Shown here: piece by piece, positions 1-64,000 of the stretch | Layout of the letters: each line of letters opens with the position of its first letter | Position numbering within the stretch: position 1 is the stretch's first letter | NCBI GenBank assembly: GCA_046294845.1 | Contig: JBKBNU010000002.1 | Coordinates: 10,940 to 74,939, forward strand | Direction of reading: 5' to 3' | From: Micavibrio sp. | GTDB lineage: Bacteria > Pseudomonadota > Alphaproteobacteria > Micavibrionales > Micavibrionaceae | Length of the DNA stretch: 64,000 nucleotides | The notes under the pieces: generated by a model | Databases searched by the model: none | What the model saw: the letters and a program-made list of their open reading frames with translations, nothing else | Told to the model about the DNA's origin: nothing | Made by a program: the position numbers and the translations under genes

Positions 1-384
1 GGATTTGATGCCTATAATACGGTTGGTCATGATGCTGCTTCTCACGCAGCCATGACCGAACATAAAAACTGGGCTTTGCCGACCGCTGGAATGTTCTCAC
101 TGCTGGCTTTATGGGCTTTGTGGAAACAACGCGGAGCAAAAACAGTTAGCCCTGTATTCGTCGCAGTCATCATGTTGGCTTCCGGCTTGCTGGCCGTGAC
201 CGGCTATAAGGGTGGCGAGGTTGTTTACCGCCACGGCACTGGCGTGATGCGGATGCCGGAAATACAAGGTGATGGCGGTCATGGCAGTCATGACCACGGC
301 GGTATGGCCGGACATCATGAAACCGAAGAACAGGCAGCGCCGCAGGAAGAAAGTCATCATGACCACAGCGGCCACGAGCATTAG
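1..384 (+). CDS. Membrane protein with His-rich C-terminal tail (DUF2231-like); 5' end runs off the window
   Basis: The frame is open from base 1 (GFDAYNTVGHDAASHAA precedes the Met at 52). It has two hydrophobic helices and a tail GGHGSHDHGGMAGHHE...HHDHSGHEH. The family name is from memory and was not searched. Confidence 0.5.
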   Translation, partial: GFDAYNTVGHDAASHAAMTEHKNWALPTAGMFSLLALWALWKQRGAKTVSPVFVAVIMLASGLLAVTGYKGGEVVYRHGTGVMRMPEIQGDGGHGSHDHGGMAGHHETEEQAAPQEESHHDHSGHEH

Positions 385-401
385 AATAAAGGATTGTAAA
401 A

Positions 402-1772
402 ATGAATAGTTTCAGATGTATCACAGCAATATCAGCGGCCCTTGTTTTTTTAAGCGGGTGCTCACTCACGCCTGATTATCAAAGGCCAGAAATCGAAACG
501 CCTGCCTGGCGGGATGCACAAAGCATCCAAAATGCTGAAATCGCTGCTGACTGGTGGACAAATTTTGAAAGCGCTGAGTTAAACGCGCTTATGGAGCGCG
601 CACTCGGTAATAACAATAATTTACAAGCCTCTTTGCAGCGTATCGAACAAGCGCGCGCTGATTTAAAAATTGCAGGTGCCTCTCTTCTACCGTCAGCGGA
701 TGTGACGGCAAGCTATATGAGCGGCTCCACGCAGGCGATGAATATCACCGATATGCGCAATAAAGGCATTTCCGAATATACGGCGGATATTGGCATATCT
801 TACGAACTCGATCTATTCGGCGCCAACAGAGCAAAAGCGGGTGCAGCGGAAGATCGGCTTTTGAGCGTTGCCTATAAGCATGACGCGCTGGCGCTCGTGA
901 TTATGGGAGATGTAGCACAAAACTACTTCAATGTTTTGAATTTGAAAGAACGTGTGCGCATTGCAAACGATAATTTGCAGGCTACGCAAGATTTATTGAA
1001 AGTCGCTAAAGCTCGGTTTCAGACCGGAGCGCGGACACAGCTTGATATAACACGTCAGGAAACGCAAGTGGCCAGAGCCAATGCTGCTGTGACGGTATTG
1101 GAACAGGAGTTGGCGCTGGCGCAAAATGCCCTGGCCGTGCTTGTCGGCGATCCGCCACAGAGCTTTAATATTAGTGAAAACAATATAAGCGGCCTTCGTC
1201 TGCCTTCTCCTGCGGTGTTGCAACCTGCTGCGCTGCTTGAACGCAGACCGGATGTCAAAAGCATGGAAGCCATGCTTAAAGCCGCCAATGCCGACATCGG
1301 CGCAGCGCGGGCGGCCTTTTATCCGTCTGTGAATATCGGACCCAGCCTATTGCTCGCGGCCAATCCATCAGCTTCTGCTTTAACTTTGGCAGGCTCGATC
1401 ATTGCACCTATCTTTCAGGGTGGCCGTTTGGACGGTAATTTGGGTCGTGTAACCGCTCGTCAGAAAGAGCTGGTCGAAAATTATCAACAAACGGTTCTGG
1501 TTGCCTTTCAAGAGGCGGAGAACGCTCTGACCAAAGTGCAAAAAACGCTGGAAAGGGAAAACGCGTTGAGACAAGCCGCAACCAAAGCGCGTGAAGCCTA
1601 CGATATAGCCAAAAACCAATATAGTTTGAGCGTCATCGAGTTTCAGGATGTTTTAGATTCACAGCGCATGATGCTAGAGTCCGAAGATCAATATGAACGC
1701 GCCCGTTATGAAACCCTGGCCGCCCGCATTGAGCTTTTCAAAGCCATGGGCGGCGGGTGGAAAGAAAAATAG
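402..1772 (+). CDS. RND efflux outer-membrane factor lipoprotein (NodT/OprM family)
   Basis: 456 aa. Lipoprotein signal with lipobox LSGC, then TPDYQRPE..P.W, the N-terminus typical of NodT-family outer membrane factors. Two-repeat outer membrane efflux protein architecture. Confidence 0.85.
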   Translation: MNSFRCITAISAALVFLSGCSLTPDYQRPEIETPAWRDAQSIQNAEIAADWWTNFESAELNALMERALGNNNNLQASLQRIEQARADLKIAGASLLPSADVTASYMSGSTQAMNITDMRNKGISEYTADIGISYELDLFGANRAKAGAAEDRLLSVAYKHDALALVIMGDVAQNYFNVLNLKERVRIANDNLQATQDLLKVAKARFQTGARTQLDITRQETQVARANAAVTVLEQELALAQNALAVLVGDPPQSFNISENNISGLRLPSPAVLQPAALLERRPDVKSMEAMLKAANADIGAARAAFYPSVNIGPSLLLAANPSASALTLAGSIIAPIFQGGRLDGNLGRVTARQKELVENYQQTVLVAFQEAENALTKVQKTLERENALRQAATKAREAYDIAKNQYSLSVIEFQDVLDSQRMMLESEDQYERARYETLAARIELFKAMGGGWKEK

Positions 1773-1789
1773 AAAAAGGAAAGTGAATC

Positions 1790-2011
1790 ATGTCCCATCA
1801 ACATCATAAAGGTTTTATTGGTTTCATTCTGTCATGGAAAGGTTTTGTGCTGATTTTGGCCCTAGCTGGAATTAGTTATTACCTGCTGACACAACATCTT
1901 GAACATTTGGCTGTAGCTCTGCCGTACTTAATCCTGTTGGCTTGTCCACTCATACACATATTCGGGCATGGGCATGGAGGCCATGGTCATCACAAGGAAG
2001 ATAAAGAATGA
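1790..2011 (+). CDS. Small 2-TM protein with His-rich termini (DUF2933-like)
   Basis: 73 aa. Starts MSHQHHKG and ends [18 protein letters not shown], with two hydrophobic helices. Its stop overlaps the next gene's start (2008/2011). Confidence 0.55.
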   Translation: MSHQHHKGFIGFILSWKGFVLILALAGISYYLLTQHLEHLAVALPYLILLACPLIHIFGHGHGGHGHHKEDKE

Positions 2012-3345
2012 GACATAGCCACGACCGATCAGCAAAATATAACAAAAACAGCCTGACGCTCATAGGTGCTGTTTCGATGGGCACCGGCGTGATGATCGGA
2101 GCCGGGATATTCGCTCTGACCGGGCAAGTAGCGGATCTGGCGCGTGAATGGTTCCCGCTAGCTTTTTTGGCGGCGGCTGTGATTACGGGCTTTAGCGCTT
2201 ATTCCTACGTGAAAATGTCCAACGCTTATCCATCCGCAGGCGGCATAGCGATGTTCTTAGAAAAAGCCTACGGAAAAACTTTTATGACGGCGGGTTGCGC
2301 CTTGCTGATGTATTTTTCCATGGTGATTAATGAAAGCCTTGTGGCGCGGACGTTTGGCACTTACACGCTGCAACTCTTTGACGCGGACAAGAATAGCTGG
2401 CTTGTTCCGGCTTTAGGGGTCGGGCTTTTGGCCTTTGCGTTTCTTGTGAATATTCTCGGCAATAAATTCATTCAAACATTTTCGTTCTTTATGGCCTTCC
2501 TGAAAATTGGCGGTATTGCGCTTTTAGCCGCGGGCGGGTTATGGGCATCCGGCCTAAGCTTTGAAAGCATATCTGTGAAGCCGGAAGAAACCACGCTTGG
2601 CGGGTTTTTAGGTGCAACCGCACTGGCTATTCTGGCCTATAAGGGCTTTACCACCATCACTAACAGTGGCGGCGAGATCAAAGACCCGCATAAGAATGTC
2701 GGGCGCGCGATCATCATTGCGATTGCTATTTGCGTTGTCTTGTATTTGATGGTCACGCTGGCGGTCGGCGGCAATCTCTCGATTGATGAAATTATCACGG
2801 CAAAAGACTATTCTCTGGCCGAGGCTTCACGGCCCGCCTTTGGCCAGTACGGTCTGTGGGTGACGGTCGGTTTTGCCATTATTGCGACTGTCTCCGGCGT
2901 GATTGCTAGCGTGTTTGCAGTATCGCGGATGTTGGCCATGCTCACTGATATGAAGCTGGTACCGCACAGCCATTTCGGTATGCCGGGCGATATTCAAAAA
3001 CATACGCTAGTTTATACGATTGTTCTAGCGATGCTGCTGACAGTGTTTTTTGATCTCAGCCGGATCGCCTCGCTCGGTGCGATTTTTTACATCATCATGG
3101 ATATTGCCGTGCATTGGGGTGTGCTGCGGTATCTGCGTAAGGAAATCAAAGCCAATGCGTTTATTTTAATAACGGCCATCATTCTGGATGTGATCGTGCT
3201 GGGAGCGTTCCTGATGGTAAAGGTGCAAACGGATATGCTGGTCATCTATGTTGCGCTGGCAGGCATAGCATTTATTTTTGCCGGGGAAAGACTATTTTTA
3301 AAGCATTATTCCAAATTAGAGGAAGGACATTCACATGGAGCATAA
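2008..3345 (+). CDS. APC-superfamily amino acid/polyamine-type permease
   Basis: 445 aa with about 12 hydrophobic helices. N-terminal [21 protein letters not shown] is an APC-type segment. It overlaps both the upstream stop and the downstream ATPase start (3335/3345). Confidence 0.8.
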
Positions 3346-5548
3346 ACATCATAAACACGAAAAGCCTGAAGATCATTCATGTTGTCATCATGAGCATGGT
3401 GAAAAACCAAACCCTATTGAGGTTCCTGCTGGTGTCGATGTGATTTATACCTGCCCCATGCACCCGGAAGTGCGTCAAGAGGGGCCGGGAAACTGTCCGA
3501 TATGCGGCATGGCGCTGGAGCCGGAAACGATCACCGGAGAAGAAGGTGAAAATCCTGAATTAACTGATTTTAAAAGACGCTTCTGGATCGGCCTGGTTTT
3601 AACCCTGCCGGTGTTTGCGCTGGAAATGGGCGCGCATCTTCTGGATTTGCACCATTACATCAGCGGCGCAGTTTCTAACTGGATACAGCTTGTGCTGGCC
3701 ACACCGGTCGTCCTTTGGGCGGGCAAGCCGTTCTTTGAACGCGGCTGGCAATCCTTAAAAACCCGCAACCTGAATATGTTTACTCTGATTGCCATGGGAA
3801 CAGGCGTGGCATGGCTCTATAGTATCGTGGCGACACTGGCCCCCGGCATCTTTCCCGATACATTCCGGCAGGATGGCGCGGTCGCCGTGTATTTTGAAGC
3901 TGCCGCCGTGATTACGGTGCTGGTGCTGCTCGGCCAGGTTCTGGAACTCAAAGCCCGTGAACAGACCGGCGGCGCGATCCGCGCCCTGCTTGATCTGGCT
4001 CCGAAAACGGCATGCAGGGTGAATGAAAACGGCGAGGATGAAGACGTACCGCTGGATCAGATCAAGGTCGGGGACTTGCTCCGCGTCCGCCCCGGCGAAA
4101 AAGTGCCGCTGGATGGTGTTGTCACCGAAGGTAAAAGCGCGGTGGACGAATCTATGGTCACCGGTGAGTCCATGCCGGTTAAAAAGGAACCCGGCAGCAA
4201 AGTCATCGGCGCAACGATGAACCAGACCGGCAGTTTTGTGATGAAGGCCGAGCGTGTTGGCAAGGACACCATGCTCTCGCAAATCGTGCATATGGTTGCC
4301 GAGGCGCAGCGCAGCCGCGCGCCTATTCAAAGACTGGCCGATATTGTTTCGGGATGGTTTGTGCCTGCGGTTATTGCTGTGGCTGCTATCGCATTTATTG
4401 TCTGGATGATCTACGGGCCGTCACCTGCTTTCAGCTATGGCCTGATCGCCGCTGTCAGCGTTCTGATTATCGCCTGTCCCTGCGCTTTGGGGCTGGCCAC
4501 ACCGATGTCGATCATGGTCGGGGTCGGCAAGGGCGCGCAGGCTGGCGTGCTGATTAAGAATGCCGAGGCGCTGGAGCGCATGGAAAAGGTTGATACGCTG
4601 GTGATTGATAAAACCGGTACGCTGACCGAGGGCAAACCGACCGTGACCAAGATCGTCGCTGCCGAAGGCTTTGCCGAGGATGAATTATTGGTGCTGGCCG
4701 CTTCGCTGGAACAGGGCAGTGAGCATCCGCTGGCCCATGCCATTGTGATGGCGGCGAAGGACAAGGGGTTGGATTTGCCACAAACGGAAGGTTTTGACTC
4801 ACCCACCGGCAAGGGTGTGATTGGTACAATTGACGGATGGGATATTGCCCTTGGGAATGTCATGTTGATGAAAGAACAATCCGTTGATGTATCAGCTTTA
4901 TCTGCACAGGCTGATGAATTGCGCAGTGATGGCGCGACGGTAATTTTTATTGCTGTAAATGGTAAGCCTGCAGGGCTTCTGGCGATTGCCGATCCGATCA
5001 AGGAGACAACGCCCGCCGCGATCAAAGCCCTGCATGAACAGGGCATTCGCATTGTCATGCTCACCGGCGATAATCGCCGCACCGCAGAGGCAGTGGCGAA
5101 AATACTGGGTATTGAGGAAGTTGAAGCGGAAATCCTGCCGGAAGATAAGAGCAGGATCGTCAAAAAACTACGCGCTGAAGGCAAAGTCGTCGCCATGGCC
5201 GGAGACGGCACCAATGACGCTCCGGCGCTGGCTGCCGCCGATGTTGGCATCGCCATGGGCACTGGTACGGATGTGGCGATGGAAAGCGCGGGTATCACGC
5301 TCCTAAAAGGTGATCTGACCGGGATTGTTCGCGCTCACAAGTTATCTGTGGCGACGATGAATAATATCCGGCAGAACTTGTTCTTTGCGTTTATTTACAA
5401 CATGGCGGGTGTACCAGTGGCCGCAGGCATTCTCTACCCGGTCTTTGGCATACTGCTCTCGCCGATTATCGCGGCAGCAGCCATGTCCCTGTCCTCTGTC
5501 AGTGTGATTGCCAATGCCCTAAGATTAAAATTCCTGAGCCTCAAGTGA
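3335..5548 (+). CDS. copA: Cu(I)/Ag(I)-translocating P1B-type ATPase
   Basis: 737 aa. His-rich N-terminus ([21 protein letters not shown]) and Cys module [17 protein letters not shown]6 CPC ([13 protein letters not shown]), [19 protein letters not shown]7 YN (FIYNMAG) and TM8 MSLSS give the P1B-1 signature. Confidence 0.93.
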
Positions 5549-5666
5549 GTAACAATCTTATTTAACAGGCCAAGCCCGATGATTTCGGTCAATAACGTAA
5601 TCATGCTTATGCTAGCATCCCTTATCTGATACGCTTTCGTTTGCGGCTCGCAAAATTTAGTGCTCA

Positions 5667-8849
<3,183 letters not shown>

Positions 8850-9950
8850 TTAATGTTCGTGCGCCGCACCGGATTTCAGAATATCGGCTTTAATGATAAA
8901 ACTGCTTTCGCTGACATAGTCCTGCTCGGCTTTAAGGCCGCTAAGAATTTCAACATACTCGCCATCTGAAATACCCGTTTTGACAGGCTTCATTTCATAT
9001 CTGTTGCCTTCTTTTACGAAGACGACCGTTTGATCTTCCATTGTCTGCAAGGCAGAGGCGCGCACAGCCAGCGCAACCTGCTTTTCAGAAACGCGCACAT
9101 CACCCTCAACCGTCATGCCGGGCCGCCACTTACCCTTATCATTGGCAAGAGGCGCAATCGCAACGAGCGTCTGGCTTAGGGCATCAGCAGTGGGAAAGAG
9201 CATTTCGATTTTGGCATTGCCCTCTTTCCCTTCATCCAGCGTATGAACGCGCACGCTCTGGCCGGAGGCGACCAAATCCGCATCTTTGGGAAAAACGTGA
9301 AACTTCGCCCATACTTCTGATAGATCGGCAATAATGAATAACGGCTCGTCACCCGCAACATCACCAATATTGGTATTTCTCTCCAAAATAACACCGCTAA
9401 TGGGGGCAGTAACATTGTAATCCTGCAAGCTCTCGTTGCTTTCAACAACGGCCAGAACCTGTCCTTTTTCAACTTTTTCGCCAAGATTGGCTTTGACGCT
9501 GCGAATAATGCCCGCAAAACGCGCCCTTACATCGGCCTTTGTATTCTGGTTGATGGTAATGCGGCCTGTTAAAGGGATTACATTTGCGATTGTGGCAGGG
9601 GCGCTTTTCTCTATTTTGATGCCTGCCGTTTGAGCGGCATCCGGCGCAATCTGCGTTTTTCCTTCTTCATGCTCACCATGCTCATCGCCGTGTTCACCAC
9701 CATGGCCATGATCGTCATGCTCATCTTTTTGCTCGTGACTTTCATGGCCGTGGTCATCGTGATCGTCCGTTTCTTCGCCATGGTCATTGTGTTCATCCCC
9801 ATTATCATGTGCGTGGCCTTCGGCCTCATCATGCGTTTCATGGGATTCTTCATGGGCGTGGCCATCCTGCTCCTGCGCATAAGCCGGAATAGTTGCAGCG
9901 GGTGCTATCAGCCACATAAGCAATGCAGCGGTCAGTATTTGATATTTCAT
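8850..9950 (-). CDS. czcB: RND periplasmic adaptor (membrane fusion protein), CzcB-like, with long His/Asp/Glu-rich N-terminal region
   Basis: 366 aa. Signal peptide, then an acidic His-rich stretch of about 75 aa (GHAHEESHETHDEAEGHAHDNGDEHNDHGEE...), then membrane-fusion-protein core segments (GQVLAVVES, NVTAPISGVI). 4-bp overlap with the upstream gene. Confidence 0.85.
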   Translation of the reverse strand: MKYQILTAALLMWLIAPAATIPAYAQEQDGHAHEESHETHDEAEGHAHDNGDEHNDHGEETDDHDDHGHESHEQKDEHDDHGHGGEHGDEHGEHEEGKTQIAPDAAQTAGIKIEKSAPATIANVIPLTGRITINQNTKADVRARFAGIIRSVKANLGEKVEKGQVLAVVESNESLQDYNVTAPISGVILERNTNIGDVAGDEPLFIIADLSEVWAKFHVFPKDADLVASGQSVRVHTLDEGKEGNAKIEMLFPTADALSQTLVAIAPLANDKGKWRPGMTVEGDVRVSEKQVALAVRASALQTMEDQTVVFVKEGNRYEMKPVKTGISDGEYVEILSGLKAEQDYVSESSFIIKADILKSGAAHEH

Positions 9951-11209
9951 TTCGCATCTCCTTGGATGATGTTTTGTATAAGGGGTTCATGAATATTCAT
10001 GAGAAAGTCGGTTTGGGCTTTGGCCTCATATAAAGCCAGCAAGCTGTCCAGTCTTGATTCCTGCACTTCATACAGAGTGCGCTGCGCATCGAGCAGATCG
10101 AGGAATGAGAACCGCCCGGCGCTGTAACCATCCGATGCTTGCGCGTAAGCACGCTCGGCACTTGGCACCATGTCGCCTTGATAGGCTTGTGCTTCTTTAT
10201 GGGCTGCGGCCAATTTTTCCCACGCTGCAATGGCGCTTTGCCGCAAATCCAAATCCTGCTGGCGCGCCAGTGCATCTGCCTCTATGATTCCGGCCTTGGC
10301 CGCTTTGACAGACCCTTGATTCCGGTTAAACACAGGCAGGGGAAAAGAAAGGCCAGCGACCAAAGCTGTGCTGTCGTTTTCATTAAAGCGGCGGACTCCC
10401 AAACCAAATGTAGGGTTTGGGATGCCTTGCGCCCTTGCCAGATCAAGCTGACTTGTGGCTCGCATCTTGGCAAATTCACTGGCGCGCGCTTGCGGCGTGT
10501 TTCTTACCGCATCCAATAGAGCGGCGCGATCAGGAAGGGCTGGCAATTCCTCAAGTCCGGCCTGCACTGGCATATCACCTGGCGCTCCTAAAAGCGAAGC
10601 AAGTACACTCTGCGCTTCTGCCAATTCCGCCTCTGCCTTGCTTTTTTCCAATTTGGCAGCGGATTGCTCTATATCGGCTTTGGTGTGTTGAATGTCGGAT
10701 GCCGCTGCTGCGCTTACCCGTTTTTTTACAGTTTCATGCGTTTCATCGGCCAAAGACAAACGTTTCTCTGCAAGCTCAAGACGCTCCCGCGCGATAGCCA
10801 CGCGCATAAACGCATATTCAGTTTCGGCCAATAAACTTAAAGCTTCCGCGATTGCCTGCTGCCGGGTAATCTGAAACCCATAATCGGCGACCTCAGTACG
10901 CTTGCCACGTTTTCCGGCAATTTCGATTTCTTGTTCTACACCGAGCGTTGTTTCTGCTCCGTCAAAGCCATCGCGCTCATCCTCACCGCCGAAATTCTCA
11001 ATTTCCAGTACAGCTTCGGGGTTTGGCATGAGAGATGCTTGTAAGCGTTCTCCTTCTGCACCCTCAATACGGGCTAACGCCGCGCTCAGGCGGGGGTTAT
11101 TTTTTAGAGCTAGCGACAACGCGGCCTCTTTATCAAGCGGCTCAGCAAACGCTGCTGGTGCGAACGACAACGATAATACGAGCGCAGCTATTCCTATCCA
11201 TAATCTCAT
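9947..11209 (-). CDS. czcC: TolC-family outer membrane factor, CzcC-like
   Basis: 420 aa. Signal peptide (AAFA|EP) and two-repeat outer membrane efflux protein helical sequence. First gene of a C-B-A ordered operon. Confidence 0.85.
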   Translation of the reverse strand: MRLWIGIAALVLSLSFAPAAFAEPLDKEAALSLALKNNPRLSAALARIEGAEGERLQASLMPNPEAVLEIENFGGEDERDGFDGAETTLGVEQEIEIAGKRGKRTEVADYGFQITRQQAIAEALSLLAETEYAFMRVAIARERLELAEKRLSLADETHETVKKRVSAAAASDIQHTKADIEQSAAKLEKSKAEAELAEAQSVLASLLGAPGDMPVQAGLEELPALPDRAALLDAVRNTPQARASEFAKMRATSQLDLARAQGIPNPTFGLGVRRFNENDSTALVAGLSFPLPVFNRNQGSVKAAKAGIIEADALARQQDLDLRQSAIAAWEKLAAAHKEAQAYQGDMVPSAERAYAQASDGYSAGRFSFLDLLDAQRTLYEVQESRLDSLLALYEAKAQTDFLMNIHEPLIQNIIQGDAK

Positions 11210-11334
11210 TTTCTATTCCTTAAGTTTTATTGAAAGCGCGAAAAAACCGCATGAAATTCATGCAGTTTGGGAGGCACAGGTCATAGGTATCGCGGACGCT
11301 TAGCTTTTAAGCGGACGCACTACGCCTGTGGGCA

Positions 11335-11670
11335 TTAAGCTTTCGGGGGGCGTTTAAGACCGTAAATAAGGTCGGAAATATAGACCTGCTGCTCTTCAAG
11401 AGCGCGCTGATCCTTACCTGAGACTTTCAAGGAAAAAGCATCGTGAGTAGACGATGACATGTGAGAATGGCTACAATGCATACCGCAGCCACCGCACGCC
11501 ATGTCGCAACAGCCATCAGGAGCAGCGTCATTATCAGGCACATTATCTATATGTTGGGATGCACAGATTTCTGATGAAGCCTCATTACATACCGTTTCGG
11601 CATGCGCCAAGCTGGCCGTCAAAGAGACGAGCAAAGCAAAAACAGAGAATAGCATCAAAAACTTGCGCAT
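11335..11670 (-). CDS. Small secreted Cys/His-rich protein (putative periplasmic metal-binding)
   Basis: 111 aa. Signal peptide (SLAHA|ET) and cluster CCDMACGGCGMHCSHSHM. Lies directly upstream of czcC on the same strand. No family recognised. Confidence 0.45.
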   Translation of the reverse strand: MRKFLMLFSVFALLVSLTASLAHAETVCNEASSEICASQHIDNVPDNDAAPDGCCDMACGGCGMHCSHSHMSSSTHDAFSLKVSGKDQRALEEQQVYISDLIYGLKRPPKA

Positions 11671-11993
11671 TTTTTTAAGATAGCATTAGAGCGTTAATAA
11701 CTCAATCCGCATCGTCTGTTATTTTTATTTCACATGCTATCCGGTTCGCGCTCTCTACTCAAAACCGTAAAAAATATGAAATGGTCAACACATTGAAAAA
11801 AACGGTAAAAACCTGAAGGGCATTTTTATAATTGCCTCTACAGCTTCAGAGAAAAATCGGTATTTAGAGAGAAAATGGGGGTATAAATGGCTTTTTGAGG
11901 GGGAACGTACCCTTTAGCTTTGGGCGCAAAAGCCCAAAAACTCTGCCCTTTTGTAAGGGATTACAAGGCTTAGAGAGAGTTTGGATTTAGAAG

Positions 11994-12010
11994 ATTGGTT
12001 GCGGGAGTAG
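11994..12010. repeat. Distal island direct repeat (att core copy)
   Basis: Exact 17-mer shared with 30830-30846. The sequence diverges immediately on both sides. Confidence 0.6.
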
Positions 12011-12256
12011 TAACCGAGTATTCGGCTTAAGTGTTGTAAATAAAAGAGATTTTTAATTTACGAGCTGAGCGTATACCCCGACCTGTACCCTAAAAACTAT
12101 CCACAGTATTTCGGGATTTGAGCTAGCGGCCTTAATGCTTTTCCCCTGCCCCCCTCTTCAAGCATACACACTTTCACAGCCCATCCTTATGGTTTCATTC
12201 ATAATAAAATATGCTAGTTTACAAGCACCTTACCGACAGGCACATAAAGCAAAAAT

Positions 12257-13891
12257 ATGGAAAAATTAAGCCTTAGAAAAACTGTAAAAAATTTAGGCGC
12301 TGCAAAGCTTACATCGCTGATCGGCATGGAACGCCTTAAGTCCATACATGCTATCATGCAGGAAAGAGTAACTGAAAATCAGCTTGCCGATATTCTGTTA
12401 CTACGTTTTGGCACACAGATTTTCACCAACAAAGACTTCCGGCTTGCGATTCTTCACGCCCTGCCAAAGGAAGCGTTGGCCTATCTCGCACATGGCGACA
12501 GTAAAGCACCGCTGACGGAAAAAGATCTGGGTCGGCTGGAGAAGGCCACATGGTCGAGAACCAGTGAATTTACCGAGCGCATCCTTTTCCTATTTGGGCT
12601 TGAGCCTGAATATTTGCCCCCGGTAAAACATATTATTCCGAGCGTGGACGTTCTCGGAACTGACACATTTCTTTTCCCCTATCAGAAGCGTGTCAAAGAC
12701 AAGTTTATAAAATCTCTTATTACCGGTACGACACGGCTTTTACTTCATTTGCCAACCGGAGCGGGTAAGACCCGTACCAGTATCGAAGGACTAGTCGATT
12801 TTTGGCGTTCGCAAGGCGATAAAGCCGGATATATGATATGGCTTACAGACTCAGAAGAACTTTGCACCCAAGCCGAGGAAACTTTCACAAAACTATGGAG
12901 GGTACGCGGCGACAGGCCGATAAACCTGATCCGGCTTTGGGGTTCTCATAAAATTGAATCCCTGCAGCCTGAAGGCGGGCTGATTATTGCCGGGCTGCAA
13001 AAGCTGCACCGAATGAGAACCAGTGCCTCCAACGCGGAATTTAAACTTATTAGTGAGATTCACCGTCGTGCCCGGCTGATCGTCGTTGACGAGGCCCACA
13101 AGAGCATAGCGCCAACATATAAGGCGACTATCGAATTTTTATGCGACCTCGACAAAACAAGACTGATCGGTTTGACCGCGACACCCGGCCGCACCGCCGA
13201 AGGCCAGATTGCTGAGCTAGTAAAATTCTACGGCAATACGAAGATCACACTGACCGATGAGGATGAAAACGAAGTTGAAGATCCGATAGCCTATCTGCAG
13301 GAACACAAATATCTGTCAAGCATTACTCGCAGACGGATTCCTACAGACATTACAATTGACCTGACACCGGAAGAAAGAAAGTCCATCAGCGAGTTTTTTG
13401 AAATTCCACCGAGAGTGCTCATCGAACTATCTAAAAACGATCAGCGGAACGCTCTGATAGTAAAGGAAACGGCAAAACTCCAGCAGGACGATCACCAGAC
13501 CATTCTTTTTGCATGTTCTGTGGAGCACGCCCACCTGCTTACAGAGCTTCTTATGATACGCGGCATCGAGGCAAGGTGTGTTGATGGCTCTACCCCGGCC
13601 CACGACCGGGCGGCCTATATTGATGACTTTAAGGCCGGCAATATTAAGGTCCTAGTCAACTACGGCGTTCTGACCACCGGCTTTGATGCCCCGAATACGG
13701 ACGCGGTGATTATCACCCGGCCAACAGGTTCTTTAGTCCTCTATTCTCAGATGATCGGGCGCGGTATCCGTGGCCCTAAGATGGGTGGTACTCCCGATTG
13801 TATTCTGATAGATATGGAAGATAATTTATTAGGGTATCCTTCCGAAAGGCAGGCATTCAAATTCTTTGATAGTCACTGGAGCACAGAATAA
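12257..13891 (+). CDS. SF2 DEAH-box helicase (ResIII/XPB-like)
   Basis: 544 aa. Motif I LHLPTGAGKT, II VVDEAH, III LTATPGR, VI QMIGRGIRG. The stop TAA shares its A with the next ATG (13891). Confidence 0.85.
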   Translation: MEKLSLRKTVKNLGAAKLTSLIGMERLKSIHAIMQERVTENQLADILLLRFGTQIFTNKDFRLAILHALPKEALAYLAHGDSKAPLTEKDLGRLEKATWSRTSEFTERILFLFGLEPEYLPPVKHIIPSVDVLGTDTFLFPYQKRVKDKFIKSLITGTTRLLLHLPTGAGKTRTSIEGLVDFWRSQGDKAGYMIWLTDSEELCTQAEETFTKLWRVRGDRPINLIRLWGSHKIESLQPEGGLIIAGLQKLHRMRTSASNAEFKLISEIHRRARLIVVDEAHKSIAPTYKATIEFLCDLDKTRLIGLTATPGRTAEGQIAELVKFYGNTKITLTDEDENEVEDPIAYLQEHKYLSSITRRRIPTDITIDLTPEERKSISEFFEIPPRVLIELSKNDQRNALIVKETAKLQQDDHQTILFACSVEHAHLLTELLMIRGIEARCVDGSTPAHDRAAYIDDFKAGNIKVLVNYGVLTTGFDAPNTDAVIITRPTGSLVLYSQMIGRGIRGPKMGGTPDCILIDMEDNLLGYPSERQAFKFFDSHWSTE

Positions 13892-15663
13892 TGACGCAAG
13901 CAGCAAAATTTGAAGAAATAGCAAACGATAATCCGATTATTCCTGCTCCGACCGCAATCGAAACCTTCCGGGATTCAGGTTATAAAAGCACAGCCGCAGC
14001 CTTGGCCGAGCTGATCGACAATTCGATTGAAGCCGAGGCCCGCACCATACAGGTATTAACCTTTGAAGAGCCAGTCACCCTGGCTCGCCGAACAGTACAG
14101 CGGATCAGCAAAATTGCAGTCTATGACGACGGCAAAGGCATGGATCCCTACACTCTTATGGGTGCCCTGCAATTCGGTATGGGAACACGCCTACAAAGCA
14201 GAAAGGGGATAGGCCGGTTCGGGATAGGCCTGCCTAACGCCTCTGTCAGCCAATGCCAGCATGTAGAAGTATATTCTTGGCAAGGCGGCAAATGTTATAA
14301 GACATACCTTAATTTAGATGAAGTCCGAAAAAACAAACAGCAAAACTCAAATCCGGTAGTTGCTTGTAACCTACCCATGGAAATCCTTAGTGAAATTGAG
14401 GGAAAACTTGATGAGGATTCCGGTACTCTTATTGTCTGGAGCGAGTGTGATCGTCTAGATATTAACAGATCAACCACGCTTTACAATAACATGGAAAGGG
14501 ATTTGTGCCGGATATATAGGCATTTCCTTGATAACGATAACAACTATGGCAATAAAGTTGATGTGAAGCTGATAGTAACTGGCAAAGAACGCCATGTCAT
14601 GAAACTCATGGCAAACGATCCTATTTATCTTTTGACGCCTAATAATACGCCGGGCTACGAAAACCAGAATACTAATATTTCTCATGGTGATGTTATCAAG
14701 ATTCCGGTTCCCTATGACGACAAGGGCAACACTTCAATTGTAGAAATGCGCTTTACTGTTGCTCTCCCTGAAATTCAAGCCTTAGGTGGTAACTCTAAAG
14801 TAGGTCAGCATTACAAACGCAACACGGGAATTTCTTTTGTACGAGCCTGCCGTGAAATTGATTTCGGCGACTTCGGATTTTTCAATCCTCAAGATGAGCG
14901 TCAGCGTTGGTGGGGCTGCGAAGTTCGCTTTGAACCCGTCCTTGACGAACTTTTTGGTGTGACCAACAACAAGCAGTCTGTCCGAGGCGTCCGGTATATT
15001 AATATTGATGAATTTAAAAGAGAGCACGGATCCTACTGGGAAGAAGAACTCAAAGAAAACCCTAAGCTGCAACTGCTTTACGAGCTTAGCAGACATTTTC
15101 ATAGCAATCACAAAACCATCAAAGATGGCACTATCGACAAGCGGAACGAGGGTGCCAGAAGTAGCGGAGATATAGAGTTTGAAGAAAAATCTACGAAAGT
15201 TGCTAATGACCTGCTCAAAAATTCTAAGGAAGAAACAAAATCTCACATTGTTGGACAGGAAAAATCCTCAGAAGAAAAACTAAAGGAATGGAAGGATAGC
15301 CTGGAAGGCAAAGAACCTAATTTAACTGAAGAGGAATTAGGCACATTAGCTGAGCAAAAATCTTCACTTATAATCGATTTTGATTTTGATGTATGGCCTG
15401 GTGAGCAGTTCTTTACTGTCGAAACACGCGGAGAAACTCAGGTTATTATCATAAATAAGAAACATTCTTTTTATACGGAACTATACGAGCCTTTATGTAT
15501 GGGTGATGACCCCCGGCTTTCGAATGCCCTAAATCTTATGATGTTGGCGTATGCCCGTGTGGAAGACGAACTGTTCAGTTACGATGACCTGCTGCAAGAA
15601 ATTCGATCTAAATGGGGAAATTACGTTCAAAAATTCCTAAAAGCGCTGAAAGAAGAAGCATAA
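13891..15663 (+). CDS. GHKL-superfamily (HATPase_c_3 / MORC-like) ATPase
   Basis: 590 aa. N-box AELIDNSIEAEA, G1 DDGKGM, G2 GRFGIGLPNA. Long charged C-terminal region. Translationally coupled to the helicase. Confidence 0.85.
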   Translation: MTQAAKFEEIANDNPIIPAPTAIETFRDSGYKSTAAALAELIDNSIEAEARTIQVLTFEEPVTLARRTVQRISKIAVYDDGKGMDPYTLMGALQFGMGTRLQSRKGIGRFGIGLPNASVSQCQHVEVYSWQGGKCYKTYLNLDEVRKNKQQNSNPVVACNLPMEILSEIEGKLDEDSGTLIVWSECDRLDINRSTTLYNNMERDLCRIYRHFLDNDNNYGNKVDVKLIVTGKERHVMKLMANDPIYLLTPNNTPGYENQNTNISHGDVIKIPVPYDDKGNTSIVEMRFTVALPEIQALGGNSKVGQHYKRNTGISFVRACREIDFGDFGFFNPQDERQRWWGCEVRFEPVLDELFGVTNNKQSVRGVRYINIDEFKREHGSYWEEELKENPKLQLLYELSRHFHSNHKTIKDGTIDKRNEGARSSGDIEFEEKSTKVANDLLKNSKEETKSHIVGQEKSSEEKLKEWKDSLEGKEPNLTEEELGTLAEQKSSLIIDFDFDVWPGEQFFTVETRGETQVIIINKKHSFYTELYEPLCMGDDPRLSNALNLMMLAYARVEDELFSYDDLLQEIRSKWGNYVQKFLKALKEEA

Positions 15664-15687
15664 ATAGGAACTGAAAGGGTAGGCAGC

Positions 15688-16608
15688 TTGAAGCTGGAAG
15701 AAGAGATACTCGACGGGGACAGGCTGCGTAAAAAGCTTGAATCAACCTTGCCACACGCCAGGGAAAGCATCATTTTTATTTCCGCCTATATAACCCAAAG
15801 CGCCATAGACTGGCTAATAAAATGTACCCCGGATAAAACTGACACGCATATTATTTGCCGTTTGATCCCGTCTGATATTATGACAGGCGCGACACAACTT
15901 TCAGCCGTCAAGACGGCTCTGGACAAGGGTATAAAAGTATCGTGCCTGCACTCTCTTCATGCAAAAATCTATGCCATTGACAGCGAGACAATCTTTGTTG
16001 GTAGCGCCAATCTAACGAATAACGGACTGAAAATATATGGGAACGGTAACCTTGAAGCCTGTAGCCAGGTTCCTGCGAATAACCTGAATTTGAATTTTAT
16101 TCAGAACATTGTAGATTCATCTACGCCACTAGACGCCGAAATTATACAGAGCATGCAGGGCTGTATTGATCTTAAAGAAAATAGTGTTTTTCTCGACCGC
16201 TGGCCCGAAGGCGTCCTGAAGGAACAAGATGGAATATGGGTACGTGATTTTTTCTGGGCCCAGCCCGACATAGAGAAAGACAGTGTGGAGCAGATCCATG
16301 ATTTTGAAGTGCTTGGTATTGAATCGGCCGCAAGCGCCAAGAAAATAACCAAGCAGCAGTTGTTGAGGACAAGGTGCATCAAGTGGCTCATAACCAAACT
16401 AGAAATAGAGCCTGAAAATGAACTTTATTTCGGCAAACTCACAAAAATTCTGCACGACGAATTAAAAGACGATCCCGCGCCTTACAGAAAAGACGTAAAA
16501 AGCCTGGTGCAAAACCTTCTGACCTACTGCCAAAAATATTTACCCGATATTATAGAGATTACTCAGCCAAATCACTCCCAAAGGATCAGATTGCTTGTTT
16601 CGGAGTAA
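15688..16608 (+). CDS. Phospholipase D-family (Nuc-like) nuclease with extra C-terminal domain
   Basis: 306 aa with an apparent TTG start. Single HKD motif HAKIYAIDSETIFVGSANLTNNG. The C-terminal ~150 aa are unassigned. Confidence 0.78.
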   Translation: MKLEEEILDGDRLRKKLESTLPHARESIIFISAYITQSAIDWLIKCTPDKTDTHIICRLIPSDIMTGATQLSAVKTALDKGIKVSCLHSLHAKIYAIDSETIFVGSANLTNNGLKIYGNGNLEACSQVPANNLNLNFIQNIVDSSTPLDAEIIQSMQGCIDLKENSVFLDRWPEGVLKEQDGIWVRDFFWAQPDIEKDSVEQIHDFEVLGIESAASAKKITKQQLLRTRCIKWLITKLEIEPENELYFGKLTKILHDELKDDPAPYRKDVKSLVQNLLTYCQKYLPDIIEITQPNHSQRIRLLVSE

Positions 16609-16623
16609 CCGACCTGCTAGCGA

Positions 16624-17436
16624 TCAGGAAAAGCGCGTCTGGCAATAATCGACAACTTCTTCTCCGGTTAGCTCCCGCGTGGACGCATCTGTACGTATGA
16701 AAAAGTGATCATTGCCTTTCAGCTTAAGAAACACCCTTTTATCTGATCGCGATGCCACAATGCCGCATACAGTCCGGCCGCCAATGTCTTCAAAATCGAT
16801 CCTGAAATAATTTTCAAGATGATTGAAAATATTCGATGGAAAATAGTCTTTAATAAGATCGACGATCATTCTTCTGTATCCGTCCTGGCACTGATCTTTC
16901 AGCTTGGGAAATTCCTGCTCGATACCGACAATCTCATTTGCCGCACCATCCTTGTTTTCCTGCACGCCAATTATCAGCGTTCCGCCGTTTGTGTTCAGAA
17001 AGCTTGCCAAAATCTTGGCGACAATGACCTTGGATGTTGCACGGCCGTATGCATGAAGCTCTTTTGTTTGCGGCCGATGATTTTGAATGTCTTCATTTGA
17101 ATACGTTACGCTCCACAAGGCGCGGTCTTTAAACTCTACCCTATGATTTTCACCGAAACATATCATATCAGCCAGGCTTAACGGCTGCGATCCTACATTG
17201 TTACTAGAGGAGAGGGCATCCACTGCGGTCGATCCGACTTCACCAATCACCCTTTTGACGCGGCCGATAACGCCGGACTCAAGCTTCACCAAAATGCCGT
17301 GAGGGTGATAGTCTTTCCTAGTCAGAATTTCTGAAATAACGCCCTGGACAAGCTCTTGACCTGCTCTATCGGAGCGAAGACTAACCTCTACCGTCATACC
17401 GGGTTTTAGATTTTGCCCTTTCTCTGCAATCCCCAT
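16624..17436 (-). CDS. YwbE (DUF2196)-AlbA_2 (Schlafen-core-like) fusion protein
   Basis: 270 aa. The N-terminus NLKPGMTVEVSLRSDRAG..HPHGILVKLESGVIGRVKRV closely resembles B. subtilis YwbE. The C-terminus has ENHRVEFKD and LNTNGGTLIIGVQE, typical of AlbA_2. It starts 12 nt after the PAPS-reductase-like gene's stop. Confidence 0.72.
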   Translation of the reverse strand: MGIAEKGQNLKPGMTVEVSLRSDRAGQELVQGVISEILTRKDYHPHGILVKLESGVIGRVKRVIGEVGSTAVDALSSSNNVGSQPLSLADMICFGENHRVEFKDRALWSVTYSNEDIQNHRPQTKELHAYGRATSKVIVAKILASFLNTNGGTLIIGVQENKDGAANEIVGIEQEFPKLKDQCQDGYRRMIVDLIKDYFPSNIFNHLENYFRIDFEDIGGRTVCGIVASRSDKRVFLKLKGNDHFFIRTDASTRELTGEEVVDYCQTRFS

Positions 17437-17448
17437 ATTGTTTGTCCC

Positions 17449-18294
17449 CTATTTATGACACGCAAGGCAGACCTTTGATTTACCGAACAGTTCGTCTATG
17501 TCAATCTGCTCGTCCGGCCGCAGCGGATTTTTTAGTTTCTTCTTCTTAGCCTTTTCTAGCCGAGCTTCATAGTCCTGTTTAATCTGCGCCGTTCTTTCCG
17601 GTTTTGTCAGATCATCCAGAGATTCTCCTTCGGACCATGTGAAGGGAGAGCCACTATCAAGCGCAGTTTTCTCATATCTCTTAGCTTCTTCAAAAGCTTC
17701 CGGATGCTCGTCTTTAAGGCGCACCCATTCTATTTTTTGCTGGAAAAAACAGAAAGTGCAGCCACTTCTGGATCGCCAGTTATAGTATTTTGGTAGGCCC
17801 AAACCCGAAGCTTCTAATAGCCCGATAACACCCTGCTTATCAATGCCGCCCGTTCTAAATGGAAGCACAGTCTTCATGTTCACATGATTACCTTTATAAC
17901 CTTCCCGATATTCTTCATCCGACCGGATAGCAACATAGCTAAAAACCTTTTTGCCAGCTTCCAGTTCAGGCTTGATCCACTCTTCAAAGGGTGAAAGTTT
18001 TAGCTTTCTTGTACACCACCTTGCTTGAGGGGATGGCAAATAATTGCTGTATTGCTTTAGCCAAAAATCAAAATCTCGATCAGGATTAAGACGCAGAATA
18101 GTTTTACCCAAGAAGCCTTCGAGCCGCCCCAGAAATTCGTAAACTTCCGGCAATTCCTTTCCAGTATCTGTGAAAAAATAATCTATATCCAGTTCAGGGT
18201 GATTTTGCCGCATAAAAACAGCTAGAGCAGCGCTGTCACGACCACCAGATAGACCTAATACATGTCTCTCTTCTGCTCTCTCTATAGTCATCAT
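17449..18294 (-). CDS. sspD: PAPS-reductase/PP-loop ATP pyrophosphatase family protein (SspD/DndC-like, short)
   Basis: 281 aa. PP-loop LGLSGGRDSAA, Cys motifs SGCTFCFF and C-terminal CLACHK. Last core member of the Ssp-like operon. Confidence 0.72.
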   Translation of the reverse strand: MMTIERAEERHVLGLSGGRDSAALAVFMRQNHPELDIDYFFTDTGKELPEVYEFLGRLEGFLGKTILRLNPDRDFDFWLKQYSNYLPSPQARWCTRKLKLSPFEEWIKPELEAGKKVFSYVAIRSDEEYREGYKGNHVNMKTVLPFRTGGIDKQGVIGLLEASGLGLPKYYNWRSRSGCTFCFFQQKIEWVRLKDEHPEAFEEAKRYEKTALDSGSPFTWSEGESLDDLTKPERTAQIKQDYEARLEKAKKKKLKNPLRPDEQIDIDELFGKSKVCLACHK

Positions 18295-18295
18295 C

Positions 18296-18937
18296 TTACT
18301 CTCTATTCTTTATTGCGATTGCGTTTACCCAGTTAGACACAGCACCAGCCGTATTTTTCTGGGAATAGGTCCAAATATCTAGAATTTTTATATTAGAGAA
18401 TTTAGACAAGATCTCGCGAAGCTGTTTCTCATTTAAATCTGTATAAAATCTCCCGTCGTTTGCAACACGCTCTAGGTTCCCAAGTTTGAAACATACATAG
18501 ATTGCTCCATTCGGCTTTAAAGCTTTAAGAAGACGTTGGATACAGCTATTCATCTCTTTTTTAGGAACGTGCAGTAAAGAAGCACAAGCCCAAATGCCGT
18601 CATAGATAGGCAGACTTTCAAAATTTTGAAATTTAATGACCTTTGTTTCTAAGCCGGTTAATTGCGAACTAAGTTTGGCCAAACTCTCTGATGCATCAAA
18701 TGCATCTACTTCGTAGCCACGCTTTAAAAAAGCTAAAGTATCGCGCCCTGATCCACTTCCAGCGTCCAATATACGCCCACTTTTAGGGATATTTTTTAGA
18801 AATAGATCGTAAACATCAGTCATATCGATTTTGAGAGTACTCTCATAATAATTTTGAGCGTTACTCTCATAATAATTCTCTGTTTGAGGTAATTTTGTAT
18901 CTACGTTTATATCCATATCGCTTGAGAAGTTTTTCAT
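18296..18937 (-). CDS. Class I SAM-dependent methyltransferase
   Basis: 213 aa. Motif I ILDAGSGSGRDT, post-I DAFDAS, small-molecule-type fold. 4-nt overlap with the upstream gene and a 1-nt gap to the sspD-like gene. Confidence 0.85.
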   Translation of the reverse strand: MKNFSSDMDINVDTKLPQTENYYESNAQNYYESTLKIDMTDVYDLFLKNIPKSGRILDAGSGSGRDTLAFLKRGYEVDAFDASESLAKLSSQLTGLETKVIKFQNFESLPIYDGIWACASLLHVPKKEMNSCIQRLLKALKPNGAIYVCFKLGNLERVANDGRFYTDLNEKQLREILSKFSNIKILDIWTYSQKNTAGAVSNWVNAIAIKNRE

Positions 18938-19440
18938 TTCCTAAATAAATAGCCAAGAATTAAATAGGCAGCTATTGCATCAAACAGATAAAAATATGCG
19001 TCGTTTGAAAAAGGCCAATATTTTAAAAGCGCCACAAAAAAAGAGCACAGACCTGCTATAAACATAAGAAGGCTAAACATCCGTACTACGCTATAATTTT
19101 GAAGCAATGGCATTTTAGGCTTTTTAGGCTTACCAGATGCAAATGTTGCTGGATTGAACGCCTCTATTTTTTCCAAATAGCTCTCGAGAACATCTCTAAC
19201 TCTCAGTAGTGATAAAGAAAATGCTATATTACAGACACCCGCAAAAACCATGAGCATAAATCTTATACCGTCATCAATTTCTTCCGCTACTCCTGCACCG
19301 TACCAAAGCCCACCAGTGATAGTTATAGCAATTATAGGTATATGGTTTATCTGAGATATAAGACTTCTAGCCTGCTCAAAATTATGCTGAAAGCTAAGCT
19401 GTTCACGCAGACCAGGTTCTGGAAGTATGTTGCCGCTCAT
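18934..19440 (-). CDS. Hypothetical 4-TM membrane protein
   Basis: 168 aa with four hydrophobic helices. ATGA-type overlaps on both sides (19437/19440 and 18934/18937) argue that it is translated within the operon. Confidence 0.55.
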   Translation of the reverse strand: MSGNILPEPGLREQLSFQHNFEQARSLISQINHIPIIAITITGGLWYGAGVAEEIDDGIRFMLMVFAGVCNIAFSLSLLRVRDVLESYLEKIEAFNPATFASGKPKKPKMPLLQNYSVVRMFSLLMFIAGLCSFFVALLKYWPFSNDAYFYLFDAIAAYLILGYLFRK

Positions 19441-22400
19441 GCCGTTACCTTTTTCGGAGTGTCTTCTTCAGGTTTTGTGCGTTCAATAATTTCCGCGCCA
19501 ATATTAGCAAGAGCCGCGAGCAGCAACTCAGAGCCTTCTTCAAAATGCCCATTCAAAGCATTTTTAATGCGGCTTTCTATATCCTGAATTTCCTTTTGCG
19601 CCGTGCGTTTGACGGTAAATTCATGCACGTAGGTTTTCGGTTTGCCATCTAGTCCAACCATAAAAGCGACAGCTTGCCGGTAGTCTTCCCGGTTATGAAT
19701 ACGACCGTATGTTTCAGTGTGATTGAATTTATGTGCCAGTTCAGCAATCCGCAGTTTGGCCTTGTTTACATCAAGATCAATCCAGTCCCGCGCTGGCTTT
19801 CCGGCCGCAAGGCTAGCGACTCCCTCTATATCGGGCCTATCGCCTTTATAACTGGTTAAACGGGCCGCAAAAGCATCAAGTGTGAAATCGCCTGAAATCT
19901 GCATAATATTCTTGGCGCGATCATTCAGTTCTTTAAGTCCCTCCACACCATCCTGATCTATCTGCAGTTCGCTGTGCAGCGTGTTACTCAAATCCCGTAA
20001 CATGGCAGGATATGCTCCAACCAACTCCTTCAGGCTTGCCTTGACTTCCTCTATAATAGGCTGCACATCACCTTTATTCAAATTGTCTTCATATTCTTTG
20101 AATAGATGTGGTAAATCATCAAAAAGTACTTTGTTTGGGTCGCTCGCATTTTTAACGAGTTCGCGTAGCCGGATCGTGTTCTTCTTTAAATGTTGGGTTC
20201 GTAGAACCCACGGCGGCAGATTAATAACAGTACCCACCAGACGCCGGGCTATAATCAAAGGCTCTGACGTTTCTGAAAGCTTTTCCTGTTTAGGCTCTAT
20301 TTCGTTCAGAATATCGCACACACCCGCGAGGATCTTCTGCCCCACATCGGAAAAGTTCATTTGCCGCAGGCCAATATCTTTTGGGCTTCTCATCAAGTAG
20401 TCTATGAAAAGATCGTCTATACTAGGGCGATAAACGCCTTCGAGATAGGTCGCATAATCGTGAATCCTAGTCAAAATATAAGCCACGGCAAAGAATGGCA
20501 GCAGCCCCTCCTTGACACCGAAAGGCGGCTTCGACCAGATTTCATACAATTCTGTTAGATCAACAGCCTTATCTTTGCTCTTAAAATATTTGTCGGTTTG
20601 CTTCCAAAGGGGAAGCAGCCGACAGGTATCCTGTTTTGCGGAAGGTTCTTTGAATATTTTGCCGTCATATAATCCGCTCTCAGAAATCAGTGTTTCAAAC
20701 AACCCACCCTCTGCCGGATAGCCCTGAATTCCTAGCCGTTCCTGACCCTGATTCTCGACCATAGCTTTCAGCAGGATTTTTAGGGCAGCATTCGAATTAC
20801 TTGAAGGTTTGATCCGATTTGCCAGCTCGCTATTTACTTTCGGGCTAGCCGAATAAAGCTGATCGGCCTTTTCAGAAGCTAGCGCGTGAAGAGCTTTGAA
20901 GCTAAGCAAAGCTGGTGAGTCACCGTCTATATACCATTTTGCCGAAGACAGGGTTTCCGTCAAACTTTCTTCCAACCGGTTTCGCATCGAGGCAAGACGC
21001 GTGTCCACTTCCCGTCGCGCAACGGTATCCCCCCCCAAAGCAGGATTATTTGTCCTGACCCACTCTAAAGCCTGGACTTCTCTGGCATAACTTCTAATCA
21101 TCCATGAGTTCCCTGCAACACTGACAATCACGGGCCAATTTTTATTTGCCTCTGATACTTTCTTGCACAACCTACCGAGCGATTGTGTCGTATCGGATTC
21201 AGTCCCCAGGACAACCATTAGAAGGCCCATAGCGCCATCCACTGGCTCAAAATTTTCTGCCGTAGTAATTGCTTGTTCTGCAGGCACAAGATCAACATTC
21301 ATCCACCGTAACGCCCCTGTATCGTGATAGTGCCGCTTGGCAACAACAGGCTGGAAGCGGGCCGCCTTTTTCAGGCGGTCAAAATCCAGATCAGGCACAT
21401 GGTCATGAGCCCTTTGAATAGACGCATCTATATCAAAATCACTTCCCTCATAGAGAGAGTATGCTTTTTTGTGTTTCTTGAATAAAACGATTGACCATGC
21501 TTCTAGCTCCGAAAGCGTCTCATCCAAAGCCTGCGCGTTCATATCCGACAGACATTGAAGCAATAGACCTTTTTCAGGAACAAGCCCGGATCGTTCCTGA
21601 AACATGTCCATCATGGCTATAGTCTTAATAACATACTGCGCGTTTAGATCACCGCCATTCGCTTCTGCCCGAGCGAGTGCATCAACAGCGAGCGACCAAC
21701 GGTGTCCATCAGGGGACGCCATAATAGAGGGCTCTAGATTTGATCTTAGATAATCCCAAAGCCGGGCTGGGGAGAATAGTTCTTTTGAGCTGGCCTTTGT
21801 ATTTTTCAGGTAGTCTTGAAATCCATTAGGTTCAGAAGAATTTAAAAAACCAAATACGCTGCGTTGGTTCTGCCCAAAACGTCTTCTCGATACCGGTCCG
21901 AGCAGCGCGGCCGTTGCCGGGTGAAGCGGCCAACACATTGTCAAACTTTCTGCTAACACATCAGCATTCACGGGTCGCCAATTTGATATGTGCTTGGCCA
22001 CAGAACGTGCAACTGGCGTTATCTTTTCTGGTTTTTCAGTGGACAGAATGGCGCGGCCGATAATGTCGATCAGCTCTTCCCCAGCCACATTCAGCGGCAT
22101 ATCAACATAGCGTCCCTGAATTTTCGACCATTCATCTCGCATATCCCGGCTCAAACGCCGTGCGTATTCAGCAAAAGCCTGGTGAAGAATACCAAGAACC
22201 ACGATCTTACCCTTGCTTCGAGCCGCGAGTTCCGCAAGCTCCTGAAAGAAATAAATATCGTATTCTCCTTCTGCGGAAGCTTCGAGAAACTTACCCATCT
22301 CATCAATGACGATGAACAAGCCACACTCTTCTTTTGCAGCTACTCTTTTTATATATTCGAAGACACCTTCCTTAGCGCTCGGTTTCCCGACCCCCTTTAT

Positions 22401-22802
22401 AGACTGTACGGCCTCGATCAGCAGTTTTTCGGCAGACCCTTTATGGCCTACAAGCGGTGCGAAGGTCCATCCGGCTTTTCCGGTAACACCAAACGCCTTT
22501 TTAATCGCCTTGGCATCATCATTCTTTAGGTTCTTTTCTATCACCTTACGCAGCTTCTGATCTTTACCAAGCAGGGCGTTCAGGGCGACAACGAGGCTAG
22601 ATTTTCCAGACCCGTAAGGGCCAGTCCATGTAAAAGCGGCTTCGCCGGCATGCTCAAAACCCTTCGCCATGTTCAGCAATACGTCCACAGACGATTGCGG
22701 GCAGATGAAGCTCTCGATTATGTCCTGATCCCCAATATCGGCGTCAATCCGAATTGACCTTTGGAATCGTGAACTGACTTTCACATGATCAACGAGCATC
22801 AT
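19437..22802 (-). CDS. sspC: Large P-loop ATPase (SspC-like; BrxC/DUF499-like architecture)
   Basis: 1121 aa. Walker A TGPYGSGKSS, Walker B LFIVIDEMGKF. Sits between the DUF4007 and PAPS-reductase-like genes, as in Ssp cassettes. Confidence 0.72.
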   Translation of the reverse strand: MMLVDHVKVSSRFQRSIRIDADIGDQDIIESFICPQSSVDVLLNMAKGFEHAGEAAFTWTGPYGSGKSSLVVALNALLGKDQKLRKVIEKNLKNDDAKAIKKAFGVTGKAGWTFAPLVGHKGSAEKLLIEAVQSIKGVGKPSAKEGVFEYIKRVAAKEECGLFIVIDEMGKFLEASAEGEYDIYFFQELAELAARSKGKIVVLGILHQAFAEYARRLSRDMRDEWSKIQGRYVDMPLNVAGEELIDIIGRAILSTEKPEKITPVARSVAKHISNWRPVNADVLAESLTMCWPLHPATAALLGPVSRRRFGQNQRSVFGFLNSSEPNGFQDYLKNTKASSKELFSPARLWDYLRSNLEPSIMASPDGHRWSLAVDALARAEANGGDLNAQYVIKTIAMMDMFQERSGLVPEKGLLLQCLSDMNAQALDETLSELEAWSIVLFKKHKKAYSLYEGSDFDIDASIQRAHDHVPDLDFDRLKKAARFQPVVAKRHYHDTGALRWMNVDLVPAEQAITTAENFEPVDGAMGLLMVVLGTESDTTQSLGRLCKKVSEANKNWPVIVSVAGNSWMIRSYAREVQALEWVRTNNPALGGDTVARREVDTRLASMRNRLEESLTETLSSAKWYIDGDSPALLSFKALHALASEKADQLYSASPKVNSELANRIKPSSNSNAALKILLKAMVENQGQERLGIQGYPAEGGLFETLISESGLYDGKIFKEPSAKQDTCRLLPLWKQTDKYFKSKDKAVDLTELYEIWSKPPFGVKEGLLPFFAVAYILTRIHDYATYLEGVYRPSIDDLFIDYLMRSPKDIGLRQMNFSDVGQKILAGVCDILNEIEPKQEKLSETSEPLIIARRLVGTVINLPPWVLRTQHLKKNTIRLRELVKNASDPNKVLFDDLPHLFKEYEDNLNKGDVQPIIEEVKASLKELVGAYPAMLRDLSNTLHSELQIDQDGVEGLKELNDRAKNIMQISGDFTLDAFAARLTSYKGDRPDIEGVASLAAGKPARDWIDLDVNKAKLRIAELAHKFNHTETYGRIHNREDYRQAVAFMVGLDGKPKTYVHEFTVKRTAQKEIQDIESRIKNALNGHFEEGSELLLAALANIGAEIIERTKPEEDTPKKVTA

Positions 22803-22805
22803 TTT

Positions 22806-23774
22806 TTAGGCCGCCTTTTTATATGTGTTTTTTTCATAGTCGCTTTTTAAGAATGCAAGCTCGTCAATTTTATCAAGGGACTTATTTGCAATTACCTGCC
22901 TTAGACCTGCTGTTTCAGACCAAGTAAGAAGGCCCTTTGAAATTTTTTCGATCCCATATAACCGGCCAGCCACAGCGTCTTCATCAAGACAGAAGACACG
23001 ACCAGGGGAGCAAGGTTCATATGCCACTGTTTCTAGTGAAAGGGTGCGCGAACTGCCCGTATAACGCTTCCAGAAATCCATGAGGGCGTATAAAAACACA
23101 CCCGATCCCAAGGACGGCTGCGTGCCACGCTTGATCTGAAATATATCGTTTTTATTGACGGGCTGAATCAGACCCAATTCTGCAAGCGGGCTTTCAATCT
23201 GATCTTCGGTGAAATCATCCAATTTTGACGGCTTGTTTACATAGGTTCTCACGAGGCACTCTACGTCCCGTTTCAGCGTTGCGGCAGAGGATGCTTTCCA
23301 TGAAAGGTTTTCGCATAGGTTCAATAGGTGCTGCGTGACCGTGCCGCGATCAAACTGATTATTATTGAAGTGGCTGAAAAGCCATATGTAGCTAGCTTTT
23401 GCAGAAAACGAAGCGAGGTTCCAATGAATAGCCCATATCGAAGATACGTTTTCCATCCACGGATCAAGCCCCTCATCCGATAATAGAAGCTTTGCAAAAT
23501 CAGTTGTAAAAATACCCTTGTCGCCATCCGCTTCGATGATATGGCAGGAATCGGCCCAATGTCGCATCGAGGCAACCATGTTCTTACCGACACCGAAACG
23601 GGCTATTGCGTCATCACTCAGAAACAGGTCCTTGGCAGCACTTTCCTTGCCCTGAAGCTCCAATTCATAAACGGCATCAAAGACCTTTTTCAGCCACCCG
23701 TAACGTAGAGGGAAAGTTTCATGCCCTGAAAATTGAGGACGAAAATTGTTTTCATATAGTAAACCACGGTTCAT
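22806..23774 (-). CDS. sspB: DUF4007-family protein (SspB-like phosphorothioation-system nickase)
   Basis: 322 aa. N-terminal FSGHETFPLRYGWLKK matches my memory of DUF4007. First gene of the minus-strand operon, divergent from the cysteine desulfurase. Confidence 0.7.
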   Translation of the reverse strand: MNRGLLYENNFRPQFSGHETFPLRYGWLKKVFDAVYELELQGKESAAKDLFLSDDAIARFGVGKNMVASMRHWADSCHIIEADGDKGIFTTDFAKLLLSDEGLDPWMENVSSIWAIHWNLASFSAKASYIWLFSHFNNNQFDRGTVTQHLLNLCENLSWKASSAATLKRDVECLVRTYVNKPSKLDDFTEDQIESPLAELGLIQPVNKNDIFQIKRGTQPSLGSGVFLYALMDFWKRYTGSSRTLSLETVAYEPCSPGRVFCLDEDAVAGRLYGIEKISKGLLTWSETAGLRQVIANKSLDKIDELAFLKSDYEKNTYKKAA

Positions 23775-23917
23775 GTGATACCTTCTTGCTGGAGAGCAGT
23801 TCCAGTACGAGGCTACAATTTGAAATTGGCAAGGTCAAGCTGGAAGAGGTCTCCAGTTTTTGATACTCTTGGCAACAACAACTCAGAGAATATCGCAAAT
23901 TATATAACTATATTAGT

Positions 23918-25090
23918 ATGATAAAAGAAAATACCATATATCTTGATTTTCAGGCATCGACCCCTGTGCGTCCTGAAGTAATGGCTGCTATGCAACCTTA
24001 CTTCTCCGAATTATACGGCAATCCCCACGCCAACGACCACATAAAAGGGTGGGAAGCAAACAAAGCTGTGGAGAATAGCCGCTTTAAAATCGCGCGAGCC
24101 ATAGGCGCAGATGAGGATGAAATCGTTTTCACTTCCGGGGCCACGGAAGCGAACAACATGGCTTTGAAGGGGCTGGAGAAGTACCTGCAGGCAATAGGCA
24201 GAGACACTATTCTTGTCAGCACCATTGAGCATAAATGTATTCTGGAATCAGCTGCATATATGAAGGAGCGCGGCTTTCAAGTCACGCATGTACGGCCCAA
24301 TTCTGACGGTATAGTTACAATAGATGCCTTAGAGCACGCAATGACGGACAGGGTAGGACTAGTTAGCGTCATGCTCGTAAATAATGAAATCGGCACGGTA
24401 CAGCCCGTTCAGGAATTGGCCCAAATTACCCACAAGCACGGGGCGCTGTTCCACACGGACGCTGCGCAAGCACCTGTTTTCATGGCCCTAGATATGGACG
24501 AGTTGGGCGTAGATTTTATGAGCCTATCGAGCCACAAGGCATACGGCCCTAAAGGAATAGGCGCTCTCTACATCCGTAGGGACCTTAAAGATAAACTACA
24601 GCCCCTAATGCACGGCGGCGGGCAAGAGGACGGGCTGAGATCAGGAACCTTGCCGACCGCACTTTGTATTGGTATGGCCGCTGCCCTGGAATTATGCGCC
24701 GCGGAGAATGAAACCAACGCTCAAAAGCTTGGAAAGCTTTCGCATCAATTCTGGCAACAGTTAAAAGGCAGTATTCCCGAAGCTATTCTTAACGGGTCAC
24801 ATACATTAAGGCATCCCGGAAACCTGAATATTTTATTTCCCAGAATAAAGGCATCGCACTTTCTTCAATCCCTGCAACCTAATATTGCTGCGTCTACAGG
24901 CTCAGCATGTAATAGCGGCATCGAAAACCCGTCATATGTTCTGGCAGAGATCGGACTCGACCTACAAGAAGCTTCAGCCTGCATCCGATTCAGTTTTGGA
25001 ATTAACCAAACACCGGAGCAGATCGGGAATGCAGCCACTATCATCTGCAGGGTTTATAAGGAACAGTCTGCAGACCCGTTTGCAGCATGA
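23918..25090 (+). CDS. sspA: Cysteine desulfurase (NifS/IscS class; SspA/DndA-like)
   Basis: 390 aa. PLP-lysine motif SSHKAYGPKGIGALY, GATEANN, and active-site loop STGSACNSG. Confidence 0.88.
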   Translation: MIKENTIYLDFQASTPVRPEVMAAMQPYFSELYGNPHANDHIKGWEANKAVENSRFKIARAIGADEDEIVFTSGATEANNMALKGLEKYLQAIGRDTILVSTIEHKCILESAAYMKERGFQVTHVRPNSDGIVTIDALEHAMTDRVGLVSVMLVNNEIGTVQPVQELAQITHKHGALFHTDAAQAPVFMALDMDELGVDFMSLSSHKAYGPKGIGALYIRRDLKDKLQPLMHGGGQEDGLRSGTLPTALCIGMAAALELCAAENETNAQKLGKLSHQFWQQLKGSIPEAILNGSHTLRHPGNLNILFPRIKASHFLQSLQPNIAASTGSACNSGIENPSYVLAEIGLDLQEASACIRFSFGINQTPEQIGNAATIICRVYKEQSADPFAA

Positions 25091-25154
25091 CAAAAGAGCG
25101 CCGGAAATATACAGCGAAAAATTGATAACGATGCGCCTAAGGAAAATTTCATAT

Positions 25155-26444
25155 CTATAGCTCCTCCCAAAGAATTGGATCGTATTTACTATCAATCAAA
25201 AGATGCACGCCTAAGATCTTTCTCTTTTCTTGCTCATTAAGGCTTCTTAATTGCGCGTAATATGAGTTAAAGTACTCAGCAATCTCCTCTGTAAGTGCAT
25301 CGTCCATATCCTTAAACGCATTCTTGTTATTACAGAAAGAATACTGATTACCCCAGCCCTTTAACTTGTTGTGCGCCAATTTCAACGTGTTCACCAAAGT
25401 GTAATCCCGGCTATCTGCCAAACTTGAAGAACGGAAATTCTTAAGCCGGCTCTCCTGAAACAACTCTTTAATTTCATTCTTAATTTTACTGCGAGCCTTC
25501 TTGCTCGGAAAAATACTCCCAGAGTGCAATCTAACCCCTAGAAAATCTATGCCAGAGGCTACATTACCTTTGGCAGCTTTATCAGCATCATCAAATTTTT
25601 CATGCAGATCTAAGCCTAATTCTTTTAGATGTTTGCGACCTTTATTGAAGGCCTTCTCTGCTAAGGTTTTATTCTTAGCCAAAATTAGTAAATCGTCTAT
25701 ATAACGTATGCAAACAACAGCATCCGTATTCATCATTTGATCAAATTCATATAGCAGAATATTGCCCATTAGGGGTGATAGGCACGATCCTTGGGCGACA
25801 CCCTTCTCCTTAGAAGGAAATAAATTCAATACCTCTCTTAAATCATCTTCATTCTTGAGCTGAACCATCAGCGCATTTCTTATTAACTCTATAAACTTCT
25901 GATCTTTCAAATCACGCTGAAGAATTTGCAAAACTTTTTCTTGGGAGATGTTTGAGAAAAAACTCTTAATATCTGAACGGATATAATAATTACTACCGTT
26001 CTTGATAGCTCTAGCTGCCGCCTCAATAGCTTCTGGAACACCCCTTAACTTTGATTCCTGGTATCCCTCAGGTCTTCTAACTCCACCAAAGCTAAAGGGA
26101 AACGCAAGATACTTTTGAATTTGGGGAGCACCTTGAAGAACATCCAAAATAGCACGCTGGACGATACGGCTTCTTAAAGAGGGAATGACAATAGGCCTTG
26201 GCTTCTTCTTACCAGGTGCTTTTATCAAAATCCCTTTAGAATGATCAAAAATAAAGCGGTCCTCTCTAAGCTCTCTTTGTATTTTAGATAGAACCTTAGT
26301 AATTTCTTTTTTAGCTTGTTTGACTTCATCATTAATTTCAGCAGATTTAGATGTGAGTCCATTATCATAGACCTGCCACCATGCCGGCATGAGATAGTTA
26401 GGAGCTGATCGGAGCTGTTTGTAAAAATCTTGTTTTTTCTTCAT
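25155..26444 (-). CDS. Free-standing group-II-intron-like reverse transcriptase (RT + thumb, no endonuclease domain)
   Basis: 429 aa. RT0 AWWQVYDNG, RT1/2 KKKPRPIVIPSLRSRIVQRA, RT3 SDIKSFFSNI, RT4 GVAQGSCLSPLMGNILL, RT5 IRYIDDLLILA (YIDD), RT7 GIDFLGVRL, maturase-like thumb LKGWGNQYSF. Only 64 nt separate its stop from the convergent sspA stop. Confidence 0.9.
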   Translation of the reverse strand: MKKKQDFYKQLRSAPNYLMPAWWQVYDNGLTSKSAEINDEVKQAKKEITKVLSKIQRELREDRFIFDHSKGILIKAPGKKKPRPIVIPSLRSRIVQRAILDVLQGAPQIQKYLAFPFSFGGVRRPEGYQESKLRGVPEAIEAAARAIKNGSNYYIRSDIKSFFSNISQEKVLQILQRDLKDQKFIELIRNALMVQLKNEDDLREVLNLFPSKEKGVAQGSCLSPLMGNILLYEFDQMMNTDAVVCIRYIDDLLILAKNKTLAEKAFNKGRKHLKELGLDLHEKFDDADKAAKGNVASGIDFLGVRLHSGSIFPSKKARSKIKNEIKELFQESRLKNFRSSSLADSRDYTLVNTLKLAHNKLKGWGNQYSFCNNKNAFKDMDDALTEEIAEYFNSYYAQLRSLNEQEKRKILGVHLLIDSKYDPILWEEL

Positions 26445-26487
26445 CGGCTACCCAGACCCACAAGTTCATTTCCCTGGCCTGCCAAAG

Positions 26488-26612
26488 GGTTCCGCTTCTG
26501 GAGGAGTAACATTACTGCAACCTACCTCTACGCAAACTGCGTCCTGATAGCCTGCGGAGCATATTGCCTCCATATCTATGAAAGCGCCCGCGATAACCAT
26601 CAGCAGAAGAAG
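26488..26612. repeat. 125-bp direct repeat, copy 1 (RT-proximal)
   Basis: ggttccgcttctggaggagtaacattactg...catcagcagaagaag. Base-for-base identical by eye to 26843-26967. Confidence 0.95.
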
Positions 26613-26842
26613 CGTGCGAGTTGTGGAGTAAACCACCGCCAGGCACTTGCATACCGCAAAAGCGGCACGTTTTTGCATGTCATGCGCATAAAGCTCCCCA
26701 TCTTAGCCATCTTACCTTTTTAGCAAAAATGTCAAGCGGGGCGACATGGCCGCCTCTCCCGCGCCTACATAAAAGTCTAGCAGCCGTCTTGTGGATCCTG
26801 AAGCCAGGACAAATTACAGCGTTGTGCTCGACAGGCAGGCGA

Positions 26843-26967
26843 GGTTCCGCTTCTGGAGGAGTAACATTACTGCAACCTACCTCTACGCAAACTGCGTCCT
26901 GATAGCCTGCGGAGCATATTGCCTCCATATCTATGAAAGCGCCCGCGATAACCATCAGCAGAAGAAG
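26843..26967. repeat. 125-bp direct repeat, copy 2 (RT-distal)
   Basis: Identical to copy 1 at an offset of 355 bp. Flanks on both sides differ, so this is not a simple tandem duplication. Confidence 0.95.
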
Positions 26968-27045
26968 TTCCAAAATAATGCCAGAAACCCCAAAAAGACC
27001 CAAGAAGATTTATTGGCACCCCGAAAATCATTAACAGTAATAAAA

Positions 27046-27540
27046 TTACAACCAATTTACCCATGGAAAAATGAGATGAATTGAATGCCCTATCTCCGGA
27101 ATTAGGAGCAAAGAGCCAGCCATCGCTTGAAGTAAGCCCAGGCTTAAAAAGAAGGAGAGAATGGCTGGGAAGGAAGCCACAACCCGAGCCGTTTCATAGA
27201 GCCTCTTTTGAGAGAAATGAACCCCTAGCTGATTTTGTCTTTGTACGTATTTAAGCTGGCAAAAGAGATGAACAAAAAGCGCTCCCTGTATCGAACCTAG
27301 CAATGAAACAATATGAAAAATTATAAAAATCAATGAAAACGGGTACGCGACCGTAGCCTGCCATAAGTTCACATTTCCCGATAAATATGCTCCAGCAGCA
27401 CAATAAAGCACCCAGAGCGCTATTCCCGCTAAAGAAAGGCTTCCAATGCCAAGACCAACCTCGTTAGCGTATGGCTCCCAAAAATGCTCGCGTAGTACTT
27501 CACGTATCCTCTGATCACTCGGCTGCTTAATTTCTCTCAT
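27046..27540 (-). CDS. Hypothetical 4-TM membrane protein (first gene upstream of RT leader)
   Basis: 164 aa with an ATG start and four hydrophobic helices. Same strand as the RT. No family recognised. Confidence 0.55.
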   Translation of the reverse strand: MREIKQPSDQRIREVLREHFWEPYANEVGLGIGSLSLAGIALWVLYCAAGAYLSGNVNLWQATVAYPFSLIFIIFHIVSLLGSIQGALFVHLFCQLKYVQRQNQLGVHFSQKRLYETARVVASFPAILSFFLSLGLLQAMAGSLLLIPEIGHSIHLIFPWVNWL

Positions 27541-27548
27541 CTTTTTCC

Positions 27549-27582
27549 CAAAAAAATCACCAGAGCTAGATCTGCTCTGGTG
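27549..27582 (-). terminator. Rho-independent terminator-like hairpin abutting the RBS of the 4-TM gene
   Basis: On the minus strand, caccagagc-agatcta-gctctggtg (9-bp stem) is followed by a T-rich run (atttttttggg). It ends about 9 nt before the ATG at 27540. Confidence 0.6.
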
Positions 27583-27760
27583 ACCGGGAGTTTAGAAGCC
27601 GTTGTGACACAGCCGCGACGACCTTTAAGCCGAAGCTTTGGACATACGCCGCCGCCTCCCGGCCATAAGCCGAGGGCGACGTGAAGACACGGACACGTCA
27701 TCCGGTCACAATGGGGTTCTAAAGTCCCAGTCATCTTTGCAGACGACATAAGGCTTTATA
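27583..27760 (-). ncRNA. Candidate structured GC-rich leader / ncRNA
   Basis: Long-range pairing gtgaccgg/ccggtcac encloses hairpins gacgtg..cacgtc, cctcgg..ccgggagg and gcggcg..cgtcgc. The last has an inner aagc-UUCG-gctt tetraloop. No credible ORF is present. Class unknown. Confidence 0.3.
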
Positions 27761-27858
27761 GCCGATGTAATAATTAATGAAAACTCAATAATGAAGGGCT
27801 TCTAGAGGTCCTAAATAGCCCTCTAGACGTAATCAAATGTAATCAATGTCAGCATTTG

Positions 27859-28539
27859 TCAGTCAGGAATCCTATAACCCTTAAACCTAACCCCCGCCGC
27901 TTCTAGTGCGAGTTGGATCTCAGCACCAAAGCGATCCTGGCACATAGCCCTTTTGAAATCATTGGGGCATATAATCACGCCATCTACTTCTTGGAGATCC
28001 ATAATCCACGCTTGATATACGCCCTCGCCAAGCTTCTCCTTAAGCTCCTGCTTCCACAGCTCTGATGGAATAGGTACGAGCAGCGTAGCATGCCCTTCTG
28101 TAGGCAAGGATACGCTGCTTCTATTATCTGTCTTTAATCTTTGGATAGGATTGCGTTCGCATTTTTTTGGCAATGCATTTGCATTTCCCTTACCCCATCT
28201 TTTCAATGCATTAGCTCGATTTTCAGCGCTTCTATCATTCACTCTTTTAATAGCGTCCAAGCAAAATTCGTTAATTATACGAACGCCTTTATTCTTCCCT
28301 GAAGGAATTTCTTTGAAAGAAAATCTGCTTAATACGGTTTCGGATAATCCGCCATTCCAAACCTTGTCACTCACACGAGCTATTTGTGCGAGCTTCTTGG
28401 TGTCATAAGGCAAGCCGTCTTCGCCCTCTTGAAAATGAGCAAGTATAAGTAATGTAAACGCTCCAATATCGCGAGCGTTCATCCAGAGGATCTCACTACT
28501 GAAATCACCCACATTTAAGGGAAATGTATGACGTTTCAT
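27859..28539 (-). CDS. DUF1376 (YdaU-like) phage/island-associated protein
   Basis: 226 aa. The N-terminus FPLNVGDFSSEILWMNARDIGAFTLLILAHFQEG resembles the DUF1376 consensus. 1-nt overlap with the alpA-like gene's stop. Confidence 0.65.
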   Translation of the reverse strand: MKRHTFPLNVGDFSSEILWMNARDIGAFTLLILAHFQEGEDGLPYDTKKLAQIARVSDKVWNGGLSETVLSRFSFKEIPSGKNKGVRIINEFCLDAIKRVNDRSAENRANALKRWGKGNANALPKKCERNPIQRLKTDNRSSVSLPTEGHATLLVPIPSELWKQELKEKLGEGVYQAWIMDLQEVDGVIICPNDFKRAMCQDRFGAEIQLALEAAGVRFKGYRIPD

Positions 28540-28736
28540 TACATTTTTCCCAAGAGAGTACGATTTGTTATCCAGTTCTCTATATCAGATTCTAACCACC
28601 CGACAGAACGCTCACCTAATTTAATGGGCGTAGGAAACTTTGTGGGCATATAGGCATAGATAGAAGAACGAGATAAGCCTGTTTTCTTAATAACTTCCGG
28701 CAGCCTAAGTATTCGATTGTTCATATTTACCTCCAC
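28539..28736 (-). CDS. alpA: AlpA-family transcriptional regulator / excisionase-like
   Basis: 65 aa. RILRLPEVIKKTGLSRSSIYAYM...ERSVGWLESDIENWI is a typical AlpA/MerR-like helix-turn-helix. Confidence 0.8.
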   Translation of the reverse strand: MEVNMNNRILRLPEVIKKTGLSRSSIYAYMPTKFPTPIKLGERSVGWLESDIENWITNRTLLGKM

Positions 28737-28809
28737 TAGGATTTATCAAGATCCTAATGGAGCAGAAACATTATCCCGGAAACACTAGGGGGAAACCTTT
28801 CCGGGAAAA

Positions 28810-29451
28810 TTAATCATCAGCAATCATCTCTAAAAACATTTGATTAATAAGCATCAGAAAATGGGGAGCATTATTTGAAACATCCTCATCATTCAAAATA
28901 TTATGGTAGACGGCTACGAGACTAGTCTTAGTGGCTTCTACATATCTGTTTTGCAAGGTCTTCGGAGTAAGTACGTCCCCATTTGAACGAATATCGCACC
29001 AAGGGGGCTCTCTAAGTAAAAGGTCACATGCCCCAGAAATATTCTGGTTGCGAGCCGCCATCATGTTAGAAACATCAAAATAGAGCTTCGCTAATGCAAA
29101 CTCATTCCAGAAGGTGCCTCGACCACCCTCTTTTTCTTGAATAATCTTAAACCCCGGAACATGATCTTTAGCCAACTCAAGAGCCAAAGCTCTCCAGGCA
29201 CCGTCCTTTTTAGCAACTATATTGTGATGGCGCATTAACGCTGTCAGTTTTTTATTATACTCACATTCGACATGATGAACGGTAGCCATCAGCTCTTCCA
29301 GCTTTAGCCTAGCTTTTACAGCCTTAACCTCAGGAGTTTCTCCTCCATCCAAAATTGTTGACGGCGGAAATTCTCTCTTCGCAATTACAATAGGCTTATT
29401 AAGAATGCCTTTATATTGTCTTCTGAGTTGACCAGACTTTCTCGGCATCAT
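28810..29451 (-). CDS. Hypothetical island protein
   Basis: 213 aa on the same strand as the integrase. Its start region overlaps the integrase 3' end by 41 nt. No family recognised. Confidence 0.45.
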   Translation of the reverse strand: MMPRKSGQLRRQYKGILNKPIVIAKREFPPSTILDGGETPEVKAVKARLKLEELMATVHHVECEYNKKLTALMRHHNIVAKKDGAWRALALELAKDHVPGFKIIQEKEGGRGTFWNEFALAKLYFDVSNMMAARNQNISGACDLLLREPPWCDIRSNGDVLTPKTLQNRYVEATKTSLVAVYHNILNDEDVSNNAPHFLMLINQMFLEMIADD

Positions 29452-30658
29452 ATTTCTCCATTAATTTTTCAAGATGTTCAGCATACCAATCCATCATCCT
29501 ACGACGTTCGGCAAGATACTCTGCATGATTATAAACTCCGCGTACTTTATTTATCTCAACGTGAGCTAGCTGCCTCTCAATATGATCACGATTAAAACCA
29601 TGCTCATTCAAAATTGTAGAGGCGGTATGCCGAAATCCATGTGGTACGACTTTCCTTTCGCCTATGTAGCCCATGATTATTAGTACCTTAGTAAGGGTAA
29701 CGTCAGATATGGGTTTTTGGTTATTCTTAATACTAGGAAATAAAAGATCATGATTTCCAGTTATTTTCCTAAGTTCAGATAAAAGAGCCATTGCTTGGGG
29801 AGACAAAGGCACAACATGATCCCTGTCCATTTTCATTCTTTCTGCTGGGATCTTGAGTACAGCCTTGTCCTCATTCACATCATCCCAACGGGCATTACGT
29901 AGCTCACCGGGGCGCACAAAGGTAAGCACAAGCAACTGCATCGCTATGCGCACATAATCGCGCCCGTGGTAGCTGGAAAGCTTATTCAGAAACTCAGGTA
30001 ACTCATCCTCTTTCAAAAATGGGCGATTCTTTGCTTTTGGTTTTTTAATAAATTTTGCTCGCCCTAATGCCGGATTATCTTCACAGACACCCTTAACAAT
30101 CGCGTAGTCAAATATTCCTACACAGCGCTGGCAGATCCTCTGAGCCACATCATAAGCCCCTCTTGCCTGAACATTAGTGAGTACAGCAATTATATCTTGC
30201 CTCGACACATCAGTAACTTGCTTATTACCAAGGAATGGAAATACGTCATCCTCAAGAGAGCGTAAGATATTACTTGAATGCTTAGACACCCATGTACCTT
30301 TGCTGTGCCACTCACGTCCTAAAGACTCGAATGTTGTACTTTGGTCGCCGGGCGATTGAATTTGAGACTTTTTGTGCGCACTAGGATCAATACCTTGTGC
30401 TAACAGCATCCTTACTTCGTACCGCGCCATCCGCGCATCTTTTAACCCGACATGACCGGGAACGTCCTTTTGTATATACGGCCCAATAGTGTAAGTTTTG
30501 CGCCTATCCTTATATATATAATTGTAGTGCCAAACCTTTGTTCCAGACTTTCTAACCAGCAGACAAAGGCCTTCACGGTCATAGAGCTTGTAATCCTTCT
30601 CCCTGGGCTTAGCGGCAAGTATATCTTTATCGGTTAATCCTAGAGCTTTTTTCGGCAT
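29411..30658 (-). CDS. int: Tyrosine site-specific integrase (P4-type, DUF4102 arm-binding N-terminus)
   Basis: N-terminus LTDKDILAAKPREKDYKLYDREGLCLLVRKSGTKVWHYNY. Catalytic region has HGFRHT and LAHVE..VRGVYNH. I place the start at the internal Met (MPKKALGL, 30658) rather than the ORF-track start at 30745. Confidence 0.9.
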   Translation of the reverse strand: MPKKALGLTDKDILAAKPREKDYKLYDREGLCLLVRKSGTKVWHYNYIYKDRRKTYTIGPYIQKDVPGHVGLKDARMARYEVRMLLAQGIDPSAHKKSQIQSPGDQSTTFESLGREWHSKGTWVSKHSSNILRSLEDDVFPFLGNKQVTDVSRQDIIAVLTNVQARGAYDVAQRICQRCVGIFDYAIVKGVCEDNPALGRAKFIKKPKAKNRPFLKEDELPEFLNKLSSYHGRDYVRIAMQLLVLTFVRPGELRNARWDDVNEDKAVLKIPAERMKMDRDHVVPLSPQAMALLSELRKITGNHDLLFPSIKNNQKPISDVTLTKVLIIMGYIGERKVVPHGFRHTASTILNEHGFNRDHIERQLAHVEINKVRGVYNHAEYLAERRRMMDWYAEHLEKLMEKYDAEKVWSTQKTI

Positions 30659-30829
30659 ATTCGTTTCCTTTGCGGTACAGAAGCAAAATTGAACTGAATA
30701 TACCGTGTACTGTACCCTCAAAAATCTTGGAATAGGCTGATGCAAATAGGAAGCCCCTGGACACTAAAACCTGTTTATAGTTTTAGTTTCAAGGACTTAA
30801 AGACGATTTAGGATTGTATTGGAAGTTGA

Positions 30830-30846
30830 ATTGGTTGCGGGAGTAG
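30830..30846. repeat. Proximal island direct repeat (att core within tRNA 3' end)
   Basis: Exact copy of 11994-12010. Covers the 3' strand of the T-stem, the acceptor 3' strand and CCA of the tRNA remnant. Confidence 0.6.
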
Positions 30847-30874
30847 GATTTGAACCTACGACCTTCAGGTTATG
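30832..30874 (-). pseudogene. 3' fragment of a tRNA-Met(CAU)-like gene (anticodon loop to CCA); 5' half absent
   Basis: The minus strand reads ctCATaa-cctga-aggtc-gtagg-ttcaaat-cctac-tcccgca-a-cca. The expected 5' acceptor strand (tgcggga), D-arm and 5' anticodon stem (tcagg) are not present upstream. Confidence 0.7.
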
Positions 30875-30928
30875 AGACTGGACTTTAGACTGAAAGGAAG
30901 CATGCATGTGTATGTAAGGAGAATGTGC

Positions 30929-31384
30929 ATGCAGCAAGAAAATTATCAAGAATTAGACATAGCAGAGCTACAGAATCTACATATCGCCACCCTGTCAAAG
31001 TACTGGACTCAAGCCTGGAAACTTAAAACTCACCGAAACATCAGCCGAGAAATGCTCATCGCCAGCCTAGCCCTCAAGATCAGGGAAGCACAGGGTAAGG
31101 GCTTAAGTTATGATCAGAGTGAGAAACTCAATCAACTTGTAGCAGCATACAAGAGAAATAAAGAAGAAGGCTCTCAAAGAAAACTCACTTTGGGAACAGG
31201 AACACAATTGATTCGTGATTGGGGCGGAACACGACACATGGTGACAGTCCGCAAAGATGGTTTTGAGTACAAAGATAAACTTTATAAAAGCTTATCAGCA
31301 GTGGCTTCAGATATTACAGGCACACGCTGGAATGGCTGGGTGTTCTTTGGGATCAAAAAATCAAGTAATGGGGGCGCTGTATGA
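30929..31384 (+). CDS. DUF2924-family protein (serine-recombinase partner)
   Basis: C-terminus LIRDWGGTRHMVTV..GFEY..YKSLSAVASDITGTRWNGWVFFG matches my memory of DUF2924. Start chosen at 30929 behind an AGGAG 7 nt upstream. ATGA overlap with the recombinase. Confidence 0.7.
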   Translation: MQQENYQELDIAELQNLHIATLSKYWTQAWKLKTHRNISREMLIASLALKIREAQGKGLSYDQSEKLNQLVAAYKRNKEEGSQRKLTLGTGTQLIRDWGGTRHMVTVRKDGFEYKDKLYKSLSAVASDITGTRWNGWVFFGIKKSSNGGAV

Positions 31385-32943
31385 CGAAGATCCCTATCAA
31401 TCAATGTGCCATTTACACACGGAAATCCACGGAGGAAGGCTTAGATCAGGAATTTAATAGCCTTGATGCACAACGCGAAGCTTGCCTTTCATACATCGCC
31501 AGTCAGAAAGCTGAAGGATGGGTAGCTCTACCTGATTTTTATGACGACGGTGGTTTCACGGGTGGAAATATGGACCGTCCCGCCCTTCAAAAACTCATTC
31601 AAGATATTAAAGCAGGAAAAATAAAAACCATTGTTGTCTATAAAATTGATCGTCTCACACGCTCACTTATGGACTTCGCAAAGCTTGTTGATATTTTTGA
31701 TGAGTACGGCGTTAGCTTTGTGAGCGTCACTCAATCATTTAATACCACGACATCCATGGGACGTCTGACACTGAACGTCTTGCTCTCCTTTGCTCAATTT
31801 GAAAGAGAAGTTATTGGTGAACGCGTACGGGATAAAATAGCGGCTAGTAAGAAGAAGGGCATGTGGATGGGCGGTACATGCCCGGTCGGGTACGATAACG
31901 TTGACCGGCAACTTGTGCCTAAGACAGAAGAAGCTGCGTTTGTAAAAATGATCTTTGAGCGTTACTTGGAAGTAGGATCTATGCGAAAGCTAGCTTGGAC
32001 CCTAAAAGAAGAAGGAATTAAATCTCCAGTTCGGGAGACAGATAAAGGTCATCATCAGGGTGGGCTTCATTATAGCCGGGGTGCCCTCTACAGCATGCTG
32101 CGAAACCCAATCTACATTGGGAAAATAAGACATAAGGGCACTATTTATAATGGCCTACACCCAGGAATAATAAATCAAGATCTCTGGGACAGAGTACAGG
32201 CAAGTTTAGATAAACACGTGCATGCGCGTGGTCCACATGAAAAACTTGATAACTTGCTTCAAGGATTAATGCGCAATGAAAACGATGTGCTGTACACGCC
32301 TGTGCATGCCACAAAAAATGGCGGGCGACGATATCGATATTACGTGAATTCGAAAGTTCATAGTGAGCCGCATAACAAAACTGACACGCCACAGCGTATA
32401 CCAGCACCTGAAATCGAGGAATTAATCAAAAATATATTCTCTGAACAGCTAGATCGTCCTGATCAGATTGCTTTATTGGCTGGCGTCAACATGATTGATC
32501 ATATTGAGGATCTCTCAAAGACATCTGATCTTAAGGAAATGGTTGATATTGAGAAATTCATACGACATGCCTGCAAGGGAATTATCATTCACAAGAGTTT
32601 TCTTCAAATTAAAATCTCCTGTAAAAACGTCTCAGAATTCTTGAATCAAGAATTACATCTATCTTTACCAATTGCACATGAAGAACTGTTTCATGAGCTC
32701 ACAGCTAACTGGGGGATCAGTCGATCAAGAAAGGGCGCGATCCGTATCGATGCCCGAAGTGAGCATTTAAGCAAGGATGATCCATTTAACAGGCCTGAGT
32801 ATGAAATACAGAAATGGGTCAAAGGTGTGGTCTGGCGTGAACAGCACTTCAAGGGCAAATCGATCAGTGAGATAGCTAGGTCCGAGAACATAGACATACG
32901 ATATGTCTCCCGCCTGATCATGCAGAGCCTCCAAATCGGATAA
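31381..32943 (+). CDS. Large serine recombinase
   Basis: 520 aa. Resolvase catalytic N-terminus CAIYTRKSTEEGLDQEFNSLDAQ (Ser nucleophile), VYKIDRLTRS, then the recombinase domain (MWMGGTCPVGY). Confidence 0.9.
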   Translation: MTKIPINQCAIYTRKSTEEGLDQEFNSLDAQREACLSYIASQKAEGWVALPDFYDDGGFTGGNMDRPALQKLIQDIKAGKIKTIVVYKIDRLTRSLMDFAKLVDIFDEYGVSFVSVTQSFNTTTSMGRLTLNVLLSFAQFEREVIGERVRDKIAASKKKGMWMGGTCPVGYDNVDRQLVPKTEEAAFVKMIFERYLEVGSMRKLAWTLKEEGIKSPVRETDKGHHQGGLHYSRGALYSMLRNPIYIGKIRHKGTIYNGLHPGIINQDLWDRVQASLDKHVHARGPHEKLDNLLQGLMRNENDVLYTPVHATKNGGRRYRYYVNSKVHSEPHNKTDTPQRIPAPEIEELIKNIFSEQLDRPDQIALLAGVNMIDHIEDLSKTSDLKEMVDIEKFIRHACKGIIIHKSFLQIKISCKNVSEFLNQELHLSLPIAHEELFHELTANWGISRSRKGAIRIDARSEHLSKDDPFNRPEYEIQKWVKGVVWREQHFKGKSISEIARSENIDIRYVSRLIMQSLQIG

Positions 32944-33095
32944 TGTATTCTGGAAATTATTGGTTATGGTCTCGGCCGAAAAGCAGGGACTTTCTCATTC
33001 TGGGGTTAGGAGATGGGACTTGCAGCACCCTCACTTGAGAATTAGCGGCCTCTGGTAGCTTATTCGGATATTCTCTGAGTCCCATCACAATAACA

Positions 33096-33129
33096 AACCC
33101 CGCTATCAGCGGCCAAATGCGGGGTTTTT
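33096..33129 (+). terminator. Rho-independent terminator after the recombinase gene
   Basis: aaaccccgc-(15 nt)-gcggggttttt: GC-rich stem followed by a T-run. Confidence 0.6.
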
Positions 33130-33167
33130 AGGAGAAATATCTCTGCAAACACAAAAAATTGTGTGAG

Positions 33168-33244
33168 TGGCGCACCCGGCGAGATTCGAACTCACGACCT
33201 TTGCCTTCGGAGGGCAACGCTCTATCCAGCTGAGCTACGGGTGC
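33168..33244 (-). tRNA. tRNA-Arg (anticodon CCG)
   Basis: Minus strand GCACCCG-TA-GCTC-AGCTGGATA-GAGC-G-TTGCC-CTCCGAA-GGCAA-AGGTC-GTGAG-TTCGAAT-CTCGC-CGGGTGC-G-CCA. Complete cloverleaf with encoded CCA. Confidence 0.93.
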
Positions 33245-33383
33245 TTGACGGGCATAGGGGTAAAACCCCATAAAAGCCAAAGCGGCCCCACCTTAGCCCT
33301 GAACAGGCCGGATTTTCAATAGCTATTCGGGAACTGTCCAAAAACAGGATATAAAAGGCGGTAAAATCCGCTTTTATAAGGTT

Positions 33384-35450
33384 TTATTGTCCCCCGGATT
33401 CCGGAAGAACCTCTTCAGCGGGGACAGGGGCAACCGCCTCGGCAGCAGGTTCAACGACAGGCTCAGCAACCGGTTCCGGTACAGGCGCGCCGGCTGCTTC
33501 GGGCACTGCTTCGGATGCTGCTTCCGGCACAACCTCGGGCGCGGCCTCTATAACAGGTGCGGGCGCCTGAACAGCAGGCGCTTCCGGTGCTGCCACAGGC
33601 GTTGAATCTTTTTCTGCGGCAGGCGTTGTTACCACGGCGGGCACCTCTGCAACAGGTTCCGTCGTCGTCACGGTTTCAGCCACAGGATCCTTCTTCTTGG
33701 GTGCGGTTTTCTCATCCAGCTTTTTGAAAAGCTTGTCCAGAGCTTCCTGTTTCTTTTCTTCGATCTTTTCACCCGCAACATCCTGTATCAGGGCCTGCAT
33801 ATCGAGATTGTAAGAAGGCTTGGCCAAGGGACCCTGAATACGGACAGGAATCCGTTTTGCCTTCGCGAAATCTTCCACCTTGTCACCGAGACCAGCCCTG
33901 ATCACATAATCAACATTCTGTGCCCCAAGGTTGATCGCACCCGAGCCGAGCGCATGGCTCTTGGGGCCGATCAGTTGCAGGTTATCATTGCGGAAAACAC
34001 CATCCTGACCGTTAAAAACACCTTTGAGTGAAGTGAAATAAATCGTGTCGGGAACGGAGGTTGGCATCTTGCCGGTTTCAAAATAGGCAATCGCCTGATT
34101 GAGCAAGCGTGATAATTGCCATTTATTGATATAACCATCACTGAAAGCAAAATCGATTTGCCCGCGGGCAGCCTTTTGTAAAGCGGACATACTGTTACCA
34201 CGGCTGCCCAGATCAAAACTAACCTGTGCCAGACCTGTGACGAAATCCTGCCCCGCCTTGGCAATCAGAAAATCGCCAACCTTCATAGCTTTGAGATTGC
34301 CCTGCAAAGAAAAATCCGGTGTGCCGGATGCAGCGTTGATACGCACGGCGCTATCAACCTGACCGCCATAAAGACCGAAAGCCAAAGGGCTGACCGTCAA
34401 TTGGCCGCCTGCGGCCTTGATCGTTGCATTCAGGTTCGAAAGATCCAGCCCTGCCGTTTTTACGGTTTTGATTTTTACAGCACCCTGCATATTCAAGGTA
34501 CGCAAGGCATCGACAGGCAATAAAGCCTTTTGCGGATCGGGTTTGGCTGCCTGTTTGGGCTTCAATGCATCAAGATCGACACGGTCGGCCTGCAGATCAA
34601 AGGTGAATTTGGGAGGAGAAAAACTCTCAAGCCCTGCCTGCCCTTTAAAGCTTGTACCTTGCCATCCGGCTGAGAAATTATTGATCGTGACTTTCTGGGA
34701 TTTCAGATCGGCCACCAGATCGCCCGTAACCTCGATCGGTTCACCCAAACCCATATCGGTCCTGACCCGCAAAGCCCGTGCTGTTACCTGTCCCGCATCC
34801 AGATCAGCCTTCAACATGGCTTTCGCATCAATTTTAAGCGGTTTGGCGGGTGCCGGATTATTCAATATAAAATCAAGGGACACAGGTGTATCCACGGATG
34901 AATATTCACCCAGCACTTCAAGATTAAGCGGGTTGATCACAGTCGTCTTGCCTGCCGCCTTGTCAATCACGGTCACACGTGCCTTGCTGACGGTCAGACC
35001 TTTAAAGCTGATATCAAAATCCTGTGCTTTTACGGCTGGTTCTTTCTTTTCTTTCCGGGGAAATTCGAGGTTGGTTTTGCCATTAGCCAGTTTGATCACT
35101 GTAACTTCAGGGGCATCCAGACGAATGGTTGTCAACTCCACCTTCTTTTCCAAAAGCGGCATGATTTTGACGCCGGCCTGAACAGCGCCAGCCTTCACAA
35201 AGTCTTTTTCACTGAAACCTTCGGGGTTGCCCAGTGCCAGACCAGCAACCTTGAAACCCAGAACAGGATAGATCGAAACAGCGATATCACCATCAATGCT
35301 CATCTCGCGGCCTGTGGCATCCTTCACGGCTGCTGTGATTTGCGGTTTGTAGGCATTCGGGTCAACTGTCAGCAATACGGCAACGATCGCCCCTAATGCC
35401 AAAACCAGAAGCATGGCTATAATAAGCGTCATTTTGAAAAATATTTTCAT
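33384..35450 (-). CDS. asmA: AsmA-family outer-membrane biogenesis protein with Pro/Ala/Glu/Val-rich C-terminal tail
   Basis: 688 aa. N-terminal anchor followed by LLTVDPNAYKPQITAAVKDATGREMSIDGDI, typical of AsmA. Low-complexity PAxE repeats at the C-terminus. Confidence 0.75.
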   Translation of the reverse strand: MKIFFKMTLIIAMLLVLALGAIVAVLLTVDPNAYKPQITAAVKDATGREMSIDGDIAVSIYPVLGFKVAGLALGNPEGFSEKDFVKAGAVQAGVKIMPLLEKKVELTTIRLDAPEVTVIKLANGKTNLEFPRKEKKEPAVKAQDFDISFKGLTVSKARVTVIDKAAGKTTVINPLNLEVLGEYSSVDTPVSLDFILNNPAPAKPLKIDAKAMLKADLDAGQVTARALRVRTDMGLGEPIEVTGDLVADLKSQKVTINNFSAGWQGTSFKGQAGLESFSPPKFTFDLQADRVDLDALKPKQAAKPDPQKALLPVDALRTLNMQGAVKIKTVKTAGLDLSNLNATIKAAGGQLTVSPLAFGLYGGQVDSAVRINAASGTPDFSLQGNLKAMKVGDFLIAKAGQDFVTGLAQVSFDLGSRGNSMSALQKAARGQIDFAFSDGYINKWQLSRLLNQAIAYFETGKMPTSVPDTIYFTSLKGVFNGQDGVFRNDNLQLIGPKSHALGSGAINLGAQNVDYVIRAGLGDKVEDFAKAKRIPVRIQGPLAKPSYNLDMQALIQDVAGEKIEEKKQEALDKLFKKLDEKTAPKKKDPVAETVTTTEPVAEVPAVVTTPAAEKDSTPVAAPEAPAVQAPAPVIEAAPEVVPEAASEAVPEAAGAPVPEPVAEPVVEPAAEAVAPVPAEEVLPESGGQ

Positions 35451-35488
35451 CTGATCCGTATCCCCTGTTATTAATGATAAAAAATTTT

Positions 35489-36430
35489 TTATGCTTTTGC
35501 GGCTGTCAGCTGCAAGAAGACATCTTCAAGATCGCTCTCATCGGTCGAGATATCACTGATACCGTAACCGGCGGCCTGCACAGCCTCAATCAATGCGCCT
35601 GCACTTTGTTCACGCGGGCTGTAACGAATGACCAAAGTTCTGTTACCCTGTTTTTCAGGATTAAAAGCCGCCAAGCCTGCCGGAATATCCGTAATTGCCC
35701 GATCCAGACGGAAATGGATTTCTTTTGCCTCGACACGGGAGAGCAAAGTTTCCTTTTCCTCGCAGGCGATAATACGGCCATGATTGATGATCGCGATTGT
35801 ATCACAAAGCTCTTGTGCTTCTTCCAGATAATGGGTGGTGAGCAAAACTGTCACACCCTGACGGTTGAGCAAACGGACATTTTCCCAAAGCTGCTGGCGT
35901 AATTCGACATCAACACCGGCGGTTGGTTCATCCAATACCAGAATGGGTGGATTATGCACCATCGCTTTGGCTACCATCAAACGGCGACGCATCCCGCCCG
36001 AAAGTGTGCGGGTATAAGCACCTGCTTTGTCATCAAGGCCCAGCATCCGTAGAATTTCCATCGTCCGGCGTTCGGCCTTGGGCACACCGTACATGCCCGC
36101 TTGAATCTCCAAAAGCTCTGCCGGAGTAAAAAAAGGATCAAAATTCAGTTCTTGCGGCACCACCCCGATCGCCGCTTTGGCACTGCGCGGGTCTTGATCG
36201 ATATCAATGTCCCAGATTTTGACGCTGCCTGCGGTTTTGTTCACCAGACCTGCCATAATATTGATAATGGTCGATTTCCCAGCGCCATTCGGGCCGAGAA
36301 GACCAAAAATCGAACCTTGAGGGATTTGCAGATCAACATCGCGCAGGGCGACCTTTTCCGCCCCCTGCCCCTTTTTTCGGGGGCGGTATGTCTTTTGCAA
36401 TCCTTTGATATCTATGGCGTAATTTGTCAC
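35489..36430 (-). CDS. ABC transporter ATP-binding protein (ABC-2/CcmA-like)
   Basis: 313 aa. Walker A GLLGPNGAGKST, signature LSGGMRRR, Walker B ILVLDEPT. Confidence 0.9.
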   Translation of the reverse strand: MTNYAIDIKGLQKTYRPRKKGQGAEKVALRDVDLQIPQGSIFGLLGPNGAGKSTIINIMAGLVNKTAGSVKIWDIDIDQDPRSAKAAIGVVPQELNFDPFFTPAELLEIQAGMYGVPKAERRTMEILRMLGLDDKAGAYTRTLSGGMRRRLMVAKAMVHNPPILVLDEPTAGVDVELRQQLWENVRLLNRQGVTVLLTTHYLEEAQELCDTIAIINHGRIIACEEKETLLSRVEAKEIHFRLDRAITDIPAGLAAFNPEKQGNRTLVIRYSPREQSAGALIEAVQAAGYGISDISTDESDLEDVFLQLTAAKA

Positions 36431-36516
36431 GTTCTTGCCTTTCCGCTGCCATTATCTACATAGATACTCGGTTACAAAAGACAAGACCAGTCCTTGTTTA
36501 ATGAAGGAGAAATGCC

Positions 36517-37146
36517 ATGCCTGCGAGTACCCTTACGATAGTGGCTATCGCCACCTTTCTCGCTGTTTTCGGGATCAGTGGTAGTACCGCAGCCGAGAAT
36601 GCATCCGCAAGTATGACAGAGAGAGAAAATAAAGACTCGTTGAAAACCGCTTACGATTTTTCCTTCAAAACCATAGACGGCGAGGATATGCCCTTATCGC
36701 AATATAAGGGCAAGGTTGTGATGGTCGTTAATACGGCCTCACGCTGCGGTTTCACTCCTCAATATGAAGGCCTGCAAAAATTATACGAATTCTATAAAGA
36801 TAAGGGGCTGGTGATCATTGGCGTTCCTGCAAATGACTTTGCCGGGCAGGAGCCTGGCAGCAATGCGGAGATCAAAAAATTCTGCAGCATGAACTACGCC
36901 ATCACTTTTCCGATGACCGAGAAAACAGCGGTATCAGGTAAAGACGCGCACCCGTTTTATAAATGGGCCGGAGGACAAGGGATAGGCGGCATGCTTGCCA
37001 GCAAACCCCGCTGGAATTTCCACAAATATCTGATTGATGCCGATGGCAAGTTGGTTGGTTCCTATGGCTCGGTAACAAAACCGGGCTCAAAGGAAATCAA
37101 GAAGGATATTGAAGCTGCGTTAGCCCGGATCAAACCTGCGGAATAA
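36517..37146 (+). CDS. Glutathione peroxidase (secreted/periplasmic form)
   Basis: 209 aa. Signal peptide, catalytic NTASRCGFTPQY, WNFHKYL motif. Confidence 0.88.
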   Translation: MPASTLTIVAIATFLAVFGISGSTAAENASASMTERENKDSLKTAYDFSFKTIDGEDMPLSQYKGKVVMVVNTASRCGFTPQYEGLQKLYEFYKDKGLVIIGVPANDFAGQEPGSNAEIKKFCSMNYAITFPMTEKTAVSGKDAHPFYKWAGGQGIGGMLASKPRWNFHKYLIDADGKLVGSYGSVTKPGSKEIKKDIEAALARIKPAE

Positions 37147-37173
37147 TAAACCTTCTTTTACCGTTCCAGATTA

Positions 37174-38112
37174 TCAAGGGGCGGTAAAGCTTCCCTCGCC
37201 GTTTATCCATGAAGAAAAGCCGCCACCAAACAGCCATGAACGCGCGGCAGCGTCCTGCTTCAGGTATACATCCCAATAGGCAAGCGCGGCAATCTTGATG
37301 ATATTTTCGTGAGCAGGCCGTTTGGGATTATCGGCAAGCTTGCCACGGCTGCCGTTATAAACCATATGATCGCCGTCATTCAGGACCAGCAAGCATTGTT
37401 CCGGCCCGCCGCTATGCTGATAAACCTCCAAACGACGCTCATAACCAAACCCTTCAATCGGACTGGTGTCATCTGTCCCCGTCATGTGGAAAAGCGGCAA
37501 GGAAATTGTGCCATAAATATCGGCGCGCGGACTTTCAGTATTGAAACTGGGAACAGGGCTATAGAGGATACCCGCTTTAAAACGCGGTTCGAACAAGCGT
37601 TGCAAATCATCGGCCTTGCCGAATGATTGCCCTGCCATGATCTGGGTTGTATTGGCCCCGAAAGAATGGCCAGACATCCCGATGCAGGATAAATCCATAT
37701 GCTGGCCGATTTCCGGATTTTCAGCGGCCCATGAAGGGAGCTGATCCAAAACAAACGGCACGTCATGGTAGCGGTTCATCACATCATCAAAGCTGTATTT
37801 GCTTTCGCGGATGACATCCCACGGATGACCGGGCTTTCCTTCCCAAAGGCTGCTATCCGTACCCAAATGCTCGACATGGACAACGACATAACCGTGGGAG
37901 GATAAAAAACGGGAAATAAAACCCGCGCCATCGCGGCTGCCACCCAAACCATGGGACCAGATCACCACCGGTAAAGCACCCAATCCAACGGCCGCGGGAT
38001 AATAAATCTTGAAGGGAACCTTGCGATTGTCGCGGGCCGTGTCGAAAAATTCTCCGCGCGCCATCAGAACCTTATGCGGTTCATGGTCGGGATTGATATC
38101 GGCACGGTACAT
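37174..38112 (-). CDS. Alpha/beta hydrolase (PAF-acetylhydrolase/dienelactone-hydrolase-like)
   Basis: 312 aa. Nucleophile elbow GMSGHSFGA and downstream D and H residues in the expected order. Confidence 0.65.
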   Translation of the reverse strand: MYRADINPDHEPHKVLMARGEFFDTARDNRKVPFKIYYPAAVGLGALPVVIWSHGLGGSRDGAGFISRFLSSHGYVVVHVEHLGTDSSLWEGKPGHPWDVIRESKYSFDDVMNRYHDVPFVLDQLPSWAAENPEIGQHMDLSCIGMSGHSFGANTTQIMAGQSFGKADDLQRLFEPRFKAGILYSPVPSFNTESPRADIYGTISLPLFHMTGTDDTSPIEGFGYERRLEVYQHSGGPEQCLLVLNDGDHMVYNGSRGKLADNPKRPAHENIIKIAALAYWDVYLKQDAAARSWLFGGGFSSWINGEGSFTAP

Positions 38113-38618
38113 TATTTTTTCCGGAACTGATCGAGAGATACAACTTCGCCACTTTTGCTGCCGGTTTTCTTGCCGACGGGCTTGTTGTCCGCATCTTCTT
38201 CGTCATCCAAAGGATCATCATCCGGATCGAAGTCATCAGGATCCTCATCCCCCAGCGGCTGGAACTGCAGTGCGAAGTTCACAGAAGGATCTGCAAAGAT
38301 CGTGATGGCACCCAGCGGGATAACAAGACGCTCGAGGACATTATTGAAAGAAAGGGTGACCCCCATCTTTTCACTGTCCACGCTCAAATCGTAGAATTGA
38401 TATTGCAGGACGATAGTCATTTCGCCCGGATAACGGTCACGCAGGTAATCAGGGATCTCCACGCCCGGATAATCGGTCATGAAGGTAATGTAAAAGTTAT
38501 GATTACCCGGCAGCTTGTTTTTTCTGTCGATGACCTCCCTGATAGCCTGGCGGACAACACCGCGCAGGGCCTGCTCGACCATTCTGTCATAACGGAGGAT
38601 TTCGTCTTCGTCGCTCAT
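38112..38618 (-). CDS. sspB: ClpXP adaptor SspB (alphaproteobacterial type; unrelated to the phosphorothioation SspB above)
   Basis: 168 aa. ALRGVVRQA..NHNFYITF..YPGEMTIVLQYQFYDL..DPSVNFALQF closely parallels Caulobacter SspB-alpha. Acidic tail ending in a ClpX-binding-like LDQFRKK. Confidence 0.8.
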   Translation of the reverse strand: MSDEDEILRYDRMVEQALRGVVRQAIREVIDRKNKLPGNHNFYITFMTDYPGVEIPDYLRDRYPGEMTIVLQYQFYDLSVDSEKMGVTLSFNNVLERLVIPLGAITIFADPSVNFALQFQPLGDEDPDDFDPDDDPLDDEEDADNKPVGKKTGSKSGEVVSLDQFRKK

Positions 38619-38771
38619 GTGTCTATTAGTGGCAGAAGAATGCTCTGCGAATCAAGGAGGTTTATACGCCCCCCATGAGTGACATATCAGACTCGGGAAA
38701 ACCATCCCTGATTCAATGATTTACCCATAATCCTGTGGAAAACCTTTGTCCGCCCTCAAAGGCCGCAGATT

Positions 38772-40526
38772 TCAGGGTTGCGGGTGTCCTTCGACCGCTT
38801 TTTGTAAAGCCCCTGCCTGCGGATGCTGGGGATCGTATTTCAGGGTGAGAGCCAAATAATCCTCGAACCCCGGACGCTTCATCGCCCCGAAAAGCAAAGC
38901 CTTGGCATAATAGGCCCCCGGATTAATAGGGGAACGTGCCAGCGAGCGTTCCAGCAAATCATTGGTCTGACTGAAGAGAGCAATTCGCTCGCTCTCCGGC
39001 ATACGACCTATCTGGATCAATCCCAGCGGAATGGTCGCCGCCAAAACATAAGGGCGGGGATTAAGGCCAAAACCTGCCTTGCCTGCCCTGTTCACAGCGT
39101 CGGAAAAACCCTCCAGATCATTCGCAGCCAAGCGCTCGGTCGCGAGATCAGCCATCCTTTCACTGTACAGACATGATGAATAGGCAACCATAAAACCACC
39201 TATGAGCAGCAGGAAGATATGCCCCACGAGCGGCATGCTGACAGTGCGTGATGTTTGTGTTTCATTCGTGCTAAGCCTTACAAATAACCCTGCCAGTAAT
39301 CCAGTAGCCGTTAACAAAGCCGGTACATAAAGATGGAAAGTCAGGTGCAGGTGCATCACCAGAGTCAGTAATCCGCAGAACAAAGCGACAATCAGGATAT
39401 AAACATTACCGAAGCGCGGTGCGGTACGCCATGCGCCTATGAAACGCCCCAGCATGACAATCAGGAAAGCATAGAACAGCAATACAGCAGGCAATCCTGC
39501 CTCCTGCCAGAACTGCAAGGGGTCGGCATGAGCCATCAATCCTGCGGAAAAAACTTCAGTGTCGTGCCTTACCGATGGATAAAGAAGAAAGAAGGTCCCC
39601 AGCCCCGTTCCCTGCCAGATATTTTCACGGATCAGGGTAATCGTGGAGGCCCATATATCCATACGGGCAAGCCAACTGGGGTCCTTTAACAAGAGGACCA
39701 TATGGGTCAGGCGTTCCCATGCTGTGACCCTCTCCAGATTATAGATTGAAGATAACAGAAACGTTGCCACGATGACTGCGGTCAAGAGTAATAAGGGACC
39801 AAAACCCATCTTGTAATCATTGTGACGGGCAAAACGGCAGACCAGCATCATAAAGAGGGCCGTTACGATCATGACGGCCAAAGCAACGCGGCTACCGATC
39901 AGGATCATCACCATCGCCATGGCAATTCCTGCCATTACATACAAAACGGCGTAAGGTTTCTGGCGTTCATACAAAAACAAGCCCAGCGCCACAAACATCC
40001 CCATGTTTAAAAGACCTGCAAAATTATTGGGATCTGCAAAGGGATGACGGATTGAACCGTAAGTTGATAGATATTCAGGCAGAATAAAAAACTGGATCAG
40101 GCCCCAAGCCGCCAGCGCCGTCAGCGCGCCCACAAACAAACGCAGGGATACCAGCAATTGGTCATGGTCAAAAGGCGCATAAACAAAGATCAGGAACCAC
40201 AGAGGAAGCAAAAGAAAGCTGCCCCACGAAATGATCGTGACAAAAGGCGATACCGACCAGAAAAAGCTCAAACCCAGCCAAACACTGAAAGCCAGCATAA
40301 AGAACACAGGCCTATTCATGGACAGACGCACCCCCCTGTTTGCAGGGGAGCCAATCACGATCACTGCCGCATGCAAAGCACACAGAACTGCCAGAAAGCG
40401 CGAAAGCTCGTAGGGCTGCACTAGCGGCAAGCTGAAGAAAAAGGACAAAAGCCAAAAGAACGGCACGGACAGGGAAAGGATATTTTTCATGAATTTCAGT
40501 GTGATACGGGCCATGCCCTCTGTCAA
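38772..40526 (-). CDS. O-antigen ligase/polymerase-family (Wzy_C) membrane protein with C-terminal TPR-like region
   Basis: 584 aa with more than 10 TM helices, followed by a soluble helical C-terminus. Confidence 0.65.
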   Translation of the reverse strand: MTEGMARITLKFMKNILSLSVPFFWLLSFFFSLPLVQPYELSRFLAVLCALHAAVIVIGSPANRGVRLSMNRPVFFMLAFSVWLGLSFFWSVSPFVTIISWGSFLLLPLWFLIFVYAPFDHDQLLVSLRLFVGALTALAAWGLIQFFILPEYLSTYGSIRHPFADPNNFAGLLNMGMFVALGLFLYERQKPYAVLYVMAGIAMAMVMILIGSRVALAVMIVTALFMMLVCRFARHNDYKMGFGPLLLLTAVIVATFLLSSIYNLERVTAWERLTHMVLLLKDPSWLARMDIWASTITLIRENIWQGTGLGTFFLLYPSVRHDTEVFSAGLMAHADPLQFWQEAGLPAVLLFYAFLIVMLGRFIGAWRTAPRFGNVYILIVALFCGLLTLVMHLHLTFHLYVPALLTATGLLAGLFVRLSTNETQTSRTVSMPLVGHIFLLLIGGFMVAYSSCLYSERMADLATERLAANDLEGFSDAVNRAGKAGFGLNPRPYVLAATIPLGLIQIGRMPESERIALFSQTNDLLERSLARSPINPGAYYAKALLFGAMKRPGFEDYLALTLKYDPQHPQAGALQKAVEGHPQP

Positions 40527-40577
40527 TCAACCGTAAAGTTTGACAAAACGCAACGACATGGCCCATAAGGTTTAATT

Positions 40578-41015
40578 ATGACAAAAATTACAGAAATCTG
40601 GAGCGACGGCAGCTATCGTCAGCAACCCCGCACTGCGGGGGCTGGCTGGGTTATCCACCATGCCGATGGCCAGATCGTCGAAAGACAACAATCATTACCC
40701 CGGCTGCGTGATTCATTGGCTTACGGTTCGCAAATTGCCGAACTGGAGGCCGCGATGCTGGCCCTGAATGAAGTATCCGCAGAACTGCCGGTAATCCTGC
40801 ACATGGATTGTGAAATGGCATTGCAATCCCTTCGCCATTCTAAACTGATTATTACACCTAAAACTCCTGCACCCGCTTTACAAAGCGCCTTCCGGAAAGC
40901 TGCGGAAGCCGTAGCGCGTCACCCTTCCGTCACCCTGATGATCTCAAGCGACCGCTTTGATCGGCACATGGGATTGGCCCACAGACTTTCACGACAGGCC
41001 TCAGCCCCCGTATAA
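40578..41015 (+). CDS. RNase H-like (RVT_3-type) protein, paralog 1
   Basis: 145 aa. IWSDGSY (first Asp), IAELEAAMLAL (Glu), LHMDCEMA (Asp), C-terminal HMGLAHRLS. Confidence 0.65.
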   Translation: MTKITEIWSDGSYRQQPRTAGAGWVIHHADGQIVERQQSLPRLRDSLAYGSQIAELEAAMLALNEVSAELPVILHMDCEMALQSLRHSKLIITPKTPAPALQSAFRKAAEAVARHPSVTLMISSDRFDRHMGLAHRLSRQASAPV

Positions 41016-41061
41016 GGGGTATGAATTTGACAATCCCACTGGATGAAGGGACAATAGAACC

Positions 41062-41523
41062 ATGAAGAAAGCTACAAATATCTGGTGCGATGGCAGTTTC
41101 CGTGAAGCCCATAAGACAGGCGGAACAGGTTGGGTTATCAAACATGCCAACGGTGAAATAGAAGAACACTCTGTTCCCCTTCCCCCGCTGCAGAATTCCT
41201 TCAAGTACGGTTCAGAAATTGCCGAACTGACTGCTGCCGCGCAAGCGATGGCGGCGCTGCCACAAGGGGCCAATGCCCATATTCACATGGATTGTCAATC
41301 ATCCCTGCAGATGATTGAAAAAGGCCAGATCCGTATGAAAGGGCGTGAAGACGCCACAGAATTGAAAGCCGCATTTGATAAAGCGATGGAAGCCAAAGCC
41401 CGTCTGGGGCAGGTTGTCTTCCAGCTCACGAGTGACAAAAACGAAAATATGCACCGCGCCCACGTTCTTTCGCAAACAGCCTCAAGCCCACCCAAGGGAC
41501 AAAACAAACCCAGCCGGCGCTAA
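41062..41523 (+). CDS. RNase H-like (RVT_3-type) protein, paralog 2
   Basis: 153 aa. IWCDGSF, IAELTAAAQAM, IHMDCQSS, NMHRAHVLS. Clearly paralogous to the preceding gene. Confidence 0.65.
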   Translation: MKKATNIWCDGSFREAHKTGGTGWVIKHANGEIEEHSVPLPPLQNSFKYGSEIAELTAAAQAMAALPQGANAHIHMDCQSSLQMIEKGQIRMKGREDATELKAAFDKAMEAKARLGQVVFQLTSDKNENMHRAHVLSQTASSPPKGQNKPSRR

Positions 41524-41612
41524 ATATTCATCAAACACCCTCTTTATTTTAATATCGACACCATTAATCAAAATAACTTCCCTAAAGACAACAGCCACAA
41601 GAAAAATAATTC

Positions 41613-42404
41613 ATGAAAACATTAATCTTAGGAGGCACAGGCTTTTTTGGAAAAATTTTGGCTGGCAATTGCACTGGCGCCCTTACAGCGTCAATAAAGG
41701 GTGATTATATAATTGATAGAGGCAACGTTCATGATCTCAAAACCCTAGCTGAAAATCGATGGGACGTAATTTACGATCAAATTTGTTACACTGCGACAGA
41801 TGCGCAAATTGCCGTAGAAGCTTTTAAAGGCAAGTGCGGATTATATGTACTGACATCCACAATAGGAGTTTACGGACCTGTCTGTGAGGCAGCCTCCGAG
41901 ACAAATTTCATCGCGGAAAACCATTACATTGAGGGGAGCGCAAATTATGCAAATGGTAAAAAGGATGCTGAATCTATTATAGCCACGAGTGGCATGAGAA
42001 ATGCGCGCATCAGATTTCCAATAGTTTTTGGACCCCACGACCCAACCATGCGCTTTGAAAATTTTCTGAAAAGCGTAATAAATGATACCCCTCCTGTCCG
42101 GAACAACAAGATGAGTATCATCTCTTCTGTATATGCCGCCAAGTTCCTTCAATGGATAGGAGAGAATGACAAAGATGGACCCTTCAATGCCTGTGATAAC
42201 GAACCTATTAGTACAGACCAGATACTTTCTTATCTATCTTCAAAGCTGGGCCTTCTTAGCTATACAGAAGCTGCACCAGACACCAAGTCTTTATTTAATC
42301 GTCCAGGGATTTGGACACTCGACAACTCAAAAGCCAAGCAAGAAGGATTTGTGTTCGATACACCCTCCGACTGGTATTTTAAATTAATCGATTCAATCAT
42401 TTAA
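41613..42404 (+). CDS. NAD-dependent epimerase/dehydratase-family (extended SDR) protein
   Basis: 263 aa with an N-terminal Rossmann motif ILGGTGFFGK. Confidence 0.7.
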   Translation: MKTLILGGTGFFGKILAGNCTGALTASIKGDYIIDRGNVHDLKTLAENRWDVIYDQICYTATDAQIAVEAFKGKCGLYVLTSTIGVYGPVCEAASETNFIAENHYIEGSANYANGKKDAESIIATSGMRNARIRFPIVFGPHDPTMRFENFLKSVINDTPPVRNNKMSIISSVYAAKFLQWIGENDKDGPFNACDNEPISTDQILSYLSSKLGLLSYTEAAPDTKSLFNRPGIWTLDNSKAKQEGFVFDTPSDWYFKLIDSII

Positions 42405-42441
42405 AAAAAGAAATGGGCCGGTTCTGTTGCTAGGCCGGCCC
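42403..42441 (-). terminator. Rho-independent terminator of ssrA
   Basis: Minus strand: gggccgg-cctagcaacagaa-ccggccc followed by atttcttttttt. Confidence 0.7.
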
Positions 42442-42777
42442 GCGCCCCACCTTAACGATAGTTAGTCGATAAGGGATTTAGACTTCGTGCAAACTGCCCT
42501 ATTAGGCTGCAACAGCGAAACGACCATTGTCGTTGGACGCTACTACGTTTGCGAACTTGAAGTTATCGTTGGCATTTAATTGCCTGGCCGGATAACGACC
42601 GTACCATAACGGATACAAACTCTGCCTTTACCACGCGCGTCAATCCTGTTTCGGCCCCGCCTGAATGCCCGCAACCTGTTAAGGCGGGGAATTCTGGTGG
42701 AGCCGCCGGGCACTGCCCCCGGGTCCACAACGTCTATTCTACAAAGCGTTTAGCATCTTAGCCGGATTACTCCGGCA
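42414..42777 (-). ncRNA. ssrA: Circularly permuted (two-piece) tmRNA gene
   Basis: The acceptor piece ends ..ccggg-ggcagtg-cccgg-cggctcc-A-CCA at 42695. The coding piece begins GGGGCCGAAACAGGATTGACG at 42658 and pairs with the acceptor 3' strand, including a G3:U pair. The tag ORF 42573->42499 reads ANDNFKFANVVASNDNGRFAVAA followed by TAA TAG. The CCA end lies upstream of the 5' acceptor strand, so the gene is permuted. Confidence 0.8.
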
Positions 42778-42783
42778 CTAATG

Positions 42784-42811
42784 ATTATAGGGTAAAAGAC
42801 TGAAAAATCAA
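42784..42811 (-). promoter_or_regulatory. Sigma70-like promoter for ssrA
   Basis: Minus strand TTGATT-(16 nt)-TATAAT. This places the transcription start near 42777. Confidence 0.5.
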
Positions 42812-42960
42812 AGCGTTTAACATATTTTTAGAGGTCAACCGGCGTTTTATTGACTCTCTCGGGGCAATTTCCTAGTTTGACTGCGGATTGTGGCATGACC
42901 GGATGAAGGCCCCTGCCCCCATAAGTGATAGGCACCCCCTAACTTTCGAAAGACACCCGC

Positions 42961-43764
42961 ATGACAGTTGCCCAACCCTTGCCACCTGCTATACGGATCA
43001 TGCTGGCACTCATTCGCCACACCCCCCTCAGCCACGGACGTCCCCGCAAAAGCATTCTGAAACTGGTCAAGAGATACGTTAATTATCCGATTATTACCGA
43101 CTTCAGGGGCATTCCGTTCATCCTCAATCTCGACAACACGACCGAGGCAAAAGCCCTTTTTGGGCATTACAATCTCGAAGAACTGGCTTTCCTTAAAGAG
43201 CACACAGCACACGATCATGCCATCTTCATCGATCTGGGGGCCAATGCAGGGTTTTACACACAAAACTTTCTGGGTTACGGGCGTAACAGACTGGCGCTGG
43301 CCATCGAACCCAATCCGGATATGTGCCAGCGTATCAAGAACAACTATGCATTGTTACGGCAGGAACTACCCTATGAAGGCAGCACACTTGCAGTTGTCTG
43401 TAATGCCGTGGGTGAAGCATACAAAGATGCTCGGCTGGATGTATCCCACGGTTGGGGAAGCGCAAATATCACCGAAAATAAAAAAGACAACACTGTTCCG
43501 GTGAAAATGGTCCCCCTGCTGGACATCATTAGCAAGTATGACATTAAAAAAATTGATTTGATGAAAGTGGATATCGAAGGTTATGAAGACAGAGCCTTGA
43601 TACCCTTTTTTGAACAGGCCTGTCCCAACCTGTATCCGCGCCACATGATCGTTGAGCATACATCCAGCGATGAATGGGCGGCGGATCTGTTGGCCGTACT
43701 TGACGATAAGGGTTATGTCACTATCCGGAAGACCAGAGGTAATCTGCTCCTGTCACTTAAGTGA
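42961..43764 (+). CDS. FkbM-family methyltransferase
   Basis: 267 aa. FIDLGANAGFYT SAM-binding motif and LMKVDIEGYE motif, both typical of FkbM. Confidence 0.75.
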   Translation: MTVAQPLPPAIRIMLALIRHTPLSHGRPRKSILKLVKRYVNYPIITDFRGIPFILNLDNTTEAKALFGHYNLEELAFLKEHTAHDHAIFIDLGANAGFYTQNFLGYGRNRLALAIEPNPDMCQRIKNNYALLRQELPYEGSTLAVVCNAVGEAYKDARLDVSHGWGSANITENKKDNTVPVKMVPLLDIISKYDIKKIDLMKVDIEGYEDRALIPFFEQACPNLYPRHMIVEHTSSDEWAADLLAVLDDKGYVTIRKTRGNLLLSLK

Positions 43765-43897
43765 ATATGCAAAATATATCGGTCCTTCAGTGATTCTTCC
43801 ACAAGCCTGAAGCCCTCAAATCACGGTCATGGCTGCAATTCCCACCACTTTCCTGTAGGAAGATAAGGCTGACAAACCCCCGCCAAAGGAAGACACG

Positions 43898-44692
43898 ATG
43901 AAACAGTATCAGGACCTGATGCGCCATGTTCTTGAGAACGGTACAGACAAATCGGACCGTACAGGTACAGGGACACGCAGTGTGTTCGGTCACCAGATGC
44001 GTTTTGATCTGTCCGAAGGTTTTCCTCTGGTTACCACCAAGAAACTGCACCTGAAATCAATCATCCACGAATTGCTATGGTTCCTGAAAGGCGATACCAA
44101 TATTGCCTATCTATCGGAAAACGGCGTACGCATCTGGGATGAATGGGCAGATGAAAACGGTAATCTGGGTCCTGTATATGGTCACCAATGGCGCAGCTGG
44201 CCTGCCGCCGACGGCCATCACATCGACCAGATTTCAAATCTGATTCACCAGATCAAAACCGATCCGGATTCACGCCGCCTGATCGTTTCGGCATGGAATG
44301 TCGGCGATATCGGCAAGATGGCGCTGGCCCCTTGTCACTGTCTGTTCCAGTTCTACGTTGCCGATGGCAAGCTCTCATGCCAACTTTACCAACGCAGTGC
44401 CGATATCTTTTTGGGTGTACCGTTCAACATTGCTTCCTATGCTTTACTGACCATGATGATTGCACAAGTATGCTGTCTGAAGCCCGGTGAATTCGTTCAC
44501 ACCTTCGGTGACGCCCATATTTACAGCAATCATTTTGAACAAGCCAAACTGCAACTGACCCGAGATCCGTTCCCGCTGCCGGAAATGCACCTGAACCCGC
44601 ACGTCACGAGCATCTTCGATTTCAAATTCGAGGATTTCGAACTGGTCGGTTATCAGGCTCATCCCCATATCAAGGCTGCTGTAGCCGTATAG
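43898..44692 (+). CDS. thyA: Thymidylate synthase
   Basis: 264 aa. [31 protein letters not shown] and catalytic [13 protein letters not shown]. Confidence 0.97.
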
Positions 44693-44704
44693 ACAGACAA
44701 GTTC

Positions 44705-45220
44705 ATGACGATCCGCGTTTGCGCTATTGCTGCCATGTCCACCAATTTTGTTATCGGCAAGGATAACAAAATGCCGTGGCATATATCGGAAGACTTCAAG
44801 CACTTCAAACGGACAACCATGGGCAAACCCCTGATCATGGGACGCAAGACTTTTGAGTCAATTGGAGGCAAAGCCTTACCGGGCCGTCCCCATGTTGTCG
44901 TAAGCCGCACTCCGCATGAACCGATGGAAAACGTTTTGTTTGTCACCAATCTGGAAGATGCGATTGCCACAGCCAGAAGCATTGCCAGACAACTCGATGT
45001 CGATGAAATCTTTATCACTGGTGGCGCGCAAATTTATGCGGCAACGATGCCGGTTGTCGACCGGATATATCTGACAGTCGTGAACCAGAAGTATGAGGGC
45101 GATGCCTTCTTCCCCAGAATCAACGCTGAAGAATGGACCGAACAAATCATTGCCTCGGGCGAGGAACCTGTTCCCTACATGATTGGTATTTTGGACCGCA
45201 AAACATCGGCAATCGCATGA
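44705..45220 (+). CDS. folA: Dihydrofolate reductase
   Basis: 171 aa. VIGKDNKMPWHISEDFKHFKRTTMGKPLIMGRKTFESIG. Immediately downstream of thyA. Confidence 0.93.
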   Translation: MTIRVCAIAAMSTNFVIGKDNKMPWHISEDFKHFKRTTMGKPLIMGRKTFESIGGKALPGRPHVVVSRTPHEPMENVLFVTNLEDAIATARSIARQLDVDEIFITGGAQIYAATMPVVDRIYLTVVNQKYEGDAFFPRINAEEWTEQIIASGEEPVPYMIGILDRKTSAIA

Positions 45221-46266
45221 TATGGCGCCGATAACGGCCCCTGCTTGGCGGCAACAGGCATTCCCGCATCACTTGCCACACGAATATCCATCTGCAGCGG
45301 AATTTCACCCAGAAACGGCACACCTATTTTTTCAGCTTCAGCCTTGGCGCCGCCATGCCCGAAGACAGGCGTTTCATGACCGCACTGCGGGCAGCAAAAG
45401 GTACTCATATTCTCGACCACACCCCACACAGGCACATTGACCTTGCGGAACATTTCAATGCCTTTACGCGCATCAATCAAGGCGAGATCTTGCGGCGTGG
45501 ATACGATCACGGCCCCTGCCAGGGGTACTTTTTGTGCCAAAGTTAATTGAGCATCACCTGTACCGGGCGGCATATCAACAATCAGAACATCAAGCGGGTT
45601 TGCCCGCGTGCCCCACGCCACATCACGCAGCATTTGGTAGAGCGCCGTTTGCACCATTGGTCCGCGCCATATCATGGGCGCTTCGTTTTCGACCAAAAAA
45701 CCGATGGACATCAGCTTTAAACCAAAGGCTTCGAGCGGCACCAATTGCTCGTCCTTGTTCTGTACCGGACGTTTCCCGGTTAACCCTGTCAACCGCGGTA
45801 CCGAAGGACCATAAATATCGGCATCCAACAACCCCACGGATAAACCTTGCGCCGCAAGTGCCACCGCCAGATTGATCGCGACTGTTGATTTTCCAACACC
45901 GCCTTTACCGGATGCCACCGCAACGATTTTACGGATGGGTAAATCCAGCACAGGATTTTTATTCATGCCGTGCGGATCGTGTGATGAGGATGAAGGCGAG
46001 GATGCCGCTGCCGGTGGACGCTCGGCCGTCAAAATCGCCTGCACGGATTTAACCCCTGCTACACCTCTCACGACTTTTTCAGCCTGCTGGCGCATCCCTT
46101 CAAGGGCTGTCCCCCTTTGCGGGTCGACTTCAATCATGAAAATGACATGGCCATCATTGACCTGCAGGCCCGAGACCATGCCAAGCGTCATGATATCCTG
46201 TTTCCTGTCGGGGTCCTGGACCTGATAAAGGGCTTTTTCGATATGCTCCGGAGCGATAATGGACAT
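45175..46266 (-). CDS. apbC: Mrp/NBP35-family Fe-S cluster carrier ATPase
   Basis: 363 aa. Deviant Walker A VASGKGGVGKST and CPQC motif (FCCPQCGHE). Confidence 0.9.
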   Translation of the reverse strand: MSIIAPEHIEKALYQVQDPDRKQDIMTLGMVSGLQVNDGHVIFMIEVDPQRGTALEGMRQQAEKVVRGVAGVKSVQAILTAERPPAAASSPSSSSHDPHGMNKNPVLDLPIRKIVAVASGKGGVGKSTVAINLAVALAAQGLSVGLLDADIYGPSVPRLTGLTGKRPVQNKDEQLVPLEAFGLKLMSIGFLVENEAPMIWRGPMVQTALYQMLRDVAWGTRANPLDVLIVDMPPGTGDAQLTLAQKVPLAGAVIVSTPQDLALIDARKGIEMFRKVNVPVWGVVENMSTFCCPQCGHETPVFGHGGAKAEAEKIGVPFLGEIPLQMDIRVASDAGMPVAAKQGPLSAPYHAIADVLRSKIPIM

Positions 46267-46356
46267 AATAATAGCGGGTTCTGGTTGTTTTCTGATGGAA
46301 AAGAGATATTCTTACAGCACGCTATATTCAAGCTTAATAAAGGACCCGTAATACCC

Positions 46357-47538
46357 ATGTTCAGGCCCCGCACCGCCAACGTTCATATGAATAATAACCC
46401 CAACAATCCATGGGGTCGTCCCTCAGGTGGCGGCCAGAACCCTTGGGGTTCAGGCGGCGGCAATAATAATGGTGGCGGCTGGCGTCCGGGCGGATCCGGT
46501 GGCGGGTCAGGGGGCGATATGCCTCCCGAACTGGACGAGATGCTGCGCAAGGCGCAAGAAAATCTCCGTCAGGTGATGCCTTCCGGTTTTCAGGGCCCCC
46601 GATTATTCGGTCTATTGCTGGCCGGCGTGACAGCCCTGTGGCTGGCGAGCGGTTTTTATATCATCGTTCCTGGTGAAAATGGTGTAATCCAGCGTTTTGG
46701 CGAATGGAGCAATACCAAAACCACTGAAGGTCTGGGCTATCGTCTGCCCTATCCGATTGAAACGCTGACCAAGGTCAATGTTTCCGAAATGCGCCGCTTG
46801 TCCGTCGGTTTTTCCGAACGGATGGTGATGGGCGGCCCATCCCAGCGCCAGAGCGTGCCGGAAGAAAGCCTGATGCTGACATCCGATGCCAATATTGTCG
46901 ATCTTGACATGGTTGTGTTGTGGACGATCAAATCGGCTGAAGATTATCTGTTCCAGATTCGCGATCCGGAAAGCACCATCAAGAAAGTGGCCGAAAGCGC
47001 CATTCGTGAAGTGGTCGGTCAGACATTGATGTTCCCCCTGATTACACAAGAACGTGACAATGTTGCCAACCGCGCCCGCGATATCATGAGCAAGACACTG
47101 GATGAATATAAATCTGGTATCATTATCAATCAGGTCCTGATCCAGCGCGCCGAAGTACACCCCGATGTACAAGACGCTTTCCAGGATGTGCAATCGGCCA
47201 AGCAGGATGCAATCGAAGTCCAAAACCGTGCCGGTGCCTACCGTGAGGATATTATTCCGAAAGCACGCGGGGAAGCCATCCGTCTGAAACAGGAAGCCGA
47301 AGCCTATAAACAATCAGTGATTGCCCGCGCACAGGGTGATGCCGATCGCTTTAATTCGATATATCAGGCTTATCTGACCAACAAGGATGTAACCAAAACC
47401 CGTCTTTACATCGAGACCATGGAAGAAGTCATGAAAAACGCCCAGAAGATCATCATGGATGGTGAAGCCGGAAAATCGGGCGTTGTTCCTTATGTCCCCT
47501 TAAATGAATTGAAACCGGCTGCAGGCTCCTCACGCTAA
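46357..47538 (+). CDS. hflK: FtsH modulator HflK
   Basis: Gly/Asn-rich N-terminus (NNPNNPWGRPSGGGQNPWG), one TM helix, and an SPFH domain. The ORF-track start at 46117 overlaps apbC and is rejected. The start could be 46357 or 46387. Confidence 0.88.
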   Translation: MFRPRTANVHMNNNPNNPWGRPSGGGQNPWGSGGGNNNGGGWRPGGSGGGSGGDMPPELDEMLRKAQENLRQVMPSGFQGPRLFGLLLAGVTALWLASGFYIIVPGENGVIQRFGEWSNTKTTEGLGYRLPYPIETLTKVNVSEMRRLSVGFSERMVMGGPSQRQSVPEESLMLTSDANIVDLDMVVLWTIKSAEDYLFQIRDPESTIKKVAESAIREVVGQTLMFPLITQERDNVANRARDIMSKTLDEYKSGIIINQVLIQRAEVHPDVQDAFQDVQSAKQDAIEVQNRAGAYREDIIPKARGEAIRLKQEAEAYKQSVIARAQGDADRFNSIYQAYLTNKDVTKTRLYIETMEEVMKNAQKIIMDGEAGKSGVVPYVPLNELKPAAGSSR

Positions 47539-47571
47539 GAACACTCAGAAGATAAGAAAACGAGATCCAAA

Positions 47572-48492
47572 ATGAATACAAAATTCAGTATTGCTGTCAT
47601 CATTCTTGCTTTGGCTGTCGTAGCCCTGAGCCAATCGCTTTTTACCGTTGACGAACGCGAACAGGCGATTGTTCTTCATCTGGGTGAGCCCAAAGGGGAC
47701 ATCAAAAAACCCGGCCTGCATTTCAAAATTCCGGTCGTACAGGATGTACGCCGCTTTGATAGCCGTATTCTGGCGGTTGATCCGCCAGCAGAACAAATGG
47801 TTATTTCCTCAAGCCAGCGCCGTACAAACAAAGACGCAGAAGTTGTGGAAGAAGGCCTTGCCAGCGGTGAACCGATTATCGTTGATACATTCGCCCGTTA
47901 CCGTATTTCCGATCCGCTGAAATTCATGAAAACCCTGCGCACGGAAAATGCTGCCTATGACCGCATTAAAGGCATCACCAATGAGGCCACCCGTGCCGTT
48001 CTGGGCCGCAGCACCTTGAAAGACCTGCTGTCCGACACAAGAACATCGATCATGAATGATATCCGTAGCCGCGTGAACAGCCAGATCGAGCGTGATAATC
48101 TGGGTATCGAGATTGTCGATATCCGTATTGTGCGTGCCGATCTGACGCCTGCCCTGCGCCAATCAACAGTCAGCCGTATGATTTCCGAACTGAAAGAACG
48201 TGCCACAGAGACGCGCGCCAAAGGCGAAGAGCGTGCTTTGGAAATCCGTTCAACAGCCGAAAAGGAGCGTACCGTTATTCTGGCTGAAGCCCAGAAGGAA
48301 TCCCAAATTCTGCGTGGTGCCGGCGATAACGAAGCGATCAAGGTCTACGCCGAAGCCATGGGCAAGGACACATCGTTTTATGAATTCATACGCTCGCTGG
48401 AGGCTTACAGGGCATCCATGGCCAATAGCGATACCCGTTTGATCATTACCCCTGATAATGCTTTCTTCAAGCATTTCCAGAATGGTCAATAA
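47572..48492 (+). CDS. hflC: FtsH modulator HflC
   Basis: 306 aa. N-terminal TM helix plus SPFH domain, directly after hflK. Confidence 0.9.
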   Translation: MNTKFSIAVIILALAVVALSQSLFTVDEREQAIVLHLGEPKGDIKKPGLHFKIPVVQDVRRFDSRILAVDPPAEQMVISSSQRRTNKDAEVVEEGLASGEPIIVDTFARYRISDPLKFMKTLRTENAAYDRIKGITNEATRAVLGRSTLKDLLSDTRTSIMNDIRSRVNSQIERDNLGIEIVDIRIVRADLTPALRQSTVSRMISELKERATETRAKGEERALEIRSTAEKERTVILAEAQKESQILRGAGDNEAIKVYAEAMGKDTSFYEFIRSLEAYRASMANSDTRLIITPDNAFFKHFQNGQ

Positions 48493-48517
48493 GCACCCTC
48501 GACAGTAAAGATATAAC

Positions 48518-48715
48518 ATGAGCTTCCTCGATTACCTGCTGGCCTCTTTTGCGCTGGTTCTGGTTATCGAGGGGCTGCTTTATGCCCTATTTACAGAGTC
48601 AGTTCGTAAAATGATGGCACTGGCCCTGACCTTGCCACCTGAAAAATTGCGTATATTCGGTATGTGCATGGCCATTATAGGGTTTTTACTTTTATGGATT
48701 GTGCCGAAATTGTGA
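48518..48715 (+). CDS. DUF2065-family small membrane protein
   Basis: 65 aa with 2 TM helices. Conserved position after hflKC in alphaproteobacteria. Confidence 0.7.
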   Translation: MSFLDYLLASFALVLVIEGLLYALFTESVRKMMALALTLPPEKLRIFGMCMAIIGFLLLWIVPKL

Positions 48716-48833
48716 TTTTTTGACCTAAAAGCCTTCCCGTGATTGACCCGCAAGGGCTCACGCCATAAATTCATAGTCCATAAGGCTTCTCCTTATTGGT
48801 ATTCTGATGACAAGTACAAGATAGGTTTAAGAA

Positions 48834-50327
48834 ATGCGCACAGGACTTACTGGCTTTTGCTTTGCTTTGACACTGGCCCTTTCCCTTCCCGTCATTCAAC
48901 CAGCTCAGGCAGAAAATGGCACAGAACCCAAGACCTATGCTTCGGTTCCTGCCAGCTTTGCCGATTTGTCGGAAAAACTGCTACCAGCTGTCGTGAATAT
49001 CTCCTCAACGCACAAAGCGCTTGAGCCTCAGGATTTTCCAGATATGCCGCATTTCCCACCAGGCTCCCCTTTCGAGGACTTCTTCGAAGAGTTTATGAAC
49101 CGTCGTGGTGATGGCATGCCGATGGACCCACCCGCTTCTCTTGGTTCCGGTTTTATTATTGATGCTGAAAAAGGTTATATCGTAACCAACAACCACGTGA
49201 TCAAGGATGCCGATGAAGTCCGCATTACCTTGCATGATGATACATCCATACCGGCAACGATCGTCGCCCGTGATGAAAAGACCGATCTGGCCCTGCTTGA
49301 GGTCAAGACAGAAAAAAAACTGACGGCTGTATCTTTTGGTAAAAGTGACAACTTGCGTGTCGGTGACTGGATTCTCGCTATTGGCAATCCGTTTGGTCTG
49401 GGCGGTACCGTAACAGCCGGTATTATTTCGGCCCAGCAGCGCGATATCCAATCCGGCCCGTATGATGATTTCATCCAGACCGATGCCTCGATCAACCGCG
49501 GTAATTCGGGCGGCCCCATGTTTAATCTTGATGGCGAAGTTATCGGGATCAATACGGCAATCTTCTCGCCATCCGGTGGTTCGGTCGGAATCGGCTTTGC
49601 TATTCCTTCCGATCTTGCCAAACCTGTGATTGATCAGTTGATAAAATACGGTCGCACCCGCCGTGGATGGCTTGGTGTCCGCATTCAGGCTGTGACAGAT
49701 GATATTGCCGAAAGTTTTGGCATGAAAGCTTCGCAAGGAGCGCTGGTTGCCAGCATTACCCCGACTGGGCCAGCCGAAGTAGCAGGCCTGAAAGCCGGTG
49801 ACATCATCGTCAAGTTCAATGGCAAAGACATCAAGGAAATGCGCGAATTGCCGCGTCTGGTCGCCGAAACCGAAATCAATACCGAAGCCAAAATCGAATT
49901 CTGGCGCGATGGCAAACTGCAAAATGCCAAGATCAAGGTTGGTGAACTGGAGAAAGCCGAAGATGAAGGTTTGATTGCCGCTGCCAGCGAAGAGGGTGAA
50001 GACGATATTGTATCTCCTGATAGCAAAAACATTGAATCGGTAGGCCTGTCACTTTCGGCCATATCGGCACAAGACCGTGAAGCCTTTAACATCGGCAATG
50101 AAATTGAAGGTGTCATCGTCAAGGATGTGACAGCAGGATCGGAAGCTGCGACCAAAGGTCTGGCTGCGGGTGATGTCATCGTTGAAATCAACCAGCAAGC
50201 CGTCACTACACCCGGTGAGGTCAGCGAAGTTATACAAAAGGCAGAAAAATCGGGACGTTCATCCGTTCTGTTATTGGTTAACCGCGAAAACGATGTCCGC
50301 TTTGTAGCCTTGCGCCTGAAAAAATAA
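48834..50327 (+). CDS. degP: Periplasmic serine endoprotease DegP/DegQ (HtrA family)
   Basis: 497 aa. Signal peptide, catalytic TNNHV / D / GNSGGPMF, and two PDZ domains. Confidence 0.93.
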   Translation: MRTGLTGFCFALTLALSLPVIQPAQAENGTEPKTYASVPASFADLSEKLLPAVVNISSTHKALEPQDFPDMPHFPPGSPFEDFFEEFMNRRGDGMPMDPPASLGSGFIIDAEKGYIVTNNHVIKDADEVRITLHDDTSIPATIVARDEKTDLALLEVKTEKKLTAVSFGKSDNLRVGDWILAIGNPFGLGGTVTAGIISAQQRDIQSGPYDDFIQTDASINRGNSGGPMFNLDGEVIGINTAIFSPSGGSVGIGFAIPSDLAKPVIDQLIKYGRTRRGWLGVRIQAVTDDIAESFGMKASQGALVASITPTGPAEVAGLKAGDIIVKFNGKDIKEMRELPRLVAETEINTEAKIEFWRDGKLQNAKIKVGELEKAEDEGLIAAASEEGEDDIVSPDSKNIESVGLSLSAISAQDREAFNIGNEIEGVIVKDVTAGSEAATKGLAAGDVIVEINQQAVTTPGEVSEVIQKAEKSGRSSVLLLVNRENDVRFVALRLKK

Positions 50328-51232
50328 TGACGGCCATTGTCCATATTCTGGCGGGGCCCACAGCCAGCGGCAAATCGGCGCTGGCTGTGCAAAAGGCAAT
50401 TGAAAATGAAGGCGTGATTATAAACGCCGATGCCCTGCAGATTTATGACGAACTTCCCATCCTGACGGCACAGCCACCTGCAGAGGATAAAGCCCGCGCC
50501 CCACACCGGCTTTATGGTATCCTGCCCTCATCCGACTTATGTTCGGCAACGCAGTGGGTAGATTTGGCGATTGCCGAAATTGAAAAAGCCTTCGCGGAAG
50601 GCCTAACCCCCATCATTGTCGGTGGTACAGGATTTTATATTAAAGCCCTGATGGAAGGCCTTTCGATCGTCCCCGAGATTCCCCCAGAAATCAGGCAGGC
50701 GCTTAATCAAAAACAGGCTGAAATGGGCAATCCTGCCTTCCATGAAGCTTTTTCACGCCATGATCCTGTTATGGCGGCCCGTTTGCACCCCAATGATACG
50801 CAGCGTCTGATCCGTGCATGGGAAGTATGGGAGGCCACAGGTGAAAGCCTTGCCACTTGGCAATCACAGCAACCAAAACCTCCACGGCCCGACTGGCGAT
50901 TTGATATCACCGTGCTGGAACCGGAACGAACGATACTTTATCAACGCTGCAACCAGCGCTTCCTGAATATGATGGAAAGCGGGATTATTGAGGAGGTTGA
51001 AAGCCTCTCACAGAAGATCGCCGATGGTCAGGCCCCTGAAAAAGGCGGCATCACACAAGCCTTGGGATTCATTCCTTTGCGGTCATGGATGCAAGGTGAA
51101 ATTTCAAAAGATGACGCGATCATCCAATCGCAAACCGACACCCGCCAATACGCCAAGCGTCAGGTTACATGGCTTCGCAACCAGATAAAACCTGCTGATA
51201 ATATCGTCAATATTACGCGTCTGACCCTTTAG
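50327..51232 (+). CDS. miaA: tRNA dimethylallyltransferase
   Basis: 301 aa. P-loop GPTASGKSALAV, DSMQIY-like ADALQIYDELPILTAQP, and QYAKRQ.TW. Confidence 0.93.
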   Translation: MTAIVHILAGPTASGKSALAVQKAIENEGVIINADALQIYDELPILTAQPPAEDKARAPHRLYGILPSSDLCSATQWVDLAIAEIEKAFAEGLTPIIVGGTGFYIKALMEGLSIVPEIPPEIRQALNQKQAEMGNPAFHEAFSRHDPVMAARLHPNDTQRLIRAWEVWEATGESLATWQSQQPKPPRPDWRFDITVLEPERTILYQRCNQRFLNMMESGIIEEVESLSQKIADGQAPEKGGITQALGFIPLRSWMQGEISKDDAIIQSQTDTRQYAKRQVTWLRNQIKPADNIVNITRLTL

Positions 51233-51234
51233 TA

Positions 51235-52173
51235 TTATGCCATCTGATCCGTAGCTTCGCGGATGATGCAGGCGCTTCTTTGTAATTTTTCTTTTTCTTC
51301 TTTATCCAGAAGGGGCATCAAAATGTCGACAACCCCTGTCGCATTCAATATGACCGGCATTGATAATGTCACGTTTTCTATGCCTTCAATATTCCGGTGT
51401 AACTGGCTGCAGGTCAGGACCGCATTTTCGTTATTGATGATGCCGCTTGCAATCCGCGCCATCCCCGCCCCGATACCGAAATAGGTTGCGCCTTTGCCTT
51501 TGATAATACGGGCTGCAGCCTGTCTTACACCCTTATCAATTTGCTCTGTAACTTCATTGGTAATCGGACGATCGCGATCGGCAGAAAAAGCCGGCAAGGC
51601 CATCGTGCCCACAGTTGCACCCGACCAATAAAGCACTTCAGAATCCCCATGCTCGCCCAAAACATAGGCATGAACAGAATGACTGGAAACACCCAGATGC
51701 TTTGCAAGCAAAGCACGAAAGCGTGCCGTATCCAGAATAGTACCCGAGCCGATCACTCTGTTTTGCGGGATACCATGATGGGCAGCAATTTGTGTAACCA
51801 GATGTGTCATGATATCGACCGGATTGGTCGCAATCAAAAAAATCGCATCCGGCGCATAACGGATAATCTCGGGAATCATCAAATTAAAGATGTCGGCATT
51901 GCGTTTGAGAAGATCAAGGCGTGTTTCACCGGGCTTTTGATTAACCCCTGCGGCAATCATGACAACTCCGCACCCTGTCAGGTCACTGTAAGATCCCGCC
52001 TCGACAGGCATCGCGCGGGCAAACGGTGTGGCATGCAGAATATCTTCGGCTTGCGCCACAGCCAGATCAGGCAAATGATCCACCAGAATCAGGGATGTTC
52101 CCACCCCGCGCAACACACAGGCATTGGCACAGGCACTGCCGACCAAACCTGTTCCGACGACACCAATTTTCAT
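51235..52173 (-). CDS. ldh: L-lactate dehydrogenase
   Basis: 312 aa. Rossmann KIGVVGTGLVGS. AGVNQKPGETRLDLL has Gln at the specificity position, indicating LDH rather than MDH. GEHGDSEV. Confidence 0.85.
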   Translation of the reverse strand: MKIGVVGTGLVGSACANACVLRGVGTSLILVDHLPDLAVAQAEDILHATPFARAMPVEAGSYSDLTGCGVVMIAAGVNQKPGETRLDLLKRNADIFNLMIPEIIRYAPDAIFLIATNPVDIMTHLVTQIAAHHGIPQNRVIGSGTILDTARFRALLAKHLGVSSHSVHAYVLGEHGDSEVLYWSGATVGTMALPAFSADRDRPITNEVTEQIDKGVRQAAARIIKGKGATYFGIGAGMARIASGIINNENAVLTCSQLHRNIEGIENVTLSMPVILNATGVVDILMPLLDKEEKEKLQRSACIIREATDQMA

Positions 52174-52439
52174 GAACGATTCCCTTCTTTACCAATTTGC
52201 CGTCTTTTTATAGAGCAAAGACAGCCGACAGCAACTTGACTCCTGTCAAGAGTTCAGCAAATGCAACACATTGAAAAATAAGAGAAAAGCGCAATAAGCA
52301 CTCTTGAAGACCCTATCATCTTAAAGAATTGGACGAAAAAGTCCATACCTTGAAATATAATAAGAAATAATCTTGCTATTTTATAATATTGTTACGTTTT
52401 CTATTGCGTTAGAGCATCTTTATTTCTAAGTTGAACTCA

Positions 52440-52655
52440 TAGGACGCGGACAAAGGGCGGTAAAGCCTCCGCAATAGAGTGTGAAAGACAATAAAATAAG
52501 ACCCCGTGACCGGAATGTCGTTGAGCAGAACGCTAAACCGGTTAAAGCCGAAAAGGCATCAAAGCGTAAGACTGCTGGAGAGAGTAAGGCCTTGTAAAGG
52601 CCGTCATAGTCAAAAAAGCTTGAACAAATTAACCCCGCTCTGCGGGGTTTATTTT
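52440..52655 (+). ncRNA. Candidate small RNA or cis-leader ending in a strong terminator
   Basis: Several local hairpins are present: gcgga..tccgc, accgg..ccggt with an inner cgtt..aacg, and ggcctt-gta-aaggcc. The region ends in the terminator at 52631-52655. No credible ORF. Class unknown. Confidence 0.3.
52631..52655 (+). terminator. Rho-independent terminator
   Basis: aaccccgc-tct-gcggggtt followed by tatttt. Confidence 0.7.
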
Positions 52656-52745
52656 GTGAAAACGATCCCTATCCCCTGTCGGCTGGACATCAAGGTTCAT
52701 CACACATAGAATCGGAGCTTGCTACGCCTTGAAGGGGAAACATCA

Positions 52746-53174
52746 ATGAAACAGACCATCCATACCATTCTGCTCACCTGTGGCTGCGCTTTGCTGCTGA
52801 CGGGTTGTGTATCACGTGAACAAGCCAATACACAGCTGGCCAAGGGCTGCGAAGCCGGCGTGAATGCCTTGTTGCCGGAAGGCCGCACGATCAGCAAGAT
52901 CGTGGACAAGAAAGTTTCACCATCACCGGAAGGCGCCAATATGCGCCATGTCCTGATCAAAACGATTGAAACAGATGGCTTCTTTGAAGAAGAGAAGGAT
53001 TTTGAATGTCTCTTTGAAGAGAGCTTTGGCATTCTCAATATGAATTACACCGCCTCGGTTTATCAGGTCCGCACAGGTGAGCGTATCATCGGTAAATCCG
53101 GTAACGAGATTATGGGCAGTGCTGAAGACTTCCTGAAGCTGACCGATGCCATCCGCAAAGCCATGTATGAATAA
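52746..53174 (+). CDS. Hypothetical lipoprotein
   Basis: Start taken at MKQTIHTILLTCGCALLLTGC (lipobox LTGC). Confidence 0.6.
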   Translation: MKQTIHTILLTCGCALLLTGCVSREQANTQLAKGCEAGVNALLPEGRTISKIVDKKVSPSPEGANMRHVLIKTIETDGFFEEEKDFECLFEESFGILNMNYTASVYQVRTGERIIGKSGNEIMGSAEDFLKLTDAIRKAMYE

Positions 53175-53185
53175 GGCCTGATACC

Positions 53186-53596
53186 ATGAAAGGCATTACC
53201 AAGACAGCGGTTAACAGTACAAATGAGGGCAAATACCAGCAGGAAATCCAGGCAGGCCCCCATACCATCCTTGCCGATGAGCCGCGCAGCCTTGGTGGTG
53301 CTGGCACAGGCCCGACCCCGATCAGTCTGATGCTGGGGGCCTTGGGGGCCTGCACATCCATGACGCTGAAGATGTATGCCGATCACAAAGGTTTGCCGTT
53401 GAGCGGGGTTGATGTATTCCTGTCACACGAGCAACGTGAGGGTAAAGACCATATCGACCGCGAAATTGTGATTCACGGGGCAGGCCTGAGCACAGAGCAA
53501 CGCCAGCGCCTGATGGAGATTGCCGATAAATGCCCCGTGCATAAAATGCTTTCGGGCAGTGCTGTCATCACCTCGCGGGAAAAGGAAGAAGACTAG
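53186..53596 (+). CDS. OsmC-family peroxiredoxin-like protein
   Basis: 136 aa. GPTPISLMLGALGACTSMTLKMYA and ADKCPVHKML contain the two conserved Cys. Confidence 0.85.
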   Translation: MKGITKTAVNSTNEGKYQQEIQAGPHTILADEPRSLGGAGTGPTPISLMLGALGACTSMTLKMYADHKGLPLSGVDVFLSHEQREGKDHIDREIVIHGAGLSTEQRQRLMEIADKCPVHKMLSGSAVITSREKEED

Positions 53597-53622
53597 AAAT
53601 ACCCTCTGTAAACAGGAGCAAG

Positions 53623-53650
53623 AAAAAGGCCCGTTCACGGGCCCTTTTTT
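53623..53650. terminator. Bidirectional terminator between convergent genes
   Basis: aaaaa-ggcccg-ttca-cgggcc-c-tttttt. Confidence 0.7.
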
Positions 53651-54161
53651 ATTCCAGCTGCAAGCCATAGCTTGTATAGCTGCCTATATCATGTCCCGTC
53701 TTCCAGTCACGTATCATAAACATACCATTCAATTTGCTGCTGGTGATCTGGAATTCGCTATCGATCACATCCATTACACGGCGCTTGTCATGACCACCCA
53801 GCATATAAAAAGCCGGTCCGACCTCAAGAACAGGAATATCATCATCGATAAACTGGCTGCGCAGGATATCGGCCTTATAAAAACCGCTGATGACTTTCAT
53901 ACCGCTACCGCCGCGTTGGGCAGCCCAATCCGCGGGTTTCCACAAATCCTGATCCCATTGACCCGTGTGGGACTGGGTCGGATGCTCGATATAGGGTTGG
54001 AAATCAAGCTGGCGCCAATGGCTCGGCCACCAGCTCCAGATCACAGGTTTGGAGCCTGATCCCGAACCGGCTGCCTGTGCCGTGCCTGCGGCAGCAAGGC
54101 CAATACTGGCGCACACAGCGCCCATAAGGATAAAACGAACGGATCTGGACAATATCTTCAT
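53649..54161 (-). CDS. Hypothetical secreted protein
   Basis: 170 aa with a signal peptide ending AGTAQA. Trp-rich mature part. No family recognised. Confidence 0.5.
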   Translation of the reverse strand: MKILSRSVRFILMGAVCASIGLAAAGTAQAAGSGSGSKPVIWSWWPSHWRQLDFQPYIEHPTQSHTGQWDQDLWKPADWAAQRGGSGMKVISGFYKADILRSQFIDDDIPVLEVGPAFYMLGGHDKRRVMDVIDSEFQITSSKLNGMFMIRDWKTGHDIGSYTSYGLQLE

Positions 54162-54246
54162 AAGAACCCCGGTATTAAATCATTGATTCGGCAGGAAAGG
54201 CCTGATTTTTCAGGCAATATTAATTGAAGCATGATATCCTGAAAAT

Positions 54247-54660
54247 ATGATAAACGCCATCCAGATTGCACTTACGGGATTGAATGCTGCCAGCCGCAAG
54301 GTTGAGGCGGTAGCCTCGAATATCGCAAATCTGCAGGTCGAGGGTTCTCTGGACAACCCCGAACAAGCCCCGTATAGGCCGCTTACCACCCAGCAGACCG
54401 CCATTACGGACGGAAACGGGCAGGGTTTGGGCGTAACATCCGGTTTCGTACCCAAGACACAACCCTTTGTGCCGGCGTATAATCCGGGATCGCCTTTTGC
54501 CAATAGCGAGGGTGTTGTGGGGGTTCCAAACGTTGATCTGGCCGAAGAATCCGTCAATCTGACGATTGCCAAAAATGCTTATAAAGCCAATCTCTCTGTG
54601 ATTAAAACAACAGAGGAGATGACCGACGAATTGCTCAGGACCTTTGACCGCGACGCCTAA
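54247..54660 (+). CDS. Flagellar basal-body rod protein FlgC-like (isolated)
   Basis: 137 aa. N-terminus ALTGLNAASRKVEAVASNIAN. C-terminus GVVGVPNVDLAEESVNLTIAKNAYKANLSV parallels E. coli FlgC. Confidence 0.65.
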   Translation: MINAIQIALTGLNAASRKVEAVASNIANLQVEGSLDNPEQAPYRPLTTQQTAITDGNGQGLGVTSGFVPKTQPFVPAYNPGSPFANSEGVVGVPNVDLAEESVNLTIAKNAYKANLSVIKTTEEMTDELLRTFDRDA

Positions 54661-54682
54661 GCCCCCGCTCTTATCAAGCCCG

Positions 54683-56386
54683 TTAAGCCCTGACATCCTC
54701 CCGCATCTGATGGATATATTCGACCATGCGTCTGCCAATTTCACGCGGACCAGTCAGTGCTAATGTCACATTCTGTTCCATGAAATAACCCAGCTCTTCA
54801 TCATTATGCGCGCGCACCAGAACTTTGATATCGGGTTTGATCTCGCGGGCGGTTTCAAGAATGCGTCTGGTTTCAAACGGATCGGGCACGGCAATCACAA
54901 CAGCCACGGCCCGTTCGATCGCGGCTTCTTTCAGAACTTCAGGATAGCTGGCATCACCCGCAATAGCGTGGAAATTATTTTCGCGTAAAGCCTCTACGCG
55001 CTCGCGATTCTGATCCACAATTACAAGGTCGATATGGGCCTGCTGCACATTTTCTGCGATATGACGCCCGACACGGCCATAACCCACAACAATGACCAGA
55101 TCGCGCAGACCTTGCTTTTCATCAGCGCGCAAACAGGCAAGATTGTTATCCCGCATATTGAACACCCCCGAAAGTTTGGGCTGACGTCCAACATATTCAT
55201 AAACCTTCCTTGCAAAATAGAAAGTAAGCGGGTTCAGCGCAATCGAGATCATGGCCCCCGCCAAAATCAGGTTACGTCCTTCCTCGGGTAACAGGCCATA
55301 AGCTGTCCCGAGTGTAATAAGGATAAAGGAAAATTCACCGATCTGGGCAAGGCCCGCCGAAACTAACAGCCCTGTTTTGAGCGGATATTTAAAAGCCAGC
55401 ACAATCAGGAAAGCCGCCAGCGACTTACCAACCATAATAATAGCCACTACCAATACGACATGAAGGGGGCTCTCGATCAAAATGGCGGGATCAAACAACA
55501 TCCCCACGGCCACGAAAAAGAGAACGGCAAAAGCATCCTGAAACGGCAGGGCACGGTCGGCGACCTCGTGGTTCAAATCAGATTCACGGATCATCATACC
55601 GGCGAAAAAAGCACCCAACGCAAAAGAAACACCAAAAAGCTTGGACGCGCCAAACGCCACACCCAACGCACACCCAAACACCGCCAGAGTAAAAAGCTCA
55701 CGCGAGCGCGTATGGGCAACCACGGTCAGAAGCCATGGCAAAATGCGCTTTCCGGCCACCACCATGATCACGACAAACAAGGCAACTTTACCCAATGCCA
55801 CTGCCAATGTTTCCAGCACGGATGCTTGCGCCCCTGCGGCGTCTGCCCCTGCCCCGTATTTCACAGCCAAAGCAGGTATCAATACGAGTGCTAAAACCAT
55901 GACAAGATCTTCAACAATCAACCAGCCAATTGCAATCCGGCCATCATTTGTTTGCAACAGACTATGCTCCTCGAGCGAGCGTAACAACACCACCGTTGAG
56001 GCCACAGACAGTGCCAGACCAAACATCAGGCCGCTGGCTAAGGACCAGCCCCATAAGGACGTCAGCCCCACGGCCAGTGCCATCGCGACGCATATCTGTA
56101 CTACCGCGCCCGGCAAGGCAATTTTGCGTACATCCATCAAATCTTTCAGCGAGAAATGAAGCCCGACGCCAAACATCAAAAGAACAATCCCTATTTCGGA
56201 GAGCTGTTCGGCCAGATGAATATCAGCAATATAACCGGGCGTATGCGGACCCATGATCACGCCCGCCAGCAAATAACCGACAATCGGCGGCATCCGCAAT
56301 TTGACAGCCACCAGCCCCAGTACAAAAGCCAGACTCATGCCTACGGCAACGGTCGAAACCAAGGGAAGATCATGCGGAACGGCCAT
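54683..56386 (-). CDS. CPA2-family cation:proton antiporter with C-terminal TrkA-N/KTN domain (YbaL/KefB-like)
   Basis: Start taken at MAVPHDLPLVSTV (56386). Multi-TM Na_H_exchanger-type core, then the Rossmann motif VIVVGYGRVGRHIA. The ORF-track N-terminal extension would overlap the leuS start. Confidence 0.85.
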   Translation of the reverse strand: MAVPHDLPLVSTVAVGMSLAFVLGLVAVKLRMPPIVGYLLAGVIMGPHTPGYIADIHLAEQLSEIGIVLLMFGVGLHFSLKDLMDVRKIALPGAVVQICVAMALAVGLTSLWGWSLASGLMFGLALSVASTVVLLRSLEEHSLLQTNDGRIAIGWLIVEDLVMVLALVLIPALAVKYGAGADAAGAQASVLETLAVALGKVALFVVIMVVAGKRILPWLLTVVAHTRSRELFTLAVFGCALGVAFGASKLFGVSFALGAFFAGMMIRESDLNHEVADRALPFQDAFAVLFFVAVGMLFDPAILIESPLHVVLVVAIIMVGKSLAAFLIVLAFKYPLKTGLLVSAGLAQIGEFSFILITLGTAYGLLPEEGRNLILAGAMISIALNPLTFYFARKVYEYVGRQPKLSGVFNMRDNNLACLRADEKQGLRDLVIVVGYGRVGRHIAENVQQAHIDLVIVDQNRERVEALRENNFHAIAGDASYPEVLKEAAIERAVAVVIAVPDPFETRRILETAREIKPDIKVLVRAHNDEELGYFMEQNVTLALTGPREIGRRMVEYIHQMREDVRA

Positions 56387-56592
56387 ACTGAGAAAACCCT
56401 TTCTACTCCAGCAATTCAGGAACGGTTGCCTGCTACTGTCGCAAATTCCGGCAAAAGCGCCTAGCCCTTTCCTGATGAAATAAAATATGACAAATTGTGG
56501 GGTAATAAGGCTGTGATTTTCCAGCATGGTTATGCTATTCATGGGGCCGGTCAAACCACCACTAAAAGCTTTTAAAAAATACGAGTTAAAAC

Positions 56593-59124
56593 ATGAGCGC
56601 AAAATACGATCCGCAGGCCATCGAAACCAAATGGCAGAAGCATTGGGAAGACAACGCGACCTTTAGCGTGCCGAACGATTACACCAAGCCGAAATATTAT
56701 GTGCTCGATATGTTTCCTTATCCGTCAGGCGCGGGTCTTCACGTTGGTCACCCCGAAGGTTACACCGCGACCGATATTGTGGCGCGTTACAAACGTATGA
56801 ATGGTTTTAATGTTCTGCACCCGATGGGCTGGGATGCGTTTGGCTTGCCCGCTGAACGCGCCGCCGTGCGCGAAGGCCGTCATCCGGCTGTGATCACAAA
56901 AGAAAACGTCACCAATTTCCGCAAACAGATTAAACGCCTCGGCCTGTCCTATGACTGGAAGCGCGAAGTTGATACCAGCAGCGTGGAATATTACCGCTGG
57001 ACGCAGTGGATTTTCCTGAAACTTTATGAGCAGGGCCTTGCGTATCTTGCCGAAGTGCCTGTGAACTGGTGTCCGGCCCAAGGAACCGTTCTCGCCAACG
57101 AAGAGGTGCAAGACGGCAAATATGTGGAAACAGGCGATCCGGTCGAACGCCGCATGATGCGCCAATGGATGCTGAAAATTACCGCCTATGCCGAGCGCCT
57201 TCTGGTTGATCTGGATGAACTGGACTGGCCCGCAGGCATTATAGAGATGCAACGCCAATGGATTGGTAAATCTGTCGGTGCACGCGTCACCTTTGGTATT
57301 GAAGGCAGCGATAAGACATTCGAAGTCTTCACCACCCGCCCCGATACATTATTCGGCGCGACGTTCTGTGTGCTGGCCCCCGAACATCCTTTGGTGGCCG
57401 CGATCACAACAGAAGCACAGAAAGGCGCTATTGCGGCTTATATCGATAAGGTCAAAAACACAAGCGACCTTGATCGCGATCTGGCCGCTGCCAAGGAAAA
57501 GACAGGCGTCTTCACAGGAGCTTACGCGATCAACCCCGCCAGTGGTGCCAAAACACCGGTCTGGATTGCCGATTACGTCAAGGCCGACTACGGCTCAGGT
57601 GCGATCATGGCGGTTCCCGCTCACGATGAGCGCGATTACGAGTTCGCCAAAGTTTTTGGCCTGTCCATCACAGAGGTTGTCAAAGGCGGTAAGATTGCCG
57701 AAGCCGCCTACGCCGAAGAAGGCACAGCCGTAAATTCAGGCTTCCTTGATGGCCTGCCCACAGCCGAGGCCAAAGCCAAAATGATTAAATGGCTGGAAGA
57801 AAAAGGCGTCGGTCAGGGCGAAACCACTTATAAACTGCGTGACTGGCTGTTCTCACGTCAGCGTTATTGGGGTGAACCGTTCCCGATCATGCATAATGAA
57901 AAGACAGGCGAGATTATTCCTGTCCCTTATGACCAGTTGCCGATTACGCTGCCGGAATTGAGTGAATATAAACCCACCGATACGGGCGAACCGCCACTGG
58001 CCCGCGCTACAGACTGGATGAAAGTTGATATGGACGGGGAAGCCCTGATCCGTGAAACCAACACCATGCCGCAATGGGCGGGTTCATGCTGGTACTATCT
58101 GCGTTATATGGACCCCACCAACGACAAGATGCCGTTTGATCCGGCAGCCGAAAAATACTGGGGCCCCGTCGATCTGTATGTCGGTGGCGTGGAACACGCT
58201 GTGTTGCACCTGCTCTATGCACGTTTTTGGCACAAGGTTCTGTTTGATTGCGGTCTGGTTCATACAAAAGAACCTTTCAAGAAGCTGTTTAACCAGGGCA
58301 TGATTTTGGGCATCAGCCACCGCGATGAAAAAGGCAAGTTCTATGGCCCGTACGATGTCGAATATCGTGACGGTAAGCCTTTCGTGAAGGGGACAGAGAC
58401 CCCCCTCACGCCGCGCGAAGAAAAAATGTCCAAATCAAAGCTGAACGTCGTCAACCCTGATGATGTAGTGGCCGAATATGGCGCGGACTCGCTTCGTCTT
58501 TATGAAATGTTCATGGGCCCGCTCGAAGCGGTCAAGCCATGGCAGACTAGCGGCGTAAAGGGCGTTCACGGTTTCCTCGAACGCGCATGGTCGTTGCTGA
58601 TCGATACCGAAACCGGTGCGCTCAACAGCTTTATCAGTGATGAGAAAGAGCACGCCGCCAGTGACGAACTGCGCCGTGAAATCAATATCACCGTCAAAAA
58701 AGTCGGTGAAGATATCGACAATATGCGTTTCAACACCTCGATCGCCAAAATGATGGAGTTTGTGAACCTCGCAAAGAAACAGGACAAGCTTCCCAAAGAG
58801 ATTGCCGAGAAATTCGTTCTGGTGCTGGCACCGTTTGCCCCGCACATGGCCGAAGAATTGTGGGCCCGTCTGGGTCACAGCGAGAGCCTTGCCTATCATG
58901 CATGGCCGTCATACGACCCGAACTGGCTGCAATCGGATACGGTGCTGATTACCGTTCATATTAACGGCAAGAAACGCGCAGAAATTCAAGTCACACGAGG
59001 CCAAGGCGAAGCCGATGTCAAGAAAATGGCACAAGACTTGCCTGCCATTGCCGAAAAACTCGAAGGCCAGAACATCAAGAAGGTCATTTTCGTACCGGAA
59101 AAACTGGTCAACTTTATTGTCTAG
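56593..59124 (+). CDS. leuS: Leucine--tRNA ligase
   Basis: 843 aa. HIGH-type motif (HVGHPEGY), KMSKS, and a CP1 editing region. Confidence 0.97.
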
Positions 59125-59130
59125 GCGGTT

Positions 59131-59745
59131 ATGAGCCATATCGAAATCATTGCCGGTGTCGGCGCCGGAAAGACATCATTGGGCAAAGCCCTGCAACAGC
59201 AGGACTTTGTTTTCATACCGGAAGAATTTGAAAACAACCCTTTCCTGATCCCCTTTCATCAAGATCCGTGGTCATGTGCATTTGAATTCGGCATGACAAT
59301 GCTGGCGCTGCATTATCATCAGCTTCATAAAGAAGAAATCAAATCACCGTACACCGTCTTTGATTTTTCGCTCATTACCAACGAAGCCTATGCCCGCTCT
59401 TACGCCGATTTTGAATTGATGAAACCCTCTTTGGCCGGAAGTTATATCGAGGCCGCCCGTGCGGCCCGCCACGAAGCCCGCAAGCCGTCTTTAAGAATTT
59501 TGCTGGAGCTTCCCGCCGCCATACAGATGGAACGTATCCGCCAAAGAGGGCGGGAGCTGGAGAAAGAAGACCGGACCAGCCAGGCCTTCATCGAGACCCT
59601 GAACAATCATATCGCCCATATTATCGCGGGCCTTGATGACCAGACCCCGCTTTTGCGCGTCGATGCGACGGCCTATAACTGGGTCAAAAATTCTGGTGAT
59701 GGCAAAATCGTTGCCGATCAGGTCACACAAGCGCTCAAGCCGTAA
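59131..59745 (+). CDS. Deoxynucleoside kinase-family protein
   Basis: 204 aa. P-loop IAGVGAGKTS, an ERS-like segment, and an RxxxRGR lid (RIRQRGRELE). Confidence 0.7.
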   Translation: MSHIEIIAGVGAGKTSLGKALQQQDFVFIPEEFENNPFLIPFHQDPWSCAFEFGMTMLALHYHQLHKEEIKSPYTVFDFSLITNEAYARSYADFELMKPSLAGSYIEAARAARHEARKPSLRILLELPAAIQMERIRQRGRELEKEDRTSQAFIETLNNHIAHIIAGLDDQTPLLRVDATAYNWVKNSGDGKIVADQVTQALKP

Positions 59746-60706
59746 TTATCAGCAGGGTAAAACCCGAAACCGCGAGCCACAATAAAACCCCATGCAATAA
59801 TGTTTTCACGTTCAGGGTCTTCAGAGCTTGATAGCTTAAATTCACCCCCACCAAGAAGAGTGTGAAAACAAAAAGGCGTTTGGCTGCAAAAGCCACCATG
59901 TCCCCGACATTTTCAAGCGCAGGTACATAGGTAAAAAACGCCGCCATGCATAAGAACCCGAGAATAAACCATGGTTTTTTGGGCTTTCCCTTCCCTTCGG
60001 CCTGCACGGCAAAAAGCTGGTAACGCGCATAAATAAAGCCGATCACCAAGGTCATGGGAATAATCCACAACGCCCGCGCCAGCTTCACCGTTGTGCCTGT
60101 ATCCAAAGCTTCCGGTCCATAAGCCATAGAGGCCGCGACAACAGAACTGGTGTCATGAATAGCAATCGCCGCCCATAAACCAAATTGATGCTGGTCCAGT
60201 CCCAACCAATGACCAAGCGGCGGGAATATCAAAAGCGCCAACGCATTCAGCAGGAAGACCAAGGCCAGTGATAATGTCACATCTTCATCACGGGCATGAA
60301 TGGTTGCCGATACGGCCGCAATCGCACTGCCCCCGCAGATAGCTGTTCCAGCACTGACCAGCAAGGCGCGGTCACGCCCGATGCCAAACAGCCGCCCTAG
60401 CCCCAAGCCCCCTATAAAGGCCGCCGCAATCCCGCATGCGGTATAAAGGAAACCTTGCGAGCCCACAGCCAGAACTTCGTTTATATTCATCGCCGCACCA
60501 ATACCGATGATGGCAATCGCCATAAAGCGCGGTGTCAGTTTTTTTGTGATGCTGCTAAAAGGATTACCCACGCCCAACGCCACAGTGATGCCGATCAGCA
60601 AAGCCATAGCCCCGCTAACAAACGGCAGAAGAATAAGAACGGGCGAAAGCAGAAGAAATATTTTTCCTGCCTTTAAACGCACATCTTGTAGGGCAATATT
60701 ACTCAT
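59735..60706 (-). CDS. YeiH/UPF0324-family putative sulfate exporter
   Basis: 323 aa. Polytopic membrane protein whose overall pattern resembles YeiH. Confidence 0.6.
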   Translation of the reverse strand: MSNIALQDVRLKAGKIFLLLSPVLILLPFVSGAMALLIGITVALGVGNPFSSITKKLTPRFMAIAIIGIGAAMNINEVLAVGSQGFLYTACGIAAAFIGGLGLGRLFGIGRDRALLVSAGTAICGGSAIAAVSATIHARDEDVTLSLALVFLLNALALLIFPPLGHWLGLDQHQFGLWAAIAIHDTSSVVAASMAYGPEALDTGTTVKLARALWIIPMTLVIGFIYARYQLFAVQAEGKGKPKKPWFILGFLCMAAFFTYVPALENVGDMVAFAAKRLFVFTLFLVGVNLSYQALKTLNVKTLLHGVLLWLAVSGFTLLIITA

Positions 60707-60760
60707 AAAAGAACCTCTGGCCTGTTATCATACAGACCAGTATCGATAGTGCCAGAGAAA

Positions 60761-61981
60761 TCAGGATGGTTGATGGCGTGGCTGGGAAGGCGTGACAGGT
60801 CTGGAAACCTCACCTGCATATTTTTCCATGATCTTGCGCGCTTCCTGTACCCATAGCGGCAGGATCGTTTCAAGAGCATTGGCATGAGCAACATCATGTA
60901 CAGTTTGTGTTTCCTTATGCGCAGGGGCCAGTCCGGCAATCTCTTGCAAGACCAATGACAGAGCTGCCTGCAATCCTTCTTTGCGGGATGTTCCCTCACC
61001 AAAGGCCTCTTTGGCTTGTAATTTCTCACGAAGAGAATCACGCAAAGGACCAAAACTGTTCATAGCCACGGCATTTACACGCTTGGTCCAGCTGAAATCA
61101 TGGCCAAGATTACCGGCATAACCGCCTGCTTTACCGAACTGATCGAAGTGAAAATCCTGCAGATCGTCATACAAAACTTTCAAGCCTTCGATAAAACCTT
61201 CCCTGAAATCGATGTTATCGTTTGATCTGCCAAGACTCTCATCTCTTGCAACTTCAATCAACTCTGCCAGTTGCTCGTGATTATTGAGCGCCATATTTTC
61301 GCGGCTATGCAGGGGTGGCCAGAGCGTCGGCATTTTCGAAGCACGACGGGCAAAACGATCAAGCGGATATTGCTGGTTGAGAACAGCTTGCTTGAAACGC
61401 TGCCCCAGAGATTTTGTCCCGATCTGCGCTTCCGTGCCTTCATAGGCAATCAGGCGGGGTTCCGGTGTCTTGCTGGTAATTTGTTCATGTATCCGCATAT
61501 AAATACTATCAACCAGCAAAGCATGGTTGTAGGAAAACATTTGCGGCATGGCGATTTCATTTTCTTCCGCCAGATCATTGAGAGAATTTTTTGAAGTTAC
61601 AAACGGCTTGAAAATTTCATCGCCGTTGATTGTCCCGAGCAAGACCGTCATATCGTCAATCGCCGACATGACACCGGCATTATAATCGCCGCCCGTAATC
61701 GGTTTATATGTGGGAATACTGTCCGTTCCTGTGATGGCATAGACGGTGGCACCGGACTCAAGATCTTCAATAACAACACGCAAAGCGTTCAGGTTGGCAC
61801 GTGTTACCCCTTTGGCAATCTGCACAAACGGGTTGAGCGCCTGCTTCTTCACGCCCGGGCCGGTGAAATCACCAACAACCACACGGGCAAAGCGGTCCAC
61901 ATCATCAATCAGAAGCTGACGAGTTTTATGGAGTGTGTTACGCCGTCCTGAGGCGTAATCGTTTTCTGGCTGTTCGGCCAT
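60761..61981 (-). CDS. Hypothetical protein
   Basis: 406 aa, soluble, with no recognisable motif. Confidence 0.5.
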   Translation of the reverse strand: MAEQPENDYASGRRNTLHKTRQLLIDDVDRFARVVVGDFTGPGVKKQALNPFVQIAKGVTRANLNALRVVIEDLESGATVYAITGTDSIPTYKPITGGDYNAGVMSAIDDMTVLLGTINGDEIFKPFVTSKNSLNDLAEENEIAMPQMFSYNHALLVDSIYMRIHEQITSKTPEPRLIAYEGTEAQIGTKSLGQRFKQAVLNQQYPLDRFARRASKMPTLWPPLHSRENMALNNHEQLAELIEVARDESLGRSNDNIDFREGFIEGLKVLYDDLQDFHFDQFGKAGGYAGNLGHDFSWTKRVNAVAMNSFGPLRDSLREKLQAKEAFGEGTSRKEGLQAALSLVLQEIAGLAPAHKETQTVHDVAHANALETILPLWVQEARKIMEKYAGEVSRPVTPSQPRHQPS

Positions 61982-62123
61982 TTATAAAACTGTCCCTGTT
62001 TAGTCTTTATTTTTTATTATAGGGGAACAGTAACGCAGCCTGTCTGCCACGTAAACCTTTTTGGCATGAAAGTTAAAACGTTTAATATCAAAGCGTTAAA
62101 CTTGGCTTTCGCTGAAGAAGCCG

Positions 62124-62489
62124 CTAGCGCCGCCATAAAATCGTGATAAACAGCGCCTTGGCATAAGGTAAAATCAGCAACGCCAGCCCCAGCGCCAAAG
62201 AAGGCCACAGAACCATCGGCATCCACATCGGCCACGTTGAATCACGTTCAAACTCAAGAATAAGCGGCACAATAATATGCCCGACCGCCAGAATAGTGAG
62301 CCACGCCGGACCATCATCGGCACGGATATGGCCATATTTTTCACCACAAACCGCACAGGCATCCACCTGCCGCAAATAGGCGCGGAATAATTTACCTTCA
62401 CCGCATCGGGGGCAGCAGCCACGTAATGCTCTTTTAGCTTGCGGCCAGAAGGGTGGTTTTTCATTTAGCGGTACTTCTGATTCACTCAT
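62124..62489 (-). CDS. DUF983-family zinc-ribbon membrane protein
   Basis: 121 aa. CPRCGEGKLF...CAVCGE followed by 2 TM helices. Confidence 0.75.
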   Translation of the reverse strand: MSESEVPLNEKPPFWPQAKRALRGCCPRCGEGKLFRAYLRQVDACAVCGEKYGHIRADDGPAWLTILAVGHIIVPLILEFERDSTWPMWMPMVLWPSLALGLALLILPYAKALFITILWRR

Positions 62490-62746
62490 GCACTGATCTC
62501 GATTAATTTTTGGCGGCTGGTGTGTCCTTTTACGATTATTACCCGTGAAGGGGCAACATCAAAATGACGTGCCAATAGCCGTATCAGAGCCTCGTTGGCC
62601 TTGTTCTTGTCGGGAGGTGCGGTGACATAAACCTGCAAGATATCTTGTCCTTCAGTATTTTTCCTGATTTCACCGATACGGTCAGCCGCCGCTTTGGGTG
62701 TCAGTTTGATCTGAAGCATCAGGGGATATGCCATATTATCGACCAT
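62486..62746 (-). CDS. DUF167 (YggU) family protein
   Basis: 86 aa. VYVTAPPDKNKANEALIRLLARHFDV.PSRVIIVKGHTSRQK. Confidence 0.75.
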   Translation of the reverse strand: MVDNMAYPLMLQIKLTPKAAADRIGEIRKNTEGQDILQVYVTAPPDKNKANEALIRLLARHFDVAPSRVIIVKGHTSRQKLIEISA

Positions 62747-62840
62747 AAAGGTAAACCTCGCGATATGCTGTCATGATGGCTCAAGTCATGTTAATCTTGC
62801 CAGCAGCTATTTGACATCCCCCGCAACAGGATATCACGCC

Positions 62841-63263
62841 ATGAAATTTACTAAAATCGGCTCTCCGAAGCAGCCCCCCCAAAAACAGCAGCAGCAACAG
62901 CAACAACAGCAGGCTGCGACCAAGACCATCTTCCAGCTCGAGCCCTATATGAAGATACGTTTTAATAATGATGGCTGGGTTGAAGAGCTGGGACGCGGCG
63001 GTCCGGAAGATCCGCCGGGAATTATCATGCAGGGCGTATCAGGCAGCAAACTGGATGATATTTTTGCCCGCCGTTTCTATGATCTTTATAGCCGTGTGGT
63101 TATATTTGATATCCATCCCCGCCGCCCAACCGATCAAACCTGTGTGTCCGGCGTGATCCCGTTCAAGGATCTGGAGGTTGACTCGCCTTTATACAAGCGC
63201 GTGAACAAGATCATCGAGCTGGGCAATCATAATTTTAATATGAACCTCAAGCCTTTGGAGTGA
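62841..63263 (+). CDS. Hypothetical protein with poly-Gln tract
   Basis: Start taken at the ATG at 62841 (MKFTKIG). The KQQQQQQQQQ tract is encoded by a CAG/CAA run. Confidence 0.5.
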   Translation: MKFTKIGSPKQPPQKQQQQQQQQQAATKTIFQLEPYMKIRFNNDGWVEELGRGGPEDPPGIIMQGVSGSKLDDIFARRFYDLYSRVVIFDIHPRRPTDQTCVSGVIPFKDLEVDSPLYKRVNKIIELGNHNFNMNLKPLE

Positions 63264-63275
63264 TCCCTATTTGAA

Positions 63276-63725
63276 TCAGGCCTCCTTGTCAGGGGGCATG
63301 ACAGGGGGATAGGACGGAAACGCCGTATCCCCTTTTATCTTGCGCGCCAGATGCACAGCCAGTGCCGTACAAAAAATCACCAGAACGGGCGCCGCCGATA
63401 AATAAAGCAAAGACAGAAACAGTCCAAACAATCCCCCGCCCAGCGCCGGCAGTATATAGTCCTTCTGCCAATGACCCATGAAATCCTTGATATAACCGGC
63501 AAGGAGAAACAGGCCACCCCGAACAAAACCAAACCCCAATGCCAATCCCCCAAGGCCGGAAAGAATAGCACCAAAAATCATGATGGTCCCGCCAAAAGCC
63601 AGCAAAGGCAATCCCACACATAGAAGGCCAATACCGCCCAAAGTCAGCAAAACGCTCTGCTCCAGAGCCCGCGGGCCCGCCCCGCCCCATTTCAAGTCCT
63701 GCTTGTCAATTTGATCTGTATCCAT
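63276..63725 (-). CDS. Hypothetical 4-TM membrane protein
   Basis: 149 aa with Gly-rich hydrophobic helices. Confidence 0.5.
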   Translation of the reverse strand: MDTDQIDKQDLKWGGAGPRALEQSVLLTLGGIGLLCVGLPLLAFGGTIMIFGAILSGLGGLALGFGFVRGGLFLLAGYIKDFMGHWQKDYILPALGGGLFGLFLSLLYLSAAPVLVIFCTALAVHLARKIKGDTAFPSYPPVMPPDKEA

Positions 63726-64000
63726 GCCGAATTTCCTTCCTCTTTTGTTTTAGCGGAAGGCCGCGCCCTCCCGCAAACAGAGTAGCAGAAATAAATTTTA
63801 TTGTTATTTAACAATGAATTATAATTTTTATACCAAAGAGTATAAAAAACTGATTGACGGGATAATGAGGGCGTCTTATATTTGTACTATACAGTACATA
63901 ATTAACTTGGAAAAGGAACACATCATGCTGACATCAACCCCCACACCCGCATTTCAGGATCTTTTTTTCGCCCGCTCTATGCACCAGACTTTCAATCGTG

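Follow-up and report, generated by a model that had tools for sequence, protein, structure and literature searches.

The DNA upstream of a free-standing reverse transcriptase (RT) gene in Micavibrio probably forms a control cassette. We read the locus as a G2L4 RT gene preceded by the cassette of two long direct repeats (LDRs) already known from this family, with the cassette acting as a post-transcriptional control unit, and we give this joint reading a probability of roughly 0.6. Comparison with about 80 relatives suggests that the repeats are part of a control cassette comprising a transcribed RNA and a small protein. The window, that is, the whole stretch of DNA that was analyzed, is 64 kb from a Micavibrio MAG (Alphaproteobacteria), and all coordinates are window positions. 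The comparison set comprised 80 related loci, 72 of which had enough upstream DNA to be tested for a repeat pair.

The reverse transcriptase and its upstream repeats

25155-26444, minus strand: RT gene of the G2L4 family, 429 aa, with a YIDD active site and without a DNA-binding or endonuclease domain
26488-26612, minus strand: LDR-B, the proximal repeat, with the same sequence as LDR-A, lying inside small ORF Y from codon 23
26843-26967, minus strand: LDR-A, the distal repeat; a structured RNA module (P1-P4) whose start coincides with that predicted for the P1 transcript

The earlier note had described the RT as a minus-strand protein of 429 aa with the motifs YIDD and LKGWGNQYSF, in agreement with the ORF listing, whose translation contains RYIDDLLIL and LKGWGNQYSF. 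Pfam identifies RVT_1 (E-value: 2.5e-21) and a weak match to GIIM. Because residues 8-419 match the structures 9d5x/9d4s ("Group II intron-like 4 reverse transcriptase", E-value: 1e-66), a full-length match to G2L4, and because YIDD is common to both, the RT is assigned by homology to G2L4, as a domesticated group II intron-like enzyme. In the alignment with 9d5x_A (229 bits; RT residues 8-419 against 5-409), RYIDDLLIL lies opposite RYIDDFLLL of 9d5x, and the C-terminus of the RT is the thumb, with nothing beyond it. Behind the G2L4 structures, the best PDB match is a group II intron RT (E-value: 4.9e-18). YIDD in place of YADD in RT domain 5 is the distinctive feature of G2L4 (PMC4244168).

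Rfam, profile scores and the repeats themselves uphold the view that this RT is free-standing and group II intron-like, as opposed to a mobile intron, retron, DGR or DRT2. Neither Intron_gpII nor group-II-D1D4 had a match in 24900-28000 (Rfam, E-value ≤ 1), and the intron maturase model TIGR04416 scored 161.8 bits on the RT against a curated cut-off of 300. The retron model retron_St85_RT scored 59.5 bits (cut-off 235) with no Rfam match to a retron RNA, and the DRT2 model NF041746 scored 42.3 bits (cut-off 390). A DGR was rejected on the repeats, which are identical in the window and differ elsewhere at co-inherited, not A-specific, positions. The PADLOC model RT_UG17 gave 150 bits as a partial match, covering profile positions 105-354 of 429 in two stretches.

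The RT locus lies inside an integrase-bearing island (integrase at 29411-30745) and adjoins SspABC. The gene sspA (23918-25090, plus strand; PADLOC SspA E-value: 1.6e-137) ends 64 nt from the RT stop, the gap previously measured. G2L4 genes often have integrase neighbours (Park et al., 10.1101/2022.03.14.484287). In P. aeruginosa, a TIR-domain gene and a recombinase are found near the G2L4 copy. Searches with Pfam and PADLOC found no SLATT domain or other known effector near the Micavibrio RT. A membrane-like ORF of 164 aa (27046-27540) was placed outside the functional unit because it belongs to no Pfam or PADLOC family and because the DNA upstream of LDR-A is unrelated between loci.

The earlier note regarded the element as undescribed, which does not hold: the RT is a known G2L4 enzyme, and the repeat pair was reported by Park, Mohr, Yao, Russell & Lambowitz in 2022 as two ~140-bp LDRs with a ~240-bp spacer, within 1 kb upstream of ~70% of G2L4 genes (10.1101/2022.03.14.484287). 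The Micavibrio locus is thus a new G2L4 example. Park et al. also found that the LDRs are transcribed, with read depth specific to the RT-sense strand, that LDR co-expression modulates the effect of the RT on survival, and that RT-dependent repair occurs in E. coli without LDRs (10.1101/2022.03.14.484287). The later G2L4 papers that we read make no mention of LDRs, and the G2L4 literature that we read holds no report of promoters at the LDR edge or in the spacer, a covarying LDR fold, spacer-leader helices or a frameshift ORF in the proximal LDR. For annotation purposes, a YIDD RT with such a repeat pair should be labelled "G2L4 with LDRs" and not a novel system.

A repeat search of the window returned a single family of two 125-nt copies, 100% identical, with an offset of 355 and a spacer of 230 nt; the proximal edge lies 43 nt before the RT ATG. 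These are the two identical repeats first noticed in the sequence, and the observation that one frame per strand is free of stops across the repeat also proved exact. With up to three mismatches allowed, a 61-nt LDR core occurs twice in the 64-kb window (0 expected from shuffles). Among related loci, a repeat pair was found upstream of the RT in 47 of the 72 that could be tested, in many phyla, which bears out the proposed functional tie between repeats and RT. Family LDRs are 108-194 nt long with copies 93.5-100% identical; their offsets are mostly 334-383 nt, with no preference modulo 3, and 12-75 nt lie between the proximal LDR and the RT start. The repeat pair is missing from about a third of G2L4 loci. 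The closest relative (L002) has a single LDR, and another locus (L018) has three.

The cassette always abuts the RT, while the flanks outside it differ between loci. Conservation between related loci is at least as high in the LDR, spacer and leader as in the RT, and the DNA upstream of LDR-A is random; by this comparison the functional unit begins at the 5' edge of the distal LDR. Differences between loci in the LDR are common to both copies in 250 of 254 cases, in Acidobacteriota, Nitrospira and alpha-, gamma- and deltaproteobacteria. The repeats are therefore actively homogenised, as had been suspected from their identity, and the pattern across loci identifies concerted evolution as what keeps the two copies identical.

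Promoters and RNA folds

26975-27003, minus strand: P1, a promoter-like site (TTGGGT, 17 nt, CATTAT) that ends 7 nt before LDR-A and is weak here
26709-26735, minus strand: P2, a promoter in the spacer (TTGACA, a spacer with an invariant AAAAA box, TAAGAT), with 15 nt between the hexamers here
26831-26840, minus strand: H1a, the first spacer nucleotides, complementary to H1b in the RT leader
26783-26820, minus strand: hairpin S1, with a stem of 26816-26820 and 26783-26787 and an internal loop that exposes Xa (26811-26814) and H2a (26788-26795)
26769-26775, minus strand: conserved tract rich in U, CUUUUAU (family consensus GCUUUAUUU), that follows the extended S1 stem; from the 41-locus spacer alignment
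26457-26483, minus strand: RT leader, containing H1b (26473-26483), Xb (26468-26471) and H2b (26457-26464)

In most of 46 loci, the best sigma-70 match is at a fixed place, with its -10 hexamer ending 4-13 nt before LDR-A. Scores at this site reach 12 of 12 (7 of 12 in the window), and the mean best score over the 46 loci is 8.07, compared with 6.84 in shuffles. P2 is conserved across 41 loci as TTGaca/TTGcc, 16 nt and TAnnnT. A single-sequence promoter scan of 26300-27700 found no promoter; P2 was missed there because its hexamers are 15 nt apart. Position and conservation across loci thus define a predicted promoter, P1, at the distal LDR edge and a second, P2, in the spacer.

The RT-sense strand of LDR-A folds at -46.5 kcal/mol (z = -3.25), compared with z = -0.37 for the antisense strand, and folding better than shuffles is seen for the RT-sense strand only. 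Because the 41 LDRs are too diverged to be aligned together (MAFFT and RNAalifold over all of them recovered one helix only), a subset of 15-16 sequences was used instead. In the LDR fold, 83.8% of cells are paired, compared with 35-48% when the columns are slid, and 33 of 36 pairs show compensatory changes. The earlier expectation of a conserved structure in the transcribed RT-sense strand is supported by both the fold energies and the covariation across loci, and the LDR in RT-sense RNA is predicted to fold as a covarying multi-hairpin module. A covariance model built without the window sequences ranked the two window copies first and second in 4 kb with filters off (10.7 and 8.0 bits), LDR-A being the top match, and with default filters did not report them. 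Given these low scores, position, architecture and conserved flanking elements are the main grounds for the homology of the window LDRs. Rfam 15 had no match in the window region, in 20 loci at gathering scores or in nine loci at E-value ≤ 0.5; the LDR RNA is therefore not a curated family.

The ~60 nt that follow the distal LDR form a predicted hairpin. Its loop, together with the 5' flank, can pair with the RT leader in three covarying helices, about 22 bp in all; the complementary stretch of the leader is the ~30 nt that lead from the proximal LDR to the RT ribosome-binding region. Helix H1 (alignment A5) has 10 pairs, nine of them with compensatory changes, and 87.5% of cells paired; H2 has eight pairs with 97.9% of cells paired; X has five pairs, all compensatory; and in S1 six of the seven pairs are compensatory. 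Overall, 90.7% of cells in the spacer-leader helices are paired, compared with 24-45% when the partner columns are slid, and 27 of 30 pairs are compensatory, with the observed value reached by none of 500 shuffles. The end of H2b is 12 nt from the RT start codon in the window and 10-25 nt from it across loci. A local alternative partner for H1a within the spacer was weakly supported, the longest pairing being 7.27 nt compared with 6.40 nt in shuffles. In single-LDR loci, a search for spacer-like partners of the leader gave mixed results. Neither the promoter and terminator scan nor the S1 fold revealed a clear terminator after the distal transcript; an intrinsic terminator formed by S1 and its U-tract finds no support, given the oversized loop and the 6-7 nt between stem and U-tract, which may instead be part of an internal loop.

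These folds also bear on whether the repeats act as DNA, either as recombination substrates or the ends of a mobile unit (for example, in a deletion of the spacer promoter that switches the RT) or as tyrosine recombinase sites. Integrases are indeed frequent neighbours, both in the survey of Park et al. and in the window, and the single-copy and triple-copy loci are what unequal recombination would give. However, the pairing is strand-asymmetric, with G.U pairs far exceeding A.C pairs in the RT-sense strand, and the compensatory changes keep helices rather than sequence. In addition, only the RT-sense strand folds better than shuffles, the two promoters are fixed in position, the published LDR read depth is specific to that strand, and the cassette abuts the RT at every locus while its outer flanks vary. 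A role as DNA is therefore very unlikely.

The small ORF and a candidate frameshift

26466-26678, minus strand: small ORF Y, 70 aa (MQKRAAFAVCKCLAVVYSTTRTLLLLMVIAGAF...), basic at the N-terminus, followed by a hydrophobic helix and then a variable tail; 21 nt separate its stop from the RT ATG
26600-26699, minus strand: frame X, led by a Shine-Dalgarno (SD) sequence, GGGGAG (26694-26699), with ATG at 26687-26689, product MRMTCKNVP... and TGA at 26600-26602
26651-26679, minus strand: near-invariant CAUGC-AAAAAC-GUGCC motif, with CAAAAAC at 26669-26675 and a hairpin at 26651-26668 directly after it; candidate -1 frameshift from X to Y

The region upstream of the RT had been thought to hold no convincing gene, but the 70-aa ORF on the minus strand is part of a small reading frame without stops in 39 of 41 loci (5.9 expected). 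A coding role was first rejected altogether in our own analysis; the analysis of frames then showed that Y is the frame kept open. Its hydrophobic segment is universal, with a mean hydropathy of 2.16 and a preceding net charge of +4.5, and PGAP annotates the P. aeruginosa counterpart as a hypothetical protein (WP_124169534.1). No Pfam family was found in eight ORF Y peptides, including that of the window. From this comparison of frames, the proximal LDR is the body of a predicted small ORF for a basic-then-hydrophobic peptide. The peptide evolves almost neutrally (differences at the three codon positions: 232/217/265; 124 synonymous and 378 non-synonymous), compared with 476/351/1285 for the RT, and it is therefore uncertain whether ORF Y functions as a protein.

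Translation of the peptide probably begins in the short SD-led frame and reaches frame Y by a -1 frameshift at the invariant C_AAA_AAC. Frame X (Y+1) has an SD-led start codon (ATG or GTG) at 5-17 nt before the motif in 33 of the 41 loci, and neither of the other two frames has one in any of them. AAAAAC is conserved in at least 90% of the 41 loci, and the hairpin after it is moderately supported. The putative slippery heptamer is non-canonical at its first position, and the hairpin begins 0-1 nt after it, closer than classical frameshift stimulators. Conservation of the motif as part of a short frame X peptide ("CKNVP") was rejected, as AAAAAC shows no synonymous variation and the compensatory changes in the hairpin lead to radical amino acid changes.

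If the small ORF were the only real gene, the distal repeat would be a non-functional partial duplicate, a pseudogene persisting by chance. The distal copy lacks the MQKRA start region of ORF Y, and the peptide frame is strongly kept open, both of which favour this reading. A decaying duplicate would diverge, yet nearly all LDR differences between loci are co-inherited by both copies, and the distal copy has its own position-fixed promoter and is followed by a covarying antisense-like stem-loop. We regard this explanation as extremely improbable.

Proposed mechanism and comparison with known systems

Under the control-unit model, the P1 transcript would consist of LDR-A and the antisense-like stem-loop, and would pair with the leader of the P2 mRNA, which would carry the small ORF followed by the RT. 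The sequence fits pairing in trans as well as a long-range pseudoknot in cis. This pairing would set the level of RT translation and perhaps also that of the peptide, which a frameshift at C_AAA_AAC from the SD-led frame X would yield. The RNA that accumulates is likely made up of the folded LDR modules, to which the dimeric RT may bind. The cassette is not needed for catalysis: in E. coli, Park et al. observed repair that depended on the RT although the LDRs were absent.

A more elaborate version, which we hold only tentatively and think somewhat doubtful, is that G2L4 loci are tripartite modules of a separately promoted structured RNA, a -1-frameshifted, membrane-targeted peptide and a helix-gated RT, with LDRs kept identical through continual conversion. 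This conversion is possibly mediated by RNA or by the RT, because the repeat starts exactly at the predicted transcript start. If true, RT and peptide output could be coupled in this way to signals of DNA damage or phage, and G2L4 would be near in logic to defence systems built of an ncRNA, an effector and an RT.

The locus might instead be a DRT-like defence module, in which the RT copies the LDR RNA, terminal redundancy serves template jumping and the small membrane peptide is the effector, as in DRT10. The order of structured RNA, small membrane-type ORF and RT parallels DRT10/UG17, and RT_UG17 gives a partial match, but the G2L4 match is full-length and far better (229 bits). The integrase-bearing island beside SspABC and, in P. 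aeruginosa, the nearby TIR-domain gene and recombinase are compatible with defence, although no SLATT domain or other known effector was found, and the active site is YIDD where YVDD is quoted for DRT10. The coincidence of the repeat 5' edge with the predicted P1 transcript start, together with perfect homogenisation, would fit RNA-mediated copying. On the other side, neither cDNA nor a phage phenotype has so far been reported, the unit length of 125 nt is not divisible by 3 and the family offsets show no modulo-3 preference. The earlier label "defence module" likewise lacks support, as the sole demonstrated function of G2L4 is double-strand-break repair by microhomology-mediated end joining, known from the dimeric Pseudomonas enzyme and RT-dependent without LDRs. 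A DRT-like module is thus unlikely, and the control unit remains our preferred reading.

The anatomy of the cassette (promoters, RNA module, leader pairing, candidate frameshift ORF and concerted evolution) offers concrete hypotheses for the role of the LDRs, which were described in 2022. These hypotheses bear on whether, after domestication, an intron RT still has a dedicated RNA to work with, and on whether G2L4 is closer to RNA-guided defence RTs than the label "repair polymerase" implies.

Like DRT10/UG17 (PMC12632851; 10.64898/2026.04.29.721553), the locus has a structured RNA with its own promoter, a membrane-type protein gene and an RT close behind, with a partial HMM cross-match between the RTs (150 bits). 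In contrast, the effector there is a SLATT protein, whereas the Micavibrio locus has no SLATT domain; the RT is assigned by its best match to group II-like G2L4 and has YIDD, whereas that of DRT10 is of UG/Abi class 2 with YVDD; and the Micavibrio RNA duplicates the coding body of the small ORF. Unlike DRT10, G2L4 is not known for tandem-repeat cDNA or for defence activity.

LtrA, the RT of the group II intron Ll.LtrB, represses its own translation by binding intron domain IVa, with which its ribosome-binding site overlaps. The G2L4 locus similarly places an intron-type RT gene behind a structured RNA that abuts the ribosome-binding region, and, as in the EBS2/EBS1-IBS2/IBS1 pairings of group II introns, separate loops read a contiguous target in the same 5'-to-3' order. 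Unlike Ll.LtrB, it has no detectable intron domains (Rfam, window and 20 loci) or splicing context, and its module is duplicated.

In type I toxin-antitoxin systems and plasmid copy-number control, antisense RNAs pair by loop-to-linear kissing followed by helix extension. As in these systems, a small hydrophobic peptide gene lies beside a separately promoted structured RNA, and an exposed RNA loop is complementary to a nearby mRNA leader. Unlike type I toxin-antitoxin RNAs, the G2L4 RNA has its target after the peptide ORF and before the RT rather than at the peptide start, and it has both the sense and the sequence of the ORF body. For the candidate frameshift, the nearest parallel that we considered is IS1 insA-insB', where a -1 frameshift occurs at an A6C motif. 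In both, a short frame behind an SD sequence leads into a run of As that ends in C, with the long open frame in the -1 phase, but the candidate motif here is C_AAA_AAC, with five As, and the hairpin follows at 0-1 nt.

The last comparison is with the G2L4 locus of P. aeruginosa AZPAE12409 (9d4s/9d5x). The Micavibrio RT is of a different class of bacterium and has ~40% amino acid identity to that enzyme, its LDR is diverged (8-11 bits with a covariance model from other loci), its P1 is weaker and its P2 hexamers are 15 nt apart. Nevertheless, the two loci share full-length RT homology with YIDD and no endonuclease domain, two repeats (125 nt here and ~140 nt there) ~230-240 nt apart within 1 kb upstream, and a location in a horizontally acquired, integrase-bearing island. 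The small ORF, the promoters and the spacer-leader helices also occur in the Pseudomonas-type loci L064, L066, L077 and L083, and in L064, whose RT matches the crystallised enzyme over its full length with 777 bits, every feature of the cassette is present.

Identity of the reverse transcriptase and layout of its repeats

The minus-strand ORF at 25155-26444 encodes a 429-aa reverse transcriptase (RT) that contains the motifs RYIDDLLIL and LKGWGNQYSF. It matches Pfam RVT_1 (E-value: 2.5e-21), with the group II maturase domain remaining sub-threshold, and scores 161.8 bits with the NCBIfam intron RT/maturase model (cut-off: 300); the NCBIfam retron, Drt2, Drt3a and Drt4 models all score far under their cut-offs. 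In a search of solved structures, residues 8-419 match 9d5x_A and 9d4s_A (E-value: 1e-66, YIDD in common), both recorded as 'Group II intron-like 4 reverse transcriptase' (G2L4), and the runner-up is a group II intron RT (E-value: 4.9e-18). We consider this match decisive for the predicted identity of the RT as G2L4. YIDD is the distinguishing mark of the G2L4 group (Toro & Nisa-Martinez 2014, PMC4244168). A database record of the identical protein comes from a Micavibrio sp. MAG. Upstream of the RT gene lie two long direct repeats (LDRs) and the features below.

Features of the cassette upstream of the RT gene
27003-26975, minus: promoter-like site P1, weak
26843-26967, minus: distal LDR, 125 nt
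26735-26709, minus: promoter P2, hexamer spacing 15 nt
26600-26699, minus: short frame X, C_AAA_AAC and hairpin, at the equivalent place in 40 relatives; Shine-Dalgarno (SD)-led start only in the +1 phase
26678-26466, minus: small ORF Y, 70 aa; LDR begins at codon 23
26488-26612, minus: proximal LDR, 125 nt, 100% identical to the distal copy; start-to-start 355 nt, spacer 230 nt

The repeat coordinates and identity, the RT ORF, the convergent sspA gene and the 64-nt gap between the two genes are all as the earlier note had described them. Allowing up to 3 mismatches, a 61-nt LDR core occurs only twice in the 64-kb window (shuffles: 0).

A one-genome-per-species scan yielded 80 related loci from Acidobacteriota, Nitrospira, alpha-, gamma- and deltaproteobacteria, Bdellovibrionales, Zixibacteria and others. 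When the 1.5 kb upstream of the RT was compared with itself in the 72 loci with sufficient DNA, a canonical repeat pair was found in 47. The LDRs of these loci measure 108-194 nt, and copies from one locus share at least 94% identity at an offset that is mostly 334-383 nt; 12-75 nt separate the end of the proximal copy from the RT start. The layout in the window is typical of related loci. The closest relative (L002, 65% identity) has the proximal copy only. L018 (2045-2926, a Bdellovibrionales MAG) matches itself perfectly over 506 nt at offset 376, which indicates three LDR copies and two identical spacers; this tandem expansion of the LDR-spacer unit is the counterpart to single-copy loci such as L002. 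Because the RT of another locus, L064, matches the crystallised enzyme over its full length (777 bits), the published LDRs are represented in this set.

Conservation, concerted evolution and folding of the repeats

Between related loci, identity is 66-99% for the LDR, 48-94% for the spacer, 50-100% for the RT leader and 54-94% for RT nucleotides, such that the three upstream parts are conserved to a degree equal to or above that of the RT gene itself. Over the 150 nt that precede the distal LDR, identity is approximately 50%, the random level (with the exception of one near-identical locus pair, 90%), and the conserved unit therefore starts at the distal LDR.

An unlikely rival reading is that the distal repeat is a decaying duplicate. 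This must be weighed against the distribution of LDR differences between related loci: at 250 of 254 differing sites, both copies carry the state of their own locus. The copies are perfectly identical in 21 of 46 loci (median identity 99.2%). These patterns amount to strong concerted evolution of the LDR copies, and the active homogenisation proposed in the earlier note is borne out. The 5' edge of the repeated segment (26967 and its equivalents elsewhere) coincides with the predicted P1 transcript start, as would be expected if homogenisation ran via an RNA copy. The 3' edge is the small-ORF stop codon in many loci.

A second unlikely rival is that the repeats serve as recombination sites at the DNA level, and here the strand on which they fold is relevant. 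For the window LDR the predicted folding energy is -46.5 kcal/mol in the RT sense (z=-3.25), and the opposite strand (z=-0.37) does no better than shuffles; nearly all loci show the same asymmetry. In an alignment of an LDR subset, 18 of 21 predicted pairs have compensatory changes. A covariance model built from 16 loci, with the window excluded, matched 34 loci under default filters (18 beyond those used for building); every match is on the RT strand and nearly all are directly upstream of the RT. In an alignment fitted to this model, and thus biased towards structure, 83.8% of cells are paired (35-48% with partners slid) and compensatory changes occur at 33 of the 36 pairs; none of 500 shuffles attains the observed value. 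When both strands of a 4-kb stretch were searched, the window LDRs ranked first and second with low scores (10.7 and 8.0 bits); they are predicted to be very diverged members sharing the P1-P4 layout, these being helices of the LDR fold.

Promoters, spacer-leader pairing and a small ORF

The best sigma-70 match before the distal LDR (promoter P1) has a fixed position in most loci, with the -35 element approximately 40-46 nt before the LDR and the -10 element ending 4-13 nt before it (mean best score 8.07, shuffles 6.84). In several loci the site is near-perfect, for instance TTGACA-17-TATAAT in L003. When the spacers of 41 loci are aligned, a strongly conserved second promoter emerges, P2 (TTGaca, 16 nt with an invariant AAAAA, TAnnnT), which the promoter scan missed in the window because of the 15-nt spacing there.

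When every pair of alignment columns across the cassette was scanned blind, the top interaction joined the start of the spacer to the start of the RT leader, and another joined the spacer to a more downstream part of the leader. Four helices comprising 30 pairs (H1, X, H2 and the local hairpin S1) were examined in a 41-locus MAFFT alignment. Of their cells, 90.7% are paired (24-45% when slid). Compensatory changes occur at 27 of the 30 pairs, and the 265 compensatory cells exceed the 89 of shuffles, none of 500 shuffles attaining the observed value. For H2 by itself, pairing rises to 97.9%, in variants including CCGUCAG/CUGACGG, CCUGUUGG/CCAACAGG and UCCACAAG/CUUGUGGG. Since G.U pairs are far commoner than A.C on the RT-sense strand, the pairing occurs in RNA of that strand. 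The spacer partners of X and H2 sit in the internal loop of the S1 stem-loop, and the leader strands of H1, X and H2 are contiguous; the RT start codon lies 10-25 nt (mostly 12-13 nt) past their end. This topology would correspond either to a pseudoknot inside a single long RNA or to two RNAs in loop-to-linear contact.

An RT-sense open frame is present in 44 of 46 proximal LDRs. Frame Y, which reads a near-invariant spacer motif as ATG CAA AAA CGT GCC, is open from the motif to the proximal-LDR end in 39 of 41 loci (shuffle expectation 5.9; other frames 0 and 8). Its products begin with MQKRA, followed by a net charge of approximately +4.5, a hydrophobic stretch from residue 14±4 (mean maximal hydropathy 2.16 versus 0.45 in other frames) and a variable tail. 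The P. aeruginosa counterpart is annotated by PGAP as a 64-aa hypothetical protein (WP_124169534.1) whose ORF ends at the proximal-LDR edge, 66 nt before the RT; an exact-sequence look-up found similar ORF calls in other Pseudomonas genomes, and no Pfam family matched any of eight ORF-Y peptides searched, the window's among them. Two observations complicate a simple gene reading of this putative ORF. First, substitutions are nearly codon-blind (232/217/265 by codon position; 124 synonymous, 378 non-synonymous; RT control 476/351/1285; 842 and 651); such near-neutral peptide sequence fits nucleotide constraint acting mainly at the RNA level. Second, no more than 25 of 41 loci have the frame-Y ATG, and an SD sequence precedes it in none.

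By contrast, 33 of 41 loci have an SD-led ATG or GTG in the +1 phase, 5-17 nt before the motif (other phases 0/41), and this frame X closes in every locus. The comparative signature is that of a -1 frameshift, with the invariant C_AAA_AAC as its site; such frameshifting is plausible and a candidate source of the peptide. The A6C motif of IS1 offers a comparison. The hairpin starts 0-1 nt past C_AAA_AAC, a spacing atypical for a frameshift stimulator.

With the identity of the element, its family-typical architecture and its comparative anatomy established, we propose the following mechanism. P1 would produce an RNA running from the distal LDR into the S1 stem-loop, and P2 an mRNA carrying the short frame, the peptide and the RT. 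The S1 loop and flank of the P1 RNA would pair with the RT leader beside the ribosome-binding region and so set RT translation. The folded LDR modules would account for the abundant RNA that Park et al. 2022 (10.1101/2022.03.14.484287) observed. The G2L4 RT is a dimer (2025 structure paper), and the dimer may bind these modules. The LDR copies would be held identical by conversion.

Genomic setting and comparison with known systems

Features surrounding the cassette
19437-25090: SspA (plus), SspB and SspC (minus), the latter two beyond sspA; PADLOC scores very high
23918-25090, plus: sspA, convergent with the RT, 64 nt between stop codons; PADLOC SspA E-value 1.6e-137
27046-27540, minus: 164-aa membrane-like ORF, several stretches of it hydrophobic; co-oriented with the cassette and immediately upstream
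27859-28539, minus: DUF1376/DnaA_N-like protein, island backbone
28539-28736, minus: 65-aa ORF, AlpA-type-regulator-like by eye, island backbone
within 27859-30745, minus: 213-aa ORF without assigned family, island backbone
29411-30745, minus: P4-type tyrosine integrase, island backbone
33168-33244, minus: tRNA-Arg(CCG)
42411-42787, minus: tmRNA (ARAGORN, asterisk-marked)

The asterisk presumably denotes the permuted, two-piece type of tmRNA, which is usual in Alphaproteobacteria and fits the Micavibrio assignment. The 164-aa ORF matched no family in Pfam, NCBIfam or PADLOC, and falls in the DNA before the distal LDR that is unconserved among G2L4 loci. Upstream of it is a sub-threshold Rfam match to sRNA-Xcc1 (27574-27664, minus; 31.1 bits, gathering threshold 53; E-value: 0.0099), the 3' end of which overlaps a terminator-like hairpin (27585-27555). 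A phosphorothioate-based Ssp system directly adjoins the RT. On the P. aeruginosa conjugative megaplasmid NZ_CP131792.1 (L083:4408-6184), the G2L4 cassette is followed by genes for a recombinase-family and a TIR-domain protein, another defence-island-like neighbourhood.

A third rival, also less likely than the mechanism proposed above, is a DRT-like system consisting of a template and an effector. PADLOC RT_UG17 matches part of its profile to the RT (150 bits). UG17, now named DRT10, comprises an ncRNA, a SLATT effector and a YVDD RT (PMC12632851; 10.64898/2026.04.29.721553); in contrast, Pfam and PADLOC found no SLATT gene at the window locus, and the RT here has YIDD.

Park et al. 2022 (10.1101/2022.03.14.484287) had already reported the repeats for G2L4, and found that LDR co-expression 'modulated' the effect of the RT on survival after DNA damage. 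They showed a role of G2L4 in double-strand-break repair via microhomology-mediated end joining. The earlier interpretation is supported in part: homogenisation stands, the element is not undescribed, and its designation as a defence module is unsupported. Neither the 2025 paper on the G2L4 structure nor the AFM preprint of 2026 mentions the LDRs, a literature search for G2L4 with ncRNA or LDR found no later work on them, and the text of Park et al. makes no mention of the peptide. The same authors noted that the unit is found at differing genomic sites, frequently close to tyrosine recombinases, a remark that the window integrase fits. Because both the LDRs and the repair role of G2L4 are published, the window holds a further example of a known G2L4 and LDR element; the family-wide promoters, RNA folds, helices, small ORF and concerted evolution are new as far as the accessible literature shows, and are testable.
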